Shown here: positions 1 through 64,000 of the stretch, in pieces
Layout of the letters: each line of letters starts with the position of its first letter
Numbering within the stretch: position 1 is the first letter of the stretch
NCBI GenBank assembly: GCA_016930485.1
Contig: JAFGGP010000041.1
Coordinates: 4,005 to 68,004 of the forward strand
Origin: Candidatus Omnitrophota bacterium
GTDB lineage: Bacteria > Omnitrophota > Gorgyraeia > JAFGGP01
Length of the DNA stretch: 64,000 nt
Direction: 5' to 3'
Translations under genes and position numbers: made by a program
Notes under the pieces: model-generated
What the model was told of the DNA's origin: nothing
Database searches by the model: none
What the model saw: the letters and a program-made list of their open reading frames with translations, nothing else

Positions 1-739
1 CGAGCACTCCCAGAGAAACCGGATTGACCGAGGCAACGAAAAGCGCGTCTGTATCATGGATGATCTCTCCGATCGCCTTCATATCCTCGATAACGCCGAA
101 AAAATTGGGTGACTGAACGATAACGCAGGAGACTGTGCCGGCGATATCCGCAAGACACCCGGTATCGACCTGCCCTCCCTCTGTATAGGGAATCTCGACG
201 ATCTCGGTCCCCAGTCCCTTAAGGTATGTGGCAACGGTCCGGGCATAGAACGGGTTTAGGCTGCGGGCAAGCGCCACCCTGTTTTTTCCCTGTGCCCTGA
301 GGGCCAGTATCGCGGCCTCTGCACAGGCGCTCGCCCCGTCGTAAAGCGAGGCATTAGCAACTGGCATCCCGGTAAGACGGCAGATCATCGTCTGGTACTC
401 AAAGAGCGCTGTCAACGTACCCTGCGATGCCTCGGGCTGATAGGGTGTATAGCAGGTAGAAAACTCGGGCCGCGCCAGAAGATATTCCACGGCCGCAGGG
501 ATGAGATGCTCATACGCACCGGCCCCAAGAAAAGAGGTGAGCTCACTGAGCGGCCTATTGGCCGAGGCAAGCACGGTCATATGCTTAAGAAGTTCGTGCT
601 CGCTCATGCCCTCTGGAAGCGAAAACTCCGTATTCCTGAGAGACGCGGGGATATCGACCAGAAGCTCTTCGATTCCCCGGACACCTATCCGCCGGAGCAT
701 CTCTTCTCTATCGCTGTCGGTATGAGGGGTGTAGTGCAT
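1..739 (-). CDS. gcvPA: glycine dehydrogenase (decarboxylating) subunit 1 GcvPA; N-terminal part, 3' end beyond window
   Basis: Not in the ORF track because it is edge-truncated. My translation from the ATG (complement of 737-739) reads MHYTPHTDSDREEMLRRIGVRGIEELLVDIPASLRNTEFSLPEGMSEHELLKHM... The frame is still open at base 2 (...HDTDALFVASVNPVSLGVL). It follows gcvT-gcvH. Confidence 0.85.
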   Translation of the reverse strand, partial: MHYTPHTDSDREEMLRRIGVRGIEELLVDIPASLRNTEFSLPEGMSEHELLKHMTVLASANRPLSELTSFLGAGAYEHLIPAAVEYLLARPEFSTCYTPYQPEASQGTLTALFEYQTMICRLTGMPVANASLYDGASACAEAAILALRAQGKNRVALARSLNPFYARTVATYLKGLGTEIVEIPYTEGGQVDTGCLADIAGTVSCVIVQSPNFFGVIEDMKAIGEIIHDTDALFVASVNPVSLGVL

Positions 740-743
740 ACTT

Positions 744-810
744 TTTTAGCCGTCAGTTTTTAGCGCTCAGCTATCAGCTGCTGAAAGCTGACGGCTGATA
801 GCTAAAGGCT
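744..810. repeat. inverted array of degenerate heptamers (5x NNNYAGC | 4x GCTRANN)
   Basis: ttttagc cgtcagt ttttagc gctcagc tatcagc t gctgaaa gctgacg gctgata gctaaag gct. It fills the gcvH-gcvPA spacer. Confidence 0.7.
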
Positions 811-1185
811 CTACTGCGCTTCTCCACGCAAGAGCTTGTAATATGTCACCTCGTCAAGAAGACCGTCAAGCTCCGCGGCATCGGCAATCTCAATCTTAAA
901 AAACCACCCCGCACCCTCCGGGTCCTGGTTGACGAGCGAGGGGTCTTCTTCGATCTTCGGGTTTATCTCGATGACCTTTCCTGAAAGAGGCGCGTAGATA
1001 TCGAAGGCAGCCTTGACCGATTCGACGACGGCACAGGCCGCGCCCTGCGATACCCCGGCCCCCTTCTTTGGTAATTCAATAAAGACTATGTCCCTGAGTT
1101 CCCCCTGCGCATGATCCGTGATGCCGACAGTCGCACGGGTACCGTCTGGCTCTACCCATTCGTGCGTCTTGGTATATTTTTTCAC
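811..1185 (-). CDS. gcvH: glycine cleavage system H protein
   Basis: 124 aa with the lipoyl-lysine region VESVKAAFDIYAPLSG. GTG start preceded by a GGGAGG SD. Confidence 0.9.
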   Translation of the reverse strand: MKKYTKTHEWVEPDGTRATVGITDHAQGELRDIVFIELPKKGAGVSQGAACAVVESVKAAFDIYAPLSGKVIEINPKIEEDPSLVNQDPEGAGWFFKIEIADAAELDGLLDEVTYYKLLRGEAQ

Positions 1186-1226
1186 TTGTTCCTCCCTTGA
1201 CCAGGCCTGACTCTTACCTTTCTTAC

Positions 1227-1315
1227 GTCACCAGGTCACCATGACACCAAGTCACCAGAAAAAACAAATTGAAGATATAATTACTGGTGACCCTGTGTCC
1301 TGGTAACCGGGTCAC
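1227..1315. repeat. inverted array of degenerate octamers (4x GTCACCAN, AT-rich spacer, 4x NTGGTGAC-like)
   Basis: gtcaccag gtcaccat gacaccaa gtcaccag ...25 nt... ctggtgac cctgtgtc ctggtaac cgggtcac. Confidence 0.7.
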
Positions 1316-1361
1316 AGTCCGGTTCTTTTCGTTTTTTTTAATTTTGACATTCAAAAGTCAA

Positions 1362-1400
1362 GCAACTCGCGAACTCGTCGAACCCGCAGAACCCGTGAAC
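1362..1400. repeat. five tandem degenerate 8-9-mers with GAAC(Y)C core
   Basis: gcaactc gcgaactc gtcgaaccc gcagaaccc gtgaac, immediately downstream of the gcvT stop. Confidence 0.6.
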
Positions 1401-1411
1401 TAATAAAGGCT

Positions 1412-2521
1412 CTATTTTTTATATAACAATGCCTCTGTCCGGTAAAACGGGCGCGCGACAACCCGTGCCGCGGTAGCGCTATTACGAATCTGTATAAAAA
1501 TGCGCGAGCCGACGGCACTGTGCTGGCGCCCTACATACGCAAGGCCGATATTTTTCTTCACATGCGGGCCGAAGGTGCCGCTCGTTACCGCACCGATTAC
1601 CTTACCATCTCCGTTCGAAACCGGGTAACCTGAGCGGGCGATTCCGCGGTCAACTACCTCAAACCCGACCAGTTTCCTGCTCATCCCCTCCCGGGACTGC
1701 CGTCTGAGTACCTCGCCCCCGACAAACTCCCCCTTCTCAAGGGAGACGGCCCAGGAAAGGCACGCCTCAAGGGGTGTTGTCTCGTCGGTCAGTTCGTTGC
1801 CGTAAAGTGGGTAGCATGCCTCAAGCCTCAGGGTATCGCGCGCGCCCAGTCCGCACGGACTCGCCCCCCCGGCAAGGAGTGCGCGCCACAATAGGGCCGC
1901 CTCAGAGACGGCAATAAAAAGCTCGAACCCATCCTCGCCGGTGTACCCGGTGCGTGCGGCCATGACCTCGATGCCTCTGCATGAAACTGTCCTGAATGTA
2001 TACCGAGGCACTGATGAGATATCGCCGGTGAGAAGCGAGCCGAGGATGCCCTCTGCCCGGGGCCCCTGCACCGCGATCAGGGCCGTGGTGTCGGAGATGT
2101 CATTGCAGACAACCCCATCAAACAAGGCAGCCTGGCCCTGAAGCCACGCGAAATCCTTCTGGCGGTTAGCACTATTGACTACCAGCAGATAATGGTCTCT
2201 GCTGAAACAGTATACGATAATGTCGTCGACAATCCCGCCCTGCTCATTACACAAAGGACTGTAGAGTGCCTTGCCGGGATACGATTTGCTCAGGTCATTG
2301 GTGATGGCGTGCTGGAGAAAACGAAAGGCGCCCTCTCCCCGTACCTCAAGTTCACCCATGTGGGATACATCAAAGATGCCGCAGTCGTTCCTTACCTTGG
2401 TATGTTCGGCAATAATGCCGGCGTACTCCATCGGCATCAAACTGCCGTGAAACTCCACCATATGGGCACCTAGGGCAACGTGTTCGTCGTAGAGCACGGT
2501 CTTGTGTGCTTCGGTGTTCAT
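1412..2521 (-). CDS. gcvT: aminomethyltransferase (glycine cleavage T protein)
   Basis: 369 aa, typical GcvT N-terminus (TVLYDEHVALGAHMVEFHG..MPMEY). Its ATG overlaps the metF stop (ATGA). Confidence 0.9.
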   Translation of the reverse strand: MNTEAHKTVLYDEHVALGAHMVEFHGSLMPMEYAGIIAEHTKVRNDCGIFDVSHMGELEVRGEGAFRFLQHAITNDLSKSYPGKALYSPLCNEQGGIVDDIIVYCFSRDHYLLVVNSANRQKDFAWLQGQAALFDGVVCNDISDTTALIAVQGPRAEGILGSLLTGDISSVPRYTFRTVSCRGIEVMAARTGYTGEDGFELFIAVSEAALLWRALLAGGASPCGLGARDTLRLEACYPLYGNELTDETTPLEACLSWAVSLEKGEFVGGEVLRRQSREGMSRKLVGFEVVDRGIARSGYPVSNGDGKVIGAVTSGTFGPHVKKNIGLAYVGRQHSAVGSRIFIQIRNSATAARVVARPFYRTEALLYKK

Positions 2522-3399
2522 GCAATAACTCCTTCCGCCTTGAGGGTGTGATAGATGGCACGTGTGGCATCGGGGCTGTTGAGCGTATAGAAATGGATGC
2601 CCTTTACCCCGCGCTGAATCAGTTCTTTTATCTGATCGGTCGCATACCGGAGGCCGTAGGAGTACACCGCACCGGGGTCCTCCTTCCGTTCCTCAAGCGC
2701 CCGACTGAGTGCATCGGGAATGTGCACCTGTGACATCTCAATAATGCGCAATGCCCGCTTCAGTTCTGTAATCGGCATAATGCCGGGGAGTATGGGTACG
2801 GTGACGCCGAGCTGGCGCAGCCGGCGCTCAAAGGCAAAGAAATCCTGATTATCGAAGAAAAGCTGGGTAATAATAAAATCCGCGCCCGCATCTACCTTCT
2901 GCTTCAGGTAACGCCAGTCGGTCTCCCGGTCGGGCGCGGCGATATGGCCCTCCGGGTACCCCGCAACGGCGACGGAAAAATTATCGTTACAGTGTCTGAT
3001 AAAATACACCAGTTCATTGGCGTGATTAAATCCGTCCGGCGGGGCGACAAAGGTGGTCATCCCCTCAGGCGGGTCACCCCTCAGTGCAAGGATATTTTCG
3101 ATGTCGCGGCCTTCAAGTTCATCGAGAATGCGCGTGATATCCTGCCAGTCGGCACCGATACAGGTCAAATGCGCCATAACCTCTATGCCAAAACGCCTCT
3201 TTATCTCGGTAGCGATATCGATGGTACGGTCTCTGGTTCCGCCACCGGCCCCGTAGGTAACCGAGGCAAACGCAGGACCGATACCTTTGAGCTCGCCGAT
3301 CGCACTGTAGAGCGACTCAAGCCCCTTGTCGGTCTTGGGGGGATAAAACTCGAGAGAAAAAGACAGCGCCTGCCGATTGAGGACATCGATAATCTTCAT
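2518..3399 (-). CDS. metF: 5,10-methylenetetrahydrofolate reductase
   Basis: 293 aa with MTHFR motifs (SFEFYPPKT, SVTYGAGGGTR, HLTC). 4-nt overlaps with folD and gcvT. Confidence 0.85.
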   Translation of the reverse strand: MKIIDVLNRQALSFSLEFYPPKTDKGLESLYSAIGELKGIGPAFASVTYGAGGGTRDRTIDIATEIKRRFGIEVMAHLTCIGADWQDITRILDELEGRDIENILALRGDPPEGMTTFVAPPDGFNHANELVYFIRHCNDNFSVAVAGYPEGHIAAPDRETDWRYLKQKVDAGADFIITQLFFDNQDFFAFERRLRQLGVTVPILPGIMPITELKRALRIIEMSQVHIPDALSRALEERKEDPGAVYSYGLRYATDQIKELIQRGVKGIHFYTLNSPDATRAIYHTLKAEGVIA

Positions 3400-4265
3400 C
3401 GCTTCGTAACCTTGAGCCGGAATAATTCAACGACATTATTCATCAGTACGGTAACGGTAATCGGCCCGACGCCGCCGGGAACCGGTGTGATCAGACGCGC
3501 CTGGCGTCTGGCAGAAGAGAACTCCACGTCTCCAATCACTTTTCCATTGACTACATTAAATCCGACATCAACCACCACCGTCCCTTTTTTAATCCAGGTG
3601 CCCTTAATCAGGTTCGGTACCCCCGCGGCAACGATCAGGACTTCCGCACCCTTCACAAAAGAACGCAGCCGTCTGCGTTCACTCGTCGCGATATGGCAAA
3701 CGGTGGTAGTCGCCATCTTCTCAAGGAGTAAGAGGCTCAGCGGCCTTCCCACGCTGTAGCTGTGTCCTACGATGACCACATCCCTGCCGTACAGATCGAC
3801 CCGGTACTCCTCCAGAAGCCGCATCACCGCCTGCGGCGTGCAGGGATAAACCGCACCGGTGCCGTATGCCAGCCTTCCGATATTTTCCGGATGAAGTCCC
3901 TCGGCGTCCTTTGTGGGATCCAAGCGCTCTATCAGTCTTTTAAAAGAAAAAGGCGCCGGCAGCGGACGGCTGATAAGAATACCGGTCACCCGACTGTCCC
4001 GGTTGAGTGACGCAATGCACCGCTCTATCTTTTTGGTCGGTGTGCGTTCGGGAAAATCATACGGGACGTAGGCGATGCCGAGTGAGGCGGCAAGCCGCTT
4101 CTGTGAACGTGCATACGATGAAGAGCGGGCATTATTGCCGATGGAGAGAACGGCCAGGGTAATCGTTTTTTTCGGATACATGCGGGAAAGTCTTTTAATC
4201 CTGCGTCGCAGACGCGCCTGCATCGCGAGCGCTATGTCCTTGCCTTCAAGTAACCTCGCCATCAT
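3396..4265 (-). CDS. folD: bifunctional methylene-THF dehydrogenase / methenyl-THF cyclohydrolase
   Basis: 289 aa, FolD-like (DPTKDAEGLHPENIGRL, VVIVGHSYSVGRPL, PVPGGVGPITV). Confidence 0.9.
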   Translation of the reverse strand: MMARLLEGKDIALAMQARLRRRIKRLSRMYPKKTITLAVLSIGNNARSSSYARSQKRLAASLGIAYVPYDFPERTPTKKIERCIASLNRDSRVTGILISRPLPAPFSFKRLIERLDPTKDAEGLHPENIGRLAYGTGAVYPCTPQAVMRLLEEYRVDLYGRDVVIVGHSYSVGRPLSLLLLEKMATTTVCHIATSERRRLRSFVKGAEVLIVAAGVPNLIKGTWIKKGTVVVDVGFNVVNGKVIGDVEFSSARRQARLITPVPGGVGPITVTVLMNNVVELFRLKVTKR

Positions 4266-4750
4266 TCTGTTGCTTCCTCTTCGTTGGGTCGCCAGCGCCG
4301 CAGCTTCTCGAGGACGGCCTCCGTATAGGCCTCCTCGCCGATAGACCGGAGATTGGCATCGATGAGCGCTCCCGAGGCGTTAAAGGCGCCCCGCATCAGC
4401 TCGCAGGCAACGCCCAGATCGCTCTCCAGATAGGTGCTGGTAAGGCAATCCAACAGTCTCTGGGCCACAAAAAGACCCTCGCAGCACATCTGACAGAGGG
4501 CAAGCGAGGTCTCGACACACTCCTTGAGCGCGGCCGTTTTTTCTGCCGGGGAGACAGTCGAGCCGCTCCGCGACGCCCCCCATGAATCAACCACCCTCTG
4601 AAAGCACGCGGCGTCGCGCTCAACCAGGCCTTCCATCCGGTCGCGCAGGACCTCCGCTTCCTCAAGAAACGCGCTCAGGCGGGACTCCTGTTGTATCCGT
4701 TCCTCGTCCGACAGACCTTTTTTTCTCCGGGACAAGGCGATAGTCGCCAC
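4262..4750 (-). CDS. cyclodeaminase/cyclohydrolase-domain protein (FTCD C-terminal / Fch-like). The ORF-track GTG start is probably too short; the conserved N-terminus continues to about 4885.
   Basis: The same frame upstream of 4750 encodes ...YPVKELLDTLAGVDPVPGGGSAAAVAGALGASCISK, the family hallmark PGGGS region. There is no ATG/GTG/TTG between the upstream stop (4991-4993) and 4750. Confidence 0.7.
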   Translation of the reverse strand: MATIALSRRKKGLSDEERIQQESRLSAFLEEAEVLRDRMEGLVERDAACFQRVVDSWGASRSGSTVSPAEKTAALKECVETSLALCQMCCEGLFVAQRLLDCLTSTYLESDLGVACELMRGAFNASGALIDANLRSIGEEAYTEAVLEKLRRWRPNEEEATE

Positions 4751-4898
4751 CTTGGAGATGCAGCTTGCCCCCAGCGCACCGGCAACCGCCGCCGCGCTGC
4801 CGCCCCCAGGAACCGGATCAACGCCGGCAAGCGTATCGAGCAGTTCCTTGACAGGATATGAGAGGTACTGCCGTGATGAAACGATGAGACACCTCGCC

Positions 4899-6275
4899 TT
4901 ATGATAATGCTTTTTTCCACCGCGTGAGTGCCCGTTTAACCCTGACGGGATTTGTCGAGGATGCCGTCTCCTTACAGGAAACAGAGCGCTTCACATCAAG
5001 GAGGGTAAACACATCCCTTTCAAAGTATCTTGAGAATTTCCTGAGCTCTTTCAGACTGAGCGATCCGAGTGAAGTGCGCCTCTTGGTGCGAAGTTCCCGG
5101 AAGAGTGCCCCGACAACCCGGTGCGCCTCCCTGAAGGGACACCCTTTTTTCGTCAGATACTCGGCAATATCGGTTGCCAGAAGTCTTTCGTCCGCAAGCA
5201 TCTCACCGGCCCTCTTTTTATTGACGGTGAGCGTCGCAACGATCTTCGCGCATAGTGCAAGTGAGGTCTGGACGCATTCACACGAATAAAACAGCGCCTT
5301 CTTGTCATTCTGCAGATCCCTGTTATAGGAAAGCGGGAGGCCCTTCATAAGCGCGAGCACCGTAATCAGAGAACCGAATACCTCCGGTGCAGAACCCCGT
5401 ACGAGCTCCAGCGTATCCGGATTGATTTTATGCGGCATAATACTGGAACCGGTGCAAAACCGTTCGTCGATCGAAACGAGCGAAAACTCCTCGCTGCTGT
5501 AGAGAATCAGGTCCTCGCTCAGCCGTGAGAGGTGCATCGCTGTAATGCTCAGTGCGCTCAGGAGCTCGATAATAAAATCCCTGTCACTGACCGCATCGAT
5601 GCTGTTGGCGCTAACCCGTGCAAAACCGAGCAGCCTCGCCGTGTAGGCGCTGTCCAGGGCGAACGAGGTCCCGGCAAGTGCGGCCGAACCCATCGGCAGT
5701 ACATCGATTCTCTTCAAGGCATCATTGAGGCGGGCCTTATCTCTCTCAAGCATCTCGCAGTAGGCAAGGCAATAATGGGCAAACAAAACCGGCTGCGCCT
5801 TCCTCAGGTGCGTATAGCCGGGGATGATCACGTCGTTATACCTCTGCGCGACAGCGATCAAACTCCTCTGGAGTCCACACACACCCCCGATGAGCGCACA
5901 GGCGGCATCCTTGCTGTAGAGCCGCATATCCAGCACCACCTGATCGTTCCTGCTCCGGCCGGTGTGCAGTTTCTGGGCAAGAGTGCCCACCTTTTTGCCG
6001 AGCGCATACTCGACGGCCGTGTGCACATCCTCGCATTCCGGATGGAACTGAAACGTACCCCTCCTGAGCGAAACAGTAAGCCGTTCAAGCGCGGATACCA
6101 GTCTGTTCCTCTCGTCTCTCTTCAGGATACCGGCCTTATAGAGCGTCTTGACATGGGCAATGCTCCCGGCGATATCATAGGGGGCAAGCCTTCTGTCAAA
6201 GCCGAGGCTCGCGGTAAACTCCTGGGTGAGCACATCCGGATCCTTTTGAAATATCCCGCCCCATAATTTCTTCAT
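4899..6275 (-). CDS. argH: argininosuccinate lyase
   Basis: The family N-terminus MKKLWGGIFQK begins at residue 45 of the track ORF. The longer ORF would overlap argG. Confidence 0.9.
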   Translation of the reverse strand: MKKLWGGIFQKDPDVLTQEFTASLGFDRRLAPYDIAGSIAHVKTLYKAGILKRDERNRLVSALERLTVSLRRGTFQFHPECEDVHTAVEYALGKKVGTLAQKLHTGRSRNDQVVLDMRLYSKDAACALIGGVCGLQRSLIAVAQRYNDVIIPGYTHLRKAQPVLFAHYCLAYCEMLERDKARLNDALKRIDVLPMGSAALAGTSFALDSAYTARLLGFARVSANSIDAVSDRDFIIELLSALSITAMHLSRLSEDLILYSSEEFSLVSIDERFCTGSSIMPHKINPDTLELVRGSAPEVFGSLITVLALMKGLPLSYNRDLQNDKKALFYSCECVQTSLALCAKIVATLTVNKKRAGEMLADERLLATDIAEYLTKKGCPFREAHRVVGALFRELRTKRRTSLGSLSLKELRKFSRYFERDVFTLLDVKRSVSCKETASSTNPVRVKRALTRWKKALS

Positions 6276-6300
6276 AACATCCCTCTTCTTTTGAAATAGC

Positions 6301-7476
6301 TTATCCCCCGTACGGCATACTCCAGATTTTAATAAACCCCTCGGCGGCGTTCCGGTCGAACGCGTCCTCTTCGGTATAGGTAGCCAGCTCTTTCTTATAC
6401 AGGGCAAAGTGCGACGAGCGCCCGACCGCGACGGCAGTGCCCTTATAGAGCTTCATCCTGACGTTTCCGGTGACGTTCCGCTGCGTCTCTTCGAAAAATC
6501 TGTCGAGCGATCGCCTGAGAGGCGTCTCCCACAAACCGGTGTAAATAAGATATCCGTACTTCTGGGAAAGCGGCTCCTTAAAATGCAGGAGCTCCCTGTC
6601 AAGGACCAGAGCCTCAAGTGCCCGGTGGGCGGCAATGAGGATCGTTGCGGCAGGCGCCTCATAAATTTCCCGTGACTTTATCCCGACGAGCCTGTCCTCT
6701 ATCAGGTCGGCCCGGCCGATCCCGTAGGCACCGCCTGTCTTATTCAGCTCCCTGATAATATCCAGGGGATTCATGGGGCTGTCATTGAGCTTCTTGGGGA
6801 CGCCCTTTTCAAAATAGACCGAAAGATAGAGTGGTTCGTCCGGGCTGGCGGCAGGGTCGGTGGTAATCTGATACGCGTCCCTGGGGGGCTCTACGTTCGG
6901 ATCTTCCAGCACGCCGCATTCGATGCTGACACCCCAGAGGTTCATGTCAATGCTGTACGGACTCCGGCTGGTGACGTCTATCTCGATATTATGCTCCCTG
7001 GCATACTCGATCTCTGCCTCGCGCGACGTCAGGTCCCACTCCCTCAAAGGGGCGATAATCTTGAGTTCGGGGGCAAGCATCCTGATGGTCACCTCAAACC
7101 TGACCTGGTCGTTTCCCTTGCCGGTACACCCGTGCGCCGCGCATTCGGCCCGCTCCTTCTTGGCAACCTCAACCAGCCGCCGGGCAATGAGAGGCCTGCT
7201 GAGTGCGGTGGCAAGGAGATAGTCTCTTTCATACGTTGCATTCGCCCTTAAGGACGGGAGGATGTAGTGTTCGGCAAAATCCTTTTTCAGGTCATCCACC
7301 ATGAGCTTGCTCGCCCCCGCCCCAATCGCCCGTCTCCGTGCCGCTACCGTATCGATCCCCTGGCCCACATCGGCCATATAGGCAATCACCTCATAGCCTC
7401 TTTCGGCAAGCCACGGAATGCAGACAGAGGTATCTAACCCGCCTGAATATGCTAACACTACTTTTTTATTTTGCAT
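6301..7476 (-). CDS. argG: argininosuccinate synthase
   Basis: 391 aa with the VVLAYSGGLDTS ATP-binding motif. Confidence 0.95.
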   Translation of the reverse strand: MQNKKVVLAYSGGLDTSVCIPWLAERGYEVIAYMADVGQGIDTVAARRRAIGAGASKLMVDDLKKDFAEHYILPSLRANATYERDYLLATALSRPLIARRLVEVAKKERAECAAHGCTGKGNDQVRFEVTIRMLAPELKIIAPLREWDLTSREAEIEYAREHNIEIDVTSRSPYSIDMNLWGVSIECGVLEDPNVEPPRDAYQITTDPAASPDEPLYLSVYFEKGVPKKLNDSPMNPLDIIRELNKTGGAYGIGRADLIEDRLVGIKSREIYEAPAATILIAAHRALEALVLDRELLHFKEPLSQKYGYLIYTGLWETPLRRSLDRFFEETQRNVTGNVRMKLYKGTAVAVGRSSHFALYKKELATYTEEDAFDRNAAEGFIKIWSMPYGG

Positions 7477-7495
7477 GGAACACCTCTTTGTTGGC

Positions 7496-7559
7496 TCTCA
7501 GCTTTCGGCTAGCAGCCATCAGTTGCTGAAAGCCGAAGGCTGATGGCTGAAAGCTCCAC
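7496..7559. repeat. inverted array of degenerate heptamers (GCYGANN family)
   Basis: tctcagc tttcggc tagcagc catcagt t gctgaaa gccgaag gctgatg gctgaaa gctccac. It lies in the argG-argF spacer. Confidence 0.7.
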
Positions 7560-7568
7560 AAGGATGTT

Positions 7569-8483
7569 TTATTTAAATAGATACAACAGAATCGCCTTTT
7601 GTACATGCATCCTGTTCTCTGCCTGATCGAATACGATCGACCGGGGCCCCTCGAGGACCTCGTCGGTAATCTCCTCGTTCCGGTGCGCAGGCAGACAGTG
7701 CATGACGCAGCAGGTATCCTTCGCAAGGGAAAGAAGCGCCCTGTCCACCTGAAATCCCGCAAAGTCCCTCAATCGTCTCTCCCGCTCGGCCTCCTGCCCC
7801 ATACTCACCCAGACATCGGTATAGAGAACATCGGCCCCGCGGGCGGCCTGGTGCGGGTCGGTAACAAACTGTATCTGAGCGCCCGAAGAGGAGGCGTATC
7901 CAAGGGCCTCCTTGACAATCTCCTCATCGGGTCTGTACTTTTGAGGTGTGGCAACGGTCAGTGCCAAACCCAGTTTGCCAACGGCAAAAAGAAGCGAATG
8001 AAGGACGTTATTGCCGTCACCGACAAAGGCGATCTTTGCCGATGCGAGGTCTCTCTTTTTTTCCTGCATGGTAAAGATATCGCTCAGGGCCTGGCACGGA
8101 TGCAGCCTGTTACTCAGGCCGTTAATCACCGACATCCGGCTATGCCGCGCAAACTCTATGATGGTCTCGTGCTCGTAGGTCCTCAGGATGACACCGTTCA
8201 GGTACCGTTCAAGTGTCCGGGCGACATCCCGCACATCCTCCCGCACCCCCAGCCCCACGTCTTGGGGTGCCAGATAAAAAGAAGCGCCGCCAAGCTGGCT
8301 GATACCCACCTGAAAAGAGACGCGCGTCCGCGTCGACGGCTTCTCAAAGACAAGGGCAAAACTCTTCATTGCCAGGGAATCGGCGAACACACCGGGTGAT
8401 GCCTTTATCTTCCCTGCCAGCTCGAGCATCTCCCGTAGCTCATCGGCGGTCATATCCGCCAGAGAGATAAAATCCTTTTTCAT
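7569..8483 (-). CDS. argF: ornithine carbamoyltransferase
   Basis: 304 aa with STRTR and HCLP motifs. Confidence 0.9.
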   Translation of the reverse strand: MKKDFISLADMTADELREMLELAGKIKASPGVFADSLAMKSFALVFEKPSTRTRVSFQVGISQLGGASFYLAPQDVGLGVREDVRDVARTLERYLNGVILRTYEHETIIEFARHSRMSVINGLSNRLHPCQALSDIFTMQEKKRDLASAKIAFVGDGNNVLHSLLFAVGKLGLALTVATPQKYRPDEEIVKEALGYASSSGAQIQFVTDPHQAARGADVLYTDVWVSMGQEAERERRLRDFAGFQVDRALLSLAKDTCCVMHCLPAHRNEEITDEVLEGPRSIVFDQAENRMHVQKAILLYLFK

Positions 8484-8487
8484 CCGG

Positions 8488-9678
8488 CTAACACCCTTCT
8501 TTTAACACCTCGGTGAGAATATTCACGGCCTCATCTACCTGCGCCCCTGTCACGGTGAGCGCCGGCAGAAGCCTGAGCACGTTCTTCTGTGTACAGTTGA
8601 TGATCAACCCCTTCTCGAGGCAACGGCTGAAGATGGGGTTTCCGTCGACCGTAAGCTCGACGCCCCACATGAGCCCTGCCCCCCTGAGGTCGCTGATGAG
8701 TTCAGGAAATGCGGTCTTCAGGGCGTCCAATCTCTTTTTAAGGTAGCCACCCATCTTCGCGACATTCTCCAAGATATGATCTTTTTCAATCGCCTCAAAC
8801 ACCGCAAGGCCGCAGGCACAGGCCAGCGGATTGCCGCCGAAGGTTGATCCGTGCGCACCGGGGGAGAGTTTTTCAGCAACCTTGTCCTTCACCACCGTCG
8901 CCCCGATCGGGAACCCCCCACCCAATGCCTTGGCAAGTGCCATAATATCCGGTTCGACCCCGGCCAGCTGATAACCAAACAGCTTGCCGGTCCTGCCCAT
9001 ACCGGTCTGCACCTCATCATAGATAAGGAGCAGGTCATGTTTTTCCGCAAGCTGCTTGAGTCCTTCCAGAAAATCGGGTGCGGCTATATTGACACCACCC
9101 TCCCCCTGAATCGGCTCCAGCATAATGCCGACCGTCTTTGGGGTAATCGCATCCTCTACGGCGGCAAGGTCGTTAAACGGGACCGTCACAAACCCCTCCA
9201 GGACAGGCCCGAAACCGTCTCTGACCTTCTGCTGCCCGGTCGCCGCAATCATGCCAAGGGTCCTCCCGTGAAAAGACCGCTCAAAGGTGATGATGTCATA
9301 CCTGCCCTGCGCATCCCCGTAGCGTCTGGCACATTTAACCGCGGCCTCGTTGGCCTCTGCGCCGCTATTTGAGAAAAAGACCTTGCCCGGAAAGCTCGAC
9401 TCAACGATTCGTTCGGCAAGCGCTCCCTGCAGCGCCGTGTAGTAAGTATTCGGCACATGAAGCAGGACATCCGCCTGCGCCTTCAGCGCGCTCACCACCC
9501 GTCTGTGGCAGTGCCCTAAACTGCTCACCGCCCAGCCGGGAAAGAAATCAAGATACCGATTTCCCCTCTCATCCCACAGATACATGCCCTTGCCGCGCTC
9601 GATGGTAACGCCGTACCATCCATAGGTGGGGAGGACAAATTCCTTGTAGAGCCGGGGGGCATCCTGTGTTATCTTCAT
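8488..9678 (-). CDS. argD: acetylornithine aminotransferase
   Basis: Class-III aminotransferase. Start trimmed to MKITQDAPRLYKEF (ATG at 9678, one base after the argB stop codon). Confidence 0.9.
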   Translation of the reverse strand: MKITQDAPRLYKEFVLPTYGWYGVTIERGKGMYLWDERGNRYLDFFPGWAVSSLGHCHRRVVSALKAQADVLLHVPNTYYTALQGALAERIVESSFPGKVFFSNSGAEANEAAVKCARRYGDAQGRYDIITFERSFHGRTLGMIAATGQQKVRDGFGPVLEGFVTVPFNDLAAVEDAITPKTVGIMLEPIQGEGGVNIAAPDFLEGLKQLAEKHDLLLIYDEVQTGMGRTGKLFGYQLAGVEPDIMALAKALGGGFPIGATVVKDKVAEKLSPGAHGSTFGGNPLACACGLAVFEAIEKDHILENVAKMGGYLKKRLDALKTAFPELISDLRGAGLMWGVELTVDGNPIFSRCLEKGLIINCTQKNVLRLLPALTVTGAQVDEAVNILTEVLKEGC

Positions 9679-9679
9679 A

Positions 9680-10558
9680 TCACTTCTCCTCGGGGGTCCG
9701 CACAATCTCGGTTCCGACACCTTTATCCGTGAAGATCTCCAGCAAGAGCGAATGAAGCAGCCTGCCGTCGATGATGTGGGTCTTGCGCACTTCACCCTCC
9801 AGTGCCCGGAAACACGCCCGCACCTTGGGGATCATCCCCTGCTGGATAATCTTTCGGGCAATCAACTGTTCAGCCTCGGTCGTATTCAGAGTGGAGATCA
9901 GCGTTTCGCTGTCGCCAGGGTCCCGCATGATTCCCTTTACATCCGTCAAGAGCACCAGTTTCTCGGCCTTCAGGTAATAGGCGACCTCCGAGGCGGCGTC
10001 GTCCGCATTGACGTTGTAGAGGGCGCCTGTCTCGTCGACCCCGATAGGCACTATCACCGGTATCGCATGTTCGTTAATGATCTCTTTAATCGGACCGGTG
10101 TCAATGGCGACGATTTTCCCGACATACCCCAGATCGATCTTTTTGTTCGGCTTGTATTTTCTTACCTTAATAAAGGGGAGATCGATTTTTGCGGTGCCCT
10201 TGGCAGAGACCCCGAGACGCTTAAGGCGGTGAACAAGTTCGGTGTTGATCTCGGTGAGGGCCTCGGCAACGATTTCCATAGCCTTCTTGTCGGTCACCCG
10301 GATACCGTCTATGAATTCAGGCCGGTAGCCGGCCTGCCGCATCTTCTCGCTGATAAAAGGCCCGCCGCCGTGCACCAGAACGGGCCTCATCCTGACCGAA
10401 TACATAAACTCGATATCCTGCAGGATAATCTTCCGCTTGTCGACATCGGTCATCGCGCTCCCGCCGTACTTAATAACGACGATCTTGTTGCGAAACGACC
10501 GTATATACGGCAGGGCCTCGATTAAGACGTCCGCTTTTCTGATTGCCTCTTCAACCAT
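9680..10558 (-). CDS. argB: acetylglutamate kinase
   Basis: Start trimmed to MVEEAIRKADVLIEALPYIRSF. Carries the KYGGSAM motif. Confidence 0.9.
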   Translation of the reverse strand: MVEEAIRKADVLIEALPYIRSFRNKIVVIKYGGSAMTDVDKRKIILQDIEFMYSVRMRPVLVHGGGPFISEKMRQAGYRPEFIDGIRVTDKKAMEIVAEALTEINTELVHRLKRLGVSAKGTAKIDLPFIKVRKYKPNKKIDLGYVGKIVAIDTGPIKEIINEHAIPVIVPIGVDETGALYNVNADDAASEVAYYLKAEKLVLLTDVKGIMRDPGDSETLISTLNTTEAEQLIARKIIQQGMIPKVRACFRALEGEVRKTHIIDGRLLHSLLLEIFTDKGVGTEIVRTPEEK

Positions 10559-10580
10559 AACATATAACCTCAACTTTATA

Positions 10581-10702
10581 AATGTCAAAATCCAAATTCC
10601 AAAACCCAAATAAAATCCACATAACCCAAAAAAGCTTTTTATAGTGTATTTGTCATTTGGGATTAAGTGATTTATTTGAAATGTGACATTTGGAATTTGT
10701 CA
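10581..10702. repeat. long imperfect inverted repeat built from CCAAAT / ATTTGG words
   Basis: The left arm (10581-10633) is rich in (t/c)ccaaa(t/a) units and the right arm (10647-10702) in atttgg/atttgtcatt. It shares 9-10-mers with 15145-15297. Confidence 0.65.
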
Positions 10703-11947
10703 TTAATATTTCTTGTTAATAGCGATATATCCCTCTGAGAGATCGCAGGTCCAGATCGTCCGGGTGTATCGCCCCTTGCCGAGATCTGCCATAATACCTA
10801 TCCGATAGCCCTTCATAATTCGCTCAAGCTTCTCCCCGGAAATCCACCCGGGTCTCCCTTTGTCAAACACGATCAGCGGAACCGGCCTGGGTTGCTGTGT
10901 TCGCAGGGAAACAGAGGCCGGCGTATAAAAACCGATGCTCACGCACCGGGGGTCGACCGTCCTGTTGATCGCACCGATTGCCTGAGCGATTCTTCCCCAG
11001 TTCGGATTACCCGCACCGCAGGCGGTCTTGATGAGCGGCGAGTTTGCCAGCTCGCGCGCCGTCTTATCCGCCTGGCCGGTCGTGCCGGCGCCGGTAACGG
11101 TGACCTCGATAAATCGGCTGGCACCCTCACCGTCTTCCACGATCAGCGCGGCCATCTTCCGGGTAAGATACCCGAGCGCCTCCCGCACGGGCCCCAGCTG
11201 TGAGCCCTTCAGCATCTCAGAATTGCGGGCCGCCTTTCCGTTCGCCAGCAAAAGCACCATATCGTTGGTGCTCATCTGTCCGTCGATGGTAATCCTGTTG
11301 AAACTCGTCTCAACGACTTCCTTAAGCAACTTCTGCGCATCCCTCCGTGCGAGGGGCGCGTCGGTAAGAATAAAGCAGAGCATCGTCGCCATATCCGGCT
11401 GAATCATACCGGCCCCCTTTGCGAAGGCGGTAATGGTATACACAGCCCCGTCTATCGTACACCTGAGCGTGACTACCTTGCGGACCGTATCGGTTGTCAG
11501 AATGGCATCGGCGCACGCATAGAGCTCTTCGCGGCTAAGTCCCTCAATAAGGGTCCCCAGGGCAGCGGTAATCGTGCTAACGGGCAGGCGCACACCGATC
11601 TTGCCGGTCGAGCCCATCAGCACCGACTGCTCAGGAATGCGCAGTGCGCGCGCGAGCCTCATCGTGACTGTCCGGGCATCCTTTAATCCACTGGCACCGG
11701 TCGCACAGTTTGCGTTGCCGCTATTAATCACGAGTGCCCGGACGGGCCCCTTTCCGATCCTCTGCTGATTTAAAACCACCGGGGCAGCCCTCATCGCGTT
11801 TCTGGTGAAGACACCGGCACAGAGGGCCGGGACCTCGGATACGATAAGCCCCAGGTCCTTTCTGCCGCTCTTTTTAAGCCCGGCGCTTATCCCCGAGACC
11901 AGAAAGCCCTTTGGCACTATATGCTTCTTTAACTCGGTAATGTTCAT
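10703..11947 (-). CDS. argJ: bifunctional ornithine acetyltransferase / N-acetylglutamate synthase
   Basis: 414 aa with the ArgJ autoprocessing region (MATMLCFILTDA). Confidence 0.9.
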   Translation of the reverse strand: MNITELKKHIVPKGFLVSGISAGLKKSGRKDLGLIVSEVPALCAGVFTRNAMRAAPVVLNQQRIGKGPVRALVINSGNANCATGASGLKDARTVTMRLARALRIPEQSVLMGSTGKIGVRLPVSTITAALGTLIEGLSREELYACADAILTTDTVRKVVTLRCTIDGAVYTITAFAKGAGMIQPDMATMLCFILTDAPLARRDAQKLLKEVVETSFNRITIDGQMSTNDMVLLLANGKAARNSEMLKGSQLGPVREALGYLTRKMAALIVEDGEGASRFIEVTVTGAGTTGQADKTARELANSPLIKTACGAGNPNWGRIAQAIGAINRTVDPRCVSIGFYTPASVSLRTQQPRPVPLIVFDKGRPGWISGEKLERIMKGYRIGIMADLGKGRYTRTIWTCDLSEGYIAINKKY

Positions 11948-11974
11948 CTGTCAGGTGTCCTGTGTTACGTAATG

Positions 11975-12997
11975 TTACATCAAACCGGTGGTTTCATTAA
12001 GGCCACACATGATATTGCAATTCTGCAGCGCCTGACCGCTTGCCCCTTTTATCAGATTGTCGATCGCCGCAACCACAACTGCGACATGGTTGGCGGCGTC
12101 AAGCCGCACGGCAATCTCGCAGATATTCGTCGAGCAAACCTCTTTTACCCTCGGCAGCCTGTCTCCTCCAAGCACCCTGACAAACGGCTCATTTTTATAA
12201 CAGCTCTCATAGAGCGCGATCAACTCCCTCTCCTTTACCGACGGGGCCACCGGCACATACAGCGTCGTTAAAATACCCCTGTCAAGAGGGGCGATGTGAG
12301 GGACAAAAATAAGCCGGACAGGCGCGTCACCCAGCCGGCCGAGTTCCTGGACAATCTCCGGTGTGTGCTGGTGATTAAGCAGCCGGTATGCCCTGAGGTC
12401 ACCGCTTGCCTCAGAAAAATGAAACGGGAGTGCCGCCTTTCTCCCGGCCCCGGTAATACCGGTAATCGCGCTGGCTATCAGAGGGCCGTCTCCCAGCAAT
12501 CCTCCTTTTACCAGAGGCCCCGCCCCCAGGATGACACTCGTCGGATAGCATCCGGGGTTTGCCACAAGCGTGGCCGTGCGTATCTCGTCCCGGTGGAACT
12601 CGGGCAGTCCGTAGACCGCCTTCTCCAGTAAGGACTCCTGGGTATGATTCACCCCGTAGTATTCCCTGTAGAGGGCCGTATCCCTGAGTCTGAAATCAGC
12701 GCTGAGATCAACCACTTTTTTACCCCTCGCAAGAAAAAAGGGTGCGATCGTGAGCGAGACCGTATGGGGTAGCGCCAGAAAGACGATGTCGCAACAGGAG
12801 GCAACATCACCGAGCTCCATGAGGCTGCAGGTAAGACTGGTCAGTCCCGAAACCCGAGGAAAGAGTTCTGCCATCGAGACCGGCTTATCGACCATGGCCG
12901 AAAGCGCGGTTACCTCAATCTCAGGGTGCCTGAGAAGAAGATACAACAACTCCTCACCGGTATATCCTGTCGCGCCAATAAGTCCTGCCTGTATCAT
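11975..12997 (-). CDS. argC: N-acetyl-gamma-glutamyl-phosphate reductase
   Basis: 340 aa with GATGYTG and NPGCYPT motifs. Confidence 0.9.
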   Translation of the reverse strand: MIQAGLIGATGYTGEELLYLLLRHPEIEVTALSAMVDKPVSMAELFPRVSGLTSLTCSLMELGDVASCCDIVFLALPHTVSLTIAPFFLARGKKVVDLSADFRLRDTALYREYYGVNHTQESLLEKAVYGLPEFHRDEIRTATLVANPGCYPTSVILGAGPLVKGGLLGDGPLIASAITGITGAGRKAALPFHFSEASGDLRAYRLLNHQHTPEIVQELGRLGDAPVRLIFVPHIAPLDRGILTTLYVPVAPSVKERELIALYESCYKNEPFVRVLGGDRLPRVKEVCSTNICEIAVRLDAANHVAVVVAAIDNLIKGASGQALQNCNIMCGLNETTGLM

Positions 12998-13074
12998 GAC
13001 CTCTCCTGTTTAGATGACTATAGTAAGTGTATAAGGTGACTGTCCATACAAGGGAAGGAAAATGACGTTCTTTT

Positions 13075-13103
13075 AGTATAATCCAATTCCCTCAGTATAG
13101 CAA
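13075..13103 (-). promoter_or_regulatory. candidate sigma70-type promoter for argC operon (TTGCTA-17-TATACT)
   Basis: On the minus strand, -35 is at 13098-13103 and -10 at 13075-13080 with a 17-nt spacer. It lies ~77 nt upstream of the argC ATG. Confidence 0.3.
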
Positions 13104-13188
13104 ATAAAAGTTTTCCCCGTGCCTCACCCGGAGAGACTCGCCGCATGCCCTGTGCACCGTACTCAACTGGCGCACTGTCTCATACAAT

Positions 13189-13213
13189 AAAAAACCCCGT
13201 TGTTATAACGGGG
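13189..13213 (-). terminator. Rho-independent terminator after rplM-rpsI
   Basis: Minus strand: CCCCGTT-ATAAC-AACGGGG followed by TTTTTT, starting 45 nt downstream of the rpsI stop. Confidence 0.6.
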
Positions 13214-13257
13214 TCCGCTTTAAGGATGTGATCGCTATCGTTATGAGATAATGCTGA

Positions 13258-13665
13258 TTATCTCTTTGAGAACTGGAACTGTTTGCGCGCCTTCTTCCTT
13301 CCGTACTTCTTCCTTTCCTTCATGCGGGGGTCCCGGGTCAACAGTCCTTTTTTACGCAATACGCCCCGGAACGAATCGTCAACCCGCAGGAGTGCCCGTG
13401 CGATGCCGTGACAAATAGCGCCCGCCTGACCGGTGATACCGCCACCCTTCACGAATGTCTTTACGTCAAACTTCCCGGCGGTACCCGTGGTTTTAAACGG
13501 TTCCTTGATCAGGGAGACATGGTCGTCCCGCGTAAAGTACTCTTCAAGCGGTCTGCCGTTGACCTTGATGTCGCCGCTACCCTTATGCAAATATACCCGG
13601 GCAACAGCCTCTTTTCTCCGCCCTGTGCCGTAGTGCCGTTCTGTGTCCGGTGTCGCCTTTACCAT
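13258..13665 (-). CDS. rpsI: 30S ribosomal protein S9
   Basis: 135 aa with [12 protein letters not shown] and a C-terminal ...[12 protein letters not shown]. Confidence 0.95.
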
Positions 13666-13675
13666 GATTTTCCCC

Positions 13676-14107
13676 TTATACCGCTATAGCCTCGGGCATC
13701 TGAGCCTCATGCAGATGCTCGTTGCCCGCGTAGACCTTGAGTTTTTTTATCATAGCCCTGCCGAGCCGTCCCTTGGGTAACATCCCCTGGACGGCATGCA
13801 TAACAACCTGCGTCGGGTCCTTTTTCATGACCTCATCAAAGGTCCGCTGCTTTAACCCGCTCGGGTATCCGGAGTAGCGCCGGTAAAGCTTCTGTTCCCG
13901 TTTCTTTCCTGTCACTACCACACCACCGGCATTAATGATAATAACAAAGTCACCGGTATCGACATGCGGGGTAAAGAGCGTCTTGTGTTTCCCCCTCAGG
14001 ATGCCGGCGGCCCTTGCGGCAACCCGGCCAAGGATCTGCCCGGAGGCATCGAGAAGATACCACTTCTGGACTACATCTGCTTTTTTTGCAAAATAGGTGC
14101 TCTTCAC
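13676..14107 (-). CDS. rplM: 50S ribosomal protein L13
   Basis: Start trimmed to the GTG at 14107 ((M)[20 protein letters not shown]) with AGAAGG 8 nt upstream. The 181-aa track ORF is over-extended. Confidence 0.9.
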
Positions 14108-14241
14108 TGTGCCTGCCTTCTCTTTAGAAAAGGGCGGGTCTTCTTTTTCCGGAAATGCCACCCTTCTATCGCCTAACCGTCTCTCATGATGTGTGATATT
14201 ATTATCGGAGGTGCCCAACAACCTTTATTCAATGGGGTTAA

Positions 14242-14270
14242 AGTGTAGCAGATAAAATAAGTACTGTCAA
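14242..14270 (-). promoter_or_regulatory. candidate promoter for rplM-rpsI (TTGACA-17-TACACT)
   Basis: Minus strand: -35 at 14265-14270, -10 at 14242-14247, exact 17-nt spacer. Confidence 0.35.
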
Positions 14271-14392
14271 GAAGCAAAATAGGGCTATAGCGGCAGGCCC
14301 CCTCTTACACTCTGAACAGGTAAAAAAGAGAGGTAGGAATCAGCAACAAACGGGACAACATAGATATCGGATATGATTTATCTTTATCTATA

Positions 14393-15127
14393 TCAATAGG
14401 TTACATGCAGCAATGAAAGGCCACAGGCCGGGGCGGTCGGCCCGGCAAGCGCGCGGTTCTTTGCCTTAAGAAGAAACGACATGTATCCTGGTTTAAACCG
14501 GCCCCTGCCGATCTCGACCAGTGTCCCTACGATGTTCCGCACCATATGATACAGAAAACCATCGGCCTCAATCTCGAAAAGCAACTCTTCCCCTCTGCGC
14601 CGCAGGGAAATATCGATAATCCGCCTGGTGCTCGAGCGCTCTTTCTTATCGGCTGCCTGGAAGGAACGAAAGTCGTGACGCCCTAAAAGAGCGGGGAGTT
14701 CGCGTCGCATCAGCGCCACATTCAGCCGGTAGGGACAGTGCCAGGAGAAACGTGCCACAAGCGGGGAGCGCGCGGGCCGTTGCAGAATCCGGTACTGATA
14801 ACGCTTTGACCGGGCCGAAATGCGTGCGTGAAATGAACTCTTCACCTCTTCGGCGCACACCACCGCAACAGAGTCCGGGAGATATGCATTGATCCCCAGT
14901 ACGATATTGCGCGCCGGCAGATGAGACAGGGTCTTAAAGTGTGCCGATTGCCCTTTTGCATGAACGCCGCTATCGGTACGCGCCGCCCCTGTCAGCCGGG
15001 TCTCTCTCGAGGTAAGTCGGGCAATAGCCCCTTCGAGCACATGCTGGACAGTGGGTCCTTTTTTCTGGATCTGCCAGCCGAGAAAATCTGTGCCATCGTA
15101 TTCTATGGTGAGCTTGATGGTACGCAT
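14393..15127 (-). CDS. truA: tRNA pseudouridine38-40 synthase
   Basis: 244 aa with TIEYDGTDFLGWQ and the catalytic GAARTDSGVHA. Confidence 0.9.
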   Translation of the reverse strand: MRTIKLTIEYDGTDFLGWQIQKKGPTVQHVLEGAIARLTSRETRLTGAARTDSGVHAKGQSAHFKTLSHLPARNIVLGINAYLPDSVAVVCAEEVKSSFHARISARSKRYQYRILQRPARSPLVARFSWHCPYRLNVALMRRELPALLGRHDFRSFQAADKKERSSTRRIIDISLRRRGEELLFEIEADGFLYHMVRNIVGTLVEIGRGRFKPGYMSFLLKAKNRALAGPTAPACGLSLLHVTY

Positions 15128-15144
15128 GAGTTTTGGCGGTTGAC

Positions 15145-15297
15145 TGTCAAAATCAAAATGCCAAAATCCAAATGAATCTTCTAAAATGCCAAATCCAAAT
15201 TAAAATCTTGGGGGAACTCATTGGTCATTTGGATTTGAGTGATTCATTTGTCATTTGCCTGCCAGCCTCCTGGCAGGGGCATTTGTCATTGGGAATG
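15145..15297. repeat. second CCAAAT / ATTTGG inverted array, with embedded GC hairpin 15258-15277
   Basis: aaatccaaat (x2), gtcatttgg and atttgtcatt (x2) are shared with 10581-10702. Embedded hairpin is CCTGCCAG-cctc-CTGGCAGG. Confidence 0.65.
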
Positions 15298-15317
15298 TGA
15301 GAGTTAATGCTAGCGCC

Positions 15318-16391
15318 TTACCTTTTGAGAAGAAGCTCTGCGATCTGAATCGCGTTGAGGGCGGCGCCCTTGCGTAGATTGTCGGCGACGACCCACAGGT
15401 TGAGCCCGTTTTGAATGCTGGGGTCCCTGCGTATCCTGCCGACATACACCGGATCCCTGCCTCCTGCAAAAAGCGGCAGCGGATACACCCTGTCCTTGGG
15501 GGTATCGACCAGCTCTACGCCCGGTGCCTGTGCGAGTATGGCACGCGCCCGGTCGGCCGCAAGCGGTTTCCTGGTCTGGATATTGACCGTCTCGGAATGC
15601 GCCCAGAAAACCGGCACCCTCACGCAGGTCGCCGAGACTTGTATCGAGTCGTCCTCCATAATCTTCTTGGTCTCGTAGACCATCTTCAGCTCTTCCTGGG
15701 TATAGTCATCCTCTCCTTGAAAAGAACCGATATGGGGTATCAGATTGCTGCAGATCGGATAGGGAAATACGGTCTCGCTCTTATTCGCCTCGTATATCTT
15801 GCCCAGCAGCTCCTCGATATCGGTATCGATCTGCCAGGCCCCTTCGTGAAAGTGCGCGGCAAGACCCTTTATCTCCTGCTCAAGCTGATAGACGGCCTTT
15901 GCGCCGGCCCCTGAGACAGACTGGTAACTCGAGACCACTATCCGGACAATACCGGCGGCGTCATAGAGGGGTTTGAGCGCAACCACCATCTGAATCGTTG
16001 AGCAGTTCGGGTTTGCGATAATGCCCTTGTGGGCATAGGCCGCGTGTGGGTTGACCTCAGGCACCACCAGCGGCACCGCAGGGTCCATCCGGAAGGCACT
16101 TGAGTTGTCGATGACCACCGCCCCTTCACCCGCCGCCTTCGGTGCATATACCTTGCTCCGTTCGGCACCGGCAGAGAAAAAGGCGATATCAATCCCCTTA
16201 AACGATGCACTCGCGAGATCCTCGACCTCGATCTCCCTGCCGTCAAACATTATTCTTTTTCCCTGCGACCTTGCCGATGCGATACACCGGAGACTGGCAA
16301 TCGGAAAACGTCTCTCTTTCAGTATTGTTAAGAGTGTCGCGCCGACAGCACCGGTCGCACCGACAATGCCGACATGCACCTTTTTATTCAT
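15318..16391 (-). CDS. asd: aspartate-semialdehyde dehydrogenase
   Basis: 357 aa with GATGAVG and NPNCSTI motifs. Confidence 0.9.
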   Translation of the reverse strand: MNKKVHVGIVGATGAVGATLLTILKERRFPIASLRCIASARSQGKRIMFDGREIEVEDLASASFKGIDIAFFSAGAERSKVYAPKAAGEGAVVIDNSSAFRMDPAVPLVVPEVNPHAAYAHKGIIANPNCSTIQMVVALKPLYDAAGIVRIVVSSYQSVSGAGAKAVYQLEQEIKGLAAHFHEGAWQIDTDIEELLGKIYEANKSETVFPYPICSNLIPHIGSFQGEDDYTQEELKMVYETKKIMEDDSIQVSATCVRVPVFWAHSETVNIQTRKPLAADRARAILAQAPGVELVDTPKDRVYPLPLFAGGRDPVYVGRIRRDPSIQNGLNLWVVADNLRKGAALNAIQIAELLLKR

Positions 16392-16397
16392 CGCCTG

Positions 16398-17453
16398 TTA
16401 ACCTCCCAGATATTCAACAACCAGGTCCCCTACCTCACTGGTTGAAAACCCCATCTTTCCCGCGGAAAGACTCTTGAGCCGCTCGGCGGTAACCTTTATA
16501 ACCGCGTTCTCTATCGCCTTGGCGGCCTTGCCCTCCCCCAGGGTCTCCAGCATCATGGCGCCCGCACAGATAGCGGCCAGCGGATTGATAACGCCCTTGC
16601 CCGTATACTTGGGTGCGGAGCCACCGATCGGTTCAAACATGCTGACCCCTTCGGGATTGATGTTGCCTCCTGCCGCGATCCCCATGCCGCCCTGAATCAT
16701 GGCGCCGAGGTCCGTAATAATATCGCCGAACATGTTGGTGGTGACAATCACGTCGAACCACTCGGGGTTCTTTACCATCCACATCGTGGTCGCGTCTACA
16801 TGCGCGTAATCGGTCGTAACGCCGGGATACTCCCTGGCCACCTCCTCAAATGTGCGCTGCCAGAGGTCATGGGCGTACGTCAGCACATTGGTCTTCGCGC
16901 ACAGGGTCAGACGCTTTTTCTTATTGCGCCTCTGTGTATACTCGAAGGCATACCTGATACACCGCTCAACGCCCTTCCGGGTATTAACACTCGTCTGAAT
17001 CGCCACCTCATCGGGCGTGCCCTTCTTGAGAAATCCGCCGACGCCGGCATAGAGGTCCTCGGTATTCTCCCTGACGACAACAAAGTCGATATCGTCAGGG
17101 CCCTTATCCTTAAGCGGCGTCCATACGCCGGGGTACAGTTTTACCGGACGCAGATTGATGTACTGGTCAAGATCGAATCGCATCTTGAGCAGGATGCCTT
17201 TTTCCAGAATGCCGGGTTTGACATCCGGATGGCCGATGGCGCCGAGATATATCGCGTCAAATGTCCTTAATGTATCAACCTCTTCATCGGAAAGGATCTG
17301 GCCGGTCTTGAGGTATCGGTCTCCACCAAAATCAAACGACTCGGTGGTATAGGCAAACTTATGCAGCCTGCCCGCGGCCTTCAGAACCTTTAATCCCTCG
17401 GCAATAACCTCGGGACCGGTCCCGTCCCCGCCAACTACCGCTATTTTATACAC
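16398..17453 (-). CDS. leuB: isopropylmalate/tartrate/isocitrate dehydrogenase family protein (LeuB-like)
   Basis: 351 aa, GTG start, with GDGTGPEV and NLRP...[11 protein letters not shown] motifs. The asd-adjacent position is typical of leuB. Substrate is not resolvable by eye. Confidence 0.65.
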
Positions 17454-17481
17454 ACCACACCTCCCCTTCCTTGAGCATGCA

Positions 17482-17567
17482 GCGATTAGCGGCTAGTGTA
17501 TAGTAACAATCAAAATGCGTAAATTGTTATGTTTTTGTCTAATCGCTAACCGCTATACGCTCATCGC
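17482..17567. repeat. heptamer arrays GCGATTA-type (left) and TAATCGC-type (right) around a 7-bp central stem
   Basis: gcgatta gcggcta gtgtata g-TAACAAT...ATTGTTA... taatcgc taaccgc tatacgc tcatcgc. It lies in the punA-leuB spacer. Confidence 0.65.
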
Positions 17568-17574
17568 TAAGAAG

Positions 17575-18396
17575 TCACAGTTTCGCTATCAGCTTCGATA
17601 CAAGCCGCGCCAGCCGAGGCTCTGCCTCACCGGCAACTCTGAGAATCTTTTCGATATCAACCGGCTCCAGTGTCTCCGGAAAACAGGTATCGGTGATACA
17701 GCTCACCGCGAAGGTCCTGAGTCCGGCGTGCACCGCGACGATCACCTCAGGAACCGTTGACATTCCTACACAGTCCGCGCCGATCATACTCAAAAACCTG
17801 TACTCTGCCCGTGTCTCAAGATTGGGCCCGCTCACCGCCACGTACACCCCCTCTTTGAGCGTCAGCCCCTCTTCCTTGGCAACCGTCTTTGCCGTCCGGA
17901 TAAGGCCCTTGTCATAGGGGCGGCACATGTCGGGAAAGCGCGGGCCGAGCGCATCGTCGTTCGGGCCGATCAGGGGATTGGCCCCCATCAGGTTGATGTG
18001 ATCGGTGATCGCGACAAGGTCCCCTGCCTCATAGCCCCTGTTCATGCCCCCTGCCGCGTTTGAGATAATCAATATCTCAACACCCAGCGCCTTCATCACC
18101 CTCACCGGGAACGTTGCCTGCGCAAGCGTGTAACCTTCATAAAAATGGAATCTGCCTTCCATCATGCAGCAGGATTTGCCGGAGATGGTGCCAAAGATCA
18201 GCTCTCCCTTGTGGCTGACAACGGTTGACTCGGGAAAATGCGGCAGCTGGTGGTACGGCAGAATATCGGCACCCACCACCTCTTCGGCCAGCTTTCCGAG
18301 TCCGGTCCCCAGGATAATGCCGATTTTCGGTTTTACCCGGGTCTTGCCGGTAATGTGCTGTACCGTTTCCTTAATTTGATCTCTAAGTGTTTTCAC
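17575..18396 (-). CDS. punA: purine nucleoside phosphorylase (PNP-I / PunA type)
   Basis: 273 aa with GIILGTGLG, GRFHFYEG and SNAAGG motifs. Confidence 0.8.
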   Translation of the reverse strand: MKTLRDQIKETVQHITGKTRVKPKIGIILGTGLGKLAEEVVGADILPYHQLPHFPESTVVSHKGELIFGTISGKSCCMMEGRFHFYEGYTLAQATFPVRVMKALGVEILIISNAAGGMNRGYEAGDLVAITDHINLMGANPLIGPNDDALGPRFPDMCRPYDKGLIRTAKTVAKEEGLTLKEGVYVAVSGPNLETRAEYRFLSMIGADCVGMSTVPEVIVAVHAGLRTFAVSCITDTCFPETLEPVDIEKILRVAGEAEPRLARLVSKLIAKL

Positions 18397-18399
18397 GGA

Positions 18400-18699
18400 T
18401 CACCTCAAGCGTAGGCTGATATCGATTAATGTGCGCACCAGAAAATATCTGAGAAAAAATATGATAAGAATGACAATAAAAGGAGACAGGTCGATACCGA
18501 TAGAATATAGCCCCAGCCTCCTGCGGATCGGATAGAGCATAGGTTCGGTCGTCTTCATAAGAAACTGCACTATCGGATTATAAGGATCCGGATTCACCCA
18601 GCTGATAAGGGCGCGGATCAGGATCAACCAGAAGCACAGGTTAAGCAGAATATCGATAATCTGTGCACACGCATTGAGAAAATTTCCTAATACAAACAT
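18400..18699 (-). CDS. yggT: YggT family membrane protein
   Basis: 99 aa, two hydrophobic segments, conserved LISWV.PDPYNP motif. Confidence 0.8.
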   Translation of the reverse strand: MFVLGNFLNACAQIIDILLNLCFWLILIRALISWVNPDPYNPIVQFLMKTTEPMLYPIRRRLGLYSIGIDLSPFIVILIIFFLRYFLVRTLIDISLRLR

Positions 18700-18720
18700 A
18701 GGTCACTCCTCGTTTCTTAA

Positions 18721-18820
18721 GCAACCTCGCCCGCTGAAAGCGGGCTCAGGGCCCTTCCGTTCGAGGTTCCTTGCGCCGGTATACGTAAGGCCGGTGCCGG
18801 TTTAATGCTGGCGATGTATA
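18721..18820. repeat. ~100-nt conserved intergenic element, copy A (proC-yggT spacer)
   Basis: The 57-nt core gcaacctcgcccgctgaaagcgggctcagggcccttccgttcgaggttccttgcgcc is ~90% identical to 27424-27480. The 3' tail ggcgatgtatat is also shared. Confidence 0.75.
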
Positions 18821-18822
18821 TT

Positions 18823-19668
18823 TTATACCTTCCTATTGCCGCAAGACAGTTTCCTGGAAAGGGTCTCTGAGCGTCTTTTGGCTGCCCGTACGCCGCTGAT
18901 GAACGACTCGGCTATCCGCCTCTGGTTAAAAACGCGCAGCGCCGCCTCGGTGGTGCCGCCTTTTGAGGCAACGCGCTTGATAAGATCTTTCATTGATGTC
19001 CTGCTCACACAGGCCATGTTGTTCACATAGGCCATGAACGAGGAACCGATGGCTGTCTCAATCGCAAGCTCTCTGGCAAGTAACCGCGGCAACCCTGACT
19101 CCCACCCCACCTTCTCAAGCGCCCCAATTATGTAAAAAAAGTAGGCCGGCCCGCTGCCTGAAACAGCGGTCACTATATCAAGATCTTTTTCTTTAACTTC
19201 GACCACCTTACCGACATTTTCAAAGATCCGCATAATGGCTTTTTTGTCTTTCTTTGTCACAGCGCTTGTCGCGCATAGGGCCGCAACCCCCTGACCGATT
19301 AAAGCAGGCATATTCGGCATTGCGCGTACTATCTTAGCGCGGGTACCGAAGAATTTTTTCAAAAAACTGATCTGTACCCCTGCACAGATTGAAACGATAA
19401 TCGCTCTGTCGTTGACTGCTTCGGCTATGTCTTCGAGAAGCGCTTGTAGGTCTTGCGGCTTAACCGCAAGAATCAACACCTGAGACTTTTTGGCAACCGT
19501 ACGTGCATCAACTATTTGTTCTTTAGGAAGCTTTTTTTTGAGTTTCGTTCGGACAGTATTGCTCTTATCCGCGACAAAGATATCGGTCTTTTTTGCCGCT
19601 CCTGTTACAATAAGGCCCCTGAGGAGCGCTGAACCCATATTGCCGCAACCGATTATGCCGTATTTCAT
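18823..19668 (-). CDS. proC: pyrroline-5-carboxylate reductase
   Basis: 281 aa with GIIGCGNMG and the C-terminal SKGGTTEAAL motif. Confidence 0.9.
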   Translation of the reverse strand: MKYGIIGCGNMGSALLRGLIVTGAAKKTDIFVADKSNTVRTKLKKKLPKEQIVDARTVAKKSQVLILAVKPQDLQALLEDIAEAVNDRAIIVSICAGVQISFLKKFFGTRAKIVRAMPNMPALIGQGVAALCATSAVTKKDKKAIMRIFENVGKVVEVKEKDLDIVTAVSGSGPAYFFYIIGALEKVGWESGLPRLLARELAIETAIGSSFMAYVNNMACVSRTSMKDLIKRVASKGGTTEAALRVFNQRRIAESFISGVRAAKRRSETLSRKLSCGNRKV

Positions 19669-19816
19669 GAGTAGATAATGTGTTGAACGTTAATGAAATA
19701 AATTATAGGTCGCAGACCGTCTGCGAATGAAATCAAGTACTCATTTTATTGCTGGTTTCGTCTATTTCCCAATACTTTTATAAACATTCGTGCTGGGTTT
19801 AATTCGGACAGCACCT

Positions 19817-19910
19817 TAGCTTTGCTTCGCTCCCTACGTTGCGCATCCATTGAGATCCTTCGACAAGCTCAGGATAAATTCGCCCCCGCAGCTTCGTTTT
19901 GCGAAGCTAA
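19817..19910. repeat. palindromic repeat of the LSLSKD / FDKLR type, single copy
   Basis: tccttcgacaagctcaggat translates as SFDKLRI on plus and FILSLSKD on minus. It is flanked by GCTTCGC (19824-30) and GCGAAGC (19901-07), with an inner hairpin AGCTTCG-ttttg-CGAAGCT. Confidence 0.5.
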
Positions 19911-19920
19911 ACGGTGGGGC

Positions 19921-20610
19921 TCATTTAAAGATCGCACTACCAACCCTCACCATGGTGGCACCCTCTTCTACCGCCACCTCAAAGTCCTGGCTCATCCCCA
20001 TGGAAAGATGCTCGATGGTGAGATCGGGTATACCCATCGTGTTGATGGTGTCCCTGAGGCGGCGAAGTCTTGAAAAGTATGGCCTGGACGCCTCGGGATC
20101 AACGTTAAAAGGGGCCATGGTCATCAGACCGGTCACGGCCACTCGTCTGTACTGTGCGATCTGCCGGATGCCGGCGATGGTCTCTTCGTCGGAGGAAAAA
20201 CCGTACTTTGACTCCTCGCGTGCTGCATTAACCTCGATAAAGACCGGGTATCGTTCCTCCGCCGGGTACTCGGCCAGAATCCGGTCGAGGCGACCGGCCA
20301 GCTCTACCGTATCAACCGAATGAATAATATCAAAGATCTCTACGGCCTTCTTTACCTTATTTGACTGCAGGTGGCCGATCATATGCCACTTGATATCACC
20401 CCGCCTCAGGGCCTCCTGCTTGCGTACTGCCTCCTGCACCCTGTTCTCGCCGATATCAGTGACGCCGCCTGATTCAATCGCCTCGATTACCTGCCCGATC
20501 GTCGCCTCTTTCGTAACACACACCAGCGTAACGTCTTCCCCCGCACGCCCTGACCTTTCGCAGGCACGTGCAAGCCTCTGTCTGATTGCGGCGATTCTCT
20601 CGGCTATCAT
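19921..20610 (-). CDS. yggS: YggS/YlmE family pyridoxal-phosphate homeostasis protein
   Basis: Start trimmed to MIAERIAAIRQRL. Lysine motif VCVTKEA and C-terminal MVRVGSAIF. Confidence 0.85.
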   Translation of the reverse strand: MIAERIAAIRQRLARACERSGRAGEDVTLVCVTKEATIGQVIEAIESGGVTDIGENRVQEAVRKQEALRRGDIKWHMIGHLQSNKVKKAVEIFDIIHSVDTVELAGRLDRILAEYPAEERYPVFIEVNAAREESKYGFSSDEETIAGIRQIAQYRRVAVTGLMTMAPFNVDPEASRPYFSRLRRLRDTINTMGIPDLTIEHLSMGMSQDFEVAVEEGATMVRVGSAIFK

Positions 20611-20896
20611 CGAGGTGGTACTGTAGCACAAAGTGGTGGAAAGTTCAATGAAAAAGGCCACATGCAACTAAGACGTGCGCGCCGCAAAAAGCGTGCGTCT
20701 CTAGTTACATACACCCCGCCCTTTTGGGTGTTGTAAGGCCTGCCCCGATAGTAGGATATATGAACAAGATAAGCCCATGGCAAAGGCGGAACAGAAACAA
20801 CAACGGACGTATAAAGCGTAAGCATTATACTGTCCAAGGGCAGGGTTAATTCCGGTAACAAATTGTGTTCATGCTATTCCACAACTTGTGTCGTCG

Positions 20897-22009
20897 TTAA
20901 AAGTATTCTTCGTAGAGGGTCTTTGCCCAGGTGATGGCCTTCTGAACAACCGTTTCCTTGGCCGGCGGAGCCCCTGCAAGAATACCGCTTAATCCCGGGA
21001 CCAAGACGAGGTTGAGCATCCCGAATGCCGTAGCGAGCGAGGGGTTTGCCAGAAGCTCCGAGTCTACGCTAAAACCCGAGGCAAGGCCGATCCGCGTGGG
21101 GACGGACAGCATGGCCTGGGCCGCATCGAAAATCCTCTCATCGAGGGCACCGCCGCCGGTAATGACCGCCTGAGAAAGTATCCCCTCAGAGTGAATGAAC
21201 TCATCGATATGCCCCTGAATCGCACGCAAGACATCTTCGATGCCGTGATAATAGGCTTGCTCGTCGGGTGCCTCATCCCTGCCGATGAGCTCGAAAACGC
21301 GCAGTCGCTTCATGGCACCCTTGTGAAAGACGCTGCATTCGCACAGACTGTCGCCGATATCGATAACGATACCCCCTTTTTGCCTGTCGTCTTCGGAAAG
21401 AACGGCGAGTCCCGAGGCGTACGCGCTGGCTATAAACGACTCCACCTCGAGCCCGCCCGCATTAATCCCGTTCAGCATATTATAGGTAAAACTCTTCTTT
21501 GCGGTAATAAAGTGTGTCCGGGACTCGAGTCTTCTCCCATACAGGCCCAGCGGATTGGTGACGCCGGATTGCCCGTCAACCGCATAATCTATCGCCAGCG
21601 TATGGATAACGGCCCGGTCGACAGGAATGTAGATAGCCGATGCCAGTTCGATCGTCTTCTTTATATCCTGTGAGGTAATCTGACGCGGTTTTTCACCGAG
21701 CGGCGTCACCCCCTGCGCCTCACAGCCGGCGACCTGATTGCCGCTGACCGAGACAAACGCCGACGTGATCTCGGCACGGGTCTTCTGTTCAAGGACTGCT
21801 ACCGTCTCGGAAACCGACTCGGCAAACGACTTGAGGTCGGTGATGTTTCCCCGGTCTATGCCGTGCGAACCCTGGATGCTGTGGGCAAGTATCTCTATGC
21901 CCCTATCCGGCCCCTTCCGGGCACAGAGGGCACATATCTTATGACTGCCCGCATCCAGGACAGTCATAAACCGTTCCTTATGGAAAAAAGACGGCGAATT
22001 AAAATTCAT
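20897..22009 (-). CDS. ftsA: FtsA-like cell division protein (degenerate ATP motifs, shortened IIB region). Start uncertain: 22009 or 21967.
   Basis: Actin-fold motifs LDAGSHK, DIGDSL and ITGGGA, with a C-terminal amphipathic helix VVQKAITWAKTLYEEYF. Position is directly after ftsQ. The track start at 22039 lies inside an intergenic repeat. Confidence 0.75.
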   Translation of the reverse strand: MNFNSPSFFHKERFMTVLDAGSHKICALCARKGPDRGIEILAHSIQGSHGIDRGNITDLKSFAESVSETVAVLEQKTRAEITSAFVSVSGNQVAGCEAQGVTPLGEKPRQITSQDIKKTIELASAIYIPVDRAVIHTLAIDYAVDGQSGVTNPLGLYGRRLESRTHFITAKKSFTYNMLNGINAGGLEVESFIASAYASGLAVLSEDDRQKGGIVIDIGDSLCECSVFHKGAMKRLRVFELIGRDEAPDEQAYYHGIEDVLRAIQGHIDEFIHSEGILSQAVITGGGALDERIFDAAQAMLSVPTRIGLASGFSVDSELLANPSLATAFGMLNLVLVPGLSGILAGAPPAKETVVQKAITWAKTLYEEYF

Positions 22010-22010
22010 T

Positions 22011-22083
22011 CTGTCAGGCCTTCGGCCTTCAGTCTTCAACCTTCAGCTGCTGAGAACTGAGCGCTGATAGCTGAAAGCTCACG
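22011..22083. repeat. inverted array of degenerate heptamers (4x CTTCRRY | 5x RCTGANN)
   Basis: cttcggc cttcagt cttcaac cttcagc t gctgaga actgagc gctgata gctgaaa gctcacg. It lies in the ftsQ-ftsA spacer. Confidence 0.7.
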
Positions 22084-22085
22084 TT

Positions 22086-22892
22086 TTATTTCGGTCCTAT
22101 AACAACATCCTCAAATCGCAGATCGATATACTTTATCTTCGAGGAATCAATAGCAAAATTTTTAAAGGTCTCCTCCAGCAGCTGCAACTTGCGGGTAAAG
22201 GGGGCGAATCCGACGCGTATCTCAATGCCGCCCTTCTGGTACAGATAGATATTCCGGCTGTCGGTAACGTCGATCTCGTAGATCTCGAACTCCTCCGGCA
22301 GATCAAGCCCGCGTATTTCTTCGATCAGGGTAAAGGCGGCCTTGATGTTGTCATCCGCGATGTTCTCCCCGACCTGGGAATCCTTGATCTTGCGCCGTTC
22401 ATCCACGATGACGGGAAGACCGGCAAGAGGCAGATTCGAGGCCCCCGGCAGAATGAGACCCTCCCGGCTGATGGGGAAATATCTGCCCGATTTTATCTGG
22501 GCAAAAAGTGCCCTTTTGGTCGCCTCGACAAAAATGGTGTGCGGAAGCCGGCGGTGCACAACGATGTTTTTGTACTCGGGAAACTGCTGGACGATGCGGC
22601 GATGGACATCCGCGAGATGAACATCAAAGATGCACTCTCCCTCCGCAATATCGCCGTGGAGCTCGATCGTTTTATCCGTATTTTTCTCCGAGATAATAAT
22701 CGACGAAACTTTAAAGTAGGGCGCCTCTCTGGCCGCAGAATACAGATAGACCCCGAAGAGTACAACGGCCATCACCGCAAAGATGCCCGACCAGGTCTGC
22801 TGCAGCAACCTCGCCACGTAAGGGCCGACAGATACCTGGCGACGCTCACGCGGCCTCCTTGCCCTTGTTTTGGTTTTCTTTGTTCTTTTCAT
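22086..22892 (-). CDS. ftsQ: cell division protein FtsQ (POTRA domain)
   Basis: 268 aa: basic N-terminus, one TM helix (IFAVMAVVLFGVYLY), then a POTRA-like region. Position between ddl and ftsA. Confidence 0.75.
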   Translation of the reverse strand: MKRTKKTKTRARRPRERRQVSVGPYVARLLQQTWSGIFAVMAVVLFGVYLYSAAREAPYFKVSSIIISEKNTDKTIELHGDIAEGECIFDVHLADVHRRIVQQFPEYKNIVVHRRLPHTIFVEATKRALFAQIKSGRYFPISREGLILPGASNLPLAGLPVIVDERRKIKDSQVGENIADDNIKAAFTLIEEIRGLDLPEEFEIYEIDVTDSRNIYLYQKGGIEIRVGFAPFTRKLQLLEETFKNFAIDSSKIKYIDLRFEDVVIGPK

Positions 22893-22909
22893 GGCATTAT
22901 CGCATCCGG

Positions 22910-23935
22910 CTATGAAAGCGGGCTTTCAAAAACGAGACGGCCCCCGGCAACAAGGCGTGTCAGGGTGTGATGGCGCCTGAGGGCGGCATGCAACATACGT
23001 CTGCACAGCTCTGGAAACGGCACACCCTGTGCCTCTGCCGCACGCGGCAGAAGGCTGCGGTCGGTAAGGCCCGGGATCGTGTTAACCTCAAGGATATACG
23101 GGACGCCTGAGAGTGAATATATTAAATCAACCCGGGAAAAACCGCAACACTGAAGTGCGCGGTGTGCCTTCAGGGCCTCTCCCTGTATAAGCCTGCCCTC
23201 CTCAGGCGTCAGGGGTGCAGGCACCCTGTACTGTGTCTGTCGATTAGAGTACTTCGCATCGTAGTCATAAAATTCTGACCCGGGAATAACCTCGATAACG
23301 GGCAGGGCCGACTCTTCAAGTATGCCCACTGTCAACTCCCTGCCGGAGATCATCTCCTCAATGACAATACGGTCACCGAATGCCAGCGCCTTCTCAATGG
23401 CCTCGGGGATACGCGTCATCTCGCGTACCATGGTAACGCCGATACTCGATCCCTGGCAGGCAGGTTTAATGACATACCCGCTGACATCGCCCCACCCCCT
23501 CAGGAGACCCGGGATATCGCCCAGGGTATATCGTTCAAGGCCGGTGGTGCTTTCGAGTTCGCAATTAAAGACGACCGCACGGGGCGTTACGATACCCTGC
23601 TCTTCAAAGAGATACTTCGAGGCGACCTTATCGATGGCGCACCTTGAGGCGGCTGCCCCCGAGCCAGTGTAGGGAATATGCATCTGGTCAAGAAGCGTCT
23701 GTGCTGTGCCGTCCTCGCCGAATGCCCCGTGCAGGGCGATAAACGCCACATCAATATGGGCCAGGGCAATCTGTTTTCTAAAACCAGCGTGGTCAGGGAC
23801 CACATCGATAGAGACACAGTCAATCCCCAGGGACGTCAAGGCATGATACGCCGCCATCCCCGACCGCAGTGAGATGGCACGCTCACTCGAAGAACCCCCC
23901 ATCAAAATACCGACACGACCGAATTCACTTCCCAT
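22910..23935 (-). CDS. ddl: D-alanine--D-alanine ligase
   Basis: 341 aa with GGSSSERAISL, ALHGAFGEDG and EVNTIPG motifs. Confidence 0.9.
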   Translation of the reverse strand: MGSEFGRVGILMGGSSSERAISLRSGMAAYHALTSLGIDCVSIDVVPDHAGFRKQIALAHIDVAFIALHGAFGEDGTAQTLLDQMHIPYTGSGAAASRCAIDKVASKYLFEEQGIVTPRAVVFNCELESTTGLERYTLGDIPGLLRGWGDVSGYVIKPACQGSSIGVTMVREMTRIPEAIEKALAFGDRIVIEEMISGRELTVGILEESALPVIEVIPGSEFYDYDAKYSNRQTQYRVPAPLTPEEGRLIQGEALKAHRALQCCGFSRVDLIYSLSGVPYILEVNTIPGLTDRSLLPRAAEAQGVPFPELCRRMLHAALRRHHTLTRLVAGGRLVFESPLS

Positions 23936-24851
23936 TCAGCAGCACCTCTTCATGAAAAGAGCCGATAAACCTGTATTCCGGCTCAAGCCAGACCCCGCGC
24001 TCTTTCCAGACCTTTTTTTGAATAAACCGCATCAGTTGAACAACATCCGATGAACGGGCCATGCCCGTGTTAATGATAAAATTGGCGTGTTTTTTTGAGA
24101 CCATCGCACCGCCGATCCGATACCCCTTTAAACCGGCCGCCTCGATTAAGAAGCCGGCCCCTTCCTGGGTGCAGGCGGGATTTTTAAACGCACAGCCTGC
24201 GTTCGGCGCGGAATAATCCTGCATCTTCTTGCGCCTCTGCAGATGGGCGTAAATGGTCGTCATAATCTCGGCGCGTTCCTTTCTCAGGAGGCGCAGTTTG
24301 CAGAAAAGGGCAATCCGGTCCTCCAGTGCACAGGTTCGATAGCCGAAACGCAGCTCCTCAGGCCCAAGTCTCACAATGCCCCTGTCCCGGTCAAGGCAGA
24401 TAACCTCACTCACCGCCTTCCCGATCGCATCCTGCGCGGTTCCGGCATTCATCGCTATTGCACCGCCCACGGTCCCGGGGATACCGGCTAGAAATTCACA
24501 GCCGCCCAGGCTTCTGATTAACGACTCCCGAAGTAATGTCTGAATGCCCACACCACAGCCGGCGCAACAGGAATCAATGTCAAAGCTGATGGTCTGAAAC
24601 TCTCCGTCCAGCGCTGCAACGACACCTTTGATGCCCTCATCGGGAAAAACAATGTTTGTCCCGGCTCCAACGATATAAAATGGTATCCCCTCCTCCCTGG
24701 CAAAAAGCACCCCCTGCCAGAGATCGCAGAGCGTCCTGGGCTCAAACCAGATATCGGCATAGCCGCCTATCTTCAGGGATGAGTGGAGCGCGAGATTTTC
24801 CCTAATCTTGGCGATCGGCCGCAATGACTTTGCAAAATGTACAGCCCACAT
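23925..24851 (-). CDS. murB: UDP-N-acetylenolpyruvoylglucosamine reductase
   Basis: 308 aa with an FAD-binding region (SLKIGG..., GAGTNIVF) and C-terminal SAGCAFKNP. Confidence 0.9.
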   Translation of the reverse strand: MWAVHFAKSLRPIAKIRENLALHSSLKIGGYADIWFEPRTLCDLWQGVLFAREEGIPFYIVGAGTNIVFPDEGIKGVVAALDGEFQTISFDIDSCCAGCGVGIQTLLRESLIRSLGGCEFLAGIPGTVGGAIAMNAGTAQDAIGKAVSEVICLDRDRGIVRLGPEELRFGYRTCALEDRIALFCKLRLLRKERAEIMTTIYAHLQRRKKMQDYSAPNAGCAFKNPACTQEGAGFLIEAAGLKGYRIGGAMVSKKHANFIINTGMARSSDVVQLMRFIQKKVWKERGVWLEPEYRFIGSFHEEVLLNGK

Positions 24852-24877
24852 CTTCTGCCTTCCCCTCTCATGCAGTG

Positions 24878-26275
24878 TTACGATACCGCCAGCCGCGCAG
24901 AAAACTTTCTGGCAATCTCACCGATGTCGCCCGCACCTAATATCAGCACCACATCGTGCGGCCTGACAACACACTCCAAAAAATCCAGTATCCTCTCCTG
25001 ACTGAAAAAATAAAGACGGTCATAACCGCCCTTCTCGAGCGCCTTGTAAAACGACCATCCTGAGACGTCCTCGAGCGGCGCCTCTGATGCCGCATAGATA
25101 TCGGTCACCGCCAGATAGTCGACACCCTGGAAGCAGCTGACAAACAGCTCCTGCAGGCACTTTGTGCGTGAATACCGGTGCGGCTGAAATACACAGATAA
25201 TCCTTCTCTGGAGCCTTTTTGCCGCCTGTATAATGGCCCGTATTGCCGTCGGATGATGGGCATAGTCCTCAACGATCATGATGTCATCCGGGGCGTACCT
25301 GACTTCAAAACGCCGTTTGGTCCCGTCGAATAAACGCAGCCCCTTCCTGACCGCGGCGAAGCCGACACCGGCCTGCATGGTTGCCGCCGTGGCAGCAAGG
25401 GCGTTCTCCACGTTGTGAATGCCCGGCACCGCGAGTTCGATAGTGCCCAATTCGGTACCGTGGGCAACGCAGTCAAAGCGCGAGCCGAACTCCATCAGGG
25501 TGAGATTGCGCGGATAAAAATCCGCCTCGCTCGAGAGACCGAATGACACAGAGGGGCCGTCCAGCCCTTGAAGCAGGCGGCCGGTGTATTCGTTAAGGCT
25601 GTTGACGATCAATGCACCCTCCGGACGGCGGTTCTGGGCAAAGCGGCGGTAGGCCGCTATGATCTCGTTTATATCATGATAGTAATCCATGTGCTCCAAG
25701 TCGATATTGGTAATGACCGGGTATGTCGGACTGAGTTCCAGAAAGGAACCGTCGCTCTCATCGGTCTCGGTAATCAGGAGAGATCCGGAGCCGCTGTGGG
25801 CATTGGCATCCTGCAAAAACGAGGTGACCCCTCCGACCAGGACCGTCGGATCCAATCCGGCGTGCATGCAGATACTGGCGGTCATACCCGTTGTCGTGGT
25901 CTTCCCGTGCGCGCCGGAGATGGCGATAGAGGCGCATGGCCTGGCTATTTCGGCAAGCATCGTGCCCCTGGCAACCAGGGGGATGCCCCGCCTGCGCGCA
26001 GCCATGATCTCGGGGTTTTGTCTGGGGATGCATGACGAATAGACAATAAGATCGGCCCCGGAAATATTCGATCGGGCATGGCCGGTAAAAATCGTGATGC
26101 CCAGGGCTGCCATACGGTCTGTAAGGCTGTTTGCCTTAAGATCAGAACCTGAGACCGCATAGCCCCGCCGGAACAAAATCTGCGCAATCGCGCTCATTCC
26201 TACCCCGCCGATACCGACAAAGTGGATATGCCGTTTACGCTCCAACATCCCTTTCTTTCTGTTGAATATGTTCAT
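24878..26275 (-). CDS. murC: UDP-N-acetylmuramate--L-alanine ligase
   Basis: 465 aa with FVGIGGVGMS and GAHGKTTTT motifs. Confidence 0.9.
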   Translation of the reverse strand: MNIFNRKKGMLERKRHIHFVGIGGVGMSAIAQILFRRGYAVSGSDLKANSLTDRMAALGITIFTGHARSNISGADLIVYSSCIPRQNPEIMAARRRGIPLVARGTMLAEIARPCASIAISGAHGKTTTTGMTASICMHAGLDPTVLVGGVTSFLQDANAHSGSGSLLITETDESDGSFLELSPTYPVITNIDLEHMDYYHDINEIIAAYRRFAQNRRPEGALIVNSLNEYTGRLLQGLDGPSVSFGLSSEADFYPRNLTLMEFGSRFDCVAHGTELGTIELAVPGIHNVENALAATAATMQAGVGFAAVRKGLRLFDGTKRRFEVRYAPDDIMIVEDYAHHPTAIRAIIQAAKRLQRRIICVFQPHRYSRTKCLQELFVSCFQGVDYLAVTDIYAASEAPLEDVSGWSFYKALEKGGYDRLYFFSQERILDFLECVVRPHDVVLILGAGDIGEIARKFSARLAVS

Positions 26276-27405
26276 AGTTCCCCTGTGTGCAGTTGTAAAA
26301 TCCGTTCGGCCAGACGCTGCCCGGCATCATCATACGTAAAACGCCGTATATGCGCAGAGAGCCTCTCCAGAAGCCCCTCTTCATCGACTGTATCGGCGAT
26401 CATATCCGCGAGACGCTCCGGCGTCGCCCTGTGTTGTTCCAGCACAAGGGCCGCACCGGCCCTCTCCAAAAGACGCGCGTTCGCCGCCTGATGCGAAGAG
26501 GCATAGGGATAGGCAATAAGAATCGCGGGCAGACCAAAACAGGAAAGCTCGGCTATCGTTGTCGCCCCTGCGCGTCCGATAACGAGATCGGCCGAGAGAA
26601 AGACATCCTCCATATTGTCGATAAAATCCCTTACGCAATACCGGCACCGCAGGTCGCGGGACTCGCTGTTTACTCGGGCCGCATCAACGGTCCCGGCAAG
26701 ATGAAGCACCTGAAACCGCCTGTTTCGCTCCTCGAGCAACCCGGCGGTTGCGACAAAAAGTCTGTTGATAAAAGACGAGCCTTTGCTCCCCCCCATAACG
26801 GCGATCGTAAAACAGTCGGGGGTAAGCCCGAACTTCTCGCGGGACGCCGCCACCGCCTCACGTTGCTGCCGCGCCTTCGCAGAAAACCGGCGTATCGGAT
26901 TGCCGGTAAGGGTGATGCGTCCTTTACTGAGAAATGTCTGCGTCTCCGGAAAACTCACCGCAACCATATCCGCAAACGGAACCAACATCCTGTTCGCGCG
27001 CCCAAAGGTGACATTCTGTTCATGAATTACCGTTCTGGCTCCCAACATCCGTGAGCAGACTACCGGCAGAAACGACTGGTAACCGCCAAAGCCCACCGTC
27101 GTCCCGGGAGACAACTGCTTCATAAGCCGAAAAATCCGCGGAAACTGTGCGAAATAACGCATAATCGATCCGAGATACGTCAACGGTCGTGAGGAATCGA
27201 CCCTTCCAAACTGTACGGCGTGCAAGATCAACCGGTCCAGCTCCTCAGCCCTTTTTCTGAGATACCCGTTGCAGGGTTCATTATCGCTGCAGACAAAAAT
27301 AACCCGGGCCCGGCTGTCCAGCATGAGAATCGTCTCCGCAACACACATCGCCGGAAACAGATGCCCGGCCGACCCGCCGCCCACAAGAACAATCGGTTTG
27401 TCCAT
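26272..27405 (-). CDS. murG: UDP-GlcNAc:lipid I N-acetylglucosaminyltransferase
   Basis: Start trimmed to MDKPIVLVGGGSAGHLFP. The 424-aa track ORF runs through an intergenic repeat. Confidence 0.9.
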   Translation of the reverse strand: MDKPIVLVGGGSAGHLFPAMCVAETILMLDSRARVIFVCSDNEPCNGYLRKRAEELDRLILHAVQFGRVDSSRPLTYLGSIMRYFAQFPRIFRLMKQLSPGTTVGFGGYQSFLPVVCSRMLGARTVIHEQNVTFGRANRMLVPFADMVAVSFPETQTFLSKGRITLTGNPIRRFSAKARQQREAVAASREKFGLTPDCFTIAVMGGSKGSSFINRLFVATAGLLEERNRRFQVLHLAGTVDAARVNSESRDLRCRYCVRDFIDNMEDVFLSADLVIGRAGATTIAELSCFGLPAILIAYPYASSHQAANARLLERAGAALVLEQHRATPERLADMIADTVDEEGLLERLSAHIRRFTYDDAGQRLAERILQLHTGEL

Positions 27406-27423
27406 AATTACCCGGCGTCCTGA

Positions 27424-27525
27424 GCAACCTCGCCTGCTGAAAGCAGGCCCCAGGCCCTTCCGTTCGAGGTTCCTCGCGCCTGCATGAGTAAGTCCGCTGT
27501 TTCCTTCATACCGGCGATGTACATA
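27424..27525. repeat. ~100-nt conserved intergenic element, copy B (ftsW-murG spacer)
   Basis: gcaacctcgcctgctgaaagcaggccccaggcccttccgttcgaggttcctcgcgcc ... ggcgatgtacat. See copy A at 18721. Confidence 0.75.
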
Positions 27526-27535
27526 GGTTGCATTT

Positions 27536-28630
27536 CTATTCCACATCGCGAGAAACGTTAAGCAATAGTCCTATACCCGCCATATTCGCCAAAAGGGCGC
27601 TCCCGCCGTAACTGATAAAAGGCAGTGGTAATCCCTTGGTGGGGATCGAGCCGCTGATTGCCCCGATATTGACCAGCACCTCGAAGGCAAGCATCACGGT
27701 AATCCCAAAAGCAAGATAAAAGGCAAATCTGTCTTTAATGCCGCGCGCCAGCCGGAAGCACTTGTAGAAAAGAAGCACAAAAAGTGCCAGAATGCACAGG
27801 GTGCCGATCAGGCCGCACTCCTCGCCGATAATAGCAAATATGAAATCGGTATACGCCTCCGGCAGATAAAATAATTTCTGGAGGCCGGCCCCCAGCCCGA
27901 CACCGGTCATCCCCCCCGACCCCAGGGCAAGATATGACTGGATAATCTGAAAACCCGACCCCTGGGGGTCTGCCCACGGATTCAGAAAAGTCAGCACCCG
28001 TGCCCTGCGAAACGGTATTCGCCATATGGCAAAATAAAATACAGGCAGTGAGCTTAAAAAACTGCCGACCAGATACGATGACCGGATGCCCCCCAAAAAG
28101 AACATGACGCCGATCAGAAGACTGAGTTCAATAACCCTCCCCAAATCCGGTTCCAGCAAAACAAGTCCCAGCATAAAAAGCAACGCACATGCGGGAACCA
28201 AAAGTCCCTTCTTCAAGTCATTAATATGGCTCCCCTTGCGTGATAATAACTCGGCAAGGTAAAGTGCCAGGGCCAGTTTCATGCACTCGGACGGCTGGAA
28301 ACCGAACAGGCCCAGACGCAACCACCGTTTTGCGCCTCCTATCTCCTTGGCAACCGGCGGCAGAAATACCAGCATCAACAGGAATAATGAAACGAGAAAA
28401 AACGGTTTTGTCCTTTTTTTCAGTGTCTCGATACGAATCCCCAGTATCAGAAATGCGACCGCACCCCCCAGGGCAATCGCCAAAAGCTGGCGTTTTAAAA
28501 AATACATACTATCGCCTGCGTGTTCATAGGCAAAGATCGAGCTTGAGCTGTATATCATGATGCATCCGAACGATATCAGAATCAGAACGATCATGACAAT
28601 ATCCTGCCGCAAGGCCTTAACCCTATCCAT
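27536..28630 (-). CDS. ftsW: SEDS-family peptidoglycan polymerase FtsW
   Basis: 364 aa, polytopic, with QPSE and PTKGLPLPFISYGGS motifs. Confidence 0.85.
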   Translation of the reverse strand: MDRVKALRQDIVMIVLILISFGCIMIYSSSSIFAYEHAGDSMYFLKRQLLAIALGGAVAFLILGIRIETLKKRTKPFFLVSLFLLMLVFLPPVAKEIGGAKRWLRLGLFGFQPSECMKLALALYLAELLSRKGSHINDLKKGLLVPACALLFMLGLVLLEPDLGRVIELSLLIGVMFFLGGIRSSYLVGSFLSSLPVFYFAIWRIPFRRARVLTFLNPWADPQGSGFQIIQSYLALGSGGMTGVGLGAGLQKLFYLPEAYTDFIFAIIGEECGLIGTLCILALFVLLFYKCFRLARGIKDRFAFYLAFGITVMLAFEVLVNIGAISGSIPTKGLPLPFISYGGSALLANMAGIGLLLNVSRDVE

Positions 28631-29885
28631 GGAACTGCTCCTTAATCTCCTTGACTATCTCACAAAAAGACCTGCCGCGATGGGCATAGTCGATAAACAT
28701 ATCAAAACTGGCGCAGCCCGGTGATAGGAGGACCGTATCGCCGGGTGAGGCAAAACCAAACCCCATAACTACGGCCTCTTTAAATGAATGTGCGTGGTAC
28801 AGCGGTGAGGCACCGCTCAGTGCGCGTTCTATCTTTGAGGCCGCCTCTCCGAAGAGAATAATCCTCTTTACCTTCTCGGATATATACCGGCGCAGTACAG
28901 TAAAATCGTTATTTTTATCTCTGCCCCCCAGAAGCAGGATAATGGAACGGTCCATGCTCCGCAGCGCCCACTCGGTCGAGGCAGGATTGGTCGCCTTTGA
29001 ATCGTCGACAAACCGCACACCGTTAACCGAATCCACCCGTTGTATGCGGTGCGGTAGATTGGCGAACCGGGCAAAGATGTCATCCACTGCCTCGGGAACG
29101 CATCCCAGCACCTGCGCCACACCCAGAACCGCCATCTGATTCTCATTGTACCGTTTGCTCTGCGAAAAATAGCACACCTGGGCCTCTGTGCGCAGAAAAG
29201 GACCAACAGTATCCTGATACATGCTGTTGATAAAGGCCCAATCGGTATTTTTCTGGTTGGCGAAGATGCGCATTTTATAAGCAAGATACTCCGAGAGGTC
29301 CTTGTGTCTGTCAAAATGGTCGTCGGCGATATTCAGGAAAACAGCGATCCACGGCCTGAAGTCCTGAATAAACTCCAGCTGGAAGGAGCTGACCTCCAAA
29401 ACGACGATATCCTCCGGGGTAACGCCCGAAACCACCTGGGAAAAGGGCACCCCGATATTGCCGCACACAACCGGTGTTAACCCCTTTGCCCGGACTACTT
29501 CACCGATCAGGGTCGTTGTCGTCGACTTCCCGTTAGTGCCGGTTACCGCGATAATAGGGGCCTTGCAGAACCAGCTTGCTAATTCGATCTCGCTGACAAC
29601 GGGGATTCCCAGCTCACGCGCCCATACAACGCACTGGGCGCGTGAATCGACGCCCGGGCTTACCACAACAAGATCGCTCCCCTTCAAAAAATCCTTCGTA
29701 TGTCCTCCCCATTCAACCCTGCACTTCCTCCTGCGCAGTTCTCGGGCGAGGTGTCGCAGTTCGTCCTCCTTCCGCGCCTCCGTTATCCTGACAGAGGCAC
29801 CGCGCGACTGCAGGAGAAGGGTCGCGGCATAGCCGCTCCTGCCCAGACCGATAACCGTGACCTTTCTGTCTTTGATGTCTTCCAT
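28623..29885 (-). CDS. murD: UDP-N-acetylmuramoylalanine--D-glutamate ligase
   Basis: 420 aa with GLGRSG and GTNGKSTTT motifs. Confidence 0.9.
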   Translation of the reverse strand: MEDIKDRKVTVIGLGRSGYAATLLLQSRGASVRITEARKEDELRHLARELRRRKCRVEWGGHTKDFLKGSDLVVVSPGVDSRAQCVVWARELGIPVVSEIELASWFCKAPIIAVTGTNGKSTTTTLIGEVVRAKGLTPVVCGNIGVPFSQVVSGVTPEDIVVLEVSSFQLEFIQDFRPWIAVFLNIADDHFDRHKDLSEYLAYKMRIFANQKNTDWAFINSMYQDTVGPFLRTEAQVCYFSQSKRYNENQMAVLGVAQVLGCVPEAVDDIFARFANLPHRIQRVDSVNGVRFVDDSKATNPASTEWALRSMDRSIILLLGGRDKNNDFTVLRRYISEKVKRIILFGEAASKIERALSGASPLYHAHSFKEAVVMGFGFASPGDTVLLSPGCASFDMFIDYAHRGRSFCEIVKEIKEQFHG

Positions 29886-29893
29886 GTTCCCCG

Positions 29894-30982
29894 TTACCTC
29901 AATTTAAGCGTTGCGATACCGGTTACAGCAAGAATGACCGCGATAATCCAAAATCGTACCGTCACCTTATTTTCAGGCCATCCCTTCAGCTGAAAGTGAT
30001 GGTGAAGGGGCGCCATAAGAAAAATGCGCTTTTTAAACATCCTGAACGAGATAATCTGTGCCAGTGTGGAGGCGGCCTCGGCGACAAAAATCCCTCCGAT
30101 AATCAAAAGCAAAAGCTCCTTTTTTATAAAGATGGCGGTCGCCCCAAGAATGCCGCCCAGCGCCAGAGCACCGGTATCCCCCATAAAAACAGCCGCTGGA
30201 TACGAATTAAACCACAGGAAACCCAGTGCGGCTCCAGCCACCGCAATACAGAAAACGGCAAGCTCGCCGCTCTCGGCAACATACGAGATATGAAGATAGC
30301 TGCTGAACTCGGCATGCCCCGCGATGTAACTGAGAATACTATAGGCAAAGGCCGCAATGGCAATGCAGCCAGCCGCAAGTCCGTCGAGGCCGTCGGTCAG
30401 ATTGACCGCATTCGAGCTGCCGATAATCACCAGGACCACAAACGGCAGATATAAAAATGAAAGATCGATCATGGCTTCTTTAAAAAACGGCAACTCTAAA
30501 TGCGTGGATAAACCGGAATCGACCATAACCCACACGCTCAGCGCGATCGCCAGAATCAGCTGACCCGACAGCTTCATCGCTATGGTCATTCCCTTCGCAT
30601 CTCCCCGCCAAAGCTTGATTGCATCGTCGATAAAACCGACAAACGTCAGCCAGAGTGTCACCAGGAGCATAACCAAAATGAACCTGTTTGAAAGGTCTGC
30701 CCACAAAAGGACAGAAAAGACGATCGAAAATACGACGAACAGTCCGCCCATTGTCGGTACGCCCTCTTTGCCGTGGTGCAGTTCTTTAAATTTGGGGTGC
30801 CCCTCTGTTCTTACCGTCTGTCCGATGCCTAACAGCTCAAGCCTTTGAATGACAACAGGCCCGAACAAAACGCTGAGCAAAAAGGCGGTCGTACCCGCCC
30901 CCGCCGCCCTGAAGGTAATATAGCGAAATACGTTAAATCCGAAAAAATACTCTCTTAAAGGGTAGAGGAAGAAATAAAGCAT
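29894..30982 (-). CDS. mraY: phospho-N-acetylmuramoyl-pentapeptide transferase
   Basis: Start trimmed to MLYFFLYPLREYF (ATG at 30982). Carries NAVNLTDGLDGLA and HHHF motifs. Confidence 0.9.
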   Translation of the reverse strand: MLYFFLYPLREYFFGFNVFRYITFRAAGAGTTAFLLSVLFGPVVIQRLELLGIGQTVRTEGHPKFKELHHGKEGVPTMGGLFVVFSIVFSVLLWADLSNRFILVMLLVTLWLTFVGFIDDAIKLWRGDAKGMTIAMKLSGQLILAIALSVWVMVDSGLSTHLELPFFKEAMIDLSFLYLPFVVLVIIGSSNAVNLTDGLDGLAAGCIAIAAFAYSILSYIAGHAEFSSYLHISYVAESGELAVFCIAVAGAALGFLWFNSYPAAVFMGDTGALALGGILGATAIFIKKELLLLIIGGIFVAEAASTLAQIISFRMFKKRIFLMAPLHHHFQLKGWPENKVTVRFWIIAVILAVTGIATLKLR

Positions 30983-32361
30983 CGTGTGACCTTTTCTAGC
31001 TCTAATGACCTGGAGCCTTTTATCAACACTGTATCCCCCTCCGATAGAAACGTCGTCAGATGTGCGCCCGCCTCCTCGGGGGTCCCAAACCAGAAAAGCG
31101 GTCTGCCGTCCGGCTCCAGTGCGTCGATAACCTGCCATGTTGTCTTGGCCAATGGTCCGACGGTTATGACCCCGTCGCACTCTAACTTGGCAATCTTCTT
31201 ACCGAGCTGCACATGGAACTCCTCGCTTGAGTCACCCAGTTCACACATATCTCCGATAACAAGAAACTTCCTACCGCCGACACGTATCCGTGAAAACACA
31301 TCCAGGGCACAGTCCATGGAGACGGGGTTGGCATTGTAACAATCAAGCAAAAACTCGATATTGTTAATAGTTCTCCTCTCAAGTCTCATGTCAGAGGACC
31401 GGAAAAATACAAACCGTGACCTGATATCAGACATAGCAATATCCAGTCTCCGGGCAACCGCTATAGCGGCAAGGGCATTATAGATATTGCCGACACCGAG
31501 AAGCGGTATCACTATCCACTGGCTGCCGTTTACCCTAAAAAGCATCCCGCTCCTTAAGTATTCTATCTTGTCTGCCCGCACATCTGCCCGGTTCATTATG
31601 CCGAAGGTGGTGCCGCCATGTGGTGTTGTTTCCACGCCCGCTAAATAAAGGTCATCGGCGTTAAGTACGGCAAACGGCTGCCTGCCGCTGGTCCTTTGCA
31701 GGATATTCACCTTCTCCTTAAAGACCCCCTCGACAGTCTTGAAAAATTCAAGGTGAGAAGGCCCTACATTTGTGATGACCGAAAGATCGGGGTTGGCCGC
31801 CCTGGTCAACCGTTCAATCTCTCCCGGTCTGCTTGTCCCCAGCTCCACCACCGCCACCTCGTCATCACCTTTGATGCCGAGAAGCGTCAATGCCGTTCCG
31901 ATACTGTTATTCTGGGTCCCGGTTGTCTTGTGAACCCGGAGGCGAACGCTCAGGAGATGTGCAATCATATCCTTGGTTGTGGTCTTGCCGACAGAACCGG
32001 TAACGGCTATAATCATCGCCTTATGTTTCGAGCGCCAGACAGACGCCACATCAAGAAAACCGTTGGTGGTATCCGGTACCAGGATGGCCAGTCGGGACGT
32101 AAGATAGGGCCTGATACGTTCGTCGCCTAAGACAGCCTCTTCAGAGGTAATAAAACCGCTCGCCCCCTTTTCCAGTGCCTGGGCGATAAAGTGATGTCCG
32201 TTGAATCGCCTGCCGATGATGGGCACAAACAAATCACCTTCGTGAATGGTCCTGGTGTCTGTGGAAAAGGCGGCGATATCCCCGTAACAGGCCTGGGAGA
32301 CGAGCTTCCCCTTCATTGCCTGCAGTAGCTCTGGAAGTGTCAGTGTCTGACTCACCCTCAT
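30955..32361 (-). CDS. murF: UDP-MurNAc-tripeptide--D-alanyl-D-alanine ligase
   Basis: 468 aa with the GSVGKTTTK motif. Confidence 0.9.
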   Translation of the reverse strand: MRVSQTLTLPELLQAMKGKLVSQACYGDIAAFSTDTRTIHEGDLFVPIIGRRFNGHHFIAQALEKGASGFITSEEAVLGDERIRPYLTSRLAILVPDTTNGFLDVASVWRSKHKAMIIAVTGSVGKTTTKDMIAHLLSVRLRVHKTTGTQNNSIGTALTLLGIKGDDEVAVVELGTSRPGEIERLTRAANPDLSVITNVGPSHLEFFKTVEGVFKEKVNILQRTSGRQPFAVLNADDLYLAGVETTPHGGTTFGIMNRADVRADKIEYLRSGMLFRVNGSQWIVIPLLGVGNIYNALAAIAVARRLDIAMSDIRSRFVFFRSSDMRLERRTINNIEFLLDCYNANPVSMDCALDVFSRIRVGGRKFLVIGDMCELGDSSEEFHVQLGKKIAKLECDGVITVGPLAKTTWQVIDALEPDGRPLFWFGTPEEAGAHLTTFLSEGDTVLIKGSRSLELEKVTRCFISSSTL

Positions 32362-33878
32362 CGTGTGTTGCCCTCGTTCCTTATAATAGATGATGTGCAG
32401 AGTTGCCTGAGCATATCTCGGGCAACCTGCATATCATTAAAGTCGAGCTGTTCGGTTCCGACAATCTGAGACTCTTCATGGCCCTTACCTGCAATCACAA
32501 CGCAGTCCCGACCGCTGGCGACGCTCAATGCGCTCCTTATCGCCTGCTGGCGGTCCAAGATAACGTAGACCTTGTCACGTTCCCGGATCCCGTTCAGGAT
32601 ATCCTCGGCAATGCGCTCCGGTTTTTCTGAACGCGGGTTGTCATTTGTAATATAAACACGGTCGGCGTAACGGTCGGCAACACATCCCATCAGTGGCCGC
32701 TTGCTTCTATCGCGGTCCCCCCCGCAACCAAAAACCACAATAAGACGTTCGTCAACCAGTGTCCGCAGCGACTGAAGTACACACTCGAGTGCATCGGCGG
32801 TATGCGCATAATCCACCAGCACATGGAACGACTGCCCTTCGTTAATCTGCTGCATTCTTCCCGGGGCCCCGGGAAAATGACGGATGGCCTCGAGCGTGTC
32901 CGGAATACCGATCCCGCAGTATGAGGCAGTAGCTACTGCCGCCAGCACATTGTACAGGTTATGCACCCCCGATAGACAAAACGATGCCGGATAGGTGGCG
33001 CCGTCGCTGACAAGAGTGCAGCTGATCCCCCCAAGCGTACAGACGATGTCCTGTGCCCGAAGGTGGGCCGACTGCTTAATGCCGTAAGTAATAATGGTGT
33101 TCTGGCTCGCCCGGGCAAACTCGGGAAATAGCGGGTCATCGGCGTTCAATATACTGGCACCCCCACTGTCAAGCGAACGGAAAAAATCCAGCTTGGTATG
33201 GATGTAGTCCTGACGGCTCCCGTGATAATCCATATGGTCGGAGGTCACGTTGGTAAGAACCCCCGCGGTAAAATGAATACCCTGGACCCTTCTCTGTTTG
33301 ATGGCATGGGATGAGACCTCCAGAATACCGATAGGGTTTGGGTAGGTGCGCAACTTTTTTAAGAACTGGTGGATAGTAACTATGTCGGGTGTTGTATTGA
33401 CGGAAGAAACGGCCTCGCTGCCGATTCTGTAATTAATCGTTCCTAAGACGCCCGGCGTATAAGCGGCATGTGCCGCGATTCTCTCCAGGAGATATGAGAC
33501 CGTTGTCTTTCCGTTGGTTCCGGTAATCCCGATAACAGGCATGAGGCTGGAGGGATCACCAAAAAAGGTCCTGGTAATATTCCCAAAAAGGTGGCGGGGA
33601 TCCTCGACAACCACAAATGCTATCCCGTCCCCCTGTCTGAGCAGTCCCCTGCCGCTCTCTGAAGAGGCAAACGTTGAAGAAACTACCACGCCGGCCGCCC
33701 CGTTTTTAATCGCCTCGGGGATGAATGAATGACCGTCTTTGGCAGACCCGCTCAGCGCCACAAAGAGACTGCCCGGGGTGACCATGCCGGAATGCATGGC
33801 AACGTCGGAGATATCAACATCATCTTTTGTGATAAGCCGATAACCGTCTTGGCCCTGTAATAGTTCGCTGAGTTTCAT
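32358..33878 (-). CDS. murE: UDP-MurNAc-L-Ala-D-Glu--2,6-diaminopimelate (or lysine) ligase
   Basis: 506 aa with GTNGKTT and the DNPRSE motif. Confidence 0.9.
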   Translation of the reverse strand: MKLSELLQGQDGYRLITKDDVDISDVAMHSGMVTPGSLFVALSGSAKDGHSFIPEAIKNGAAGVVVSSTFASSESGRGLLRQGDGIAFVVVEDPRHLFGNITRTFFGDPSSLMPVIGITGTNGKTTVSYLLERIAAHAAYTPGVLGTINYRIGSEAVSSVNTTPDIVTIHQFLKKLRTYPNPIGILEVSSHAIKQRRVQGIHFTAGVLTNVTSDHMDYHGSRQDYIHTKLDFFRSLDSGGASILNADDPLFPEFARASQNTIITYGIKQSAHLRAQDIVCTLGGISCTLVSDGATYPASFCLSGVHNLYNVLAAVATASYCGIGIPDTLEAIRHFPGAPGRMQQINEGQSFHVLVDYAHTADALECVLQSLRTLVDERLIVVFGCGGDRDRSKRPLMGCVADRYADRVYITNDNPRSEKPERIAEDILNGIRERDKVYVILDRQQAIRSALSVASGRDCVVIAGKGHEESQIVGTEQLDFNDMQVARDMLRQLCTSSIIRNEGNTR

Positions 33879-33901
33879 CGCCTCTCACCTACTGTGTCGT
33901 A

Positions 33902-35623
33902 TCAGTTGTTACGCACAAGAAGCCTTGCGGCAGTTTCCTCTGATTGAGGCATAACCCCGCAGTATTCCAGCGCCTGTTCCATGACCTCTTTGAATAAAGG
34001 TGCCGCTACGCTCCCGCCATAATAGCGGGGCCACGGCTCATCGAGAGTGGCAATCACGACGAATGTCGGGCGGTCGGCAGGAGCAAAACCGATAAAGGAC
34101 GCGATATATTTCCTGTGCGAATAACTCCCGTCCGGTTCCAGTTTTTGGGCAGTTCCTGTTTTACCCGCTACCTTGACCCCTTTGATACGGGCCAGCTTGC
34201 CGGTCCCGTTTTCAACAACATCGACTAAAATGTTCCTCAGGCGTTCTGACGCCTCGTATGAAATGACGCGGTTTCTCACGGCTATTTCCCGGAAGGATTC
34301 TATGGTGTTACCGAACTCGTCCTCAACCTTCAAAACGGTCTTTGGTTCGAGAAGAAAACCGCCGTTGGCAATAGCTGAAAGCGCACAGGCCATCTGGATT
34401 GCCGTCACGCCGACACCCTGCCCCATGGGGATCGTTCCCATATCAATCGCCTGCCACGTCTTTGGCGCCCTGAAAATACCGGAAACCTCGCCGGGTAAAT
34501 CAATCCCTGTCTTTTCCCCAAAACCGAATTTCCGTATATACTCGGCCAGTCTGTCCTTTCCTAATAAAGATGCGACCTTGTAGGTGCCTATGTTGCTTGA
34601 AAGAACAATGACCTCCCTGAAGGTCAATGTACCATGAGGCCTGTGGTCATGAAGTGTGCGGTTGGCAATTCGCAAGGAACCGTTTTCGCAGAAAAATTCC
34701 TGGGTTTCATTCACCGCCCGTTCTTCAAGGGCCGCGGCGGCGGTAATCGGCTTAAAACACGAGCCCGGTTCATAGACATCACAAATGGCCCGATTGCGCA
34801 TGGCATCGAACGAGGCCTTGCGGGCATTATTAGAGTCGAAATGGGGATAATTAGCCAAGGCCAAAATCTCCCCGGTGAACGGGTCCATCACAATGACCGA
34901 GCCACCCTTTGCGTGAGAGGCCTCGACGGCCTTTTTGAGTTCCTTCTCGGCAACATGCTGGATGACCGCATCTATCGAACTGATCAGGGAATGGCCGTTG
35001 ACCGGTGGATGGCGTGTTTCAAGTCCGTACAGAAACCGGCGTTTCGAATCACGCAACACACTTAACCATCCCGTTCTCCCCCTCAGATATCGCTCGTACT
35101 CAAGCTCAAGACCCTCGATCCCGTTGCCGTCGACATCGACACAGCCAAGGATATGTGATCCAAGCTGCCCGTTCGGATAAATCCGCTGCTCATCCTTGAA
35201 GTATTCGATGCCGGCATCTTTCCCGACCTTTTCCATCGTCTCTTCGGTAATAAAACGCTTGACCCATACAAAGTTTTTGCCACTGTTCATTTTCTGGTAC
35301 AGTTCATCCGCATCCACTTCAAGCAACCGAGCTATATCTTTTATGTGGCTTTTATCGATATGCTGTAGTTTATTAGGATGGCAATAGGCAGAGTACACCG
35401 GAAAATTCATTGCCAAAGGCCGCCTAGTCCTGTCAAAAATGATGCCTCGTTGTGGGCGAATATCGATAAGGGCGCAATGTTGACTATGCGCAAGCTTTTT
35501 AAAGAAATCGCTGTTCAAGACCTGGATAGCGCAGAGACGGGTTCCCAGAAAAGCAAAAAACATAAATACTGTTGCGATAACGATATTCTGGCGGGTTTTA
35601 TTTAAATGGTTCCGTGGGTACAC
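33902..35623 (-). CDS. ftsI: class B penicillin-binding protein (FtsI/PBP3-type transpeptidase)
   Basis: 573 aa with an N-terminal TM helix and SCFK (SxxK), SSN and KTGT motifs. Confidence 0.9.
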   Translation of the reverse strand: MYPRNHLNKTRQNIVIATVFMFFAFLGTRLCAIQVLNSDFFKKLAHSQHCALIDIRPQRGIIFDRTRRPLAMNFPVYSAYCHPNKLQHIDKSHIKDIARLLEVDADELYQKMNSGKNFVWVKRFITEETMEKVGKDAGIEYFKDEQRIYPNGQLGSHILGCVDVDGNGIEGLELEYERYLRGRTGWLSVLRDSKRRFLYGLETRHPPVNGHSLISSIDAVIQHVAEKELKKAVEASHAKGGSVIVMDPFTGEILALANYPHFDSNNARKASFDAMRNRAICDVYEPGSCFKPITAAAALEERAVNETQEFFCENGSLRIANRTLHDHRPHGTLTFREVIVLSSNIGTYKVASLLGKDRLAEYIRKFGFGEKTGIDLPGEVSGIFRAPKTWQAIDMGTIPMGQGVGVTAIQMACALSAIANGGFLLEPKTVLKVEDEFGNTIESFREIAVRNRVISYEASERLRNILVDVVENGTGKLARIKGVKVAGKTGTAQKLEPDGSYSHRKYIASFIGFAPADRPTFVVIATLDEPWPRYYGGSVAAPLFKEVMEQALEYCGVMPQSEETAARLLVRNN

Positions 35624-35626
35624 AAT

Positions 35627-36013
35627 TTATTTTATCTGTGCCTCTGCCTCGGCACCTCCAAGTAGGACATCAAAAATGTTATACCGGTGAAATCGAACCA
35701 GGGTCTGTATCTTGCCACTGCTGCCGGAGCCCGGCTGTACTGCGGGGGAGAGCCGAGCAATAACTACCTTTCTGTCTCTTACAAACTCACTTCCTTTACT
35801 GCTTGCAACCAAAATATTTTCAATATGTTCAGGAGATTTTATTCTTGCTACATTATAACGCAACTGCGCATTCTGGTCAACAAAGTTTGAGGCTGTCAAC
35901 TCCTTTGTTCTAATGGCATAGCTCAACTTAAAAATTTCGATCTTTTGGTGGGCACATAAAAATGCGGCAATATTAATCACCATCAGCATCTTTAGAAAAT
36001 TAAGCAGTCTCAT
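35627..36013 (-). CDS. ftsL: FtsL-like small bitopic division protein
   Basis: 128 aa with one N-terminal TM helix followed by a helical segment. The call rests on position between rsmH and ftsI; sequence similarity is not assessable by eye. Confidence 0.5.
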   Translation of the reverse strand: MRLLNFLKMLMVINIAAFLCAHQKIEIFKLSYAIRTKELTASNFVDQNAQLRYNVARIKSPEHIENILVASSKGSEFVRDRKVVIARLSPAVQPGSGSSGKIQTLVRFHRYNIFDVLLGGAEAEAQIK

Positions 36014-36024
36014 TATCTCCCTTG

Positions 36025-36933
36025 TCAGTTGCAGTATATTTTTTCTACCGCCCGCAATTTTGCGCTTCGGCTTCTGGGGTTTTCTTGTATCTCATGAATA
36101 GCTGGCCTGATCGGTTTCTTCGTGATAGATTTAAATGAGCCATCGCTCAACCATGCCCGAAAGGCATTCTTGACCATTCTGTCCTCGAGTGAATGAAACG
36201 CAATAATACATATCTTTCCGCCTGGAGAAATGCTTTCTCTGGCACCTTCAAGAGCGAGAGAAAGCCCAGTCAGTTCGTCATTAACTAATATACGGAGTGC
36301 TTGGAACACCTTTGTTGCCGGATGGATCCTTCTTTTTCTGTAGAAGCGACCGAGCGAGCGATAGGCAATATCGGCCAGCTGGGTGGTGGTTTCGATCGGA
36401 TGCTTCTTTCGCTCCGTGACGAGCATTGCGGCTATACGCGAGGCATGGCGTTCTTCGCTGTATTCACGAAAACATTTTTCCAATGCCCTCTCATCAAAAG
36501 TATTGACTACTTCCTGCGCCGTGAGTCCTTGAGACCGGTCAAAGCGCATATCAAGAGTCCCTTCACGCATAAAACTAAATCCTCTTTCCGACCGACTTAA
36601 CTGATGCGAGGATAACCCGAGATCAAACAGTATAGCGTCAATAGTGGTAAGCCGAAGGCGTTCTTTTATCAGGGCAAGGTTTCTAAAATCTTCGTGTACC
36701 AGTCGAACATTCATTGCAAAAGGCTCCAATCTCATACGCGCCTGCTCAAGTGTTTCTACGTCTTTGTCTAAACCAACCAGCATACCATCCGGCCCTATCC
36801 GTTCTGCTATTGCCTCTGCATGCCCCCCAAGACCAACGGTGCAATCGACAATGACCTGCGAGGGGCGCGGCTCTAATATATCCAAAACAGCCTGTGCTAA
36901 AACAGGCTTGTGATAATAATCGGTGTTTTTCAA
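36025..36933 (-). CDS. rsmH: 16S rRNA (cytosine1402-N4)-methyltransferase
   Basis: 302 aa, TTG start, with HKPVL and DCTVGLGGH motifs. Confidence 0.9.
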   Translation of the reverse strand: MKNTDYYHKPVLAQAVLDILEPRPSQVIVDCTVGLGGHAEAIAERIGPDGMLVGLDKDVETLEQARMRLEPFAMNVRLVHEDFRNLALIKERLRLTTIDAILFDLGLSSHQLSRSERGFSFMREGTLDMRFDRSQGLTAQEVVNTFDERALEKCFREYSEERHASRIAAMLVTERKKHPIETTTQLADIAYRSLGRFYRKRRIHPATKVFQALRILVNDELTGLSLALEGARESISPGGKICIIAFHSLEDRMVKNAFRAWLSDGSFKSITKKPIRPAIHEIQENPRSRSAKLRAVEKIYCN

Positions 36934-37130
36934 CTATCCCTTTTTCCAACAAAAGTCTTTACTGCACATGTATCCAGATCCAGTTGCCGCAACGAAAGAT
37001 TAACCGAGCGTAATTTTCTTAATGCCTCAACCGTAAATCCCATCTTCTCTAACTCAGGCCTTCTAAATCGACTTCTGGGACCCCGCAGTTCGTGATTCAC
37101 TCCATCCCCCTCCCTTTTCGAATCATTCAA
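36930..37130 (-). CDS. candidate small basic ORF between mraZ and rsmH (66 aa from TTG 37130, or 56 aa from GTG 37100)
   Basis: It fills the 189-nt mraZ-rsmH spacer. GGGAGGGGG lies 5-8 nt upstream of the GTG at 37100. Its TGA overlaps the rsmH TTG start (TTGA). Confidence 0.3.
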   Translation of the reverse strand: MNDSKREGDGVNHELRGPRSRFRRPELEKMGFTVEALRKLRSVNLSLRQLDLDTCAVKTFVGKRDS

Positions 37131-37563
37131 AATCGAATAGTTTCTCCGCTATCTCTTCAAAGCTGCCCTTGCTCTGGTCGTAAAACATCTTCCAGTTCTC
37201 CTTTGCCCATATCTCGATTCTATTCGATACCCCGACTACTACGACCTCGCGTTTGATATCTGCGTATTGCTTCAGATACGCGGGAATGAGAATGCGCCCC
37301 TGTTTATCGCAGACCACCTCTGCTGCGCCGGAAAAAAAGAGTCTGTTAAACTGCCTGGCCTCCGGCTTAGTGAAAGAAAGGTTCTTAAATTTGCTTTCCT
37401 GTGTGCGCCACTCGTCTTCGGTAAAGAGAAAAAGACACGTGTCGAGTCCGCGGGTAAGATAAAATTTCTCTGCATAGTGCTCTTTAAAAGATTCCCTGAA
37501 TCGGGCAGGAATGATAATGCGGCCTTTTCTATCGAGGGTGTGGGAAAACTCTCCGTAAAACAT
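37123..37563 (-). CDS. mraZ: transcriptional regulator MraZ
   Basis: 146 aa with two DRKGRIIIPARFR / DKQGRILIPAYLK SpoVT-AbrB repeats. Confidence 0.9.
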   Translation of the reverse strand: MFYGEFSHTLDRKGRIIIPARFRESFKEHYAEKFYLTRGLDTCLFLFTEDEWRTQESKFKNLSFTKPEARQFNRLFFSGAAEVVCDKQGRILIPAYLKQYADIKREVVVVGVSNRIEIWAKENWKMFYDQSKGSFEEIAEKLFDFE

Positions 37564-37591
37564 CGCGCCCCTTCTCGTTGCCCAGGGTGTA

Positions 37592-37620
37592 AACCACTTT
37601 CAACCACTTTTAACCACTTT
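37592..37620 (-). promoter_or_regulatory. three direct repeats AAAGTGGTT at exact 10-bp spacing: putative MraZ operator
   Basis: Plus strand AACCACTTT at 37592-37600, 37602-37610 and 37612-37620. They lie 29-57 nt upstream of the mraZ ATG and immediately downstream of the candidate -10. Confidence 0.6.
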
Positions 37621-37629
37621 GTATCTCTA

Positions 37630-37658
37630 AATATAGTGGAGAGTTAGGAAAAAGTCAA
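37630..37658 (-). promoter_or_regulatory. candidate dcw (Pmra-like) promoter TTGACT-17-TATATT
   Basis: Minus strand: -35 at 37653-37658, -10 at 37630-37635, 17-nt spacer. Confidence 0.55.
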
Positions 37659-37763
37659 GGGGTTTTTATATTTTTTATTATATATACTACAGGGTGTATT
37701 TTAGTGATTGTTATATGCTATATATTGGGGTTTAAAAGGTGGAGGAAAACCAGCGGCGGGTAG

Positions 37764-38708
37764 TTACTGCGTAATAATTTTGTATTGTGCAAGAATTTTT
37801 TTTGCCTGGTTAGAGTCATCCTGGATCTGCATAAATAGCATCTCCTTTGAGGGAAACGGCCTTTCATCCCGTAACTTCTCGATAAATACAATCTCAAGAT
37901 CTTCCCCATACAGCGACCCTTCAAATTCAAAGATATGCGCCTCTATGACCGGCTCCTGCGTGCTACCAAAAGTAGGTCTGGTCCCTATATTAACAACCCC
38001 GCCAAATATCTTTTCTCTGTATTTTATGTGGACGGCGTACACGCCGGAAGGCGGAATTGCCTCGTGATGTGGATCAATATTGGCGGTCGGAAAACCCATA
38101 ATATGGCCCCTTCCTGCCCCGGAGACTACTGTTCCCAAAATAGCAATGTCCCTCCCCAGCGACTGTCGGGCCTTTTCAAATTCACCCTGTTCGATCAGTT
38201 TTCTGACAAAAGAACTGGATATGGTCTGGCCGTTTATCTTTTCGAGCGCGACACCCGTAACCAGAAAATCATATTTCTTCCCCAGCACCTCTAAAAAAGC
38301 GGCATCGCCCTGTCTTTTTCTTCCAAAGAGGAAATTCTCTCCGATGTAAAGACGTGCTACACGTAATTTCCTGACCAGCACGTCATCGACAAAATATTCC
38401 GGTTCCATATCACAGAATTCGCGGGTAACATGCACTACCACACACGCATCAACCCCTAATCGTCCAATCAGTCTTAAGCGATGTGCTAATGAGGTCAAAA
38501 GCGGTGGATGAGCCTTGGTCCCGACGACCGCCAACGGGTGGGGGTCAAAGGTAACAACGAGCGAAATTAAATCATGATGTCTCGCCTCTCGAACGGCATA
38601 TTCGATAATCTTGCGGTGACCCCGGTGCACCCCATCAAATACGCCGATAGCACAGGAAGACCGTTTCGGTAACTCTTCAACCACATCAATTCCATGGAAT
38701 ATACGCAT
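37764..38708 (-). CDS. ribF: bifunctional riboflavin kinase / FMN adenylyltransferase
   Basis: 314 aa with GVFDGVHRGH and the PTAN motif. Confidence 0.9.
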   Translation of the reverse strand: MRIFHGIDVVEELPKRSSCAIGVFDGVHRGHRKIIEYAVREARHHDLISLVVTFDPHPLAVVGTKAHPPLLTSLAHRLRLIGRLGVDACVVVHVTREFCDMEPEYFVDDVLVRKLRVARLYIGENFLFGRKRQGDAAFLEVLGKKYDFLVTGVALEKINGQTISSSFVRKLIEQGEFEKARQSLGRDIAILGTVVSGAGRGHIMGFPTANIDPHHEAIPPSGVYAVHIKYREKIFGGVVNIGTRPTFGSTQEPVIEAHIFEFEGSLYGEDLEIVFIEKLRDERPFPSKEMLFMQIQDDSNQAKKILAQYKIITQ

Positions 38709-39420
38709 TGGTTTGACTCAACTCCCTACACGAAGAAACGTCCTTCAGCTGATCCAGAGAGAGTGCCTGCGCAACATTAAACTGTCCCGAACCTATTCTG
38801 TGTAACGCCTCAAGGCAACAAGGCACACTCAGTCTTTTTCCTATCTGTTCGCACAGCGTGCGAATATAGGTACCCTTGGAGCAATGAATATCCACGGTAA
38901 GCCGGGGAAACTGAAAGTCGCGCAACACCAGTTTATATATGGTGACTGTCCTGGATTGTCGCTCAACCTCGATGCCTTTCCTGGCAAGTTCGTATAACCG
39001 CTTTCCCTGATGATGCACCGCAGAAAACATCGGTGGTGTCTGCTCAATGCTTCCTATAAACTTCGGCAAAACCTCTTCGATCATCTCGCGCGTCAACACA
39101 AAATCCTCGGGTGCCAGTACCGAAATAACGGTGCCGGAGGCATCCAGTGTATCGGTCTTTTTGCCAAACTGTATGCAGGCACGGTATATCTTATCGTCTG
39201 CGATTAACTCCCGGCTTTTTTTTGTCGCGCGTCCCAGCAGAATCACTAAAAGACCGGTCGCCAACGGATCCAGCGTACCGGCATGGCCAACCTTTTTGAT
39301 CCTAAATTTTTTTCTCACAAAATCAACTACATCGTGAGACGTCACGCTCCTCGGCTTATTGACTAACAAAATGCCTGTGATGTCTTGTGGAGTATGTATT
39401 GTCTCTGCTGGTGCCATCAT
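38686..39420 (-). CDS. truB: tRNA pseudouridine55 synthase
   Basis: 244 aa with GILLVNKP and the catalytic HAGTLDPLATG. Confidence 0.9.
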   Translation of the reverse strand: MMAPAETIHTPQDITGILLVNKPRSVTSHDVVDFVRKKFRIKKVGHAGTLDPLATGLLVILLGRATKKSRELIADDKIYRACIQFGKKTDTLDASGTVISVLAPEDFVLTREMIEEVLPKFIGSIEQTPPMFSAVHHQGKRLYELARKGIEVERQSRTVTIYKLVLRDFQFPRLTVDIHCSKGTYIRTLCEQIGKRLSVPCCLEALHRIGSGQFNVAQALSLDQLKDVSSCRELSQTNAYIPWN

Positions 39421-39421
39421 G

Positions 39422-40384
39422 TTAGGAGCCGATATGCTGTTGAATAGTCCTTACCACCGTGTCTATAGCCTCACGTAATGTCCCCCGTAACTCACAGCCT
39501 GAGGCAGCGGCATGTCCGCCTCCCCCAAACAACTGCGCAATCCTATTTACATCAAGGTCGCCTTTCGAGCGAAGACTCACTTTAACTATGCCATCATCGT
39601 TTTCTCGAAAGAACACCCCGACTTTTACGCCCTTAATAAAACGGGCATAGTCGACATAGTATTCACTGTTGACCATCTTCGTCCCGGTTTCTTCAAGGGT
39701 CTTCCTTGATAGATAGAGGTACGCGACTGAGCCGTCCGCCGTGACCGACAGGGTACACAATACCTCTGCCAGGGCCCGAATGTCCTCCACACCCACCTGC
39801 CCCCTCAGTTTGTTATGAATAAGTTCTGGCTGCAGTCCTCTCTTGATAAGTTCCGCCGCGATAATATGCGTCTGGGCAGACGTGTTTGAATAGCTGAAAT
39901 TGCCGGTATCAGTAGCAATACTGACGTACATACACAACGCCGCCTCGCGGCACACTTCTATACCGATCTCCTGGTAGAGAAGATATATCATCTCGCCAAC
40001 GCTGGAACGGTCCCCCTCTACCCAGTTTACCGAGCCAAAATACTGATTGCTGATGTGATGATCGATGTTGACGATGCAGGGAAACGTGCCAAGAAATCCC
40101 TGGATAGGGCCGGTCCGGTCGAGGGTAGGACAGTCAAGAACGATGCTTGCCTCGGCATGAGGGATGTCTCCCGGCGATACGCCTGCCCGTTCAACGTACG
40201 GTAAGAAACGAAACTGTTCAGGAATCGGTTCGCCGTTTAGCAGATAGGCCTTTTTTCCCATCTTCTGCAAAAGAAGAAAAAAGGCAAGCTGGGCGCCTAC
40301 CGCATCCCCTTCCAGATTGACATGCGAGGAAATAACGAATGTATCTCGTTCGGTCAGTGCCTGTACAGCTTCTTTCAGTGGCAT
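39422..40384 (-). CDS. nrnA: DHH/DHHA1 phosphoesterase (NrnA-like oligoribonuclease / pAp phosphatase)
   Basis: 320 aa with DGDAVG, DHH and GGGH motifs. Confidence 0.75.
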   Translation of the reverse strand: MPLKEAVQALTERDTFVISSHVNLEGDAVGAQLAFFLLLQKMGKKAYLLNGEPIPEQFRFLPYVERAGVSPGDIPHAEASIVLDCPTLDRTGPIQGFLGTFPCIVNIDHHISNQYFGSVNWVEGDRSSVGEMIYLLYQEIGIEVCREAALCMYVSIATDTGNFSYSNTSAQTHIIAAELIKRGLQPELIHNKLRGQVGVEDIRALAEVLCTLSVTADGSVAYLYLSRKTLEETGTKMVNSEYYVDYARFIKGVKVGVFFRENDDGIVKVSLRSKGDLDVNRIAQLFGGGGHAAASGCELRGTLREAIDTVVRTIQQHIGS

Positions 40385-40386
40385 GG

Positions 40387-40770
40387 CTACTCCCGGTCTT
40401 TGTGGGGGTCCGCATCATTTTGTTCGCGATCGGAGGCCCTCAGTATGTGATCCATTTTGATATTAAACTCTATCGAATCATCAAGTTGAAAATCAAGAAG
40501 TGGGATGTTTTTCATAATCAGCCGTTTTTTAAGAAGGGTCCTGATGTATCCGCCGGCATGACCGAGGCCCGTCAAATCCTTCTCAAGTTGTTTTCCTTCG
40601 TCTAACGTGCTGATATATACCTTTGCAAACTGAAGGTCTGCCGTAACCTCAACCCGCGTTACCGTCAAATGCCCGATACGTGGATCTTTGAGGTCGCTTC
40701 GAATGATATTGCTAATTTCTCTCCTCAGGCTCTCGGCGACCCGCAAATGTCTTGATGGTCCCATCATCAC
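40387..40770 (-). CDS. rbfA: ribosome-binding factor A
   Basis: 127 aa with RVAESLRREISNII...DPR...VTVTRVEVT. Confidence 0.85.
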   Translation of the reverse strand: MMMGPSRHLRVAESLRREISNIIRSDLKDPRIGHLTVTRVEVTADLQFAKVYISTLDEGKQLEKDLTGLGHAGGYIRTLLKKRLIMKNIPLLDFQLDDSIEFNIKMDHILRASDREQNDADPHKDRE

Positions 40771-40779
40771 AACCTCTCC

Positions 40780-41061
40780 TTATAAAAACTGTTTGCTCGC
40801 CTCAAGCAGCAGTACCCCGCGATAGACAAAGACCTCCTGGATTACCTTTTCGAGAATGGAATGCGCTAACGTCGTATCGTTGGATATAAGCGATACGCCC
40901 AATCCCGTCCTCTGCCACTTGTCGGTTTGGTCTAACTCTGAAACAGAAATATTGAACTTTCCCCGCAGCCGTTCTTTCAACCCTTTGATAATCCTTCGCT
41001 TTGCCTTTAAGGAATCGCTCTCCGGCAAATGAAGGTCAAGGTATAAAATTCCGATAATCAC
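40780..41061 (-). CDS. DUF503 (YlxP-like) protein
   Basis: 93 aa, GTG start, with a SLKAKR motif. The position upstream of rbfA is typical of this family. Confidence 0.6.
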   Translation of the reverse strand: MIIGILYLDLHLPESDSLKAKRRIIKGLKERLRGKFNISVSELDQTDKWQRTGLGVSLISNDTTLAHSILEKVIQEVFVYRGVLLLEASKQFL

Positions 41062-41125
41062 GGCATCGTTATGCGGCCGGTCGGGAGAACGGGGATATCC
41101 GCCTTGCCGGCCGCACCCTTTCGAA

Positions 41126-42019
41126 TTACGGTCTCGGATGAAACCGGCGGTGTATGCTCTTTAACCTTTCTCTATCGACATGCGTGTAAATCTGCGTCGT
41201 AGAAATATCGGCGTGCCCTAACATCTCCTGCACGACCCGCAAGTCCGCCCCCCGTTCCAAGAGGTGCGTGGCGAAAGAATGTCGCAGGGTATGCGGCATA
41301 ATTTTTTTTCGTATCCCTGCCTCCCGGGCGTACTTTTTAATAATCTTCCAGATGCTCTGCCGGGATATTTTCCTCCCTAACTGAGAAATAAACATCTCCC
41401 GAATGGTGCCGCCGTGGCCCTTCAAAAAATACGGACGTGCTCCATCAAGATACATGCGGAGATACCTCAGGGCCATCTTCCCTATGGGGACAATTCGTTC
41501 TCGCCCGCCCTTCCCCTGACATCGGATGAACCCTGCCTCGGTATTGATATGCTCAAGGCGCAGATTGACGGCCTCCGAAACCCTCAACCCGCTGGCGTAC
41601 AGCAGCTCAAGAAGGGCCCTGTCACGAACGCCCTTTTTCTTGTGGGTATTGGGCTGGCTCAGGAGCCGAGCAACCTCATCCTGACTCAGGCAATCAGGAA
41701 GATTCTGCCATAACTTGGGGCTATCAACAAATGCAGCGATGTTGGTTTCAAGATAGCGCTCGGCAACTAAAAATTTAAAAAAGCTCTTCACCGTCGCCAG
41801 CGAACGTGAAATCGAGCTTGTAGCAAGACCTCGGTCTTTTTCCGAAAGCATAAATTCGCTAATATGCACCCGCTGGATGTCTGTAACGGCTGCTATCTTC
41901 TGCTGCGAAAGAAACGTCACAAATCGCACCAGATCTCTGCGATACGCATGCAGGGTGTTTTTGGAATATCCTTTCTCGATGGAAAGAAATCCTAAAAATT
42001 CGTCAACAACCTTTTCCAT
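41126..42019 (-). CDS. xerD: site-specific tyrosine recombinase XerD
   Basis: Start trimmed to MEKVVDEFLGFL. Carries R...HTLRHSFATHLL...GH...TTQIYTH and a C-terminal FHPRP like XerD. Confidence 0.85.
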   Translation of the reverse strand: MEKVVDEFLGFLSIEKGYSKNTLHAYRRDLVRFVTFLSQQKIAAVTDIQRVHISEFMLSEKDRGLATSSISRSLATVKSFFKFLVAERYLETNIAAFVDSPKLWQNLPDCLSQDEVARLLSQPNTHKKKGVRDRALLELLYASGLRVSEAVNLRLEHINTEAGFIRCQGKGGRERIVPIGKMALRYLRMYLDGARPYFLKGHGGTIREMFISQLGRKISRQSIWKIIKKYAREAGIRKKIMPHTLRHSFATHLLERGADLRVVQEMLGHADISTTQIYTHVDRERLKSIHRRFHPRP

Positions 42020-42038
42020 AAAAGGCCATGTATTCCTT

Positions 42039-42581
42039 TTACTCGCCGGCAACAGCGGGGCCGGCATATCCCGGTTGAGTTTGAGAGGTCTGAACGAACC
42101 AATCGGCAACCTTGCTCGGATGATATATCCGTTGGATATGCATATACATCTTCTCAAGTCTGTTTCTATAATTCTTTGCCCTGTATGTCGTCAGGGTATT
42201 AGCCTCTTCTATCCTGGTGATGAGTTTTCTCAGCTCAGCGATATTTGATGCAAGGTCAACGGTCTGTTCCTCCTTAAGAAGAGAGGCCATCTTCTCCATA
42301 CTGCCCGCTGCCTCGCGCGCACAGAGCAGCTGCCGCTTTTTATTGGAGGTGAGGGATTTAATAAGCTCGTCGTGCCATGATTTCCAGAAAAGATATGCCT
42401 GTGTATAACGCTCTGATGTCGGGGGGACAGCATAGGCATCGTCTTGAAAAAGAACATGCTGCAAACGTGGTTCCTGTACCGGTGTCCTCGTGAATTTCTT
42501 TTTGACCTGCGCACATCCGGCAGACACCAGACATATTGCTAAAACGCCAATAATGAAAGAGTATTCTTTTCGTTTCCGCAT
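42039..42581 (-). CDS. hypothetical lipoprotein
   Basis: 180 aa with a signal peptide and lipobox (LVSAGC). I recognise no family. Confidence 0.5.
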   Translation of the reverse strand: MRKRKEYSFIIGVLAICLVSAGCAQVKKKFTRTPVQEPRLQHVLFQDDAYAVPPTSERYTQAYLFWKSWHDELIKSLTSNKKRQLLCAREAAGSMEKMASLLKEEQTVDLASNIAELRKLITRIEEANTLTTYRAKNYRNRLEKMYMHIQRIYHPSKVADWFVQTSQTQPGYAGPAVAGE

Positions 42582-42583
42582 CG

Positions 42584-45362
<2,779 letters not shown>

Positions 45363-45363
45363 G

Positions 45364-45645
45364 CTATACGAAACGGATATTGAAATCAGAATACTGTTGT
45401 GTTGAGTCTATCCACTCGATGTCTTCGCGCTTTATATATCTTCCCACTGCGGAGTGTCTGATGTGGTCTAAAAAGGTCAGGAGATCCTCCTCCCTCCCTT
45501 CACATAACACCTCAACCCTGCCATCAGGTATATTTTTTACCCAACCGACGAGACCCAGCTTTACGGCTATCGCCTCTGCAGTAAACCGGAATCCGACGCC
45601 CTGAACCCTGCCTGAATAATACACATGAAGGGCCGTTTTTTCCAT
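45364..45645 (-). CDS. acyP: acylphosphatase
   Basis: 93 aa with the GRVQGVGFR motif. Confidence 0.85.
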   Translation of the reverse strand: MEKTALHVYYSGRVQGVGFRFTAEAIAVKLGLVGWVKNIPDGRVEVLCEGREEDLLTFLDHIRHSAVGRYIKREDIEWIDSTQQYSDFNIRFV

Positions 45646-45795
45646 ACTATAGTAACCCTATAGGTAGTAAAAAGTGCACCTTTTTGATCTGTTTCCCAAA
45701 GGCCTGTGATAACACATGCATGAAACCGCCGGCAATCTTACTTGCGACGCGCCTCCGATAAACAGAAGGAGGCTCTTTCCAACGGGGTAAAAGAC

Positions 45796-45873
<78 letters not shown>

Positions 45874-45887
45874 GAATATAGCGGGTT

Positions 45888-45896
45888 ATTATAACA
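45888..45896 (-). promoter_or_regulatory. candidate extended -10 (TGTTATAAT) for tRNA-Pro
   Basis: On the minus strand TATAAT (45888-45893) is preceded by TGT, 14 nt upstream of the tRNA 5' end. No good -35 was seen. Confidence 0.3.
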
Positions 45897-45966
45897 TACA
45901 ATCACACGTTGTGCCTTAAGAAAAGCCCTGCGCCCCTTCCTATCTGCCCGCCCTGTCTCCTCAGCA

Positions 45967-46605
45967 TCAGCAAAATCCGTATTTTTGCAACATATCCTCA
46001 TCGATGCCGTCTGCCCTGAAATGTCCCAGATACTTTCGCACATATTTTCCCAGAATATCGCATTCAATATTTATCTTCATCCCCGTCTGTTTGAACCGCA
46101 ATCCCGTATGCGCCACGGTAAAGGGAATAAGGGAGACCGAAAAACCGTCTTCGGTTAAGGAGGCGATTGTCAGACTGATTCCGTCAACGGCGACCGAACC
46201 CTTTGTAACCATATATGCACTCAGGGGAGGGTCGACCTGAATGCGTAATTCAGTGGTGCTCCCCGCGCTCTTAAGCGTCCGGATAATCCCGATACCATCG
46301 ACATGTCCCGTTACAATATGTCCGCTTAATCTGTCTGATGCCCGGAGTGCCCTCTCGAGATTGACGTCTCGCCCGATTCTGAGGTCCGAAAAGGTAGTCC
46401 GGTGTAAAGTCTCTCGCACAATATCAAAATCTAATAAGCCATCCTTCGCTGCAAGCACTGTTAGACACACGCCGTCGACCAAAATGCTGTCCCCTGGCGA
46501 TGCGTCGGCACCCACCAAAGAGGAGCGCACAGTTATCCTCGCCCCAAAAGGCCTCTGTTGTACAACAGCAACCTGACCGATTTCCTCGACAATACCGGTA
46601 AACAT
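45967..46605 (-). CDS. ribE: riboflavin synthase alpha chain
   Basis: MFTGIVEEIG N-terminus. Its ATG at 46605 overlaps the ribD TGA (TGATG). Confidence 0.85.
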   Translation of the reverse strand: MFTGIVEEIGQVAVVQQRPFGARITVRSSLVGADASPGDSILVDGVCLTVLAAKDGLLDFDIVRETLHRTTFSDLRIGRDVNLERALRASDRLSGHIVTGHVDGIGIIRTLKSAGSTTELRIQVDPPLSAYMVTKGSVAVDGISLTIASLTEDGFSVSLIPFTVAHTGLRFKQTGMKINIECDILGKYVRKYLGHFRADGIDEDMLQKYGFC

Positions 46606-47741
46606 CAAAGAAGCCCCTCTATGAGAAAATCACATCCTATTTTTCTTACCGTGCAGTCGCGTATGCCTATTGCCGACCGTACCGAGTTAACTCCCCTTCC
46701 TTCAACAGCCGTCAGGGCATCGGCACCTCCCAGTATCTTGGGGGCGATAAAAAAATAGACCTTCTGAACAACGCGTTCTTCAAGCGCGCCGGCAATAACT
46801 GATCCCCCGCCCTCGATCAAAACACTCGCGATGGACATCTTGCCGAGCGCACGCAGTATCTGTCGGAAAGAAAGCTTTCCTCGGCGAGCGCTGACAAAAA
46901 GCAGCGAATGTCCTTTTTTCTGAAGCCGCTTTATCTTGCGGACCTTCGTACGTCTTACGCTCGTATTCGCAATCATGATGACACGCCCCGGAGACCGTCG
47001 TGAAAAAATGCGGGCGTTCTCCGGTATCCGCAGCCGACTATCCAAGATAACCTTGACGGGTTGTGTGCGTGACAGCCGGTATCCGCTAATCCCCCCAAGC
47101 CGCGCACTGAGATAGGGGTTATCCTTCAGGACCGTTGCGCTGCCAACCAGTACCGCATCATAGTACCTCCGGAGCCGGTGCACCTCCTGTCGGGCCTGTA
47201 CAGATGTAATCCATCGTGAATCGCCCGATCGGGCAGCGGCAATCTTGCCGTCAAGACTCTCGGCTATCTTGACTGCGACAAAAGGCATGCGTGTTCTGAT
47301 AAAGGTTAAAAAAAATTCGTTTAACCGTGCCCCCTCAGCCGCTCTAACCCCGCTGACCACCTCGATACCTGAGCGCCTGAGACGGCGTATCCCTCTGCCG
47401 TCATTAAGAGGATTGGGGTCGCGATTAGCGATGACGACCCGTTTAATTCCGTGGGCAATGATCGAATCACAACAAGGCGGCGTATTACCAAAATGGGTGC
47501 ATGGCTCGAGATTGACATAGAGCGTAGCGCCCTTTGCGCGGCTACCGGCGCGGCGCAGTGCAACTGCCTCCGCATGTTCTGTTCCATAACGCCGGTGATA
47601 ACCCGAGGCAATGACGGTTCCTTTTTTAACAATCAAGGCACCTACCATCGGGTTAGGGCTCGTCTTACCCCTCCCCCGCCTGGCAAGCCTCAGGACCTGC
47701 GCCATATAACGATGATCTGTAATAGTAGCTGTGTGACTCAA
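46605..47741 (-). CDS. ribD: bifunctional diaminohydroxyphosphoribosylaminopyrimidine deaminase / 5-amino-6-(5-phosphoribosylamino)uracil reductase
   Basis: 378 aa with the deaminase HAEAVAL...PCTHFGNTPPC motif plus a reductase domain. Confidence 0.9.
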   Translation of the reverse strand: MSHTATITDHRYMAQVLRLARRGRGKTSPNPMVGALIVKKGTVIASGYHRRYGTEHAEAVALRRAGSRAKGATLYVNLEPCTHFGNTPPCCDSIIAHGIKRVVIANRDPNPLNDGRGIRRLRRSGIEVVSGVRAAEGARLNEFFLTFIRTRMPFVAVKIAESLDGKIAAARSGDSRWITSVQARQEVHRLRRYYDAVLVGSATVLKDNPYLSARLGGISGYRLSRTQPVKVILDSRLRIPENARIFSRRSPGRVIMIANTSVRRTKVRKIKRLQKKGHSLLFVSARRGKLSFRQILRALGKMSIASVLIEGGGSVIAGALEERVVQKVYFFIAPKILGGADALTAVEGRGVNSVRSAIGIRDCTVRKIGCDFLIEGLL

Positions 47742-48154
47742 TTCTTCTTTTTGGCAAATCTGGCGATTTTGTCTAAGACGCCGTTTACGAACTTACCCGA
47801 ATCAATATCGCCGAAACGCTTCGCCAGTTCAATGGCCTCATTGATCGAGACCTTCGGCGGGATGTCTTCCCGAAAAAGCAACTCAAAACAGGCAAGACGC
47901 AAAATATTTCTATCAATGGTTGCCATCCTGTGAATGTGCCAGTTTTCCGCAGCCCCTGCGATTACCTCGTCAATCTGCCCCATGTGTTCGGTAGTGCCGC
48001 GTACCAGTTCGTCGGTGAACGAACGGATACCCTCTTCTGCCGGTGGGTAATTTTCCCAGAAATCACCCAAGACCTCGTCGGTGGGGAATTTGGTGATATC
48101 GATCTGATACAGAACCTGAAGTGCCGCTTCCCTTGCCTGAGAACGCTGTCTCAT
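47738..48154 (-). CDS. nusB: transcription antitermination factor NusB
   Basis: 138 aa with REAALQVLYQ and the position after ribH. Confidence 0.9.
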   Translation of the reverse strand: MRQRSQAREAALQVLYQIDITKFPTDEVLGDFWENYPPAEEGIRSFTDELVRGTTEHMGQIDEVIAGAAENWHIHRMATIDRNILRLACFELLFREDIPPKVSINEAIELAKRFGDIDSGKFVNGVLDKIARFAKKKN

Positions 48155-48172
48155 ATTATCCTGCCGTCGTTG

Positions 48173-48640
48173 TTATAGTTGCGCGTAGAGATCGCTCATT
48201 TCAATCGCACTTAACGCGGCATCGGCACCCTTATTGCCGTCCTTGGTGCCGGCCCGTTCAATGGCCTGCTCAATAGTATCGGCGGTAATAATGCCGAAGC
48301 TGACGGGCGCCGGGGAGGTGAGCCCTACCTGCGCAATCCCTTTTGCCGCCTCACTCGCAATATACTCAAAATGCGGTGTCGCCCCACGGATGACCGCCCC
48401 AAGACAGATCACCGCATCATACTTCTTGCCGCCAGCGACGATGCGGGCAGCAAGCTGCGGAATCTCAAAAGCGCCCGGAACCCACACAACGTCGATACCG
48501 TCCTTGCTCGCCCCATGCCTCATCAGTACATCAAGACATCCGTCCAGCAGGCGCTTGGTGATGAAATTATTCACGCGGGCAACAATAACAACAAACTTCC
48601 TGCCTTGCGCGGTTAATTGACCTTCGATAACCTTGCTCAT
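48173..48640 (-). CDS. ribH: 6,7-dimethyl-8-ribityllumazine synthase
   Basis: Start trimmed to MSKVIEGQL (ATG at 48640, GGAGG 6-10 nt upstream). The track start lies inside an intergenic repeat. Confidence 0.9.
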
Positions 48641-48653
48641 ACTTACCTCCCCT

Positions 48654-48713
48654 TTTAAGCTTTTAGCCATCGGCCTTCAGCCACTGAAAGCTGAGAGCCG
48701 AAAGCCAAAGGCT
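48654..48713. repeat. inverted array of degenerate heptamers (GCYGANN family)
   Basis: tttaagc ttttagc catcggc cttcagc cactgaaa gctgaga gccgaaa gccaaag gct. It lies in the ribBA-ribH spacer. Confidence 0.7.
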
Positions 48714-48716
48714 TAT

Positions 48717-49913
48717 TTAAAGTTGAATTGTATGCCCCAGTTTTTCTTTCTTTGTCTTTAAATACCGCTCGTTATGGGGCGTTACAAAACCCTGAATAGG
48801 TATCGTCGCAATAATGTCCAGTCCGTAGCCCTCAAGCCCGACAACCTTCTTCGGGTTGTTGGTCATCAGTTTAATCTGCTTGAGGCCGAGATCGACGAGT
48901 ATCTGAGCCCCTATGCCATAGTCACGTAAATCCGCCTTAAAACCGAGCAATTGATTGGCCTCAACGGTGTCGTGCCCCTCATCCTGCAACAAATAGGCCC
49001 TCAATTTATTTACCAGTCCTATCCCTCTGCCCTCCTGACGCATATACAGAATGACCCCCTTGCCCTCCCTGTTAATCGCTTCCATGGCCCGTTTTAATTG
49101 CCACCCGCAATCACACCGGTGAGACCCGAATACATCGCCGGTGAGGCACTCGGAATGGACACGCACCAACACGGCCTCATCAGGACCGACATTACCCTTT
49201 ACTAATGCCAGATGATGGGTTTTTTCTATTTTTGAGAGATATAGAATCAGGTTAAAATATCCATAATCTGTTGGAATTAAAGTTGTTACGTCTCTTTCGA
49301 TAAGGCGCTCTGACCTGAGCCGATATTCGATAAGATCCTTGATCGTCCCAATCTTGAGGCCGTGTTTTTTCGCAAACTGCACTAAATCAGGAACGCGCGC
49401 CATAGAGCCATCTTCATTCATAATCTCACAGATAACCCCGGCCGGATAGAGTCCTGCTAACCTTGCCAGATCCACCGAAGCCTCTGTATGGCCGGCGCGG
49501 ACCAAGACCCCGCCTTTTCGTGCGCGTAGAGGAAAAATATGCCCTGGCTTAACAAAATCATCAGGGGTGCTCTGGGCGTTGATTAAGGTCTTAATCGTGC
49601 AGGAGCGGTCATGGGCCGAGATGCCGGTCGTTATGCCCTCCTTTGCATCGACGGACATGCACCAGGCGGTCTTAAACCGGTCTTGGTGTACCTGACTCAT
49701 CGGATAGATATCCAGCTCGGCAAGGCGTTCCGATTCAAGAGGGGCACAAATAAGACCGCGGCCAAAGGTCGCCATGAAATTAATAGAAGCTGGGGTGGCG
49801 AATTCAGCGGCCTGAATTAAGTCGCCCTCATTTTCTCTGTCTTCATCATCGACAATAATGACTAGCCTGCCCCGCCTGATGTCTTCGATAATTTCTTCAA
49901 TACGGTTAAACAT
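48717..49913 (-). CDS. ribBA: bifunctional 3,4-dihydroxy-2-butanone-4-phosphate synthase / GTP cyclohydrolase II
   Basis: 398 aa with DDEDRENEGDL and the GCH-II HSECLTGD...CDCG motif. Confidence 0.9.
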   Translation of the reverse strand: MFNRIEEIIEDIRRGRLVIIVDDEDRENEGDLIQAAEFATPASINFMATFGRGLICAPLESERLAELDIYPMSQVHQDRFKTAWCMSVDAKEGITTGISAHDRSCTIKTLINAQSTPDDFVKPGHIFPLRARKGGVLVRAGHTEASVDLARLAGLYPAGVICEIMNEDGSMARVPDLVQFAKKHGLKIGTIKDLIEYRLRSERLIERDVTTLIPTDYGYFNLILYLSKIEKTHHLALVKGNVGPDEAVLVRVHSECLTGDVFGSHRCDCGWQLKRAMEAINREGKGVILYMRQEGRGIGLVNKLRAYLLQDEGHDTVEANQLLGFKADLRDYGIGAQILVDLGLKQIKLMTNNPKKVVGLEGYGLDIIATIPIQGFVTPHNERYLKTKKEKLGHTIQL

Positions 49914-49935
49914 TTTTATACCTCTTACTGAGCAG

Positions 49936-49973
49936 ATGAGCTATATCTGTTTAGCTAAACAGATATAGCTCAT
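49936..49973. repeat. 38-bp perfect palindrome (18-bp arms, 2-nt centre) in the ribBA leader
   Basis: ATGAGCTATATCTGTTTA-GC-TAAACAGATATAGCTCAT, ending 22 nt upstream of the ribBA ATG. Confidence 0.85.
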
Positions 49974-50150
49974 AGGACAGCCCGTCCGCGAATCGACCCC
50001 GCACCCAAAATGACGGGCTTTCCTTATCATTCATTGTGTCAATGCCCCCATACTCTTTTTCTTTTGGGTGTGGGGTTATACTCACACAGTAACTTACGAA
50101 TACTCTGCCTGTCTGTCGAGAGGCAGATTTCGCAAGTCACGTGTTTATAT

Positions 50151-50180
50151 AAAAAAACTCCCGAAGAAATCTCCGGGAGT
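50151..50180 (-). terminator. FMN riboswitch expression-platform terminator
   Basis: Minus strand ACTCCCG-GAGATTTCTT-CGGGAGT followed by TTTTTT. Its 3' half, CUUCGGGAG, is identical to the 5' strand of aptamer P1, the classic terminator/antiterminator logic. Confidence 0.7.
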
Positions 50181-50213
50181 CATGTATATCTTTACACTAC
50201 CGCTGTCAGATTA

Positions 50214-50337
50214 ATCTTCTCCCCTCTAGACTATAACTATCGGCATCAGAATTCCACTGATTCGGTCCTCCTTGTAACCTCAAGGAAGATTCACGGGCTG
50301 TGACCGCCGGTCGGGACTTTCACCCTCTCCCGAAGAT
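50214..50337 (-). promoter_or_regulatory. FMN riboswitch (RFN element) aptamer
   Basis: Minus strand: AUCUUCGGGAGAGGGUGAAAGUCCCGACCGGCGGU...AGCCCGUGA...GGACCGAAUCAGUGGAAUUCUGAUGCCGAUAGUUAUAGUCUAGAGGGGAGAAGAU. This matches the conserved RFN core, and P1 closes (AUCUUC/GAAGAU). Confidence 0.85.
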
Positions 50338-50346
50338 TAGGGTTTT

Positions 50347-50375
50347 ATTATAGTGGCATAACCGCATGATGTCAA
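50347..50375 (-). promoter_or_regulatory. rib operon promoter, perfect consensus TTGACA-17-TATAAT
   Basis: Minus strand: -35 at 50370-50375, -10 at 50347-50352, 17-nt spacer, ~10 nt upstream of riboswitch P1. Confidence 0.6.
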
Positions 50376-50416
50376 CCCCCTTTGTTGCTAGGGAACGGCG
50401 GGGCCTTTTAAGGTAT

Positions 50417-50445
50417 TTGACAGCCAAAAGCCTTCCTTTTATAAT
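50417..50445 (+). promoter_or_regulatory. promoter of GGDEF gene, perfect consensus TTGACA-17-TATAAT
   Basis: -35 at 50417-50422 and -10 at 50440-50445. Only 9 nt separate the -10 from the ATG at 50455. Confidence 0.6.
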
Positions 50446-50454
50446 AGACACCCT

Positions 50455-51633
50455 ATGGAACATCAACAGGAAAGCTTACGTCTTAAATCGCAACTGGAAA
50501 AAGCCAAGTCTGAGCTGACGATGTTCGCTGAAATTACCAACGCCATGCGAACAACGTTAAAACTCGACCAGGTTCTTTTTATTATCTTAACCGCGGTCAC
50601 TGCCCACGAAGGCCTCGGCTTTAACCGTGCCATGCTCTTTTTCGTCAAGGAATCAGAAAAAGTGCTCGAAGGTGTTATGGGCATCGGTCCCCGCACAGGC
50701 GAAGAGGCAAATATGATCTGGGGGGAAATAGAGGCAAAACGAATGACCCTGGAGGATCTTATTAATGCCTACAGCGCAAGCAAGAAAAGTAACCTTACCC
50801 CCTTTGATCAGATGGTCAAAACACTCAAGGTGCCCCTGAGCGAAGAAGGGGGCATTATCGCCCTAACCGCCCTTGAGGCGATTCCCTTTGAAATTACCAG
50901 TCACGAAACCCGTGACAGAGTATCAGACCCGATCCTTAATCAGCTCAATATCGACCACTTTGTCAGCGTCCCCTTAAAAGCGCGGGACAGGGTGGTTGGG
51001 GTTCTGGTCGCCGATAACGTCATCACCAAAAAACCCATCACCAAGGATGATCTGCGCATCCTGTACATGTTTGCCAACCAGGCGGGCCTTGCCATAGAAA
51101 ACTCCCGGTTGTATGAAAGAAGCCTTGAGATGGCAAAGCAGGACTCCCTTACCGGCCTGTGGAATCACGGGCATTTCCAGCAGTTCTTCGGAAACGCCCT
51201 CGAACACGCAAGGCACAGAGAAGGTAATCTTTCGTTGATACTTCTCGACATAGACGACTTTAAAAAATTTAATGATGCCCACGGACATCCCGTAGGAGAC
51301 TATATACTTAAAGAAACCGCCAGACTCCTATTAGAGAGTGCCCGAAAGACAGATTTTGTCGCCCGGTACGGAGGCGAAGAGTTTGCTATAGTCCTGCCGG
51401 GGGTCAAAAAAGATGATGCCTGGGAATTTGCCAAACGCCTGCAGGAAAAAATCAAAAATCACCCTTTTTCTGTAAATGGGAGCGGAGGACCTGTTTCCAT
51501 AGCGGTAAGCGGGGGCGTTTCATCGTACCCTTTCGACGGCAATACAAAAGATCGCCTGATCGAGAGCGCCGACAAGGCCCTCTACAAGGCAAAACATTCG
51601 GGAAAAAATCTTATTATTATGGCGAACAGTTAA
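50455..51633 (+). CDS. GAF-domain diguanylate cyclase (GGDEF)
   Basis: 392 aa: N-terminal GAF-like domain, active site RYGGEEF, and an I-site RKTD five residues upstream. Confidence 0.9.
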   Translation: MEHQQESLRLKSQLEKAKSELTMFAEITNAMRTTLKLDQVLFIILTAVTAHEGLGFNRAMLFFVKESEKVLEGVMGIGPRTGEEANMIWGEIEAKRMTLEDLINAYSASKKSNLTPFDQMVKTLKVPLSEEGGIIALTALEAIPFEITSHETRDRVSDPILNQLNIDHFVSVPLKARDRVVGVLVADNVITKKPITKDDLRILYMFANQAGLAIENSRLYERSLEMAKQDSLTGLWNHGHFQQFFGNALEHARHREGNLSLILLDIDDFKKFNDAHGHPVGDYILKETARLLLESARKTDFVARYGGEEFAIVLPGVKKDDAWEFAKRLQEKIKNHPFSVNGSGGPVSIAVSGGVSSYPFDGNTKDRLIESADKALYKAKHSGKNLIIMANS

Positions 51634-54600
51634 CCCTGTGCAGTGGCCGGGTAATCGGCCGGCGAGCTCACCGTTACCGCATCCGTCTTTGTCCCTCTCT
51701 TGGCAAACTTCACCGATACTATCTTTGAAAGCCCCGAACGCTCCATCGTAATACCATACATAACATCGGCAACGGTGATGGTCTTTTTATTGTGGGTAAT
51801 AATAATAAACTGGGAGGTTTCAAGAAACTCCTTCAAGAGCAATAGGAACCTATCAACATTTGCTTCATCAAGAGGTGCGTCAATTTCGTCTAAAATACAA
51901 AAAGGGCTCGGCTTTATTTTGAAAATCGCGAACAATAAGGCCACCGCTGACAGTGCCTTTTCGCCCCCGGAAAGCAGGTTGACACTCTGAAGCGTCTTGC
52001 CCGGGGGACGCGCCTCAATCTCAATACCCGCTTCCAGCACATCAGCGTTATCGGTCAGAACAAGTCTGGCCGATCCGCCGTTAAAAAGCAGCTTGAAGTA
52101 CTTTGCGAATTCGGCCTCAATCTTATCAAACGTCTCGAGAAACAGCTTCTTTGTTGTCTTGTTAATCTGATCGATCGCCTTCATCAAATCATCCTTTGCG
52201 CGCTGCAGATCGTCTTTCTGAGTCGTCAAAAACTGAAATCGCTCTTCAAGTTCTTTATGTTCCTCTATAGCCACCAGGTTAACCGCCCCTAATTTGTCAA
52301 CCTTGCTTCGCAATATCTCTATATCGTTGCATGCCGCACCGACATCCATCCCTTCGATATTACGTCTCATCTGATCGATCTGAACCTGATATAGCTGTGC
52401 TACCCTGTCGACTATCGATCTTCTTTCAAAACCCAACTCGGTCAGCTTCACCTGTAAGGTATTGAAAGATGCGGCCACCGTCTCTGCCTGTCCTTTTAAC
52501 ACGACCAACCCGCCTTCGATGTCATTGATCTGGGTGAGAGAGCGGTCTTTTGTGGCAGTCAGTTCATCAAGACGTGTCACTGTCTCTGTTTTCTGGTGTT
52601 CGAGGACCCGCACCTTCTCGGCAAGCGCCTCCTCCTCCCCTGACAGCTCCTGTGTTTTCTGTGTTATATACACCCGTTCGTTCGTGTTTTCATCGTGTCG
52701 GGTGCGTTCATCACAGAGCTCCTGCTTAAACCGGGCACATTCTTTATTTCTTACCTCGCATCTCTCCCTCAGTGTGTTCGCCTCCCCCCGCACCTGCTCA
52801 ATTTCGATCAGGAGGTTCTCCTTTTCCTGCGTCTTTTCCTTAATAAGAAGCTCGTGTTCATTGATCCGTTGAGTCAATTCCTGATACTGCGACTCCATGA
52901 CTTCGACCTGAGAGCGATACTGCGACTCTCGCTGCCTCAAAGACTCCAGCTCCTCGGTAACATCGGCTAATTCTAATTCGATCACGGAAAGTTCTTCCCG
53001 AATCTTGACATATTCATTATTGATGCTATCGAATTCCGACTGCCGCTGCGCCACCTGTATCTCAGCCTGCTTCAACTGTGCCTCGAGGCCTTCCAATTCC
53101 ATAGAGAGAGACCGGATTCTGTCCTTGCTCTCTGCCAGTTCCTTTTCTATCCGATCACGCTCCTGTATAGCCGCGGAAATTTCCTGTTGCATATGCTCTA
53201 TTTTTTGCTGCCGCCCGATAAGACCAGTCACCTCGCTTAACTCCGTAGCACCTCCCTCGATAATCTTCTCTCTGACAACAACCCCCCTGTCGGTCGCGAT
53301 TACCACATCATCGGGTATCTCGCAGTCCCGTGCTGCATCCCGCACATAAAGAAACCTCTGAAACAGCGGATTAAAAACAGGGGCAAACCGGTTGTCGTAT
53401 CGTACAAACTCGGAAAACCGGCCAATGATATATTCCTGCAGAGACTGAGGTACCTCAGGTGCAGTAAATGACCGGTCCATGGAGATAAAGTGTGCTCTTC
53501 CTAGATCGCGTTCTTTCAGATATGCCAAGAGGCGCTCTACCGTATCTCTGTCCTCCACAACAATTGCCTGGGCAACATCGGCTAACGCCGTCTCTACCAC
53601 CACCTCACGTCCGCCTTGAACCTCTATCAGATGAGAAACAGGCCCGTAGATCTTTTCGGGATGTACCTCTGGATAGGATACCCCTTCTTCAGGAGAGATA
53701 AGGCCACTCAGCGCATCCTTCATCTGTAAAATAGCCTTTGGGCCGCGGGAAAATCCTTCATGGCTCCTCTGGGCCTCCACTAAAACAGCCAATCGTGACT
53801 CAAGCACAGAAACCCGCGTTTTATGCCCTTCGCACTCCTGCGTCAACGTCTCGATGTGTTGGTTGAGTGTTGCGATGCTGCTTTTTGTGGAGTCACGCGA
53901 CGAAATCCCTTCCTCCACCAGCACCTTTTGACGGGCAAGATCCTGTTGGGCCTTCTTAAGATTGCCCTCTATGGAACTCATCATCTCCTGAGTCTTTTCT
54001 TTCTCTATGGTCAGGCGCCGGGCCCGCGTAGAACCGCTGTGGAGATCGGCCGTTATCTTCATAAGGGCATTTTTGGCCTGGGCCTCTTGAGCAGAAATAT
54101 CCAATAGTGCTGCTTTGGAACTATCAATGCAGTGGGTGCTCTCCCGTATAGAGCTTGCAACCCCCTTAAGCGTCTCCTCCCGCTCCAAAAGCACCTTTTC
54201 TTGCTGGGATAACTCTGCGGTCAGGGCATTACAGGAGTCCTGAAGAGAGATAATACCGGTTTCGAGCTCCTCTATTTTTTTTACACTCTGTTCGGTCTGC
54301 CTGCTCAATACCTCCTGACGCGCCTTGAGTTCGATAACCCTTTCCCGATTCAAGGCAATCTTATTGTAAGAAGTAGTGGCCTCCATATCAATTGCGCTGA
54401 TCTGTGCATTCACCTGGGTGATCTGGGTCTCCAGGGCCGAGCAGGTATGACGCAATTGCTTCAGCTGTGATTCAATCTGCACTATTTCGCCGGCTATTGT
54501 CTGCTGTTTTGCCTTTTCCTGTTCTGCCTTGCTGGCGACATCGGATTTCTGCGCATCCAGGGCACAGATATTATGCTGTGCCACATCCAGTTCAAGATTT

Positions 54601-55268
54601 TTCAGCTGATCAAAATACTCCTGATAGACCATCGCCTTTTTTGCCTGGCGTTCAACCGAACGGATTTGCCGGCTCACCTCGGAGATAATATCGGCGATCC
54701 TGTTCAGATTCTGTTCCGTCTGCTCAAGCTTTCTCAGGGCCTCCTTTTTTTTGGATTTGTACTTGGTGATCCCGCTTGCCTCCTCAAAAAGAAAACGCCT
54801 TTCTTCCGGTTTCGAACTCAAGAGACTGTCGATCTTGCCCTGTGCAATAAAGGAGTAGGATTCGGCCCCGAGGCCTGTCCCGCTAATCAGTTCCTGAATC
54901 TCCTTAAGGCGCACCTCTGTCTTGTTAATAGAATAGGAACTTTCGCCTGAGCGGAAGAGTTTACGGCTGATGGTGACTTCGTCAAAATCGATCGGCAGGA
55001 ATCGTTCGGAGTTATCGAGGGTAAAGGAAACCTCGCACATATTAAGAGGTTCTTTTTCTTCGGTCCCGCTAAATATCAGGTCTTCCATTCTGGCGCCACG
55101 CAGCGTCTTGGCGCTCTGTTCGCCAAGCACCCATCGAATGGCATCGGCGATATTGCTCTTTCCACATCCGTTGGGACCGACGATGGCCGTTACGCCCGGC
55201 TCGAATACCAGCTTGGCCTTTTCCGCAAACGACTTAAAACCGTATAGTTCGAGAGACTTAAAATACAT
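51630..55268 (-). CDS. smc: chromosome segregation protein SMC
   Basis: 1212 aa with Walker A GPNGCGKSN, long coiled coils, a hinge, the signature LSGGEK and Walker B ILDEIDAPLD. Confidence 0.95.
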   Translation of the reverse strand: MYFKSLELYGFKSFAEKAKLVFEPGVTAIVGPNGCGKSNIADAIRWVLGEQSAKTLRGARMEDLIFSGTEEKEPLNMCEVSFTLDNSERFLPIDFDEVTISRKLFRSGESSYSINKTEVRLKEIQELISGTGLGAESYSFIAQGKIDSLLSSKPEERRFLFEEASGITKYKSKKKEALRKLEQTEQNLNRIADIISEVSRQIRSVERQAKKAMVYQEYFDQLKNLELDVAQHNICALDAQKSDVASKAEQEKAKQQTIAGEIVQIESQLKQLRHTCSALETQITQVNAQISAIDMEATTSYNKIALNRERVIELKARQEVLSRQTEQSVKKIEELETGIISLQDSCNALTAELSQQEKVLLEREETLKGVASSIRESTHCIDSSKAALLDISAQEAQAKNALMKITADLHSGSTRARRLTIEKEKTQEMMSSIEGNLKKAQQDLARQKVLVEEGISSRDSTKSSIATLNQHIETLTQECEGHKTRVSVLESRLAVLVEAQRSHEGFSRGPKAILQMKDALSGLISPEEGVSYPEVHPEKIYGPVSHLIEVQGGREVVVETALADVAQAIVVEDRDTVERLLAYLKERDLGRAHFISMDRSFTAPEVPQSLQEYIIGRFSEFVRYDNRFAPVFNPLFQRFLYVRDAARDCEIPDDVVIATDRGVVVREKIIEGGATELSEVTGLIGRQQKIEHMQQEISAAIQERDRIEKELAESKDRIRSLSMELEGLEAQLKQAEIQVAQRQSEFDSINNEYVKIREELSVIELELADVTEELESLRQRESQYRSQVEVMESQYQELTQRINEHELLIKEKTQEKENLLIEIEQVRGEANTLRERCEVRNKECARFKQELCDERTRHDENTNERVYITQKTQELSGEEEALAEKVRVLEHQKTETVTRLDELTATKDRSLTQINDIEGGLVVLKGQAETVAASFNTLQVKLTELGFERRSIVDRVAQLYQVQIDQMRRNIEGMDVGAACNDIEILRSKVDKLGAVNLVAIEEHKELEERFQFLTTQKDDLQRAKDDLMKAIDQINKTTKKLFLETFDKIEAEFAKYFKLLFNGGSARLVLTDNADVLEAGIEIEARPPGKTLQSVNLLSGGEKALSAVALLFAIFKIKPSPFCILDEIDAPLDEANVDRFLLLLKEFLETSQFIIITHNKKTITVADVMYGITMERSGLSKIVSVKFAKRGTKTDAVTVSSPADYPATAQG

Positions 55269-55269
55269 A

Positions 55270-56430
55270 TTATATGGACTGCTTTACGAGATCCTTGATG
55301 AGCTGCAGCGCGATAACGCCCCGCTGTATCTGATTGGTACCCTCGTATATTTGAGTAATTTTTGCATCACGCATATATTTTTCAATAGGATAATCCCGCA
55401 TATATCCGTATCCGCCGAAAATCTGTACTGCATCAACGGTAACCTTCATGGCGATATCCGAGGCGAATAACTTGGCCATGGCGGATTCTTTTGCTATCTG
55501 TTTTTCACCGGCATCGATCGCCCGTGCAACCGAATAAATAAGTGCCCTGGCCGCTTCAATCTCGGTAGCCATGTCGGCCATCATAAACTGTATCCCCTGA
55601 AAAGACGAAATGGGTTTGCCGAATTGATGGCGCTCATGCGCATAGGCAACCGCCAATTCCAAGGCACCCTGTGCAATGCCGAGGGCCTGCGCAGCGACGC
55701 CCGGCCGGGACTGGTCAAATGTTTTCATGGCAACAATAAATCCCATTCCCTCCCTGCCGAGTAGATTTCCTTTCGGGATCTTGCAGTCCTCGAATATCAG
55801 CTCACGGGTCGCAGAGGCACGGATGCCCAGCTTATCCTCCTTTTTGCCAAACGCAAACCCCTTCATGCCTTTTTCAACGATAAAGGCGCTGGCCCCCCGC
55901 GCCCCTTTCATTTTATCGGTCATCGCAAGCACTGTATATGTCTCGGCCTCCCCGCCGTTGGTAATCCACTGTTTTGTTCCGTTTAAAACATAGCAATCGC
56001 CTTCTTTTTTCGCCGTCGTCTTGATGGCGCCCGCGTCACTACCTGCCTCGGGCTCGGTTAAACCAAACGCAGCAAGTTTCTTACCGGCTGCGATATCCGT
56101 AAGATATCTCTTCTTTTGCTCCTCGGTACCAAAAAGCACAATCGGGTACGCCCCGAGCGCGTTAGCGGCATAGCAAACTGCGATACCGCCGCACGCCCGT
56201 GCCAGCTCCTCCGTGATAAGGCACAGCTCCATGACGCCGCCGCCGGTGCCTCCGTACTTTTCCTCGATATAGACCCCAAAAAGTCCCGTATCCGCCAAAA
56301 CATTCATGACCTCCCAGGGGAACTCGCCAGTCTCGTCGTACTTCGCCGCAACGGGCCTTATTTTTTCTTCCGCAATTTTATGTGCCAGTTCCTTGACGAA
56401 CCGCTGGTCCTCGGTCAACAAATAGTTCAT
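55270..56430 (-). CDS. acyl-CoA dehydrogenase (short-chain/butyryl-CoA type)
   Basis: 386 aa with ACAD motifs (GLTEPEAGSD, QIFGGYGY..DYPIEKYMRDAKI.QIYEGTNQIQR). Confidence 0.85.
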   Translation of the reverse strand: MNYLLTEDQRFVKELAHKIAEEKIRPVAAKYDETGEFPWEVMNVLADTGLFGVYIEEKYGGTGGGVMELCLITEELARACGGIAVCYAANALGAYPIVLFGTEEQKKRYLTDIAAGKKLAAFGLTEPEAGSDAGAIKTTAKKEGDCYVLNGTKQWITNGGEAETYTVLAMTDKMKGARGASAFIVEKGMKGFAFGKKEDKLGIRASATRELIFEDCKIPKGNLLGREGMGFIVAMKTFDQSRPGVAAQALGIAQGALELAVAYAHERHQFGKPISSFQGIQFMMADMATEIEAARALIYSVARAIDAGEKQIAKESAMAKLFASDIAMKVTVDAVQIFGGYGYMRDYPIEKYMRDAKITQIYEGTNQIQRGVIALQLIKDLVKQSI

Positions 56431-56479
56431 GCGTCGCTCCTTGTTAATAATGTCAGTAGGGTTTGCAGTAATAAAAAGA

Positions 56480-57724
56480 CTACGCCTCGAAGGCTTTTAC
56501 GACCAGAGCGGCATTATGACCACCGAACCCCAGCGCGTTGCTGAGCGCCACTCGTATCGTCCCTTCCTGCGGCTCATTCGGCACATAATCCAAGTCGCAC
56601 TCCGGATCTGGATATTCATAGTTTATGGTGGGGGGGTAAACACCTTGTGTGATGGCAAGCGCACTAATAACAAATTCGATCCCGCCGGCAGCACCTAACA
56701 GATGGCCGGTCATTGATTTTGTTGAACTTACTTTCAGTCTCCGCACATGATCTTTAAAAACCGTCTTGATTGCCAATGTCTCTATTTTGTCATTGAGTTG
56801 TGTAGAAGTGCCATGGGCATTAATATAGTCCACATCCTCAGGGTTAAGCCGGCCATCTTGTAAGGCAAACTTCATCGCACAGGCGGCCCCTTCCCCGGTA
56901 GGAGCAGGGGCTGTCATATGATACGCATCGCCGGTAAGGCCAAATCCGACGATCTCCCCGTAGATATGTGCCCGGCGTCTGCGCGCGTGTTCCAGCTCTT
57001 CTAGAATAACGATCCCGGATCCCTCACTCATAACAAATCCATCCCGTTCCCTGTCAAACGGACGGGATGCCTTCTGAGGCTCTGCGTTACGGGTAGAGAG
57101 AGCCTTCATGGCACAGAATCCACCTATGCCTAATTCAGTAATGCAGCTTTCGGTCCCGCCGGCAACCATAACATCGGCCATGCCGTTACGGATAAATAAC
57201 AACGCGTCGCCAATCGCATGATTTCCGGTAGCACAGGCGGTAGCGGCACATGAATTGGGCCCCTTGATACCAAGGCGGATCGACACCTGCCCTGGGGCCA
57301 TATTAACAATAAGCATGGGAATAAGAAAAGGGCTCAATCGCGAAGGGCCCTTTGCCCGCAGGACATCATGCTGTGCCTCGATAATGCCGAGGCTGCCGAT
57401 ACCGGAGCCGATCACCGTCCCGACCCGATAAGGGTCCTCCTCGTCTATATGCAACCCGCTGTCCCTCCAGGCCTCCTCCGCCGCACAGACGGCAAACTGC
57501 ACAAAACGCTCCATCCGTTTTATGTCTTTCTTCTCAAGAAAAGGCGAAGGGTCAAAATTGCTTACCTCGCCGGCAATCTTCGCATCAAAAGCAGAGCAAT
57601 CAAAATGGGTAATGGGTCCTATCCCGCTGCGGCCGTGGGTAATCCCTTCCCAAAAGCTTTTTACATCGGCCCCTATAGGAGTGATTGCCCCTAATCCGGT
57701 AATAACAACCCGTTTCCTCTCCAT
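56480..57724 (-). CDS. fabF: 3-oxoacyl-ACP synthase II
   Basis: 414 aa with the active-site ACATG, HGTST and the C-terminal GFGGHNA. Confidence 0.9.
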   Translation of the reverse strand: MERKRVVITGLGAITPIGADVKSFWEGITHGRSGIGPITHFDCSAFDAKIAGEVSNFDPSPFLEKKDIKRMERFVQFAVCAAEEAWRDSGLHIDEEDPYRVGTVIGSGIGSLGIIEAQHDVLRAKGPSRLSPFLIPMLIVNMAPGQVSIRLGIKGPNSCAATACATGNHAIGDALLFIRNGMADVMVAGGTESCITELGIGGFCAMKALSTRNAEPQKASRPFDRERDGFVMSEGSGIVILEELEHARRRRAHIYGEIVGFGLTGDAYHMTAPAPTGEGAACAMKFALQDGRLNPEDVDYINAHGTSTQLNDKIETLAIKTVFKDHVRRLKVSSTKSMTGHLLGAAGGIEFVISALAITQGVYPPTINYEYPDPECDLDYVPNEPQEGTIRVALSNALGFGGHNAALVVKAFEA

Positions 57725-57760
57725 GCCGCTTTCCCTTTCTCCTCTTCTCTATTCTATCCT

Positions 57761-57795
57761 GAAAAATAATTACCCCGACGAACGGTCGGGGTAAT
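57761..57795 (-). terminator. hairpin plus U-rich tract between acpP and fabF (probable partial terminator)
   Basis: Minus strand: ATTACCCCGAC-CGTTC-GTCGGGGTAAT followed by TATTTTTC. Confidence 0.6.
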
Positions 57796-57845
57796 GTTAT
57801 GATAAATAAAAATGGTGCATATGCATGCTAAACTGATATCACTAT

Positions 57846-58085
57846 CTACTCTTTTGAGGTTTTTTCTTCGATATATTTAACAACATCGCCGACAGTCGTC
57901 ATTTTTTCCGCGTCTTCATCGGGTATCTCAAGGCCAAATTCCTCTTCAAGGGCCATGACCAGCTCAACGGTATCCAAACTGTCAGCTCCTAAATCATCGA
58001 TGAAGGAAGCTGACTCGGTCACCTCTTCTTCCTTGACGCCCAGTTGCTCTGCAATGATCTTCTTAATCCTGTCTACTGTCGCCAT
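57846..58085 (-). CDS. acpP: acyl carrier protein
   Basis: 79 aa with the phosphopantetheine site [19 protein letters not shown]. Confidence 0.95.
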
Positions 58086-58123
58086 CCCTCTAACCTCCTT
58101 TATTTAAAGACTGTTATGAAAAA

Positions 58124-58867
58124 TTACATTGCCATTCCGCCATCCACCCTGATAACCTCGCCGGTAATATACTCAGACGCGTCGCTTGCCAAAAAGAGGA
58201 CAAGACGGGCAACGTCTGAAGGAGTGCCAAATTTTCTCATCGGGATTGTTCCCAGCATAGCCTGCTGGACCTCATCAGGCAGCCTAGCCGTCATCTCTGT
58301 CTGAATAAAACCGGGCGCAACGGCATTAATTCTTATGTTTCGACTCGCCAGTTCCTTGGCGGCTGATTTTGTCAGGCCGATTATCCCCGCCTTACTGGCG
58401 GCGTAATTGGCCTGACCTGCATTTCCCATAAGTCCAATGATTGAACTCATGTTGACAATCGAACCGCCCCTCTGGCGCATCATAGGTCTTGTCACCGCCT
58501 TTATGCAGTTAAAAACGCCGGTCACATTGACGGAAATGACTTTGTGCCAATCATCAGAGGTCATCTTGAGAATGAGCGCATCCCTTGTAATGCCCGCATT
58601 GTTGATTAGTATATCTATTCGACTATATTTGTCAAGGATTTTATCGATGACCTGAGTCACGGTCTCAAAATCACTTACGTCACATTGATAGTAGTCAGGG
58701 ACACCCCCCGCCTCCTTTTGAAAAGCCGCCTTTTCCTCCTTTTGTAATTCACCGGCAATATCAAGAACGATTGTCTGCGCGCCTTCTTTCATGAATATGA
58801 CGGCTATCTCTCTCCCAATGCCGCGCGCCCCGCCGGTAATAACACCTACTTTCTCTTTAAGGATCAT
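58124..58867 (-). CDS. fabG: 3-oxoacyl-ACP reductase
   Basis: 247 aa SDR with TGGARGIG, NNAG and the YAASKAG catalytic motif. Confidence 0.9.
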   Translation of the reverse strand: MILKEKVGVITGGARGIGREIAVIFMKEGAQTIVLDIAGELQKEEKAAFQKEAGGVPDYYQCDVSDFETVTQVIDKILDKYSRIDILINNAGITRDALILKMTSDDWHKVISVNVTGVFNCIKAVTRPMMRQRGGSIVNMSSIIGLMGNAGQANYAASKAGIIGLTKSAAKELASRNIRINAVAPGFIQTEMTARLPDEVQQAMLGTIPMRKFGTPSDVARLVLFLASDASEYITGEVIRVDGGMAM

Positions 58868-58948
58868 GACGAAGGCTCCCCTCGCCTTACCTCACTGCTC
58901 AATGCGATGCCATCGTCCTTCCCGCATCTCTGAGCGGCTAAAATCTGA

Positions 58949-59959
58949 TTACTGTGTTAACGTCTCAGAAATTGTTCCTTCATCTATCAGCGCCAGAAAC
59001 ATCTGGACCACTATCGGATCAAACTGGGTCCCTGAATGTTTTTTTAGCTCCGAGACGGCGAATGAGAATCCGGGGGCCTTCCGATACGGCCTGTCGCTCG
59101 TCATAGCATGAAAGGCATCGGCAACCGCTATAATCCTTGCCTCGATGGGTATCTCATCGCCTTTCAGGCCATCCGGATAGCCGGTACCGTCGTATTTCTC
59201 CTGATGATGAAGGGTTACATACGTCACCTTCTTAAACTCCTCGATCGGCTCCAGAATTTTTGCCCCTATCACCGGATGCTGTTTCATAATTTCCCACTCT
59301 TCCGGTGTGAGTTTGTCCGGTTTATTTAATATCGACTCCGGTATGCCCTCTTTGCCAATATCGTGAAGATGAAGCCCCATCTCTAAGGTCTCCAAATCCA
59401 CATCGACATGGGAAGTCGCCTTCAGCCGTCTGCCGAGGGCCATGCCAATCTTTTCCACCGCCTCCTGGTGATTGCCGGTATACGCATCTTTTGCCTCGAC
59501 AATATTGGCAAGGGTCAAAACCATCTGGCGAATATTCTGTTTGAGCCGTTCATAGGACCTGCGCAACTCCTCGTTCGAGGCCCGCAGTTCCTCATACAGC
59601 TGCGCATTCAGTTTGGCCAGTACGGTCCCTTCCAGGTATTCGAGACTAAAGGGTTTGGTCACATAATCACTCGCCCCCAGGCTGCGGGCTTCACAAACTA
59701 CCTCTTCTTCCTCAACGGCCGTGATCATAATCACCTTGATAGACTCGTCTAATTCCTTGGCGTGACGAAGCACCTCAATGCCCGAGATACCCGGCATCTT
59801 TACATCTAGGAATACCAGATGGGGACGTTCCTGTTTTATCTTAAGAACCGCCTCATCGCCGTTATTGGCAATAATAACATCGTAACCCTTCTCTGCAAAA
59901 AACGCCCGCAAGAGATTGCAAATGCCTATCTCGTCATCAACGACCAGCAGCTTCGGCAT
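58949..59959 (-). CDS. response regulator with HD-GYP domain (RpfG-like c-di-GMP phosphodiesterase)
   Basis: 336 aa: REC domain (VVDDE...FLDVKMPG) plus HD-GYP (LHDIGK, HHQEKYDGTGYPDGL). Confidence 0.85.
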   Translation of the reverse strand: MPKLLVVDDEIGICNLLRAFFAEKGYDVIIANNGDEAVLKIKQERPHLVFLDVKMPGISGIEVLRHAKELDESIKVIMITAVEEEEVVCEARSLGASDYVTKPFSLEYLEGTVLAKLNAQLYEELRASNEELRRSYERLKQNIRQMVLTLANIVEAKDAYTGNHQEAVEKIGMALGRRLKATSHVDVDLETLEMGLHLHDIGKEGIPESILNKPDKLTPEEWEIMKQHPVIGAKILEPIEEFKKVTYVTLHHQEKYDGTGYPDGLKGDEIPIEARIIAVADAFHAMTSDRPYRKAPGFSFAVSELKKHSGTQFDPIVVQMFLALIDEGTISETLTQ

Positions 59960-62150
59960 CCGGCGACTCCTTTCTGTGTACTGGTAATTTTACCCTAAAA
60001 GTAGTGCCCCGGTCAACTATACTTTCAACATTTATCATCCCCTGATGATCCTGAATAATGCGTTGACAAATAAAAAGGCCTAATCCCGTACCATCGGTTC
60101 GCGTCGTATAAAAAGGGTCGTATAACCGAGAGATCTTGTCCTTTGGTATACCCGGTCCAGTATCGGCAACGGACACCTCGACATACCCCCCGCTGATCAT
60201 AGTGGTAATGGCGAGTGTGCCGACTTGTTTCATGGCCTGAACAGCGTTGAGAATGAGATTTAAAAAAACCTCCTGTATCTGATGATAGCTTCCTAACACT
60301 GCCGGGAGATGGGGGTGATACCGTTTGATGATCTGGACATTGTCAATCTTAATCTGATGGCTCGCAGCATCGATCGTACGATCCAGCAGTTCATTCAGTT
60401 CAAGCATCTGCTTGCCCTTCTGGGTCGGTTTCGCGTGTTGCAAAATTCTCCGGGTAATGTCGCTGGCACGCTGTACCTCACTGATAATCCCCTGCAGTAC
60501 GCCCTTCATATTCTCCCGCTCGGTCAAAAGTTCCTGATCGGTATAAAAATGAGGGCTGGTTGTCCTTAGTCTTTCCAAAAAAATCTGTGCCTGTCCGGAA
60601 ACGATGGTCAGCGGATTGTGTATTTCGTGCGCCATGCCTCCGGCCAGCTGGCCCATAGTGGCAAGCTTTTCTGACTGAAAAAGCTGCGCCTGCGTAACTT
60701 GAAGCTCACGATAGAACAGGGCGTTTTCTATCGAAAGGGCGGCCTGGTTTGCCAAAGAGCTAAAAATCTGCACATCCTCCCTCGTGTAGATTTTCTCCGA
60801 AAGTTTCGGACCCAATAACAGAAATCCAAATAATGTCTCACCAACAAAACTCGGTACAACAAGTTCGATTTCCAATTCGCGCAATTGGAATTCGACGTCG
60901 CTCATGAGGGAATAAAATGCATCTGAGTCGCTGCTGGCACCCTCATGTTCCTGTAATTCAATCTTCAGGTCTTCGTGTAAGATAGGTGCCCGTTTAAAAT
61001 AGAGGCAGTTCACGACCGGGTCGTCACCCGCAACAAAAAGCGTTTCCGTCTTTTTCCCCTTGCCCCGCCTCACCATCAGCCGATACCCCTCCATCTCTTT
61101 ATCCAGGAGAAATATCTCTACATGGCGCACTCTCACAGAACGGGAAATCACATAGACAATGAGCTTCAGAAGTCGATCAAGGTCCCTTATGCGGGTCATG
61201 CCGCCCGAGGCCGATTTCAAGGTCCGGTGATAACGGCGCTGTTCCTGAAGCATTCTGTTCTCGGCGCGTCTCGTTATCAATAAGCTCGTATAAGGTGCTA
61301 TAGAGCCAAGTAATATAAAAAGACCGAACGGCAAAAACCACCATGTCTCGCCAAGCAGACTAAATAACTGCGCGTGAAAAAGGAGAGATAAGGTAAGCGG
61401 GGCGACCAGTATAATACCATACGATATGACATAGACAAAGAACTTGGCAACAAACACCGAAAGGTCGACCACTCGGTAGCGACTTAAGGCATAAGCGACT
61501 AAACTATATGATAGAGGAATCGCGTAGGAACCGATCAGGGTATACGGATACAGCGAAGGCCTAAGAAACGGAAAGAAACGTAACGAGGCACAGGAAAAAC
61601 CGAACAGGGCACCCCAAAAGACATATTTCAGCTGAAGTCGCCTGTAGCCCCTGTTCGTTCGATAGGCCCCGTACAGCAAGACCGTTCCATAACAGGTAAC
61701 CGTCACATAAAATAAAAAGAAATAGGGATAGGCAAAACCAGGCCTGGGAAAAAAAATCGACGGGGCCAGCATCCGTAACTCTGATATTAAGTATTTCGTT
61801 GGAATAAGGCAGGCAAAGAAAAAAGTCAATATATAAGAAGTGAGGGTAATGTGCCTGATTTTCGCCGTTCTGTCAATAACAGTATAGATAAGGTGGAGAA
61901 AAATTGACGGGACAAAGACAATGCCTACATAATAGAACTTAATCCACAAAAATGCCGCCGCGTAGGACTGTGACGAAACAAAAAATAACTCCCCCAACGC
62001 CCATATAGCGACTATAAAAGAAAAGATGACGAAAAGAAACCGGAGACGTTCCCGTCGCTCTCTGAGATATATGATAGGCCCTATCGAGAGTGTCAGCAAC
62101 AATGTAGTAATTAAACTCGGATAAAGGAGTATCTTATAAAATTGTGCCAT
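59937..62150 (-). CDS. sensor histidine kinase: polytopic membrane N-terminus + GAF-like + HisKA + HATPase
   Basis: 737 aa. About 290 N-terminal residues are hydrophobic. H-box MAHEIHNPLT, with N, G1 (DTGPGI) and G2 (GTGLGL) boxes. Confidence 0.85.
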   Translation of the reverse strand: MAQFYKILLYPSLITTLLLTLSIGPIIYLRERRERLRFLFVIFSFIVAIWALGELFFVSSQSYAAAFLWIKFYYVGIVFVPSIFLHLIYTVIDRTAKIRHITLTSYILTFFFACLIPTKYLISELRMLAPSIFFPRPGFAYPYFFLFYVTVTCYGTVLLYGAYRTNRGYRRLQLKYVFWGALFGFSCASLRFFPFLRPSLYPYTLIGSYAIPLSYSLVAYALSRYRVVDLSVFVAKFFVYVISYGIILVAPLTLSLLFHAQLFSLLGETWWFLPFGLFILLGSIAPYTSLLITRRAENRMLQEQRRYHRTLKSASGGMTRIRDLDRLLKLIVYVISRSVRVRHVEIFLLDKEMEGYRLMVRRGKGKKTETLFVAGDDPVVNCLYFKRAPILHEDLKIELQEHEGASSDSDAFYSLMSDVEFQLRELEIELVVPSFVGETLFGFLLLGPKLSEKIYTREDVQIFSSLANQAALSIENALFYRELQVTQAQLFQSEKLATMGQLAGGMAHEIHNPLTIVSGQAQIFLERLRTTSPHFYTDQELLTERENMKGVLQGIISEVQRASDITRRILQHAKPTQKGKQMLELNELLDRTIDAASHQIKIDNVQIIKRYHPHLPAVLGSYHQIQEVFLNLILNAVQAMKQVGTLAITTMISGGYVEVSVADTGPGIPKDKISRLYDPFYTTRTDGTGLGLFICQRIIQDHQGMINVESIVDRGTTFRVKLPVHRKESPDAEAAGR

Positions 62151-62154
62151 CGAA

Positions 62155-64000
62155 TCAATAAGGTGAAGTCATGTTTTCTTTTTCGGTCTGCAATACCGGA
62201 AGTCTCACAATAAAACTGGTCCCTTCTCCTGAGCGACTTTGAATATCGATCGCGCCTCCATGCTCCTTGATAATGCGGTAGCTGACAAAAAGGCCGAGGC
62301 CGCTCCCGTTTATACCCGCAACAAATACAGGATCAAAAATGCGCTTAATAGCCTCGGGAGGTGTACCCGGTCCATTATCGGTAAAGATAATTTCGACAAT
62401 GTCGTCCCTGAGCCGGCTTGAGATAGTCAGTGAGCCCTTCCTGTCCTCGAGCTCCTGGGCCGCGTTCAGCAGAATATTGATAAAAACCTCCTGCAGCTGA
62501 TTCATGCTGCCCTTTATCATCGGCACATTCCTGTCAAGCTCCTTGGTCACGCATATATCCGACAGTACAATCTGGTGCGCGATCAAGGCAAATGCTTCTT
62601 CTATAGCCTGATTCACATCCAGTGCCTCATAGCTGCCCTTTGCCGGACGGGAATGCTTGAGGATACGCCGTGTAATATCGCTGGTCCGACCCACCTCTTT
62701 GATAATCGTTGAAAACGTGTTCATTGCCTTCTTTCTATCAGAAAACAGTTCTTCCTTGGACGTCTCCGGCGAAACGTCCCTATTCAACCTATTAAGCAAA
62801 AGCTGTGCCTCGCCCGAAATGACCGTTAACGGATTGTGGATCTCGTGTGCTATCCCGGTTGCAAGCTGCCCCATAGTAGCCAGCTTCTCCGATTGGAACA
62901 GGCGCGCCTGCGTCTGACGAACCTCCTCGTAAAACAAGGCGTTCTCTATCGCAAGGCTCATTTCATTGGCCAATATGGCGAAAACATCCGTGTCGTCCTG
63001 CGAATAAAATCTGCCGTTTAGTTTCTGACCGAGTACAACAAAACCAATTATTTTGTTCTCGATAAAATTCGGGGCAATTAATGCGGCTTTAAGTCTCTGC
63101 ATCATGTTCTCGATCCGCAACAACGCGCTTTTTTCATAAACATCCTTCTTATGCGCCAGCCTCTCTGACTCCAGGCCGAACTGTATCTCTTCATAGCCGA
63201 TAATTTCCTTATGCTGCTGAAGAAACCCGATCAGGGGATCCTCTCCGCTTATCTTTAGTTTTTCTACCGGGGTATCCTTCCCGCGCCAGTACCGCGGGAG
63301 GAATACATTTTTCTCTTTGTCAATAAGATACACAGTAGCCTGAGAGATGCGTACCGTCTTGGTCAGAATATGGACAATAAGATTGAGCAGCCTGTTTAAA
63401 TCCCTGATACGCAACATACCCCTTGAGGCACTCAGCAGAATTCTCCGGTATCGCCGCTCCTCCTGCAGTATGCGCCCCTCTGCCTTCCGTGTCAGATAAA
63501 TGCTTATATACGGGGCAAGGGCTGCCAGTAATAAAAAAATGCCCGCAGGTCCAACCCACCAGCTATCTTCAAATGCCTCATAGAGGGCAGGGCGAATAAG
63601 AGAGGTAATTAAAAAAGAGAGGGAGAAGACCAATCCGTAAATGAAGACAAAAATACTGGATCTCGTCAAAGCTATTCTGATATCCAGCAGTTGATATTTG
63701 GCAATGGCATACGTAACGATAGCGATATACAGACTGACCAGAATGTTACCAACAGGCAAAATAGGGATGTTGTACCACAGCGGGTAATTAGTCGCCCCTC
63801 CCAACCAGCCAACCGCTGTTGCCACCAGAACATATTTTAATTGATTTTTAGTAAAACCGGCTGCCTGTGAATACTGTTTGATAATAACCCATACCCCTAT
63901 AATAACGTAGCTTGCCCAAATCGGAAGAAAGATATGATATAACGTTCCGGGGTTTGGCCAAAAAGGGAAAATTAATTTGGGGGAGACGCCTGTAATAAAG
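62155..64000 (-). CDS. paralogous sensor histidine kinase, 5' end beyond window
   Basis: My translation upstream of the track GTG (63825) stays open to base 64000 (...PFWPNPGTLYHIFLPIWASYVIIGVWVIIKQYSQAAGFTKNQLKYVLV) and aligns with the membrane region of the neighbouring kinase. H-box IAHEIHNPLT. Confidence 0.8.
   Translation of the reverse strand, partial: FITGVSPKLIFPFWPNPGTLYHIFLPIWASYVIIGVWVIIKQYSQAAGFTKNQLKYVLVATAVGWLGGATNYPLWYNIPILPVGNILVSLYIAIVTYAIAKYQLLDIRIALTRSSIFVFIYGLVFSLSFLITSLIRPALYEAFEDSWWVGPAGIFLLLAALAPYISIYLTRKAEGRILQEERRYRRILLSASRGMLRIRDLNRLLNLIVHILTKTVRISQATVYLIDKEKNVFLPRYWRGKDTPVEKLKISGEDPLIGFLQQHKEIIGYEEIQFGLESERLAHKKDVYEKSALLRIENMMQRLKAALIAPNFIENKIIGFVVLGQKLNGRFYSQDDTDVFAILANEMSLAIENALFYEEVRQTQARLFQSEKLATMGQLATGIAHEIHNPLTVISGEAQLLLNRLNRDVSPETSKEELFSDRKKAMNTFSTIIKEVGRTSDITRRILKHSRPAKGSYEALDVNQAIEEAFALIAHQIVLSDICVTKELDRNVPMIKGSMNQLQEVFINILLNAAQELEDRKGSLTISSRLRDDIVEIIFTDNGPGTPPEAIKRIFDPVFVAGINGSGLGLFVSYRIIKEHGGAIDIQSRSGEGTSFIVRLPVLQTEKENMTSPY

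Follow-up and report, generated by a model that had tools for sequence, protein, structure and literature searches.

A lineage-specific, two-copy intercistronic repeat with a predicted stem-loop in and beside the dcw cluster of an Omnitrophota genome

Two spacers between co-directional genes, one between proC and yggT and the other between ftsW and murG, contain similar sequences of roughly 100 nt in a 64-kb stretch of DNA (hereafter the window; 64,000 nt in total) from a "Candidatus Omnitrophota bacterium" metagenome-assembled genome (MAG). The pair raises the question of what kind of element was placed at these junctions, and whether its transcript, its DNA or a peptide encoded by it has been kept. 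An earlier reading of the sequence alone (the sequence-only reading) had proposed a candidate structured RNA, citing a core about 90% identical between copies, a hairpin with a compensatory substitution, an enclosing outer helix and a shared 3' tail.

A repeat search of the window aligned 18715-18837 with 27418-27540 over 123 nt, ungapped, at 76% identity. Within this alignment, a 58-nt core (18720-18777 and 27423-27480) was 89.7% identical by blastn (E=2.7e-14), and the tail GGCGATGTA(T/C)AT was visible in both copies. The conserved pair, its ~90% core and its shared tail were thus all borne out. A 21-mer common to both copies, GGCCCTTCCGTTCGAGGTTCC, had 0.00 chance matches expected from shuffles. 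Because shuffles never gave the shared 21-mer, and given the blastn E value, chance similarity of the two copies is excluded. Beyond the repeat ends identity dropped to background on either side, and the flanks were unrelated. The repeat unit was modelled as 105 nt:

18716 to 18820, minus strand: copy A, in the proC/yggT spacer (covariance model, 129.4 bits)
27419 to 27523, minus strand: copy B, in the ftsW/murG spacer (covariance model, 130.2 bits)

Over this unit nucleotide identity was ~78% and GC content was 0.59-0.60. Divergence was unevenly distributed, with 8 differences in the 58 positions of the core and 15 in the remaining 47 positions of the unit (Fisher p=0.033). Both copies had the same orientation relative to transcription and occupied nearly the whole of their spacer, from a few nt past the upstream stop codon to 16-19 nt short of the downstream ATG.

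The flanking genes were assigned by Pfam and, in the case of murG, also by the NCBI protein and the N-termini of relatives:

18823 to 19668, minus strand: proC (P5CR), upstream of copy A
18400 to 18699, minus strand: yggT (YGGT), downstream of copy A
27536 to 28630, minus strand: ftsW, upstream of copy B
26272 to 27405, minus strand: murG, downstream of copy B, start at 27405

Nearly every gene of the window was on the minus strand, including all four flanking genes, so that the mRNA is the reverse complement of the sequence as it was first read and the hairpin loop reads UUUCA. The gene identities and co-direction given by the sequence-only reading agree with Pfam, but its sequence had been taken from the antisense strand. 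Its distance of 20-25 nt to the downstream start codon also needed revision: from the end of the outer helix to the ATG there are 19 nt in copy A and 16 nt in copy B.

Copy B lies within a complete dcw cluster with the order mraZ, rsmH, an unassigned 128-aa ORF, ftsI, murE, murF, mraY, murD, ftsW, [copy B], murG, murC, murB, ddl, ftsQ and ftsA. Downstream of this cluster come yggS, proC, [copy A], yggT and the gene for a purine-nucleoside phosphorylase (pnp). No ftsZ followed ftsA; a 229-nt spacer (20668-20896) leads to yggS, and a related Omnitrophota contig shared this ftsA-to-yggS order (L022, 2085-2261). A nested GC-rich double hairpin was found immediately past the yggS stop codon (19882-19920, minus strand) and a promoter-like site, TTGGGA-18-TAAAAT, ahead of proC (19743-19772, minus strand). 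Together these two features suggest that proC-[copy A]-yggT-pnp may form a transcription unit apart from the dcw operon.

The start of murG was placed at ATG 27405 and not at the longest-ORF start, 27546, because the N-terminal Pfam domain starts only at residue 52 of the longer ORF, because the NCBI protein has 377 aa, and because the proteins of relatives begin MRVLVAAGGSGGH or MHRILIVSGGSGGH, compared with MDKPIVLVGGGSAGH here. The upstream ATG at 27546 overlaps the end of ftsW by 11 nt and reads through the entire element in the murG frame. A Logan gene call of 424 aa makes MurG 47 residues too long relative to the 377-aa NCBI protein and to relatives. An in-frame N-terminal extension of MurG was ruled out by the N-termini of relatives.

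Each 58-nt core, when folded alone, gave the same minimum free energy (MFE) structure, consisting of an outer helix (P1), an internal loop and a terminal hairpin (P2). P1 comprised 3+6 bp with one G.G mismatch, the 17-nt internal loop was entirely on the 5' side, and P2 comprised 7 bp closed by a 3-nt loop. The predicted parts, with the strands of each helix given in mRNA sense, were as follows:

18719 to 18772, minus strand: structured core of copy A (MFE -24.7 kcal/mol, z -2.21)
18772-18770 and 18768-18763 with 18728-18723 and 18721-18719, minus strand: P1 of copy A
18762-18746, minus strand: internal loop of copy A, sequence GAACGGAAGGGCCCUGA
18745-18739 with 18735-18729, minus strand: P2 of copy A, loop UUC
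27422 to 27475, minus strand: structured core of copy B (MFE -26.5 kcal/mol, z -2.07)
27475-27473 and 27471-27466 with 27431-27426 and 27424-27422, minus strand: P1 of copy B
27465-27449, minus strand: internal loop of copy B
27448-27442 with 27438-27432, minus strand: P2 of copy B
18774 to 18813, minus strand: 5' domain of copy A, a 4-bp CGCC/GGCG helix (18813-18810 with 18777-18774) around a poorly conserved 32-nt segment
18820-18814, minus strand: conserved tail UAUACAU before the 5' domain of copy A
27477 to 27516, minus strand: 5' domain of copy B, CGCC/GGCG (27516-27513 with 27480-27477) around a variable 32-nt segment

An independent inverted-repeat search recovered the hairpin arms, in copy A as GCCCGCT/AGCGGGC at 18729-18735/18739-18745 and in copy B as GCCTGCT/AGCAGGC at 27432-27438/27442-27448. 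The outer arms were AAGCAACCTCG/CGAGGTTCCTT in copy A (18719-18729/18762-18772) and were located at 27422-27432/27465-27475 in copy B. Compared with dinucleotide shuffles, the cores had z-scores of -2.1 to -2.4 on either strand, and folds of the whole spacers were no better than shuffles (z -0.7 to -1.5). The 32-nt variable segment formed its own hairpin in copy B only. The CGCC/GGCG helix is neither supported nor contradicted, because it is invariant between the copies.

RNAalifold recovered P1 and P2 on either strand, with two pairs changed on both sides. The first of these, 18732/18742, is C-G in one copy and U-A in the other (mRNA sense) and is the hairpin substitution pointed out in the sequence-only reading, here confirmed as a true double change; the outer helix of that reading was likewise recovered by RNAalifold and by the inverted-repeat search. 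The second, 18719/18772, is a newly found compensatory pair in P1 (A-U and G-C), so that the covariation extends beyond the single pair first seen. In a 20-pair structure all pairs were intact in both copies, with two double changes and no broken pair. When the partners were slid by 1-3 columns as a control, pairing fell to 30-48% and no double changes remained.

The significance of this pattern was measured by simulation, in which the structure was taken from copy A alone, because the standard shuffle control is powerless with two rows, and the eight core differences (seven of them transitions) were placed randomly. No pair was broken in 3.7% of simulations, at least two double changes occurred in 1.2%, and both outcomes were combined in 0.16% (p ~0.0016). 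The stems were nearly identical, with 14 of 16 core pairs unchanged between copies. All varying pairs, in these two sequences, were G-C/A-U changes and none involved G-U; as a consequence, minus-strand RNA, plus-strand RNA and single-stranded DNA fit the structure equally. The compensatory substitutions expected of a structured RNA are therefore present, in two sequences and in a form that is not strand- or RNA-specific, and the pairing evidence is just as compatible with a hairpin formed by the DNA of a mobile repeat.

Further copies and known families were sought with the means that the sequence-only reading had proposed, a covariance model of the two copies and Rfam, and with several others. 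Neither proposed search extended the pair. No third copy was found in the 64-kb window by blastn-short, nhmmer --max or the covariance model with filters off, and the covariance model had no match in the loci of related Omnitrophota. The best other covariance-model match in the window, 20659-20737 (12.9 bits, E=0.26), had no similarity on inspection, and two 12-mer matches, at 22804 and 22913, were in coding sequence and attributable to chance. An exact 19-mer had two matches in 185,579 species-representative genomes, both chance matches inside unrelated sequence, and no match in viral contigs. A gapped pattern of the loop plus internal loop gave six chance matches only in JGI metagenomes. No match was found by blastn in plasmid and phage collections or, at word size 11, in 5,426 E. 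coli genomes; the idea, raised beforehand, that the pair could be a fragment of a known repeat or IS end found no match in these collections. Literature searches on Omnitrophota repeats and on run SRR13394437 returned nothing useful.

Rfam at gathering thresholds identified two features in the whole window, both elsewhere: an FMN riboswitch (RF00050, 50210-50341, minus strand, 100.4 bits) and a tRNA gene (RF00005, 45799-45873, minus strand, 68.2 bits). At E<=10 nothing relevant was found at either locus, the single chance match being to mir-184 (11.6 bits) at 18600-18622, outside the element. An intrinsic terminator was rejected: neither copy showed a site resembling a terminator on the mRNA (minus) strand, in agreement with the sequence-only reading, and the sequence after P2/P1, GCUUAAGAAAC in copy A and GCUCAGGACGC in copy B, has no U-tract. 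No sigma-70 promoter was predicted on the minus strand at either copy. An integron attC site, a dif/Xer site, a K-turn, a tRNA T-arm and a guanidine-II riboswitch were set aside on reading the sequence against their consensus features. A DGR template/variable repeat pair was likewise set aside, as the differences between the copies are not adenine-specific. Altogether, the designation of candidate structured RNA holds only for a two-copy, lineage-specific element. The element belongs to the broad class of small structured intergenic repeats, with evidence for its structure and with no family to which it is assigned.

The flanking proteins were 100% identical to MBN1794666, MBN1794667 and MBN1794674 from a "Candidatus Omnitrophota bacterium" MAG and were otherwise found only in Logan contigs of run SRR13394437, all of which end within the window. 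Among 5.8 billion proteins the next-best MurG was 37% identical; the next-best ProC was 50% identical, followed by ~44%, from other Omnitrophota. In the two best MurG lineages ftsW and murG were 1 nt apart or overlapped by 8 nt. Two Omnitrophota lineages with the order ftsA-yggS-proC-yggT-pnp had proC and yggT 1 nt apart, with the yggT Shine-Dalgarno GGAGG inside the last proC codons (L019, 3790-3812; L022, 3787-3809). This tight proC/yggT coupling is missing in the present MAG. Since the junctions of relatives are 1 nt long or overlapping, the spacers found here are derived.

The nearest relative (ProC 50% identical) had a 105-nt proC|yggT spacer that was AT-rich and unrelated to the element (L018, 1111-1215); the Shine-Dalgarno and start region past this spacer resembled that of yggT here. 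Five TTAAC-type motifs (GTTAAC, ATTAACC, ATTAACT, ATTAACT and GTTAACC) were found in the relative's spacer. In all relatives examined, the nearest of which are 37-50% identical at the protein level, the element was absent from the same gene junctions. Judging by these comparisons, the element was acquired at both junctions within this lineage and is not an ancient regulator of murG or yggT, since the junctions of relatives are tight and the spacer of the nearest relative is unrelated.

Translation signals downstream of the element differed between the two sites:

18706 to 18710, minus strand: Shine-Dalgarno AGGAG of yggT, at an optimal spacing of 6 nt before ATG 18699 and 8 nt past the end of P1 (copy A), read from the sequence
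27408 to 27533, minus strand: 41-codon ORF spanning the copy B spacer

No Shine-Dalgarno was evident for murG. The 41-codon ORF begins with an ATG 2 nt past the ftsW stop codon (TAG, 27538-27536) and ends with a TAA 2 nt ahead of the murG ATG at 27405. In a post hoc test, ~0.8% of shuffled spacers contained an ORF that reached within 8 nt of both spacer ends. The peptide of this ORF was not conserved and had no homologs. Because it bridges the ftsW stop codon to the murG start codon, the ORF suggests that ribosomes may be relayed from ftsW to murG over the insertion by termination-reinitiation.

The best reading of these results, although held with a little less than even confidence, is a lineage-specific repeat, interspersed between cistrons, with a transcribed stem-loop that selection maintains. 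A repeat of ~105 nt would have come to occupy, by duplication or insertion, two junctions between cistrons of minus-strand operons in a single Omnitrophota genome: ftsW|murG, within the dcw cluster, and proC|yggT, in the next unit downstream. Copying of a repeat into two operon junctions is indicated because the copies align without gaps, their stems are near-identical and relatives are without the element. The element would be transcribed within the polycistronic mRNA, where its core would fold into P1, the internal loop and P2. Selection appears to have preserved this fold since the copies diverged, because compensatory changes occurred and the core evolved more slowly. With its stem-loop 16-19 nt before the next start codon, the element would act as an intercistronic RNA module, possibly an RNase barrier or recognition site that sets the relative stability of the mRNA segments, or alternatively an insulator in place of the tight stop/start coupling of relatives. 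Downstream translation would be assured separately, at copy A by the strong Shine-Dalgarno and at copy B by the 41-codon ORF if it serves as a relay. Several points tell against this reading. Ribosomes on the copy B relay ORF would melt the structure if the ORF is translated, and the near-identical stems and equal lengths look like those of a recent repeat and not of an old regulatory RNA. The unexceptional folds of the whole spacers, the strand-neutral pair changes in just two sequences and the absence of the element from every relative examined count against it as well.

A rival reading, judged fairly unlikely, is that of a selfish mobile element, non-autonomous and of the MITE, PATE or REP type, with no host function. 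On this account, the DNA hairpins would serve mobilisation by a transposase encoded elsewhere, and the Shine-Dalgarno at copy A and the relay ORF at copy B would be accommodations by the host. It is consistent with the high nucleotide identity, equal length and unrelated flanks of the copies, and with the state of both junctions in relatives, which are tight or otherwise filled. The relay ORF resembles a repair of lost coupling, and a DNA-hairpin constraint on master copies also predicts compensatory changes. MITEs span this size, and their transcripts typically form stable stem-loops (PMC10969869). Just two copies were present in 64 kb, however, despite ~20 spacers of at least 100 nt, no transposase family was found among the ~26 window ORFs with Pfam data (run here or precomputed on Logan contigs), and the plasmid, phage, E. 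coli, genome and metagenome collections gave no matches.

Known mobile repeats provide a more specific comparison. MITEs are defined as <500 bp and non-coding, with terminal inverted repeats of ~4-30 bp and, in young copies, flanking direct repeats; multiple dispersed copies, a related IS or transposase and AT-richness are further criteria (PMC10969869). The present element is short enough and non-coding (105-123 nt, no coding signature), but its strong inverted repeats, P1 and P2, lie inside the unit, in one half of it, and the two copies share no clear terminal pair. At the element ends only TCGCC/GGCGA pairs (8 of 12 positions over the terminal 12 nt), and GCAACCT/AGGTTGC is present in copy B only. 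No flanking direct repeat of at least 7 nt was found at either copy, target duplications of 2-4 nt not being judgeable from two copies, and the GC content of 0.59-0.60 departs from the AT-richness typical of MITEs. On these features the element does not look like a classical MITE.

MITE, ERIC and Correia transcripts alter mRNA fate via RNase III (Correia) or RNase E (ERIC) (PMC10969869). ERIC (enterobacterial repetitive intergenic consensus) and Correia/NEMIS are small repeats of MITE type that are transcribed together with adjacent genes. Like them, the element is ~100-150 nt in scale, lies in intergenic or intercistronic spacers that would be transcribed and would give a stable stem-loop transcript (PMC10969869). 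Unlike them, it is GC-rich, was seen in two copies and occurs in a different host phylum, and no long terminal inverted repeats, target duplication or similarity to the 5,426 E. coli genomes were found; with no E. coli match, similarity to the 127-bp enterobacterial ERIC consensus is absent. REP/BIME palindromic units are known as intercistronic mRNA stabilisers, as at malE-malF in E. coli, and REPs are 20-40 nt long, carry a conserved GTAG, number in the hundreds and are tied to RAYT transposases. The element resembles REP/BIME as a GC-rich hairpin between co-directional operon genes, with no U-tract and with compensatory changes that preserve the palindrome. It differs from REPs in its 105-nt length, its nested two-helix 54-nt core and its conserved asymmetric loop, and no GTAG motif was found on either strand of either copy.

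A more far-reaching reading is that the pair represents an undescribed class of intra-operon RNA module in a deep-branching Omnitrophota lineage. It would be a structured spacer between cistrons whose translation is coupled in relatives, and it would set the relative expression of division and cell-wall genes, by way of an independent Shine-Dalgarno for yggT and a termination-reinitiation relay ORF for murG. This reading was considered unlikely.

A dedicated cis-regulatory RNA of murG and yggT, acting as a ligand- or protein-binding leader or intra-operon element with the 17-nt internal loop as candidate binding site, was considered distinctly unlikely. Both copies share the loop segment GAACGGAAGGGCC without a change, and covarying helices flank it, but an identical 22-nt run is unsurprising at 14% divergence. 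The position is constant at 16-19 nt ahead of the start codon, and yggT and murG are both part of the extended division/envelope cluster. In copy A, the CCUCG arm of P1 could pair alternatively with CGAGG of the yggT Shine-Dalgarno region; this option is missing in copy B, and with no terminator either there is no expression platform common to the copies. Moreover, no Rfam family matched even at E<=10, the stems are too alike for old paralogous regulators, and the same junctions were without the element in every relative, as is not expected of a conserved murG/yggT regulator (nearest relatives 37-50% protein identity). A known parallel is EAR (eps-associated RNA) of Bacillus, which different species retain at the same position and for which an Rfam model exists. 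The element shares with EAR its setting, a structured RNA of ~100-120 nt between co-directional genes within a long envelope-related operon; unlike EAR, it has no Rfam match and is absent from relatives.

A function of the plus strand or of duplex DNA, as an antisense small RNA or as a palindromic operator for a dimeric protein, was judged very unlikely. Folding of the structure is just as good on the plus strand (z -2.4), where RNAalifold adds a 3' hairpin with G-U pairs, but four of the six pairs of that hairpin are G-U in copy B. A terminator-like hairpin with a T-rich tail is located inside copy A (18795-18813, plus strand), whereas copy B has no T-rich tail. There was no plus-strand promoter-like site near either copy, and the homology stops upstream on the plus strand, where a promoter would sit. 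As an operator, the 54-bp nested palindrome far exceeds usual sizes.

A small protein-coding gene in two copies is extremely improbable: one minus-strand frame is open through both copies and copy B has the 41-aa ORF with an ATG, but in copy A the shared frame lacks an ATG, GTG or TTG start, the differences are spread 7/7/10 across the three codon positions, peptide identity (~58%) is below nucleotide identity (78%), a six-frame peptide query of 5.8 billion proteins gave nothing at E<=10, and phmmer against 1.84 billion representative proteins gave four matches, all to long proteins and mostly over several stretches. The start codon, codon selection and homologs expected of a small protein gene were accordingly lacking. 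The best phmmer match, when aligned, proved to be a tandem-repeat protein (82-aa repeats) and spurious. This predicted protein (P0244, 967 aa) has an inflated phmmer score from its tandem 82-aa repeats and looks like a translated tandem DNA repeat. Rickettsia palindromic elements are a known case of repeats tolerated within translated sequence. Copy B is similar to these in being wholly within the relay ORF and also in frame with murG from the upstream ATG; it is unlike them in that the MurG start, by comparison with relatives, falls after the element, and copy A is in no canonical ORF.

Under either the selfish or the functional reading, the reach of the finding is confined to one lineage unless further copies appear. 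If the pair is only a selfish repeat, it would be a first and minor entry in a catalogue of Omnitrophota repeats, and a practical caution for annotation, as one gene call made murG 47 codons too long on account of the element. If the stem-loop is functional, an uncultured ultra-small lineage would have re-engineered two normally tightly coupled junctions of its essential division and cell-wall operons with one reusable RNA module, and copy B would offer a compact example of translational coupling that a relay ORF restored after an insertion.
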